From: Octopus vulgaris
Lineage: Eukaryota
Assembly (NCBI GenBank): GCA_951406725.2
Contig: OX597829.1
Coordinates: 7,130,001 to 7,194,000 of the forward strand
Reading direction: 5' to 3'
DNA length: 64,000 nucleotides
The notes under the pieces were generated by a model, which did no database searches, had not been told where the DNA came from, and saw only the letters and a program-made list of their open reading frames with translations. Below, piece after piece: positions 1 to 64,000 of this stretch; positions within the stretch are counted from its first letter, which is position 1; every line of letters starts with the position of its first letter. The translations under genes and the position numbers were made by a program.

Positions 1-55
1 TTGTATGAATGTCAGATGGCTTTATTTTCATTAATTTTGTAAATGAAAAATTTAA

Positions 56-237
56 GGCGGTGAGATATCAGAATTAGCCAAAATGTTTAGCAGCATTTCT
101 TCCGGCTCTGTACGTTCTGTGTTTAAATTCCACCGATTTCGACTTTGACTTCATCCTTGAGAAGTCGATAAAATAATAGCAGATGGACACCGAAGTCGAT
201 GCAATAGATTTATTCCTTGTGCAAGCAATTTTAGAGG
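56..237 (+). mobile_element. Degenerate SINE, family A
   Basis: Diverged match (tacgttctgtgtttaaattccaccg...gactttgacttcatcc) to the better-preserved copies at 6991-7236 and 30814-31045. Confidence 0.6.
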
Positions 238-361
238 AGCGGTAAGTTAATTTTCTCCCATTCAAGTTACTAATTCAAATTACGAGAAATCCAAACGAAT
301 TAATTTTAAATTCTAATCATTGTTGTTTAGTGTCATATAAATAAAGATGTTCTCGCCATGA

Positions 362-409
<48 letters not shown>

Positions 410-937
410 CCCTCTTTTCTCTCTGCCTACTGGTGACACGTGACCCGTGGCCGGCCTTTCTTGCTCTACTGTTTTTACTCCAGTTGCGTAGTTAACCGGT
501 CCTAAATTTTTGGGGGCCCGACTGCACCCGTCTTCTTTTGGCCCTGAGGATGTATTCTGGTCGTTTCGTATTTATTTCGTCTTTGTCTTTCGTCCATCCT
601 CTTAAATTACATTCATTCACTTTCGTAAGTCTACTTCTGTATTGCCTGCTATCCATGTATTGTTTGCTCTCAGTCCAATATTCTCCGCAACTTTCGCGGG
701 CACCACCGGCATGGGAAGCATCTTAGTCTTATTATCAACTGTGCGAAACTGAGTAATAATGGATGATAACCGATGAAGGATTAGGAACCTCCTATGTCTG
801 TTTCTCGTCCGTTTGTGCACTCAATATACGTTTTCCCGTCCGTCTGTCGCTTGTTCATTAACTACACAGTTTTTCACTTTAGCGAAGTCTATATTTCTGC
901 CTTTTGGTTCAGAAATTGCGAATAAGCCGCCTATATT

Positions 938-1076
938 ATACATACATACGTACGTACATACATACACACACATACATACGTACATACTTACACACACACA
1001 TACATATACACATACATACATACATACATACATACATACATACATACATACATACATACATACATACATACATACA
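938..1076. repeat. (TACA)n microsatellite
   Basis: Direct tandem tetranucleotide repeat; explains the HTYI/MYVC ORFs. Confidence 0.95.
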
Positions 1077-1119
1077 AGAAAATGTTGGATAAAAAATAAC
1101 TGCTTACTTTGAGAGCAAC

Positions 1120-1700
1120 ATTCCCTAAAATCCAACCAGTATGTCTTTCAGTTTAATAGAGATCACTCGACTGGTTGCCTACTTAGCACATCTATACTAA
1201 TTCATGAAATTTTAAATGTTTTGGAAGAGACACGTTCACAGAGGTCATATTCTTTGACTTCAGTAAGGCCTTCGACAAATCTTACGTTAGTATTCTGTTA
1301 CATTCCACAGAATCCTCTAAAACCCAGCATAAACCCTTAGTTGTTTTCTCGAAGGTACTATACAAGATTTTCTTCTTTCCTTTATTTTTTCATATCTGGC
1401 TTCCGCAGGTGACTGTAAGGTTTAAAAGTTATCAGTGGAGGTGATGCGCTGATAAAACTCCAATCTGACCTACATGGTGTAATTCAGTTGTGCAAACCAG
1501 TAATTGTCTGTAAACAAGATGTCTTTGGAAGCATCCACTCTGAAAAAGAGAATGTAAATGATATCTTCTTTCCTTTGTTGAATGTCTCCTGGTGAAATCT
1601 CAGTTGATAACAACATCAACAATAATATTTAAATGTATCACTGGTTGAGCTCTTAACATCTCAGGTCATTGGCCATATAATATTACCTTTGCACAGACCA
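1120..1700 (+). pseudogene. Decayed CR1/Jockey-type LINE reverse transcriptase fragment
   Basis: 1241-1279 translates EVIFFDFSKAFDK (RT DxSKAFD motif); LQSDL motif near 1458; frameshifted. Confidence 0.65.
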
Positions 1701-2225
1701 AGCTATATTTCATTTCCTTCTGAATTTCTCCTCGTTCTGAATTGAGGGAAACATAAATGAAGATTGCATTCAGTTTTCATTATTGGGATCGCGTTAAAAT
1801 ATTCTGCAGAATTTTACTTCTAAATATTTTCCTTTCTACCCACTATTAATACATATAAAAAGTAAGCATAATCTTTCTTCTATACTCCCCTCTCTTAAAA
1901 GAAAATGGACTTTTTAATCGAACCTATTGCGAGCGAACATACACCGCTGATGAAGTCATACAAGATAGAATCATTCCTACTACCTTTACGAATTGGCTAC
2001 GATGACAAGGCCCAGTTACCAAAACTTTGAATAAGTTAACATTCTAAAAGTGCCTTCTTGGTTTTTACTTTAACGGTATTAATAACCCTAAAAGGGAGGT
2101 TTTGCATTATCTCCGAATGTTTTCTTGTCCCTATATGCCCAGTGAAATTGTATGAATATATGTGCATGAATGGGAGTATATGAGTGAATGTATATTGTAT
2201 TCACACATGTATTTATATATGTATG

Positions 2226-3492
2226 TACTAGAGTTGCCAGCAAAGTTCATGGGCTGATCACGATAGACTTATGGAAGGCGACCAAACGAGGTTTATTTTT
2301 CAACATAGAACCGTTTGCAGTCTACATACTTCTCCCATCAGTGTTGTGTGGATCCCGTTGGTGAATAAGTTTTCGTCTTGTTGGTCAAAAACGTCATCAA
2401 AGGCAGATATGACGTGATTATCACTGCAATAGTGGTTCCCAGACAAGTATTTCTTCATGTTAAGGAACAGATAATACTTAGACGGAGCCAAATTGGGAGA
2501 AGAGCGAGGATCATCAACTAGTTCAAAGCTACAGTCACGCACAGTAGCAATTGCAACGAATGATTTGTGTGCTGGAGCATCATTCTGATGAAGCAAGACT
2601 TTTTTCATCATTTTCCTGGGAGTTCGGGCTTGATAGCCTTTCGTACCTGCCTCGGCAAATTGGTATGTGGACCTTTTTAAAATATCCATTGGTTAAGTGG
2701 ACCTTTTAAAAATAATCAATAAACAACACATGTTGCATCCCAAAAAACTGAAGCTATCATCTTTTCTTCAGATGAAATGATCTTCATTGAGCAGGTGAGT
2801 AGGGATGTTTCTCTTGTATGGCTTTCTCTTTCTCTCTGGCTAAAAGTGATGAACCTAACACTCATCCTCGGTTAGATAACGTTCAAGTAAACCACTTGGT
2901 TCTATCTCAAACAACGTCAGATTTTCCCGTGATATGACCAGCCTGGTGTGCTTTTGATCAGGTGTCAAGTGTCATGGGACCCACCGAACAAGGAACCTTC
3001 GTCATGCCAAGTTCAATGTGCAGAATATTCTTAAGTCTCTCACGGTATATGCTAATAGCATTGAGTTTTAATCTATAGTCAATCAGCTGTCATCCATCAG
3101 CATGTGATGATCATGACCAATGTTTTCTTCAGTGAAGAGAGTTTCAGGACGTTCCGACCTTGGGTCATCTTCAAGTCACTCCATTCCCCTCCTAAATTCA
3201 GCTTCCCACTTTTGCACTGTCGACAAAACTTGAGCATCATCCCCTAATGTAGCAATCATGTCACTATTAATGTCCTTTAGGACTAAACCAATTCTCTTAT
3301 GCCAACTCTTGTCAATTTTCAAGAGAAATCGCAGCTATTAATTTTGAAATCGTATTTGAACGGTTAGACATTAATTTACTTTGAAAGGAACAGCTATTAA
3401 TATGGAGAGATGAAATTAATGCGTCCAACACTTTACAGCTCTTGCATAAATCCCTTATAGTCATTCCATGAACTTTTCAGCCCACCCTTGCA
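2226..3492 (-). mobile_element. Mariner DNA transposon, full-length relic (~1.27 kb)
   Basis: ORF 2300-2689 has LLHQNDAPAH and SPNLAPSKYYLF (mariner HDNAPAH / SPDLAPSDY); degenerate TIRs (aaagttcatgg / ccatgaacttt). Confidence 0.9.
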
Positions 3493-4779
3493 TGTATGTA
3501 TGTATATATTTACATATATATGCTTTTATGTATGTATGCATGTATGTATGCATGCATGCATGTATATATATATATAAGTAATGATATATGCATGTATGAA
3601 TGTGCATATGGACGTGTTGATGCGTTCATTTCTATTATACTATAAATCTAAGGAACGTTTTTTGTACTTTAATTTTAATTGAAACAGTCTATTCTATATA
3701 TAATTGGTTTCATATATGTTTTCCTTTAATTAAACATTCTGTTACAATGAAGTTTTCGAGTATATTATCTGGTTTATACACTTGAAAATATTCAAATAGA
3801 AATTTTTTCCTATACAAATTCATAATCAAAAACACGTTGGCTTCCCAATCACACACCTATTCTCTCTATATATATCTCTCTCACACTCTCCCTCTCTCAC
3901 TCTCTCTCTCTTTCCCTCTCTTTCACACACATACGCGCGCGCGCACACACGAACACAGAAAGAAACATTTTGCACACGGTCTTTTGACATGTTATGGTTT
4001 CTTTACAATCACCGACGGCAGTTCACGTTTTTGATTTGCATTTACTTCAAAGATAATAATGTATGCCAAGTTTCGAAAATATATTGTTACTAATTACAGT
4101 TCAATTTTTTTGTTATTCTAATTCATTCTTTTGACTTGTTTTAAAACAAGCCTACATGTCTTGAAAATATTCGTAAAGAATTTTACGTACAATTTTTTAC
4201 AATTTTTATTACAATCCAAAGTTTCACTTTTGTTCCAATAGAATTTCTAAAACACACGCACACTCATACCCTCTCTCTCTCTCTCTGCCTCACGCACACA
4301 TACAGTAAGACATACAGCACACACGGTGCGCACAAATACACATCATGCACACATATACAGCATGCACACATATACAGCATGCACACACTTACACATTCAC
4401 ACGCATACACGCACTCTCTCTGTCATTAACAAACACCAATTATCCACTCTCTCACACACACAGCATAACATACGCGTACATATAACACACACACACACAT
4501 ACACATGCACTCTCACACATATACTCTCATATACATATGCAGAACACAGACGTACAGCACTCACAGTGCGCACGCTTACACACACACACACACACAGCTA
4601 TTTAATTTTGCATAGATTAATACACAATTTCATGTTTTAAATTATACTTTTTTCATTTTTATATAATTTACAGTTCAAGTTTGCACTATTACAATACACG
4701 CTTACTTACTTTTTTTTATTTTATCACTTTGTTGATATGTTTTGACTTACCTAATTACAATATTGCATTCATTTCATCT

Positions 4780-5340
4780 ATACGACATTCAAAAATCCAA
4801 CAGGATTGTTCTCTTTGAATTGTATCCTGATTCCTGTCAATGAAATGTTGAGAAAAATCAATCCAGCGTATACGAGGTGTTTTCAAGGAACAATGAAAGA
4901 ATACCGTTAGTTCAATTTCATGAGTGAAAGAGGTAATAACTTCCATTTTCCTACAGAATTCGTTGATTCACTTGAACTATACGGATGGCTCGCATGAAAT
5001 CGAATTCAAGAGAGGCTTTCCCATAATTTCAATGAGAAACTTAGATCTTCCATTACATTGAAATCGATGATCGTGTATGAAATGCACGACAATCAAATCA
5101 CAGTATAGATCAATGTTTGTACATTGAGAAACAACATTGTCATGCCTCCTCGAATCGAACTAAGCTCAATATATCGGAAAGTTTGATTCGATGTATTAGT
5201 TCCGTGGACACAGCTACCGATACAGCTGTGTTTAGCTAAAGATAAAGCGCCAAGACAGATCTTGCAGAATGACTTAAATTATCTTCAACAACCTGTATGC
5301 CAGTATACTCAGGTGTGTGTGGTTTTATGCCAGGGAATAA
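4780..5340 (+). pseudogene. Helitron Pif1-type helicase C-terminal relic
   Basis: Manual translation with frameshifts: FPTEFVDSL, HEIEFKRGFPIISMRNLD, MPPRIELS, QLPIQLCLAKDKAPRQILQNDLNYLQQPVCQYTQVCVVL; collinear with Pif1/Helitron FPTEFLNSL..PIILLRNLD..QFPIRLAFAMTINKSQGQTL..PVFSHGQLYVALSR. Confidence 0.75.
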
Positions 5341-5399
5341 AGGATGAACGTGTTCTTGAAAAAACACCAGAAATGTTGCCATAAAAAGCGTTCTCCTTT

Positions 5400-5600
5400 A
5401 AACGGCCAAGAAAAATACAATTGTCTTTCTCCTTTAATATGGAAAGCATTATTTAAACCCTATCACACAATGCAATGATATTCACAATCTCCTTCATGCC
5501 TTTGACAGATCACAATTATTTGGATAGTTCCAATTAAAGAAATCAAGAAGATCTAAGTTTCTCATTGAAATTATGGGAGACCCTCTCTTCAATTCCAAGT
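5400..5600 (-). pseudogene. Second, inverted Helitron helicase fragment
   Basis: 5546-5600 is the reverse complement of ~4995-5050 and reads LELKRGSPIISMRNLD on the minus strand. Confidence 0.65.
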
Positions 5601-5639
5601 CATCGTATAAATATGCAATTTCTATCATATTTTGCAGGA

Positions 5640-6787
5640 TTTTAAAATGTCAAATGGTATTGATCGAAAATCACATGAATTTGGAAACCTTTAACTTAAT
5701 ATAATTTCATTTTTCAGAATAATCTGAGATAATCACTAATATTAACCCCTCAAAGATGGACGAATCGAAGGAGCATTTAATACATTTAAGGCAGAAACAA
5801 CCCGACATTATTTATTGTTCATGGGAAAGAATGCTTGAACGAAAGACGTTGCAGAAAATGGTTTGCAGAATTCAAAAATGGTGATTTCAGTCCAAGAGAG
5901 AGGCCACGAATAAGATGCTCTTTGAATTTGTTGATGAGCTTCTTTCGGTTGAGAAAGATAATACTGCATAAGTTGAGGAATTGACAACAAAATTCAGTTC
6001 AAGCTACTCGTCTGTTTACCACTAACTTCAACAGCTTGGAAAGGTGCCCAAACTCGTAAAATGGGTTCCCCATTATTTGAAAGAAGCCAACCAAACATCA
6101 CGAATGGACATCTGTTCATCTATTCACTCGCGTGAGAGTATCAAACTATTTTTGAACAGATTTTTTATGAAAATGTTAAGTGACGAAGGCAACGGCTTAG
6201 GAGAACAGGTTAAATCACAACCCAAAAAGAACCTCCATGCAAAAAAAAGTTTTTTCTGTTTGGTGAGGTTGTATTGGGGTGATCCACTTTGAGCTGCTAC
6301 CAACTAAAGCAACAATTACTACTCAAACCCATCGCCAACAATTAGAGCTTTTGGATGCTGCTTTGAAAAAAAGGTCTGCGTTGGCAAATCGTAAGGGAGT
6401 GGTGTTTCACCATGGCAACGTAAAACCCCACACTGCAAAGATTGCATCAGAAAAAAATCGAAGAACCCGGCTGGGGAAAAATCCCTCACTCACCTTACTC
6501 CCCGAACCTTGCTCTTTCTGATTACCATTTGTTTTGAAGATTAGAAAATCACTTAGACGGATTCGTACGCAAAATCCTCAACGAATTCGAAACTGACCAC
6601 TCTTCCTTATTCTCATCACAGCCAAAAGAGATTTTCACCAATAAAGTTCAAAACACGATGTCTTGATGGAAGGAAGTCATCGATAATGATGAAAATTATA
6701 AACAGATTAAAATTTTAATACAATATAAAAGCAGATCACCGTTTTCTTACCCGAAATTCGGATATTACTTGATACGGGATGGCTTGA
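5640..6787 (+). mobile_element. Mariner transposon relic
   Basis: MDESKEH start near 5756; KWVPHYL (WVPHEL), IHFELL, VVFHHGNVKPH and pYSPNLALSDYHLF motifs across frameshifts. Confidence 0.9.
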
Positions 6788-6880
6788 CACATGCATAAAT
6801 GCAATTCAACTTATCTACAAATAAATCCGTGCATTTTTACTGCTTAACTCCGGGTAACAAAGCGTAGCAAACATTTAAAA

Positions 6881-8030
6881 TGCAGAGGGGCTGCCCAAAA
6901 CTAACCGGTAACGTTCTCAGTGGGACAAGCTCGTTGTAGCTGAGGCCCGCGCCGCCAGGAACTACTTGATGCCATTCTCAGGCGTCACTCTTATTTCTTC
7001 TTTCTTGTTGCTTTATTGCCCACAAGGAGCTAAACATAGAGGGGACAAACAAGGACAGACAAACGGATTAAGTCGATTACATCGACTCCAGTGCTCAACT
7101 GGTACTTTATTTATCGACCTCGAAAGGATGAAAGGCAAAGTCAACATCGGCGGAATTTGAACTCAGAACGTAGCAGCAGAGGAAATATCGCTAAGCATTT
7201 CGCCCGGCGTGCTAATGATTCTGCCAGTTCGCCGCCCTCAGGCGACCATCTGCCGACCGGCGTCGTCGTGTGTCGAACTGTCACACTGTGCCTCTTGGTT
7301 TCACAGTGCATCTACTCTGTTCGATTTTTGCGATGGCTGAAACGAAGAAACATCTCCTTGAAATTCTGTTTACTGCTGGTGAAAATAGCGACCGAAGCAA
7401 TTATCATGTTTCAAACAATTTACAAGGACTCTGTGCCATGAAACACACGTTTACGAGTGGTTTTTACGCTTATGGAAAGGTTACTTGTCGCTTGAAGACC
7501 AATCTCGTTCAGGACGAGCCATTGGCCTCCCGAAAAAAATGATAACATCACGAGAATTACTGAACTGATCTTGGAGGACCGTCGTCGAACAATCGACGAA
7601 GTTGTTGATATGAATGATGTGTTCTGGAGCTCTTCCAAATGAATTTCGAGCGATGAATCACGATTGAAAAGATCTGCAGCAAAATTTGTGCTCACAAACG
7701 ATCAAAAGTAGTCACGACTAAAAGCGTGTCGTGATCTGAAAGAATAGGTGGCAATTGATTCGGACCTTTTTTTCAAAGGTTATCACTGGTGGCGAAAGCT
7801 GGTGCTACGGTATTTGCAGATGTGGAAGATGTGCAGAAAAACGACGAAGGCATTAACAGGCATCATCTCGCAAGAATTCCACGACTGCTTCGAATAGTGA
7901 AAAACGCGTCTGGATCGATGCATTGCTTCAAATGGAGAATACTTGCAAAGGGATAAAAGTGTAAACATGTAAAACCGAGTGAATAAATTAACATTGCAAA
8001 ACTCCGGTTCCTTTTGGTTACACGGTCGTA
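6881..8030 (+). mobile_element. Internally deleted mariner element interrupted by a SINE
   Basis: Mariner N-terminal HTH (RNISLKFC..ATEAIIMFQ), AAKFV and ITGGESWCY, C-terminal RCIASNGEY; degenerate TIRs at 6881-6910 and 7999-8030. Confidence 0.85.
6991..7236 (-). mobile_element. SINE family A, full length, nested in mariner
   Basis: Near-identical to 30814-31045; flanking CTCAGGCG direct repeat (6977-6984 / 7237-7244) is a TSD remnant. Confidence 0.9.
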
Positions 8031-8097
8031 TACATTCTGTCGGAATTTTTATAACCTTTTCAATAGTATTGTAAAAGTGTTGAACAATTCAAATATT

Positions 8098-8223
8098 ACA
8101 GGTGTGACTGTGTGGCAAGCAGCTTGCTTACCAATCGCATGGATCCGGGATCAGTCTATAGCCTCGGGCCGACCAAAGTTTTGTGAGTGGATTTGGTAGA
8201 CGGAATCTCAAAGACACCAGTTG

Positions 8224-8225
<2 letters not shown>
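8098..8225 (+). mobile_element. tRNA-derived SINE family B, truncated
   Basis: Matches the 5' half of the copy at 44877-45271. Confidence 0.8.
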
Positions 8226-8260
<35 letters not shown>

Positions 8261-8312
8261 ATACATATACATACATATATATATACATATATATACATAC
8301 ATATACACATAT

Positions 8313-8387
<75 letters not shown>

Positions 8388-8388
<1 letters not shown>

Positions 8389-8864
8389 GATTGCAGCGTG
8401 GAAGGTGTTTATAAGCCATTTAAGAAACACACAAAATCGTTAGATTCATTTCAACTTTTAAATTTAATTTGTCAAAATATTTTCGTCGCTTTCAGACCGC
8501 GACCTCTTCACTGACAAAACTTCGTGCTGCATCTGAGAAAGTAACAGTTAGTTCATGATATATATATGTACGTATGTATTTGTGTGTGTATGTATGTATG
8601 TATGTATGTATATATGTATGTATCTATGTATGCATGTGTGTGTGTGTATGTATGTATGTATGTATGTACTTATGTACTTACGTACGTATGTGAGTATTTA
8701 GGAGAGTGTGTAGACGTGTCTCTGTGTGTGTACATGTGTATGTACATGTGAACGTATGTTTATGTAATGATATGTGTCAGTTCAAGTTGTATACATGACT
8801 GTTACCTTGTTGAAGGCTGTATATATATACACACATACATTTATATAGACACACACATATATAA

Positions 8865-8896
<32 letters not shown>

Positions 8897-8970
8897 CTGT
8901 GTGTGTGTCTGTGTGTGTTTGTGTGATTGTCCCTCTCACTACCGTCTAACGGTGAATGGATACAACGTCG
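8388..8970 (-). mobile_element. Non-autonomous HHR-bearing repeat (family H1), copy 1
   Basis: Near-identical blocks at 14622-15262, 52000-52380 and (inverted) 58003-58121; starts at a (TA)n edge. Confidence 0.85.
8468..8518 (-). ncRNA. Minimal type I hammerhead ribozyme motif (G3, G8)
   Basis: Minus strand: TTTGTCA-GTGAAGA-G-GTCGC..GCGAC-GAAA-ATAT-TT-TGACAAA (7-bp stem I, 5-bp stem II, palindromic loop III). Confidence 0.65.
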
Positions 8971-8971
8971 A

Positions 8972-8993
8972 CAGATAGATAGATAGGTAGATG

Positions 8994-9076
<83 letters not shown>

Positions 9077-9114
9077 GGATAGATATATAAATAGATGGAT
9101 GGATAGACAGATAG
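8972..9114. repeat. (GATA)n microsatellite
   Basis: Tandem repeat. Confidence 0.95.
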
Positions 9115-9339
9115 GCATGCGGTTTTATATGTAAGAAATATATAACTATTTATGAGTGCATATATGTGATTGTATGTGTACGTACACACACGTACGTACA
9201 TACATACATACATATACATATATATATATGTGTGTGTATGTGTGTGTGGGTGTGTGTGTTTGTTATATAATCATTATTTCTATAGTTACAAAACGAAAGC
9301 AACCGAAGAAGTTAATACGGATTAATTTCCCTGCTATAA

Positions 9340-9379
<40 letters not shown>

Positions 9380-9453
9380 CTTTTATATGAGTGTGTTTGG
9401 ATGTACGCGGTTGTGTGTGTGTGTGTGTACGCGCGCGTATGTGTATGCGCTCA

Positions 9454-9509
<56 letters not shown>

Positions 9510-10671
9510 GTATATTCTTATATGTAAATGCATACATGCATAGGTATATACACAGATTTATATATATATACATATATGCATATATGTGTGTATATAAAGC
9601 CTGTACATAACTATAAAAAGAATTGAAAAGAAAAGGTAATTGATCGGGCTGTGAAAGGAGTTAAGAGTTGTTTTTAAAACAATTGCTATGGCGAGTCTCT
9701 CATCACAGTAGGGTGTATCGAGATGCAATAGTCGTTTGAAATATAAAGGAATTAGCCAGATTATAAACATTGTTGGAAAATTAACTGGTTTACAGAATTA
9801 GCTAGTGGAAATGTCATGAGGAAGGAGTGAGTTATAACTGACAGTGTACATACGGAAGTAACAAATCTTACATGAGAATCTTTCTCAAAGCAAGAAAAAA
9901 TAAAAAAGTAAATAAATGAGAAATCGAATGCGAGCTCAAGCACAAATAGACAATAGATTGTTCAAAACGAGTGAACTCGTGATAGAAAATAGGTTCAGGA
10001 AATATATGAGATTGGACCCCAAGGATTGACAGAAATCTTTAAAAGTGTCTATCAAGAAGCTATTGAAGCTTACCTAAAGAGTAAGTAATTGTCAAACGGA
10101 TTAGAAACCATATAGGGAGAATGAGGCAGAGCAATGTAAACGATAAACAATCTCATATTGTATGAAATAAGTTTTTAAGTAAAACATTTCGGGTAAGCAA
10201 TTCCAGACGTAAAAGAATGTAATGAATGTGGATTAAAGCAGGTAAGAAAAGATCAGTGTCAGCTAGAAAATCCCCGGCATATAGGATTTTCTTTCACTTC
10301 ACTTTCTACCAACTAATTCAGCACTGGCTAGGAAGAACCTTCATACCGTTCTGTGGGCAGCGACACCAAAATCTTACTCTTTCACTCTTCATCTTTATTT
10401 CTCTCTTCATCTATTTCTCTCTCCCTCTCTCATTCTCTCTCTCTCTCTCCTCCCTCTTTTTCTCTCTATCTATCTCTCTGTCGTTCTCTTTTCCTCTATT
10501 TGTTCCTCTCCATCACATATTCTTTTCATACTTTGTCTTTCATTGTCAGTTTTTTTTTCTTTTTTATCTCCCATTCCATATATTTCCCCTATCACTTTCC
10601 CTGAGCCACATCTATTTACTTTTCTTTGCAATTTCTACTACCACTACTACTAATTCTCTCTCTCTCCCTCT

Positions 10672-10716
<45 letters not shown>

Positions 10717-11912
10717 TCTCTCGCTCTGTTCTATCTTTCTTTCCATTTTCATCTTTGTTTTAGTTCTTTCTGTATATATTATGTTTGTTTAATTGTTTGT
10801 TTGGTTTCTTTCTCTGTCACTTCCCTTCTAATCCTATTCTACTTGTATGTGATTTTAAAATATACAGGACAGTGTATGTGCCTACACGACTTACGTATAT
10901 TTTTCTTCACGAATGAATACAACTATTTAGTGAAAAGGCCATCAGCGGTAGATTGGGTCCACGTTTTTCTCGGACAAGTGCAAAGAAAAACAACGAAATG
11001 GGTCAAGTTTTCTCCGCTAAAATGGACAACAAATTCCACTAATGTTCTACAATACTATGTTCACCGCCAGACTAGGTTCTCTTTGCATGACAGAAATACC
11101 TGCAACGAATACCTTCACGCCTGTCGCATACTAAAGCTGCTTTGAAAAATCACCTAAAACGTCAAAAATAATGGCAATAATATCAAATATATTAAAAGAT
11201 AACCATGATAGGAAGAGCAAAAAAAAGGAGAGCAATATACAAGAAAACAGGGACAGCAAAATCATAGACACACGTCTGAGGGAGACAGAATATGCAGAAT
11301 CAAAATTTGAAATATTTCGTAAATACATGAAAAAATATAAGGAATCTTTCCTCACAACCATCCAGATAGCTACCCATCCAGGCAGTAATCCCACCCATCA
11401 ACCCAACCATCAATCCATTTATTAAAACAGTCAGCTTAACTGTTATCAAAATGAATTCCACTTATTAATTTAATTCTTGATAAACCTTGACGAATCAAAA
11501 GAAGGTTGTACAGGTATGAACATTCCAGTATTTTCTCTTTTCTTCCTGGTTACGTAAAGGATTCACTTGTGAATTAGCAAGGAATTCTATCCCTTAGCCA
11601 GGTGACTCGCAAGAAACAGTACCTAAATGCACACTACTGACTTAAAAATTGAATGAGATATTCGATAATGTAGACTTTGAACCGCAAAGACGCAATGGAA
11701 ACCATTATTGTGATAGATATATTTGATCAGAACTAGTCTGAATATTAACAAAAGTAACATCAAAACTTGAATATATATTTTTTCCTCTTTTTGTACATAA
11801 AAATAGGCATGAACATTACAACTTATTCTTATCACAAATTTGAGATTTGCAAATTTCAGAATAATTGCCGCCGAAGTGAAGCAGTAACCATCATTTGGTG
11901 TGACTGAGACAA

Positions 11913-12137
11913 TGAGCTGGCAGAATCTTTACCACACTGGACTAAATACCAAGCGGAATTTTGTCAGTCTTTACGTTCTGAGTTCAAATTTCGCCAAGGT
12001 GGCTTTGCCTTTCGTCATTTTGGGGGCATCACAAAATAAGTACCATTTGAACATGGAGTCGAAGTAATCGATCCCCCACCACACACACATACACACAAGA
12101 AATTGCTGGCCTTGTGCCAAAATTTGAAATCATTATT
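11913..12137 (+). mobile_element. SINE family A, diverged
   Basis: gagctggcagaatc...acgttctgagttcaaatttcgcc...ctttgcctttc. Confidence 0.8.
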
Positions 12138-13518
12138 TAGTGCGATTAAAGCAGTAGGACAGCAGAATCGTTAGCAAGCCGGATAAACTGCAATAACAAT
12201 AGTCCAGAGTCTTTATAATTTTCATTGCAGTGCTGTTGAAGCAATGGAGAATTGAGCGAATCGATTTTGTTTGCTGCTGTCATAAGATTGTTCATTGATT
12301 TGTTATGTCTACCACTTAGGTTATTTGCAGTGTATGCAAACACACTAGTTATAACATTTTCAATAAACTGAAGAAGCATCGATGACAACCTAACGCTGAC
12401 GCTGCTCTACCTACTGCTCAAAACCGAAATACTGACCAGTTTTTCATATCTGTTTCGAGTTGCCCTACAAATAATAGTTGTGGATGGAACCAAACGCCAA
12501 TCTTTGACGAAGCAAACTCAACCAAGAAGCAAACTTCTATTCCTTTGCAAAGAGAAATTATCTAACTTTGAGCTAAACTTGGTTGCGTTGTGTACGTTGC
12601 ACAATGTATCATAAATGTTACAGATTTCCAGATTTTGGAACACATTTTAGTATACATAGAAAATATTTCGTACTTGCACAGCTTTATTCAAAGTTAAAAT
12701 CCCGCTTCCCAGAGAAATTTCGATTTATGCATGAAACCTTTTCATTTCTTTTTTTCTTCTGTAAAAATACAACTTACAAGGGTTTCAAAATGTGAAATAT
12801 AACATCAGGAAAAATTACAAAAAAGACAAAATTAGTGGTGGCCTGCGTCGATAGATCAAATGATGAGCTGGTCGGTAGACGTTTGAAAAATTACGGATTA
12901 AACAGTTTTATTTTAATGAGTCAGCTTGTAATTATTTTGAATTATAAAACGTGGAAAAATACCAAAAAGAATCCGAGGAATTCTTATTAATGTAAGACAG
13001 TCATTCTGAAAGTATGAGAAATATATAATTAAATGCCATTTTTTAAAAACAAAATATTGTTAATGATACAGTTTATAAAATATACATTTCAAAACCTCGT
13101 CGTAAACATAAAAAATCAGGCAAATCGAGCTGTAAAATGAACTGCAGCTTTAACTCCACTAACCATGATTATACTGCTTAATATGTTTAACAGTTATTTT
13201 AATCGAAGTATGAGTCTACTGGGCCGGGTCAATATTTAAAACAAATATGCGAAAAGAAATTCTAAACTTTGATGCAGAAAATTTATAGAGGTTATATAAA
13301 TTTTGTAAACCAATCTTAATTTAGAACAAAAATCAAAATACCAATTATGGAAGATATGAAGAAGCTCTTGTAAAAATTGTAAAGCTACAAACTGAAGAAA
13401 ACAGTGGTGCTAATACTTCGTAGTTAAAATCCTAAAGTGATATATATATACAGAACGCCATGTTGGATCGTTAGCCCCTACACGCAATTTTTTTATCTCC
13501 TTGTTTTTTTTCTGTGTA

Positions 13519-13556
13519 TCTTTCTGTCGAGGAGCGTAGGCTCGAAACGTAAAAGA
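13519..13556 (+). ncRNA. Minimal hammerhead-like motif (A6U variant)
   Basis: TCTTT-CTGTCGA-G-GAGC-GTAG-GCTC-GAAA-CG-TA-AAAGA; decayed sister copy at ~42410-42440. Confidence 0.55.
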
Positions 13557-13837
13557 CTTGTTCTATTTCTATTCCTGAGCGCCATACAAATACATTATTT
13601 GTTTGTACTCCACCTGCCTTCGTCTTTTGTTTATTTTCGTAAACCTGTCTTCGTCTTTTGTTTATTTTCGTAAACCTTCCGTTATATATATACATATACA
13701 TAATGCATAAATATATATATGTATAATTTCGTAAACCTTCCGTTATATATATACATATACATAATGCATAAATATATATATGTATAATATATATTTCTTC
13801 TTAATTAATATCCATCTATATATATATATATATATAT

Positions 13838-13969
13838 ATACAAATTTAAAGGACTGAACACGAAAAGTGGTGGACAGTCAACATGCTAGATATAGACGTC
13901 AAATCGCTATTTTCCATCTAGCATGTTGACTGTCCACCACTTTTCGTGTTCAGTCCTTTAAATTTGTAT
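13838..13969. repeat. Perfect 54-bp inverted repeat with 24-nt loop
   Basis: 13838-13891 is the reverse complement of 13916-13969. Confidence 0.95.
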
Positions 13970-14089
13970 GTAAAAATATTTTAATCTTCGGATTCTTTTT
14001 AATATGCTGGGCCACTGGTTTTAATTGACTAATATCAATTTCTACCCTTATTAAATTTTATTAAATTTTATTAAATACATATATATATT

Positions 14090-15262
<1,173 letters not shown>

Positions 15263-15411
15263 TTAGATACATATATGCACATATAACCTTATACATATAT
15301 ACATATACACACAATCATATAGACTCTTGCACATACTCACAAATATACGTATAATCTTAAAGTATACACACATTATCGCTCATCCATCTCTACATACATA
15401 TATACATATAA

Positions 15412-15459
<48 letters not shown>

Positions 15460-15465
<6 letters not shown>

Positions 15466-16274
15466 GAATAAATGTTTTTATATATAAAGAACGTGAAATA
15501 CAGGAAGGGACGAACACGGAACACAGACAAATCATTCGAAGCCTTCAATCTTCAGTCAGACACCGAATCATCATAGCAAATTTCGGCTGTTCAATTCTGA
15601 TATTTGCTCCAACTCGGCCAGCCCCAAGAAAAAAAACTAAGCTGTAAGCATTAGATTTCTTGGTAGAAGACAGGAATGTGAACGCACGAGACGGATGTAA
15701 ATACAAGAGACGAAAACGAAATTGAAAACAGTAAGGGATAAACAAAATATAACGGTGGTTGTCATACGACTTTAGACCAAATGAGACAAAAACAACAACA
15801 ACATAGCAGCTGGCGTAGAAATAATTACCTTTTCGGTAGAGGGGACACATGTTGGTCGAGATACGATCGCCAACAGAATGGTTAAGAAGCAGCAGGTTGC
15901 AGGAGAGAGAGAGAAAGAGAGACAGAGAGAGAGGGAATCAAAGAGGGTGGAAGGCAGGGGACAGAATCAGTGACCAAGAGAAAAGGAGAAAGAAGGGATT
16001 AAGGAGGATGGGAGGAAGAGGGGGAAGAATCGGAGGGCGCCAAAATAGTTTGGTAAAGAAGCAATGGCGGGTAGGAAAGACAAAGTATATAGAAGTCGTG
16101 CAGGGTTTGAAATTGGACAAACAAACGGGGGGGGGGTGCACGTAACGCCGCAATAATATAAGAATAAATGTTTTTATATATAAAGAACGTGAAATACAGG
16201 AAGGGACGAACACGGAACACAGACAAATCATTCGAAGCCTTCAATCTTCAGTCAGACACCGAATCATCATAGCA
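15460..16274. mobile_element. Non-coding element with ~119-bp identical terminal direct repeats (period 696 bp) inside (TA)n
   Basis: 15460-15578 = 16156-16274. Confidence 0.8.
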
Positions 16275-16356
16275 TATATATATATACATATATCCATATT
16301 TATATTTATTTATACATACACTCATACATGTACATATATGTTATCTTACCGTTTTA

Positions 16357-16416
<60 letters not shown>

Positions 16417-16789
16417 TATATACACATATATGACACTCTTTTCAAGGACAACGGTTAAAATTCAAGCTTGCTTTATTTTATTCTATTTATTCTTTTTTTA
16501 CATGCATACGTATATAATACATATATATATTTACACATACTCATATGTACATGCATGTACATACTTATATACTAACATACAAAACACACAACACATACAC
16601 ACAACACATACACACACGTATACACACATATAAATCTACACATACGTACATACGTATCAAACAATGTACACTCGTACGGTTATATATAACTGCATATATG
16701 TATTTTAGTACCATGCATTTCAACATGTATGCATGGATTACTACATGTAAATGAGAGAGAGAGAGAGGGAGAGAGGTGGCTATAGAACG

Positions 16790-18440
16790 GTACTTCACTT
16801 CTTTTTTTTTCCTAAAATTTTCGTTGCTTCTTGCAGCCTCTTCAATAGTTTTGACTCTGTCCGTTATTTACACTGCGCTCCCTAACAGCAGACCTTGTTA
16901 GAATAATGAACAATGTGTCCCCACTATGCGAACCCTATGAAATGAAGAAACATATACAAAACTTCATACACCGCATGCAGTTCTCTGGATATGATCGGAA
17001 AGATAGGGTTCGAGTATACAGGGGGTGCTAGACAGAAATTAGATAACATTATACGCAATGATACCAGTGGTACCTGCCCTAGATATTGAAACAAAGAACA
17101 GAATAGAATACAAAGAATGTGTGACAAAGCAAACAGGGCGAACACGTGGTATAAAACCAACAAATATCAAGGAGTGATGCTTGTAGAGGCTACAGTCCAT
17201 GGAGAGCTAGACCGTAGATTTAGAAAAAGCTCTGAAGGAGACCAAACTCAACATTAAAATGTTTGAAATGCCAGGGAACTCCATCAGATCATAACTATGT
17301 AGGACGTACCCCTTTAAGAATACCATATGCGCCAATGATAACTGCATGGTATGTAGGATTAACCCTGGCATTAACTGTAGAACAGCATAAGATGCATAGA
17401 AGGTGCTTGTAAAGACATGAACATGACGTACATAGGGGAGACATCTAGAAGCATGGTGGAACAAATAAATGAACATCTAAGACAATATGACGGCACAAAA
17501 CAGTCCTCCATACTCTACCAACATGCCAGAGACCACCATGGAGGTAACTTGGGTCAACTTGACATCCGCATCTTATCCAAACACCCAAAAGACCCAACAC
17601 TCAGACAAATACGGGAGTACGTCATTATAAATGAAACCTCCCCAATACTAAATAGGAAATATACATAGTAAATACCATACCTCCATACCCACAGTTTACA
17701 CAGGTAGAGTCGAATAGTTTGCGGGCTGTTAGGTAGATAAATGTATGCGTGTGTGTGGGTGGGTGTATGTGTGTATGCACCATACAGTTATGAAAATAAA
17801 CAGATCAACATACAGACGGATAGGTACCCAGGTTACAAGAACAGACACATATGGAGACATGGAGACACACATATAGAGATGCACATCCATACATGCAAAC
17901 ATGGTACATAGTTGCATAACACACACACACAGACATGCACACACAAGGAGACAGAGGTGCATATATATACAAACACATGCTCACACACACATACATAGAA
18001 AATACACAAACACGGACATGCAAGCACATAAATATACAGGATATGTACATACAGATGCACACACATACATACATATATACATATGCATACACACACATAT
18101 ATACATACACATGCAAACGCACATATACATACATACGTACATGTATGCATGTATAAGCACACACACGCACACACACTGACCCACACGCATGTGCACAAAC
18201 AAACAAAAGGGAACGAAGTGTAAATAAGGGACAGAGTCAAGACTATTGAAAAGGTTGCAAGACGCAACGAAAATTTTAGGAAAATAAAAATAAGAAATAA
18301 GTGGAAATTTTACCGGTGAGTGTGTTAAATAATAAGGCACTAAAAGAGAATGACTCTCTCCAGACACAACAGAATAACAGAATAATATGCTTCAACACAC
18401 GAACTCACATAAAGAATCTTGCAAACCAAATCCCAAAACG
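16790..18440 (+). mobile_element. 5'-truncated Penelope-like element: inverted pLTR piece + GIY-YIG region + pLTR
   Basis: ORF 17417-17668 YIGETSRS..EH..H (GIY-YIG); Cys-rich linker CANDNCMVC; 16810-16873 is an inverted copy of 18218-18284. Confidence 0.85.
18243..18279 (+). ncRNA. Minimal hammerhead motif (U3:A8) in Penelope pLTR; inverted copy 16812-16848 has U3:G8
   Basis: CTA-TTGAAAA-G-GTTGC-AAGAC-GCAAC-GAAA-AT-TT-TAG. Confidence 0.6.
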
Positions 18441-18442
18441 AA

Positions 18443-18495
<53 letters not shown>

Positions 18496-19696
18496 CTTTC
18501 ATCAGTTAATGCAGCTGCTGGATGAGTGAGGCCGAATTTCTCTGTTAATTCTTCTGTAATACGCTGTCCTAATATATTCTAATAGAAATGTGCTCTCATT
18601 ATTAGCCAATGATTTTTCATCACATAGAATCCTTTATCTCTTTCGTGGACGAGAAATTAAAACTCGTCGAACAAATGATTTGACTGTAGATATTTTATAT
18701 CCCTCTACCAACTTGAATGTATATATTACTGCCTGTTGCTCCTGCTGAAACTGTAAAGGTCGTGGAAGACAGACTAACTTTCTCCAAACTGAAATAGGGT
18801 TTTAATAAAAAGATTTGGATAAGGATTATTAAATTTGAAGTCATGTCTGCTGTGTGTGCGTGTATAAGTGTGTGTTCGTGAATATTATATTAGTTATAGT
18901 GTTATTGATAGAGTTATGTTCAAGTATTGTTATAGCAGAAGCTATTTACGAGTGTGAAACCTGGGCAAATCTTTCTGGAACAGAGTGAGAAACAAAAGAG
19001 TTAGGAAAACGGAAAGCATATGATGCTTGTAGGACATGGCGGATAAGCGGCGAATGCGATTTACTGACTTGGGTTACTGCAGGAGGGACACGCTACCATG
19101 GTGTAGATGCCGGATTGAGGAAAGAGACCTAGGAGAAGTATAAGGAAGATGTGACGCAGTCCGTTCCGAGAATATGATAGTGATGGGGGGTTGGCATGAG
19201 TGGAGCCAAAAAAGGGAGGTGACCAAGCAGGATGATTAGAGAAGACTTGATGCCCGTTGTGTTGATAGTACTTGAGGTTCTAATAGCTGAAAGATGTGTG
19301 TAAGTGTGCATATGTATGCATGTATGTATGTGTGCGTGCGTGCATGCAAATATGTATGTATGTATGTATTATGCACGCCTGCATATATGTATATTATATT
19401 TGTATATATGTATGTATAATCAATATGTGTGTGTGTGTGTGTATGGATATGTGTGTGCGTAATATGTATACAGTTTACGTTATGTGTAGTGACATATCAA
19501 AACCAATATTTTTTTTTATCTTTCAGTTTCGCCGAAATCCGACATTTTCGAAAAAAAACAGAATAGTTTTCTTGTCGATGTTGTTAATGATGATTACGAT
19601 GGTTATGTTGCTACTTCTTACATTTTTAAAATTTTATTTCTAATAACAGGAATTAAAAATGTATTTAATTTATTAATTAAATTCCAGGTTTGATTA

Positions 19697-20530
19697 AATG
19701 CCAACATTAAATGGCATCCATTAGTTCTCCTTTCCAAACTATAAAGTATTCCTTTTTAGAAAGGTCTCACATTAAGCACTGTAATCAGCATCGTCATTCT
19801 TTAGATAATGATTTCTTTTAGATGGGCAAAAGACCAAATTTTGAAAGACAAATCTGTAATGGGTTGCATTAACCTCACTATTATGTTATTAGTACCGAAT
19901 TCCTTGTCCCCACAAGAATGAAATTTAAGTTAGACACCGATATCCTGTTAGTTCTACCATACACGAACGAAAATAAATATTTTAATACATGATTGTTTCA
20001 ATAATATCAAATAATGATTCCTCGTTATGACAACTGATGCAATTTGTAATTTTCGTTGGGATGCATAATCGATTTGTTCAATTCAATATACTTTTAATTG
20101 TTTTTCATCAATCCTGAAACGATAAAAATCAAAATATGTAGCAGCGATTAATTAATTTGGAAGGTGGGAGAAAAGGAAATCCTGTTCTGAGTTCCTCTTT
20201 CTTAATACAAAGAAAATAAACGGAAACAACCAATGTTTTCTCAACTTAGAAACACAGTCACAAATTTGAGGTTAGGACTCCAACCAATTTGCCGGTCAAT
20301 ATTTGATTGTCAATTATCGATCATAAATGTATGGAATCACTGTCGAACACTGCATGATATGAACTCATGACTTAAGTGAATATAAGTATACAGTATTCTG
20401 CCCATCTAAAAGAAATCATTATCTAAAGAATGACGATGCTGATTACAGTGCTTAATGTGAGACCTTTCTAAAAAGGAATACTTTATAGTTTGGAAAGGAG
20501 AACTAATGGATGCCATTTAATGTTGGCATT
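19697..20530. repeat. Apparently perfect ~132-bp inverted repeat with ~570-bp spacer
   Basis: 19697-19828 is the reverse complement of 20399-20530. Confidence 0.93.
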
Positions 20531-20639
20531 CTGTAACAATGAGTTACAAGAAACATTAAGGATAAATTTATTTAGTGTTGTAAATAATCTATATATCATT
20601 ATTTATTATTTATAATTTGTTTATAATTGAAGAAGTTTG

Positions 20640-21805
20640 CGAATTCCTTAGCCAGCCCCTGGAGGGCAAGGAAATTTTGTTCCTTCCCACTTATTGTGGG
20701 AAGAAGGGCTTAGGTCTGCGTTTTGCCATCCGGAATTGAGCCCGAGTGGATAGAGGATACCATCCGCCGGGGTCTGGGTGGCAGCAGTACCAAGCTCCTA
20801 AACGTGAGCATTTTGCCTGCGGCTGATTGGGAGGGGTCAAAAGCTGTTTTGACCCTATGGACCGAAGCCGAAAGTCTGATATTTCCAGACTTTTTAAGAA
20901 TGGCCGGGTCTAGGTATCCGGTGATGCTTGAGGGAGCCCCCTCCCCTCCAGTGTCACCTGTGCCTGGTTCCAGGTCATATCAAAAAGAACTGCCCTAATG
21001 ACCAAAATAAGGTCCTGGGGCAGTTGATAAAGATACCGCTCCCTGCTCCCTCATTGAAGGAAGAAAAGGAGGAAGTCGAGGAGGTGGAAACCTCCTCGAA
21101 AAAAGCAGAAAGAACGAAAGGTAGGCAACAATGGTTGCTCACCGAAGGATCCGAAGGCTGTGGAAGGAAGGCCGGATCTGCTGGACAAAGTGGAGGAACA
21201 CCACACTTCCGTGGCTCAAGGAAAAAAAAGAAAAACGGGACATTGCCGGCGGTTTGTGATACAATGCCGGCGTGTCCCGAAGTACCTTCGGCGGCAGTTG
21301 TACCACCGAAGGTGGAAACTGTAGTTCCCCCCCCCATGCTGTGGAGGAGGAGTTTGTGGTCTTCTTCCATAAGGGAGGGACAATAGAAAACTTCATTAAG
21401 AAATTTAAAAGAAAGGTCCGAAGCGTGGGGATTCTGTCCAGCACGGAGGACCCTGACTGACCTTCGCAGGTGATTGCGGAGGTCGTATGGGAAACGGAAC
21501 TGTGCAGGATAATGAACTCCTTCCCAGCGGACACTTTTAATTTTGTATTAAAGCGGCCTGACTTGATACACCGTCTAGGTGTTTGAACAAGGCGAGAAGT
21601 CTAGTCGGGCAGGAAGATTTGTAATTAATTAAAGAGGCTTGGTGCCTCATTTGTATTGTTTTATTGATTTTATAATTGACTTGTGTAAGAGGTTTACTGC
21701 CTCACAATGACTTTCTTGTTGTAAATGTAAGAGGTCTATTGCCTTATTGATGTTTCACTTTGAACTGTGTAAGAGGTTTTTGCCTCAAATAGGGTTCTTA
21801 TAAAC
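20640..21805 (+). mobile_element. gag/ORF1-like retroelement relic (L1/Tx1-like) with CCHC zinc knuckle
   Basis: CHLCLVPGHIKKNC = CX2CX4HX4C in ORF 20928-21386; GC-rich block; frameshifts; 3' tandem gtaagaggttt..gcctca repeats; no RT seen. Confidence 0.7.
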
Positions 21806-21954
21806 AACAATGTGCTCGAGTAAACAGCAATCGGCGGGTGTTGCTGCTACCCTTATTATTATCATATCGTCTATCATTTCATCTCATTTTGTCCTTGTCC
21901 AGCCCGCAGCTTCCTTTCTGTGTAAGGCCTTCATGGCCAATCTAATGAATAAAA

Positions 21955-22093
21955 GAAGCTTGCTTCCCAAACACATGGTTCGCGGTTCAGTCCCACTGCG
22001 TGGCACCTTGAGCAAGTGTCTTCTACTATAACCTCAGGCCGACTAAAGACGTGTGGGTGGATTTGGTAGACGGAAACTGAAAGAAGCCTGTCG

Positions 22094-22125
<32 letters not shown>

Positions 22126-22353
22126 TATATGGGTATATATTTGTGTGTGTCTGTGTTTGTACCCCACCATCGCTTGACAGCCGATGTTGGTGTGTTTGCG
22201 TCTCCATAACTTAACGGTTCCGTAAAAGTGACCGATAGAATAAGTACTAGCCTTACAAGGAATAGGCCAGGGGTCCGTTTGTTCGACCAAAGGCAGTGCT
22301 CCAGCATGGTCGCAATCAAATGACTTAAAGAAGTAAATGGATAAAAGAATAAA
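21955..22353 (+). mobile_element. SINE family B
   Basis: B box ggttcagtccc, internal (TA)/(TG) tract, 3' body matching 44877-45271. Confidence 0.9.
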
Positions 22354-24149
22354 ACAGTGAGTTGATTCTTCTGCAGTTTATGACCGTCTTATCTTTTCAG
22401 GAGAATTCCAGTATATATCATTCAATGCATAATTACCATTTCTAAGACATTTGGATGTCACTTTCAGAAGAATGTTGCTTGCTATTTCTAGCAGGTCAAC
22501 TGACTATGCAGAAACTTCGTGAAGAATTTTTGTTGTATCTCTTATTGGACAGAATGCAGCGGACCGTCAGGATATGAACAGTTGTTTTCTCGGTCGTTCA
22601 TCCAGTATTCTGTCTGATCGACCACATGTAGCGTACTTTTGCTTTTGCTGCCTAGAATTATCAACAATCAAAATAATGATGATAATAAAAATTCTATCAT
22701 CGTCTTTTCCAAAAGTATTTCTAACGTAAGTGATGCGAAATGGGGAATCAGTTTCTGAACCGACACAAAGAGACCAGCTCTTTCATACTTTATACTCTGT
22801 TGCACCCATTGAAATAAACTGCTTTCCCTTCATCAAACTTTCATTAGCATTATCATCTAGAAGCTAAGAAAGAGTCACGATATTGATTAACTTCAGCTCA
22901 GCCCCGATAAAATACCCTTGACGAAACACACGAGCATCGCACACAATGAACGCAATCTCATTTACTTCTGTATAAATGTGTGTTTGTGTCAAACGGATAA
23001 ATCATTGTTAAATCTTCGATAACGAACCAGTGAAATGCTAGAATCGGTTGAGGGTCGGACAAAATAAAAGCTTTACAGCATTTACTTTAATCCTTTATGA
23101 TTTATTTTCAAAACTCACCAGAGATTATCTACGTTCTTCCAAAATCCAAAAATAAATATGTCATGTGATAGAGTTTATCTTTGCCATTTTTTATTTGTTT
23201 GTTTTTTGACAACAGTAATACAAACGAACCAGCCAAAGAACCTCTATATTGGTGATTTGACCCACTAGATAATGCAGTGAAATCTACCTATTAGTGAAAT
23301 CTATCTATATAATGCCATCTTAAGGACACAAAGACAAATTAATTGAGAATATACAAAAACGGCGGCATGGCCGCAAGTTAATCTATCTTTACCAGGAATA
23401 AGGTTGACTGAGAGTGACCTCAAGTCATTGACAAACAAGAATAATTTTGATTTTTATGGAACTTTTTTGCGTTCATTACGGGTGCATCCAAAACATTATT
23501 AATACATAGTTTTACCACAATTTTGTGGTTTTGGGTTAATGCCAAAACTTATAATTATGTATTAGATATTACAAATCCAAAACGTCAAATAGATAGGTGA
23601 CAATGACAAAAATTGAAGAGTATAAAAGAAAGCTTCAAGTGGGCCTTTAAAAATTCTCACAATTCTCTGGTGGAATTTCAATCAGAAATTAAATGTAAAA
23701 AATGTATTTGTTTTGCAATATTCCTGATGTGAAATCTATAACAATTTATTGTTATACTCGGGGGGGAGGGTCATATTTTGCCAATTAAACACACGTACTA
23801 TATGTTTGGTCTTTCATCTTTATTTTTTCTTTGGTCACGCATCATTTGCATAGTCTCATGTCTCCTCTTCTTTTGTTTAGTCCATTTTGTCTTTCTGTAG
23901 TATGTATGCATATTTGCGCATGCGTTTCGTTTGTATATGTATGTGTATGTGTGCGTGTGTGTGCGAGTGTGTGTGCGCGTCTGTGTTTAGTATGTGTTTT
24001 GTGTGCGTGTATATGAGTTTACTTACAGCACTCTTTGTGTCCGTGCCTTTTATTTATTTAGTTTATTTGTCTTCTTATGTACTTATTTGATGTTTTTCTT
24101 CCTCATTCCTTTATTGTTTTAAGGATTATATTGTTTGTATCTGAGTCAT

Positions 24150-25330
24150 TTTTCTTCTCCTATTCTGTTTTCAGTCTTCAGGTTGCGTAGTTTGATGGAA
24201 TAGAAGGCTATTATTCCATACATGTATTCTGTTGAAGCTCATTTACTTCATTCTCTACGATTGCCTAATACTTAGCCCTGATTCCTTTGTGTACTCAGTG
24301 CCCAGAGAAATCTGTGCAGTGGATGAAGTGTTGTATATATATATATATATCTAATTCTTTTGGGTCGCACATGAGGGACACATTTCTCATTACGCTTACC
24401 AAGTCCATTATTAGGAGCAATGTTATAGCTGCGTTGTTTTGGACCATGGATCCATAAAGGACCATGGGTTTAGCATAGTTGGAATGAAAGCTCTAGACAT
24501 TATTATTCCTAGCTTCCACCCAAACTTGGAAGCTCTCCATGGTGCTTCCTTCTCATTCATAGACGTTGCCATCTGGGAATATTTTTGTCACTATGTTGAT
24601 ATCATCCACATAGCAGGAGTACATAGCTAGGGTTATGGAGCTCTCTGCTAATCGTTCTTTGAGTCCCCTATCCTACTATACCATAAATAGGCTACTAACA
24701 CCGATGGCTGCACCACCTTGGACGTATCTCTTGAACATGTGACTCTTCAGTGTGACTTTGGTACTCACAGCTACTGCATATGCGACCATTTTTCTAACCT
24801 GACTGTAGTTTTCGGGTATCCGTATGGCTCTGGTCCACCCGTTCCCTCCTTCTCTAGGGCTCTTCTTGGTCATTGAGGTTACAGTAGGGGTCTCCCTAAT
24901 ATTGATCTACTGGGACAGAAACAGCTAAGGTGGTGCATGTATAAGTACTCTTTCCAGTTCCTCTGTGTGAACGCCACGTAACTCTATGCCATTCTCGTTG
25001 ATCAACTCCACGCATTTCCCCTGAACATCAACGTCGATGGATGAGTATCGGGACACTACATCCATACTGCCTACTACTCATCCTGTCATGTCACAAGCGT
25101 GTTTGCATTCGTTGTTTCTGATGAGGAGGTTATCTGTGCTGTCATACTCATCCGGGTGCATACTGATCACAGAGCGTATAACCATACACAGGATATTGGC
25201 GTCGTCGAACGCTCTTGTTGATGGACCTGCCACCTGATCAGTGATCGCTCTATGATCCTTGCGGGTCCCATAGAGCACTTGGTTGTCGTTATTTGAGATT
25301 AAAGTCATTGGCTTTGCGCTTCTTTGCTCC
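24150..25330 (-). pseudogene. Penelope-like reverse transcriptase relic
   Basis: Minus strand: DVVSRYSSIDVD (~25065), QGGAAIGVS (ORF 24676-24873), YVDDIN (24595-24612), in the correct RT order. Confidence 0.75.
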
Positions 25331-25696
25331 TAGAATATTTGGCATTCAGGATCCTTTCTTTCTCCTTATGTGCTTGTAGTGTTGTTTCTTTCATGTTGAT
25401 CGGTATTATTTAATTTGTACGTAGATTTTTGTACATGGTGTTTGGGGCCGGAGATGATCTGGTGTTGATGGATTGTAATGTATCAAGCATATTTACATGT
25501 TGTGCTGTATTAGAGGTGGACATGATATCGAGTTAAAATACATCATTTCGTTTTGAAATTAGTAATAAATTTCACTGAGTGTTACTTACTCGGATATAGT
25601 CCAATCCTTTGTCAGTTATTATTTGGCTCCATGCGATGTCTTTGTTTTCGATGTTCGTGGATTGATTTCGGAGCACTGTTTTATCGCTCTCACATG

Positions 25697-25766
25697 TTAA
25701 ACGTCCCCGGTGTTCTTATTCCCGTTAACCGTCCCCGGTGTTCTTATTCCCGTTAACCGTCCCCAG
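25697..25766. repeat. 28-bp minisatellite, ~2.5 copies
   Basis: gttaaccgtccccggtgttcttattccc repeated. Confidence 0.85.
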
Positions 25767-25768
25767 TG

Positions 25769-25769
<1 letters not shown>

Positions 25770-25849
<80 letters not shown>

Positions 25850-25852
25850 CAT

Positions 25853-25890
<38 letters not shown>

Positions 25891-25953
25891 TTATTATTAC
25901 CTAGATCACCATCATCATCATCTTTTTTATTATTATTATTATTGTTATTATTA

Positions 25954-25985
<32 letters not shown>

Positions 25986-26538
25986 GAGTGAGAGAGCAGT
26001 TCATGCCATCAAAGTGACACTGGGGTAAAATATACGAAGCCCAATATACCCATCATGACTACCCGTCTGATAAAGGTACACCAGGCACATGCATCACAAC
26101 CATATGTGCGCGACATGGTGTTCTCATATCAAGATAAACAGCACATGACCTTGCAGGTGGGGCCCAGTTAGAATTTTCTTCAGATCGAGTAACCCATCCC
26201 GCTCAAAAGGTCCCTGAATAAGGGTTGTTTAAGGACGTTGAACGAAATACCCATGTTTCCAGAGGTGAATTATTCAAACCCCAAAGAATCCTTCTCAACA
26301 CATGGCTATGATGCTCCCCCACTACTTCTACTCGTGATCAGAGATGCACATATGGTCAGCCACTAAGGGACATGCTCAACTGGTTAAGGTCAAACAACTG
26401 ACAAGCAAATCTGTGGTATTGAGCAGAATATTTGCTGTAGCCCATCTTTTATACCAAGACAAAACAATGTACATGATAACACTTCCAATCAGTTAAGATC
26501 AGAAGCCATGAGAGCCACTGCCTGGTAATGCATCAGGG

Positions 26539-26605
<67 letters not shown>

Positions 26606-26615
26606 GTTATTATTA

Positions 26616-26692
<77 letters not shown>

Positions 26693-26702
26693 GTTATTAT
26701 TA

Positions 26703-26775
<73 letters not shown>

Positions 26776-26780
26776 TACTA
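25770..26780. repeat. (TTA)n tracts flanking an inserted element
   Basis: Tandem trinucleotide at 25770-25985 and 26541-26780. Confidence 0.95.
25986..26540 (-). mobile_element. Non-autonomous ~555-bp (TAA)n-inserted element (family D), copy 1
   Basis: Second copy at 61431-61998 with the same termini and the same orientation relative to (TAA)n. Confidence 0.85.
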
Positions 26781-26790
26781 TTTTTTTTTT

Positions 26791-28326
26791 AATTGTCTTT
26801 GCTCAGCTTCTAACGCTGGATATGTACTACAGTGTTAGCTGTTCCCTACCAGTGAACTAAGGTAACACCTGTTATTTTCCGAGTATCTTCCGGAGTATTC
26901 GATCGGTCCCAAGCAGTACTGTTTTCTGTAAGTGCTCCACCCTTATTGCAGCCCCTATTTGTTCCACGTACTTCTCGAGATTTTTGCTCAATGTTCCCAG
27001 GGCTCCGACAATTATTGGTATCACTACCACCTCCTGTTTCATCGACCACAACTGCTGAATTTCCCAAGCTAACCTGTCATATCTATCGACCTTTCTTTCT
27101 TCCTTATCGCATACCTTGTTGTCAGCTGGGTATGCTATATCTATGATCCAGCATAGTTTGTTTTGTTTCTCAATTAAGACTATGTCTGGCTTCCTATTCT
27201 CTATCTCATGGTCGCACTGAATCATAAAATCCCATAGGATCTTTGCATTTCTATTTTCGTCGATGTTTTCAGGTCTGTGGTCGTACCGATTTTTGCTCCG
27301 TCAAGTCCATACTTGTTGCAAAGTGTCCAATGGACAATCCTGGCTATATTGTCGAGGCGACTCCTATATTCTTTCTCGGCTAGTGGCGTACATTGGCTGG
27401 TAATATGCCATACGGTTTCACCGTTTTGTTCAGATTCTGTACTTATATCTTTCTGATATTTTGTCTTTTCTGCATTTAATGTAGTTTGTTCTTAGTGCTT
27501 GTTCTTGGGCAGCACAGATTAGAGCCTCCGTTTCCGGTTTTAAATCACTTTTAGTCATCCACAGTCATATTTTTTCTCTGTCTGTCTTATCTTCGACATC
27601 CCTATGAAATTGTCCATGCATTCTTTTCTTTATCCACCTATTTTTAGTTTCATTCGTTTTCAATTTCTTGTATATTGCTTTATCCTTGCAATATTTCATC
27701 CTACACAAGCCTGAACTTCTAGTAATAGCAGTTCTGTGGCAATTTTACATAACATGCTATGTTGTTTTCTTCTGCACTAATGCTGTGTTCACATTCTCTT
27801 CACCCTCTTCTTCTTGGTACATACAGCCTGTCTGTGTCACTTTATGGATGGTATGTTCCATATCTAATTAGCAACTTCCTTGTCTTTCTGTCTAAACTTC
27901 AACATCCCTAGGAAATTATCCATGCATTCTTTTCTTTATCCACATATTTTCAGGTTCATTCATTCTCAAGAGTTTCTACAGTGCTTTATCTTTGCAATCT
28001 TCCAGCTTACAAAAACCTGACCTTCCAATAATAGCGGTTCTGAGGTATTTTTTTTTACATACTATGCTATTTTGTTTTCTTCTGCTCGAATGCTGTGTTC
28101 GCATCCAATGAGTCCACTTCCCTCTTTTTCTTGGTTCATAAAGTCTATCTGTGCCACCTTTTGGATGGAGTATTCCATATCTAGTTAGCAACTTCCTTGT
28201 CTTTCTGTCTAACCTGCTTAGTTCGTCTTCTGTCCATGCGATTGCCCCTGCTCCATATCTAAGGAGTGAAACCGCCCAGGTTATGATAGCTTCAATGTTA
28301 TTATTTAATTTCGACTTTTTGACTTT
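26791..28326 (-). mobile_element. 3' part of R4/Dong-type non-LTR retrotransposon with restriction-like endonuclease
   Basis: KPDIVLIEK..IIDIAYP..K..Y..LAWEI..PIIVGALG (PD-D..K RLE); ETEALICAAQEQALRT; GETVWHITSQC zinc-knuckle region; bounded by (TAA)n. Confidence 0.9.
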
Positions 28327-28445
28327 TGACTGGCTGACTTTTGTTGGCGGCTTTTGAATACATTAATATTGTTGTTGTTGTTGTTGTTGCTTTTTATTAT
28401 TATTATTTTTATTGTTGTTATTTTTATTTTTATTATTACAATTAC

Positions 28446-28479
<34 letters not shown>

Positions 28480-29049
28480 GCTATTACCACCATCTTAATT
28501 GTGTGGATGTTTTTACCGAGATTCTTGTTGTTCTTGATGCTACTCCAGCTAGTGGTTGTGTTGTTGCTCATCTTCGTTCTGCTGATTTCTTTTCATGCAC
28601 ATTTCTTCTTCTTCTTCTTCTTCTTCTTCTTTTTCATCTTTTTCTTCTTTTTCTTCTTCTTCTTCTTCTTCTTCTTATTATTATTATTATTATTCTTTTC
28701 CTCCTCCTCCTCCTCCTCTTCTTCTTCTTCTTCTCCTTCTCCTTCCTCTTCTGTTTACTATTTCTGCGGCTGCTGCTGAAGCTGCTGCTGTTGTCGCTGT
28801 TGCTATTCCTAACGACTAAAAGTAAAATGAGAGGAGGAAAGAGACAGATACAGACAGTATAACACATAAAGCTATTTGCACACACAAAAGGCACACATAT
28901 ACACACTAGAGAAGGAACGAGGAACAAATAAATAAGTAAATAAATGAGTAAAAGACAAGCGTACAAACAATGCAGTAAGCAAACTCATACCAGCACGCAG
29001 TACACACATACCAAGGACATAGACATCTGCACACACACACATACACGTG

Positions 29050-29330
29050 CGCGCATCCAGTTCTTTTTAGCATATCAGATAGAGGTGTCAGTGCCAAGCA
29101 GAAAAGGAGTGGAGAGAGCGTGTCTCCCTGGAATATTCCTCTTCTAATGGAGATGGCTTTGGTTTTCACAAGTTCCTCTTTTGTTTGGAGCTGTAGCACT
29201 GTCTGCCATTTATTTATAGAGTGTCTTATGTATTTCATAATTGTTGGTGCTACCTTGTAAATGGCTGGTGTTTCGAGGATCCACGTGGGGGGAATGTTAT
29301 CAGACGCCTTTCGGTAGTCGATCCAGGCCA
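29050..29330 (-). pseudogene. R4/Dong-type RT fragment
   Basis: AWIDYRKASD..RRGIFQGDTLSPLLFCLALTPLS. Confidence 0.9.
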
Positions 29331-29340
29331 TACACGCACG

Positions 29341-29390
<50 letters not shown>

Positions 29391-30813
29391 CAGATATAAA
29401 CGCAAATGCATGCGCAAATAAGCATACATAACACAGAAAGACAAAAATGGACTAAACGCGTTAAGAAGAAGCACATGTGATAGAGAGGCGCTGAAGACGT
29501 CGTCGTAGGATGTATGACGAAGAAACAAAAAGCTGAACAGAAGACCAAATATATTGTGCGTGCATTTAATTGGTTAGACATAGCTATCCCCAAGTATAAG
29601 AATAATTCTTTCAATACAGAGTTTCACATCAAGAATCTTGCAAACCAAATAAACCTATAGCATATGTGTATATGTTTGTGTGTCTGTCTCTGTGTGTGTG
29701 CGCGCGCGCGTGTGCCAACTAAGCACTTGCGCTGTATATTTGGTCTTCACTTCAGATTTATTATTTTTTTTATTTCTTTGTCAAAGATCTTTACATTACG
29801 CATCCTGTGACCTCTGGGATAAAGAGTCGTTGAAGAGGTCTCAGGATGTGTGTCCAAAGAGCTTTGATAAAGAAACAAATATAATAATAATAAATTTGAG
29901 GTAAAGACCAAACATATGGTGCCTGTGTTTAACTGACAATTTCCCAAGAATAAAAAAATGTAAAAATCCTTCGCTAATATGACTTTGTTTTGAATTTAAA
30001 ATTAACATTTCCAATTTGAATACCATTTATGATATTCTAAATACTAAAAGGATAAATTTTATGATGTTTTAAATCATAAAGGAAAATTACATGCATTGAA
30101 GTACAGCCGTCACTTTTGGCATTTTGTTCCTCGCATTTACTGTTTGCTTTGCTTTCACCTCCATATTAGGGAATTCGACAAAATTCCTCCACACCTTTCA
30201 CTTTACATTCTTACACAAACACAACTAAGCGATCACAAATTGCCTCTCCGTATGGTTCCTTGACATGCAATTAATACCAGCTAAATTTGCATCAAATCGC
30301 ACCCTATCTCTTCAAAAGGAGCATCGCTTTAAGATAAAGTGCAATCGAAAACCTAACGGGTGGTAATTGATGGAACTCCATTGGTGATCTTAAAAATGAT
30401 GGAAGCAGCTTTAATAAACTTCTTTTCCAATGATTTGAGTATCTTTCCTTCTCTAGTAACCGCTACTACATTTTTCGTTGCGTATTATCTACAAGGAATC
30501 TGTTTTAATATTTGCTCTTTTATAGTATTACAGATGATGTACGAGAAACATGTTTCAACCATCATAATGTATATATATGGTCTCTATCCACGCTTACCAC
30601 AAACTTCAATTTCTCTTGTCAGCCATAATATTTTACATTTCTGCATTAACCACTTTCTCGATTCTATCTTCGTACAGAGCGTTAGTCCACTGGAATTCCT
30701 TCCAAGAGCATTTATTTCTTGAAGACTTCGACTTCCACATTTTGAATCCGACTCTACGAACACAATCCTAATCAATCTGAATGTCCAATGATCTGTTATC
30801 TGCACCTATATCT

Positions 30814-31045
30814 TATTTCTTTACTGCCCACAAGGGGCTAAACAGAGAGGGGACAAACAAGGACAGACAAAGGGATTAAGTCGATTACATCGACCCCACT
30901 GCGTAACTGGTACTTATTTAATCGACCCCGAAAGGATGAAAGGCAAAGTCGACCTCGGCGGAATCTGAACTCAGAACGTAACGGCAAACGAAATACCGCT
31001 AAGCATTTCGCCCGGCGTGCTAACGTGTCTGCCAGCTCGTCGCCT
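30814..31045 (-). mobile_element. SINE family A, young full-length copy
   Basis: Perfect 18-bp TSD TTATCTGCACCTATATCT (30796-30813 / 31046-31063). Confidence 0.95.
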
Positions 31046-31079
31046 TTATCTGCACCTATATCTGTATGTGTGTGTATGT

Positions 31080-31121
<42 letters not shown>

Positions 31122-32344
31122 ATATGCAACTATTTATAAGTATACTACCGATTACGCGATCAGCCGGTACATTACTTCGTTTACTGCCTTTTCCTCTTTT
31201 TTTAATTGAGCATCATTATGTGAAAAAACTTTAATTTACCGGAATCATCGTTAATTTCTTACTACCAATACTACACAATTAACTGGCTTTTTTTTATTCA
31301 TTAGTAACATATCATGAAGGCGGAAACTTTTTCCTTATCCCTAACTAAAATAATAGAGATACAGGATCGATTTTCTGGATTACGATTCGTCCAAAGAGTT
31401 GCCTAAATAATTAAATGAAATACAGATACCTTTAAATTAGTATAACGATACAATTTTATTAATAACACTCTACTGTGCAAGGAACTGTGAAACAATGCTG
31501 TCCAGTAAACTAGTGTGGTGTCCACTAAAGTTGAAGTTCCTGCCCGTGAATAAGGGTGGATAGTAAGAGGCTCCGGACCACTAGTGTCAGGAAAATTCGA
31601 AGTGTACCTGTCAAAAGATGCAGGTGATAAAAATTTAATTTAACTCTTCTATTTGTTTCTCTTAATGGCATTTCGCCCTTTTCGAAGTCTTGATTTTAAA
31701 TTCCACCTAGGTAAGTCGGCATTGCTTTTCATGCTTGCGGAGTCGGTAAGATAAGTGCCGGTTGAACACTGGGGTAGATGTAATCAACTTACCCACGCCC
31801 TAGAAATTGCTGGCCTTGTGCCAAAATTTGAAATCATTATAATTAATTCGGCAAGCTGTGAAAATCGTTGGTCCGCTGGGGTAAACTCGTAGCGGCATTT
31901 CGTCGTATTTACGCTAAGAGTTGAACTGCAGGATCGATGATATAAGTGCCATTTGGCTACTGGGATGGATGTAATCGATTAGACCATACCCCGGAACTTC
32001 CATGCCTTATGTCTGGAGTAGAAAGGGTTTTTATTATGTTGATTTGGAAAATATTTCCATCTATAGAATACAAAATTTATGCTGTGAAGGTTTAGTAACA
32101 ACAAAGTTATAAATAGCGTGACATCAGTCTTCTAAGAATTTACTCTGAATTATTATTACGGACCTTCCGTTAATCCTGCAAAACAGTTAATCCGGTACAA
32201 GTCTAGAACCAAAAGTGCCGGAAAATTGATGGTGTACCTGTATGTACAAAGCAGTTTCTAACGTTAGAGTATAAATGTCTAATCTTGTACTATCAGTATG
32301 AGTCAGCATGTTTACACACACGTACACACACACATATACACACT

Positions 32345-33540
<1,196 letters not shown>

Positions 33541-33728
33541 GTGCGTTTCCTTGTCAAATTTTATATTTATTCTCTATAAAGAAGTCAGCAAGTTTTAATG
33601 AAAAGTGACGAATCCCGGCCAACACAGCACTATTAATCTCCCATTGTCTACTGATCTATAAGAGGAAAGCTGCATAGGCTCACACTTACATATACATACA
33701 GTAATATATACATACAAATATACATGTA

Positions 33729-33815
<87 letters not shown>

Positions 33816-34765
33816 TGTATAATATGTGTGTGTGCTTGTGCGTAACGTGTCTGTAGATAGCTATCGATATACACACATAAGCATATATATAAATATATAT
33901 ATATATATATATGCATGTGTGTCTCTGTGTATGTGTTTGTATATATATAATCGGAACTCATTTTCCAATTGATCAGTCTAAGTTTTTTTTCTGTTTATTT
34001 TTTGCTTTCTTCTTTTGCCTCCTTTTTTTTTTATCACCTTTTCCTGAAAAATCGATACTATTTTTTCTGTCTCCAGTTTGATTCGTGTTCAGAAAAATGT
34101 GTGAATGATTTATCGATTATGCTTATAGCTTTCTCTGTTGTCAATCGAAGCCATCTCGAAGTTCACGGTCGAATATTTTTGTCAATTCAAGATGCTTTTT
34201 TTTTCTTATGATTTTTTTTTATTATCTTAGTTTTGTATGTATTTTCTTTTCTTCTCTATTGGAGAGGATTATATTGATGTTGCTTTCTCTATGATGATTC
34301 AGATGGTGGTGATGATGATGATGATGACGACGACGAAGGCGACGACAAGACGGAGAAGAGTGGTTTATTGACGATGTTGATCATCATCATCATCATCGTA
34401 ATCATCATCCTCGTCGTCGTCATCATCATCATCATCATCACCATCAATATCATTATCATCATCAATACCGTCATCGTCGTCATCATGATTATCATCATAA
34501 TCTTCATCATCATCGCCGTTGTCATCGCTGTCATTATCGAAGTCTTTTTGTTTCTGTCATCGTCGTCACGTTTATTATTATTATTGTTCTCATTAAGTTA
34601 TGTTCCTCAAGATGATAGAAATGATGATGAAGATATGATGTTGATGCTGGTGATCATAATGCCGTCATCAGCACCATGAACGTATGTATGTATGACGTAT
34701 GTATATATTAGAAAATTACTATCTTTAAATCTGACATTGAGAGATATTCAACCACAGTATTTTGG

Positions 34766-35077
34766 AGTAAAGATTGTTTGCCAACATAACATGGCAGTCC
34801 TGGTTTAGGACGAATGTTGCTGTAATTTAGTCCCAGGAGACATCGTCTCCAGCTGGCTATACAACACCATCTGTGTTCTTATGTTTTCGAACAAGGGAAC
34901 CTGACATACAGATATTGTTTTGAGCTGAGTGGGGGTTGCTAGGATCCTTTGTTCGAAAATATAAGGACACAGATCGTGTCGTATAGCCTGCAGGAGACAA
35001 TGTCTCCTAGGGTTAAATTATAGCAGCATTCGTCCTAAACCAGGACTGCCATGTTATGTTGGCAAACAATCTTTACT
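34766..35077. mobile_element. Foldback MITE with ~137-bp TIRs
   Basis: agtaaagattgtttgccaacataacatggcagtcctggtttaggacgaatg... mirrored at 34941-35077. Confidence 0.9.
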
Positions 35078-35618
35078 ATTATGTATATTTGTTATGTATG
35101 TATGTATACTATGTATGTATATATGTCTGTTTGTATGTATGCTATGTATGTATGTATGTATGCTGTCTATGTATGTCTGTTTGTATGCATGAATGTATGC
35201 ATGTATGTATGCTATGTATGTATGTCTGTTTGTATGTATGAATGTATGTATGTTATGAAAGTATGCATGTTATATTATGTTATATATGTATGTATGTACG
35301 TACAAGTAGCTACAAGTCCCTCCATAGGGACTGAACGACGCATTTCCTGCTTATTCGTTCACCATGTCACTGTCTGCACCGAGTGAAGTTAACTGCCCTG
35401 ACAACAAATGTAGTCTCTTAAAAATATATAAGGCTAAGAGAAATACGATTATCTTTTTGTACGAGGCAGTAGAAAAAGCCGAACATAGAAAAGGAAAGTC
35501 GAAGAAAGAAATTGAAGAAAAGTGAACAAACGAAATAGAAAAAGAGATAGAGATAATTATTAGCGGGGCACAAAAAGGTTTATCGCTCTTTCCATAATAT
35601 ATCGGAAAGTATACACAA

Positions 35619-36450
35619 TCGTATGTGGTCTGATCAATAAGTATCAGAACTGTTGCCATAGTAACGATGCTAAAGCCACTTGGCACAGATTGATTTTCAA
35701 CTCTGCTCTACATGTGGACTAAGTTTTAACATTCTAGCTTACTTCCATTGTTTACTGTAGTTCATGGAATGAAGGTGTATCAGATGTGATCGTCGCATTG
35801 ACCATGACAGAGAAAGTTGAGCTGAGAATCTGCATCAAAATCTTGCCGATACCTGTTCAGAAGCCTATGTAAAGTTTTCAAATAATTTTCATCGTTCTGA
35901 AACCTGAGTGCTTTTGGTTTGCTGGAAGCAATTTTGGCTCAAACTTGGCAGACACGCGTCTCATACCCAAATGGACTGAATTGAACCGTAAATAATCTGC
36001 ACATCCCTTGATAACTCACGGATGGTGATTCGACGAATTCTCCTCACAGATGCTCGCACATCTGCAATGTTTTTCTTAGTTCTGCTGGTTGCGGGTCTCC
36101 AAAAACGTTCGTCAATATCGACATTTTCGGCCATCCTAAAAACATCTGAACCACTTGTACACTTGTGTTCGGCTCATACAATTCTCTCCAAACACTTTCT
36201 CCACCTTTGCATTGGCCTCTGAGCTGGTATCGCCATGACAACTTTTTCTGTCATGGTCAAATCAACGATCACACGTTACACACCTTCCTTCCAAGCACTG
36301 CTGTAAACAGTGGAAGTAAGGTAAAATGTTAATACTTAGTGCGCATGCACAGCAGGGTTCAAGGTAAATCTGTGCCTAGCAAGATTACTCTGTGTACTTT
36401 AGCTTTGTTACTATGGCAATAGTCCTGATACTTATTGATCAAACCTCGTA
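35619..36450. mobile_element. Mariner-derived non-autonomous element built from two inverted 5' ends
   Basis: TIR tgatcaataagtatcag..ttgccatagtaac mirrored at 36405-36450; the transposase start accatgacaga(g/a)aaagt is present on both arms. Confidence 0.85.
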
Positions 36451-38122
36451 CATCAACAAAAGAAGTTCATGCTCTTTTGTCTAATTTTGACTGACCGAAA
36501 TAGTATGCAGGATTGTCTCCAATTTTCAAGTGAGATGTCCTTAACAGAACGGTTTTTGGAAGGAAATTCCAAAATCTCACACTGACTTGTGGCTTGTATA
36601 AGATCTGCAATAGGCACTTTGGAGTAACGATGTTTCAGAATTTGTATATTGCTAGTATTTGTTAAGTTCAATAGATTCATCAATATTCACTTCGTTGAGG
36701 ACGATAATGTCTATTTTGATATGTCATAAACTCATAGCCATATTTATTACGCAGGAATCTCTAGAAAAATATACGGAGATCCTAAGAGCAGGCTGGTCAT
36801 CTCCTACAGTCTCTAATAGACACCAGATGCTTGTGTCTATGGTAAAGGAGGAATATATCCGAACGTGGTTGCAGCTGATACTAGAAAACAGCAATGACGT
36901 AAAAATAATATAACTACATCATATTTAGCAAAAATAAATTAAAATAAAATGGAAGATAAATAGTGCAGTTGAGAAATAAAGAAAATATTTTTTGCCGCCA
37001 CTTATACAGTCTTCTATTGTTGTTTTTGGCATTTATTAGTCTGATATAAATGAAACAGGTGCCAGATGTAAAAAGCAACATCCTTAAATGTCAAGCAGTA
37101 TATTTGTGTACAACTGTCTGGATTTAGAATTTTTACTTAAATATATACGTTGCAATCTTCTTGCATTGGATTCTTGCAACTGCATCAAGCAGAACAAATA
37201 ACTAATCATTTTCTGGAATTCTTTAAATTGCCATTTGAAAAAAAAATTGCCACAGACAACGCACAAGCGTAGATACATTTATACTAAAGAGACATACGTA
37301 CACAAGATGCATACATAGGAAAGCACAAACCCGCAAACATATATACATATATACATATATACATGCAAGTATACCTCGATACATATATACATAAAATAGA
37401 TATGTATATATATGATTGCATATGTGTGTATGTGTGTGTATGTACAGAATCGTAAATGCGAAACTTAAGTAGCACTCGGGAAGATTCAGGTCCAATAAAA
37501 TATATTTTCATCAATTCCTATGTTGATTAGTATAGGACCTGACACGACTACATGGTCGGGTCACGGTGAGTAAAATGGCTACTTGATGAGGAGAGTGAAT
37601 TTTGGATACCCTGCAGGATGAAAAGAGCAAAGAAGCTCATGAGCAGTCAACGACCATCCAACAATAGATTTATATGTGTATGTATGCATGTATGTATATG
37701 CAGGGACGTGGAAATACCTGGTTTGGTGTCCAGATGCGCGGTTATCTCACTGTGAGAGGGCGGCCCCTCTGTTGTTATCACAACATATCTCTAGGAGAGG
37801 GAAACTTTGAGAGAAAACGTGCAACACTGACCATATTCGATTATGTAGACTAGTTTATGCTGTCCATGTTCAGAGAGTGGGACTGGATAAGTGAAAATCA
37901 TTTCCCCCACTACAAAAAATCATCATGCACAGGTATCACTTGAAAACAGGTAAGACTTACCCTAAAAAGGGCTGGTCGTAGCTTTCGCAGGTAATGATAA
38001 TACTCGAACATGAGTTTGCAGCCATCATATATAGAAAAAGCGGTACTTGGGAAAAGTTGTTGTTCGGAAAAGTCATTATACATGTGAGCTACTAATTTTC
38101 CCAACTACTGCGCTTTTTTCTG

Positions 38123-38164
38123 AATATCCTGAAGAAGGGGTTTTCATCCCGAAATATAGAAACA
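38123..38164 (+). ncRNA. Minimal hammerhead motif, decayed stem I
   Basis: CTGAAGA-A-GGGGT-TTTC-ATCCC-GAAA-TA-TA-GA. Confidence 0.5.
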
Positions 38165-38296
38165 CAAAGTAAAACTACTACTTTGTTCTGCTTTCTTTTC
38201 CTTTTGTAGTTTACTTCGTAACTTCTTACATTTCTCTGACTTAAACAACCTTTTTTTAAAAGTTATACCACACAATGCTTCACCAAAACAACCTCG

Positions 38297-38332
<36 letters not shown>

Positions 38333-38370
38333 ATGTGCGCGCGCGAGTGTGTGTGCGTGTGTGCAACTAT

Positions 38371-38705
38371 ATACTGGGTACAGTGAATAAATTGTCTAAA
38401 TTATGCAAAAATGAAAATAACTCTAATATCTCATTTTCACAGATACATTGACCAAAATTACATAAAAATATCTTGAAATATTTAAGTGTAAATTTATTCA
38501 ATAAAATCGCCATTGGATTCAACCACGGTCTCTAGACGACATTAGAATCTCCTGCATCTCTTCTCGACGGTATCCTTGTTTAAATTGGTGAATGCAGCCA
38601 TAATCCTTGCCTTCAGTTCATATTTGCTGTTACAAGGAATTTTATTGGTCTCTTGCTCAGCTGCGCCCAACACATAATAATCAAGTGAGTTGCAATCTGG
38701 GGAGT
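38371..38705 (-). mobile_element. Tc1/mariner (maT-like) 3' fragment
   Basis: Minus strand SPDCNSLDYYV...ELKARIMAAFTNL...VVESNGDFIE*. Confidence 0.8.
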
Positions 38706-38929
38706 TAAGGGTGTTGTAGTTGCAGACATTGGGTTACACATCATATAATTTCAAGATTAAATTGTTGGAAAAACATCGGGCCACAATAAGTAACCTCAAA
38801 AAATCATCGGGTCACAATAAGTGACCTCAAAAACCAAGAATCATCCTAAGTATCCTACTTGTTTCTATTAACACTGTTTACTGTAGTTATGTCTATTTCG
38901 CCTACACGTCTGTTCAAATCTTTTCCTAA

Positions 38930-40846
38930 TTGACCGATGACTGCTTCACTGACCTGGGCCGCCGACCATCCCAGTGGACGCCTGCTCCTGGCCAGTTCCA
39001 AGCAGTTGATCTTTTTGCGGGCGCCTGCCAGCGCGCTGTAGACCGGTTCAACTTCTCCAGGCGTCCCTGTCGTCTCAACATCTCCCCGGCAGAACTCTCG
39101 GCTCTTCGTTCCATCCGACGCCGCACTGACGTCGTTATAAAACCGGCCGACAAGAGTGGAGCAGTGGTGGTATGGCGCGCAGACCTCTATAAAGTCTAAG
39201 CTCTTCGCTACCTTCATGCCACCTCCTTCTACTGCCCTCTGCCCTCTGACTCCACGCCCAGCTACCAGCAGACAGTCTCCTCTATCATCCATGATCTCAT
39301 CTCGTCCTCCCGTCTCTCCCTCAAACCCAACAACCCTGGCCGCCTCATCGTGTACGCCTGTAACTACCCCACCAAGCTTATCTCCAAATATCTCGACCAT
39401 GTCCTTGCACCCCTTGTGGCTTCTCTCCCTTCTCACATCCATGACACCAACCATGCTCTTCGTCTATTCAACTCTTTCTCCTTTCCTCCTGGCCCCTCTA
39501 AACTTCTCTTCACTCTGGACATCCAGAGCCTCTACACGGTGATCCCTCACCACGAGGGGCTGGTGCACTGAACACTTCCTGGACCTCCGACCCAATCCCC
39601 AACCCGACACCTCCACACTCGTTCGTCTGGCCGAGCTTGTCCTCTCATTCAACTGCTTCTCGTTCGCGGGCGATTTCTACAAGCAATTCTAGGGAGTGGC
39701 CATGGGAACGAGAATCGGCCCCAACTATGCCAACCTGTTTGTTGGCTATGTTGAGGCCCAAATATTCTTTAGTTTCACTGGTGCCACTCCCGAACTATAT
39801 GGCCGTTATATTGACGACTATATCGGTGCCACCTCCCTCTCCCGCGAACATCTAGATTCCTTCCTCTCTTTCGTCAAATCTTTCCATCCTGTCCTCCACT
39901 TCCCCTGCACTATCTCTGATACCTCTGTCTCCTTTCTTGACATTTTGGTCAGCATTCATCACTCCACTCTTACCATCTCCATTCACTACAAACACACAGA
40001 CTCACACTCATACCTCAACTTCTCCTTCTCCCATCCCAAACACACCCAGCTTTCCATCCCCTAATTCCCAATTCCTCCGTCTACGCAGGCTCTGTGGTGA
40101 CGACCATGACTTTGAGACTCAGTCTCAACTCATGGCTCGCCACTTCATCCTACGTGGATATCCCCTCACCACTATCCACATCGCCCTTGCCAGAGCACGT
40201 TCCGTGGACCGTGCATCTGCTCTCTCCCCCCGAACCCGCCCTGATGTCCCCCGCCTCCCTTTCCCCTCGCTTACCACCCCACCACCCTACCTCTCCAACG
40301 CACCATTCTCCGAGCTTTCTAGCATCTCCAGTCCGACCCGTACACTTCACACATCTTCCCTAACCGACCCTCCCTTCCTTCAAATTAGCCCACAACATAC
40401 CTCTTGGTCCACAGCTTCTTCCCCAACACCACCTCCCAACCTGGCTCATTCCCCTGCTGCCGCCCATGATGCCGCACTTGCCCTTACTTCTCCACACCAC
40501 CCTCCTCACCGGCACCTATCATCGATCATATCGCATCACCGACTCCTTCACCTGCACCTCCAGCAATATCATCTATTGCTTTTCCTGCTCTCTCTGCCAT
40601 TCTCTGTACATCGGACAAACGGGATGTCGCTTGGCTAACCGGTTCGCGGAACACCTCCGACACATCCACCTCGGCAATGACACCCCGGTATCACGCCATT
40701 TCCGCTCTTTGCAACACCTGTCCGTGTTCGGATTGTCCTTGCACAGAGGCCATCCTGACTCCCGTTTGCGCCGTGAACAGAGATTAATCTTCTCTATTCG
40801 CTCCTTTACGCCATTTGGGCTCAACTCTCCTCCCCTCTTCATATAA
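38930..40846 (+). mobile_element. Penelope-like retroelement (RT + GIY-YIG endonuclease), frameshifted
   Basis: IKPADKSGAVVVW, TLDIQSLYTVIPH, AMGTRIGPNYANLF, RYIDD, SFLDI, SQFLRLRRLC, NIIYCFSC..C..LYIGQTG..RFAEH. Confidence 0.95.
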
Positions 40847-41559
40847 CCTCCTCCACTTGCCTCTCTCCCCCTCTCTCCTACTTCCTCCCACTATTTTCTA
40901 TATTGCTATTTTTTCTATACCTCTTATATGAACTTCCTCATCATTTTGGAATGTAAAGTCAGTTACTTGGTACTTTCGACCCTATTTTTTCTATTACTAT
41001 TAAATCAGACCTTTAGTCTGATTGTTAAACCCCACAACCTATTATATTTCTTATTTACTAGCACTTTAGTAGCTTCATGTTCATTTATCATTGTGGTCAA
41101 ATTCTAGCTTTCTTCATAATTCCCAGTGGATTATTTTCCCCAGATTGCCATGTGCCAGTATGCTACATTCGCTTACTAGAGTAAAACTTACCTCTTTTGA
41201 TTTACATAACCTACTTTGACAATCTACCTGGTTTTTGTTTATTTTGCATTTTATCAAACTAGTCCTCTTATGTTGCTACTATCAAACTGTCTGTCTCCTT
41301 ATTCCGCATTCCTTTCTGCAAACATAACCATCTCACGATTTCCTGTAACTATCTTTGGGAATCTACCATGCAAAGCCATTTGTTGCCAGTCAGATAATAT
41401 TGTTTCTCTTTTTTTCTGGTTTTTAACTTCATTTGTCTCTTAATAAACATTTCCCCTATCAACTGCATAGGAGTTTGTATCTACTCCAGCTAACTCCACG
41501 CAGTCAACTACTGATATTAACCCTCAACCACCTTCTTTTCTAGGTGAGTATAATCTTGC

Positions 41560-42270
41560 TACTCCTGCTCCTTCATTCATATAGAATTCCTTCCTAGTTT
41601 TTTCGTCTAGATTAGTTATTTCAGATTTTGACCAATCAATAAAAGCTGCTGAGCAATAAGTAATGATACTTCCCAAGTATTTACAGCCTCTTATTTGGAT
41701 CACTTAGATTTGACTTCATTAGCTTCCACGCCCTTCTGATGTACACCATCTCAATTTCCGCTTTCATCTCTGTGGTTAGTGTTCTGTCAGATCGTTATAA
41801 CGCTTATACCTCTCTCCTTCTTGCAGTGATCTTTATATCTGACCATCTAGTAATTGGATACCTTCACTGTTGACTACCTGTCTCTTTTTTATGGCTAATA
41901 CTACGCACTTTTCGATACCAAATTCCATTAGCATATTCTTTGATGAAGAGTATTACAGTTTGTATTAAGGAGTTTATTTATTTTTTGTTCTTACTAAAAA
42001 GCGTTAGAACATTCAGGTAGAACAAATGTTTAATTTTTCTTTAACTATCTCTAAACTGATACCCTGCCTTTGCTTTTCTTAATACTAAACTGAGGGGAGA
42101 TTAAGCAAAATACAAATATTAAAGGGTATAAACCAGTATCTCTCGGCAATTCTTCTTGATGTTAATTTTCTCTAAGTCTGTGTCACTGGGCAGAGAACTA
42201 CTTTTCATTTCTTCATGCTAGAGCTAATTAATCCATTTAATAGTCTTTCTTATAATCTATGCGCATTGTT
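41560..42270 (-). pseudogene. Decayed R4/Dong-type RT fragment
   Basis: Minus strand MEFGIEKCVVLAIKK and FIDWSKSEITNLDEKTRK motifs. Confidence 0.75.
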
Positions 42271-42530
42271 TGTTTTTGATTTTGCCGACTACACAGTGTA
42301 GTAGGGTCAGCTGGACACCGTCTGTGAGAAAACAGCACCACGATACAATTCACTCAGCCAAAATTTGGAAACAACATGCTGTACTTCTTGGCATATCCAC
42401 TAGAACATTTCAGAGTAGCGTAGGCTCGAAATGTAAAATAGTTTTCCCTTTTTCCCCGAACGTCAAACTGATACACATGCTTGTTGTTGTCTTTGTTTTA
42501 TCTATAAATTTGAATTATATATATATATAA

Positions 42531-42604
<74 letters not shown>

Positions 42605-42637
42605 CTCGATTGAAAAGCAACTCAAATATAAAAAAAG

Positions 42638-42675
42638 CTGTTACTCAGCGTTTCACGTTCCCGTTCGTCGGACAG
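42638..42675 (-). ncRNA. Type I hammerhead-like motif (U4C variant)
   Basis: CTGT-CCGACGA-ACG-GGAA-CGT-GAAA-C-GCTGA-G-TA-ACAG. Confidence 0.5.
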
Positions 42676-42906
42676 TTTTGTTTAGAATGGAACAGAAATA
42701 AGGTTATAAGCAAACATATACAATTAATTTAATGGATACACATTTGAAAATGGTCTTGTTTCATTGGTCCTTTCAACTAACAGCAAGCAATTACCAAAAT
42801 TCAGGATAAAATCATCTTATTATGAAATAAAAGAAAACGTCAAATCAAAGGACAGTGTCTAAATACATAAGGTAAATATTTATACGCAAAATATAAATCA
42901 ATTAAT

Positions 42907-42970
<64 letters not shown>

Positions 42971-42972
<2 letters not shown>

Positions 42973-43430
42973 CGTAAAGTGTACTAGCCATCTGAATGTG
43001 GCTAGCCACTGGGGGTGGGGTGTTACTGATGCTTTTAGCCCCAGGCGATCAACGTCACCAGCTGGCCTTAGACACACAATTTCAGTGCCCTTGTGACAGT
43101 GGTTGCTGTGAAAAACGTTAAATATTATTATTTGCAACGGTCTCCTTCATCGAAAACCGGTGTTTACCATGCGTTGACGAGAGGCAATTACCTTGAAACT
43201 ATAGTCCGTATGTATCACTTAGGTTTTCGAGGGAGGATGACCTCCCTTTGCAAATAACACAAGGGCACTGAAATTTTGTGTCTAAGGCCAGCTGGTGACG
43301 TTGATCGCCTGGGGCTAAATGCATCAGTAACACCCCACCCCCAGTGGCTAGCCACATTCAGATGGCTAGTACACTTTACGTTGTCGAGCGGTTACTGTTT
43401 ATATCTCGTTCAGAGATTTATTAATGCTTA
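42971..43430 (+). mobile_element. Retrozyme-like element with 125-bp inverted terminal segment
   Basis: 42971-43095 is the reverse complement of 43258-43382 (2 mismatches); central HHR; (TA)n flanks. Confidence 0.8.
43168..43212 (+). ncRNA. Minimal type I hammerhead ribozyme (U3:G8)
   Basis: CATGCG-TTGACGA-GAGG-CAATTA-CCTT-GAAA-CTATAG-TC-CGTATG. Confidence 0.8.

Positions 43431-64000: not shown

Follow-up and report, generated by a model that had tools for sequence, protein, structure and literature searches.

The unit at 43 kb of the window, by which we mean the whole 64-kb stretch of Octopus vulgaris DNA that was analysed, is in our reading (which we hold at roughly three chances in four) one copy of a multi-copy animal non-LTR retrozyme of about 360 nt that carries no ORF, is homologous to two other insertions in the window and was likely inserted in trans by the RT and endonuclease of a Penelope-like element (PLE). 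We refer to this unit as u43, to the unit at 14 kb as u14 and to the insertion at 34.7-35.1 kb as u34, and their features are collected in Table 1. The class to which u43 belongs is already described: according to the account of Cervera & de la Peña (2020, PMC7229834), animal non-LTR retrozymes are highly self-paired hammerhead repeats of about 170-400 nt (350-390 bp in mussel), and PLEs are named there as their likely mobiliser. In common with these elements, as described there, u43 has a canonical type I hammerhead in a non-coding, self-paired unit of about 360 nt in which the ribozyme is free to fold, a GC content below 50% and several subfamilies in one genome. It differs from them in that the insertions seen here, with their inverted arm and tail, are dispersed copies of 0.9-1.2 units or truncated ones and were not seen as arrays, and in that the core has U3. 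The word 'inverted' does not occur in the main text of that paper.

Table 1. Features of u43 and of its two homologues, in positions of the window
Position	Strand	Feature	Details and basis
14090..14534	+	Homologous insertion u14	Period 360 nt; 1.24 units long, the last 85 nt being a repeat; ends in (TA)45
34709..34902	-	u34, tailed arm	5'-truncated, 57-nt tail, no hammerhead; nhmmer E 4.9e-14 (34897-34715)
34941..35077	+	u34, tailless arm	Complementarity to the tailed arm 90%; aligned CTTTAC at its end; nhmmer E 3.8e-09 (34947-35077)
42907..42970	.	(CA)13(TA)19 microsatellite, upstream half of target site	Sequence
42971..43095	-	Inverted, 5'-truncated, tailless arm of u43	Copy of 43258-43382, 125 nt, 2 mismatches (98.4%)
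43096..43428	+	Near-complete forward monomer of u43	333 nt of an inferred unit of ~358 nt, no ORF
43128..43257	+	Stem I extension (rod)	Fold z -5.03, pair probabilities, one compensated variant pair
43168..43212	+	Type I hammerhead of u43	Core U3·G8, G·U at stem II base, predicted cut after C43206
43198..43205	+	8-nt palindrome, stem/loop III of u43	Predicted to form only as a dimer of two copies
43351..43366	+	GCCA-N8-TGGC hairpin	Conserved in u43, u14 and u34; the tailless end follows 14-16 nt later
43383..43428	+	46-nt tail, forward arm only	Arm comparison
43429..43463	.	(TA)n(CA)n microsatellite, downstream half of target site	Sequence

The hammerhead and the fold of the unit

The u43 ribozyme is composed of a 6-bp helix I (CATGCG/CGTATG), the core TTGACGA (43174-80), a 4-bp helix II closed by the loop CAATTA and, on its 3' side, GAAA, the palindromic C-TATA-G of helix III and GTC, after whose last residue, C43206, cleavage is predicted. 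A hammerhead descriptor run over both strands of the 64 kb matched this ribozyme and 14273-14302 and nothing else, while loose matches averaged 0.06 over 200 shuffled windows, none of which contained a strict match, with stems as long. Aligned to the Rfam Hammerhead_1 model (RF00163), the ribozyme covers positions 1-45 of 45 with all three stems paired, at 17.1 bits (E 0.056), which lies below the gathering score of 34. No Rfam family was matched at its gathering score anywhere in the window, and an Rfam search at E values up to 10 reported no hammerhead in 42900-43500 or in the 14-kb ribozyme. The sequence itself, the descriptor and the full-length, sub-gathering alignment thus bear out the hammerhead that the first-pass annotation had placed at these positions, together with its core, palindromic loop III and GUC triplet. 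A variant at 43188 yields exactly the loop II of the Rfam model, from which u43 differs in having U3 in place of C3 and a G·U pair at the base of stem II. The choice that had been posed for the core, C3:G8 or U3:A8, describes u43 in neither form, its core being U3·G8.

With its helix lengths and palindromic helix III, u43 has the canonical metazoan hammerhead architecture, unlike the minimal pLTR type, as these types are set out in PMC4209133. Where helix III is short and palindromic, metazoan type I hammerheads are described as cleaving as dimers (PMC4209133; PMC6765202). In u43 stem III has a pair probability of 0.0 in the monomer, and the full hammerhead can be imposed on the monomer at a cost of 5.3 kcal/mol; the predicted self-duplex of the palindrome has -8.6 kcal/mol. 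U3:A8 is given as a known active variant (PMC3088659; PMC4209133) and U3·G8 as a natural hammerhead variant (PMC7151607), and no measurement of the cleavage rate or activity of U3·G8 was found in the literature. Since it combines the U3·G8 core with a G·U pair at 10.1-11.1, the u43 copy may, judging from its sequence, cut poorly.

Stem I is extended as a rod, as had been proposed, and the helices named for it are present in the MFE fold, with pair probabilities of 0.66-1.0 for TCGAAAACC and TTATTTGCAA; an alternative hairpin at 43229-43248 was rejected with a pair probability of 0.0. The forward unit (43096-43430) folds with a z of -4.79, and a self-paired fold that leaves the hammerhead accessible was found (z -4.79 and -6.94). 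No stop-free frame of at least 90 aa overlaps the forward monomer, GC reaches 0.49 in the richest part and is therefore below 50%, and the size of the non-coding unit, about 358-360 nt, lies within the range of about 150-450 nt taken for animal non-LTR retrozymes. The canonical hammerhead and the self-paired, ORF-less, multi-copy unit of about 360 nt around it support the first-pass description of u43 as retrozyme-like.

A hammerhead motif search of metagenome contigs returned three loci (L001-L003) that have nearly the same stem II as u43 and nothing else in common with it, and the same search of viral contigs returned none. The resemblance between loop II of u43 and that of the 14.3-kb ribozyme, to which attention had been drawn, is real, but the metagenome hammerheads, dissimilar elsewhere, carry this loop too, and it is for this reason generic rather than lineage-specific. 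L002 (1-1112) is a retrozyme-like 580-nt tandem repeat on a metagenome contig, with a type I hammerhead, a C3:G8 core and a palindromic loop III; L001 and L003 (2994-3044, minus strand), on two near-identical metagenome contigs, each hold a solo canonical type I hammerhead whose palindromic stem III is of the CGCG type. Within the window, weak minimal-hammerhead-like motifs with deviant cores occur at 49586-49615 and 18246-18276 and are probably due to chance.

Homology and geometry of the three insertions

The first-pass annotation treated u43 and u14 as sequence-unrelated. The two are joined by blastn at the ribozyme only (26 nt, E 0.087), presumably the source of that impression. A global alignment overturns this: the units are collinear, with 189/325 identities (z 8.1) and none of 500 shuffles scoring as high. 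The likeness extends beyond the hammerhead core, as the 3' part without the hammerhead has 116/212 identities (z 6.2, 0/500 shuffles; reverse-complement control z -1.1), and TGACCTCC lies 32 nt past the predicted cut in both; the 5' part taken by itself is not significantly alike (z 1.3, 60/500 shuffles). In a comparison with 2506 pieces of the window as an empirical null, three scored as high, two of them being the u34 locus and the best overlapping the inverted arm itself. The u34 insertion, which blastn misses, was detected with an nhmmer profile built from u43 and u14 only, which gave no match to a reversed decoy, and it is identical to u43 at 112/176 positions (z 9.5) and to u14 at 117/182 (z 8.7). 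Collinear homology and this third insertion argue that u43 and u14 are, at the level of sequence, one diverged lineage rather than a convergent class.

The hammerhead of u14 (14267-14308) has a U3:A8 core. In u14 the last 85 nt recur upstream at a distance of one 360-nt period, the sequence between the two copies being free of ORFs. An inverted arm is absent from u14 itself; u34 consists of two 5'-truncated arms joined head to head. In a consensus structure of the 3' domain, 7 of 25 pairs are changed on both sides among four rows, against 0-2 when the structure is slid; as the independent insertions number three and also supplied the structure, these two-sided changes are only suggestive of a conserved 3' fold. 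When the window was searched with a covariance model of the domain, nothing was added to the family's own copies (best unrelated match E 0.22), and a 3'-domain motif search of metagenome contigs returned no match.

The 125-bp segment that had been noted as duplicated in inverted orientation at the 5' end of u43 is confirmed (42971-43095 against 43258-43382), as is the placement of the whole in (TA)n, whose flanks form a compound tract with CA repeats on either side. The inner end of the inverted arm coincides with the base of the hammerhead rod. All three family insertions end in TA-rich DNA, and both u43 and u34 pair a tailless arm with an opposite arm whose tail of 46-57 nt runs into such DNA. 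Their tailless arms stop at the same aligned CTTTAC motif, 14-16 nt past the GCCA-N8-TGGC hairpin, and the spacer between the inverted arms is 162 nt in u43 versus 38 nt in u34. This hairpin occurs seven times in the window against 0.35 expected, five of the seven being the family copies that supplied the motif; the remaining two belong to the arms of an inverted insertion at 19.7-20.6 kb that is separate from these.

That separate insertion (19697-20588) has arms of about 135 nt, a one-sided tail of about 56 nt into TA and the hairpin near its tailless end. Its similarity to the u43 family is not significant (z 0.2-2.4; E 4.6), and it contains no hammerhead and, in six frames, no credible Pfam match. 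Elsewhere in the window a near-perfect hairpin of about 55 bp, unrelated to the family, lies between (TA)n and u14 (13838-13970) and may be another inverted insertion, and long inverted-repeat elements occur at 63215-63611 (134 nt at 98%) and at 35622-36450 (about 200 nt at 77-81%, MITE-like).

An inverted partial 5' copy was attributed in the first-pass annotation to Penelope-like insertions, and this agrees with the descriptions of Craig (2021, 10.1101/2021.04.23.441226) and Arkhipova (2013, PMC3846280), in which PLE insertions have an adjacent inverted 5'-truncated copy, a one-sided tail of 30-40 bp and a bias for (TA)n. As reported by Frangieh (2024, PMC11167929), a PLE RT starts at two internal RNA sites, the interval between which is the tail, and it cuts AT-rich DNA and uses uncleaved RNA, hammerhead cleavage not being needed. 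The likeness of the insertions described here to those of EN+ PLEs, as far as these are characterised in the cited accounts, lies in the head-to-head inverted 5'-truncated copy, the one-sided tail, the partial tandem, the (TA)n target (described for Neptune and Naiad) and copies unbroken across the hammerhead cut site. They differ in having no RT/GIY-YIG ORF, in tails of 46-57 nt as against the 30-40 published, and in a hammerhead that is canonical and not minimal, Naiads being without hammerheads.

Copies in public sequence runs

The stretch is present in 20 of 24 listed runs, 11 of which hold half or more of its words; they come from nine studies under four organism labels, and one may be the source sample. 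No RNA run is on record among those listed as carrying it. Contigs were compared with the stretch in four of the 24 (X1, X4, X9 and X19), two guessed to be DNA and two RNA. Matching contigs number 1669 and 1756 in the two DNA-guess runs, with dozens of variant positions, and 119 and 66 in the two RNA-guess runs, where contigs cannot show transcription, strand, ends or circularity. The u43 repeat is a multi-copy family.

One X19 contig (depth 8.6) runs from 43429 through 24 further letters into 43096, which gives a unit of about 358 nt, close to the 360 nt of u14. Compared by eye, the joint letters resemble the u14 junction at TTTCTA and AGTGG, and the last three (GTG) equal 43093-43095, possibly a microhomology at the inversion. 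No tandem array or dimer of the u43 subfamily was seen, and the closed unit is given by this one contig together with the period of u14.

Among the variants, A43155G and T43225C (depths 16635 and 16435 in X1) together keep one rod pair, A43201G with T43202C leaves loop III palindromic, and T43194C turns the G·U pair that closes the base of stem II into the usual G-C. The C at 43138 seems confined to the 43-kb copy. Forty of 71 variant rows, which are unphased, were set against the fold: 19 break an MFE pair, seven keep one and 14 are unpaired, with one clean compensatory pair. Sister subfamilies are only partly included in the variant table. T43174C, which would give C3, is absent from the variant rows displayed, and C3 stays below 4% in X4 and X9, where each of the six T>C places is taken by another position. 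G43179A, which converts the core to U3:A8, accounts for 14% of depth in X1, 16% in X4, 55% in X9 and 7% in X19, and since it lies in a CpG it may be decay. On these shares U3·G8 is apparently the majority core state of the u43 subfamily in two of the four runs compared.

Origin and mobilisation

The insertion features just described would also suit the 5'-truncated pLTR end of an autonomous, ORF-bearing PLE with no self-contained replicon of about 360 nt, which we consider unlikely. PLE insertions, as described, are mostly 5'-truncated with an inverted arm and a tail; the window has one hammerhead per insertion and no array; summed depth, which is not a copy number, is far lower over 43096-43143 than over 43396-43419; and 269 contig loose ends beyond those displayed make an upstream ORF conceivable in some copies. 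This explanation has to contend, however, with u14, whose 3' 85 nt recur exactly one 360-nt period upstream with ORF-less sequence between, and with the X19 contig, which closes u43 at about 358 nt through a junction like that of u14. The hammerhead moreover belongs to the type canonical for retrozymes, a reading frame opens past the cut site in PAc but not in u43, and the ORF for RT and GIY-YIG endonuclease expected of an autonomous EN+ PLE was not found.

Very little weight can be given to the proposal, made in the first-pass annotation, that u43 and u14 represent two unrelated families of one size and fold and hence a structurally constrained class of small RNA parasites, because the two are collinear homologues with the same offsets. 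The silence of blastn outside the hammerhead and the lack of significant likeness between the 5' rod strands would fit such convergence, but it does not account for the collinear identity outside the hammerhead or for a third member recovered by a two-sequence profile (E 5e-14) without a decoy match, and hammerhead loci that really are unrelated (L001-L003) share the ribozyme alone, L002 with a period of 580 nt. It is least credible of all that u43 is a MITE-like DNA transposon with a captured hammerhead, the 125-bp arms being its terminal inverted repeats. Insertion at TA and two long, almost identical arms in opposite orientation, with a spacer between them, recall such an element, yet the arms are asymmetric, with the tail outside one of them only, their inner ends vary between insertions, as the two spacer lengths show, and u14 has a direct repeat and lacks an inverted arm.

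On the retrozyme reading that we prefer, tandem copies would be transcribed and paired hammerheads would cut via the palindromic stem III, the monomer perhaps being circularised. A PLE endonuclease would nick (TA)n DNA, and just past the GCCA-N8-TGGC hairpin RT would start at two internal sites, which lie 176 and 222 nt downstream of the cut (231 in u14); two such starts would produce one arm with a tail and one without, in a head-to-head join. The template would have to be circular or uncleaved, because u43 and u14 are unbroken across the cut site and u14 is longer than one unit, and a monomer cut at both ends could not give a copy spanning that site. The short arms reach to the base of the rod or end slightly inside it, which is perhaps a point at which RT stalls.

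No PLE protein was found in the window, and both RT matches among the 30 frames scanned are LINE-type, for which reason the RT fragments of the window were rejected as the PLE partner. They belong to a broken LINE with AP endonuclease and RT domains (52685-55344, minus strand) and to a second, short LINE-type RT fragment (28906-29451, minus strand). The window is also rich in microsatellites and contains, besides the LINE, a SINE-like repeat of about 150 nt in at least six copies (51166-51618, 44877-45044, 21953-22098, 62523-62690 and 8099-8228).

Li, Clavereau & Pollet (2026, 10.64898/2026.07.22.740005) argue that retrozymes derive from PLEs as non-autonomous elements, and base this on their co-occurrence and on homology to pLTRs in a sample given as 31 vertebrates, three insects and one coral, with no mollusc. 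The relation between retrozymes and PLEs that they propose is the one proposed here, and solo monomers are common in their material; the difference is that insertion geometry is not used in their argument as presented there. A literature search that reached a minority of subscription journals and repeat databases brought up no account of retrozymes in cephalopods, nor of retrozyme insertions with a footprint of tail and inversion, although such accounts may exist.

Families of such units are missed by blastn and by Rfam thresholds, yet are found by a two-sequence profile. More tentatively, the insertions may be a direct footprint of PLE machinery copying an animal retrozyme RNA, with RT starting at two fixed sites beside the GCCA-N8-TGGC hairpin, a candidate recognition signal, and reading through an intact cut site; as a subfamily with the weak-looking U3·G8 as its majority core has still spread widely, cleavage may on the same tentative footing be dispensable for spread. 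The link between retrozymes and PLEs has so far consisted in print of co-occurrence and pLTR homology, and to this the copies described here contribute an ORF-less hammerhead unit that bears the PLE footprint of tail and inversion. They also define a candidate region for the start of RT, which could be tested in an existing in vitro PLE assay.
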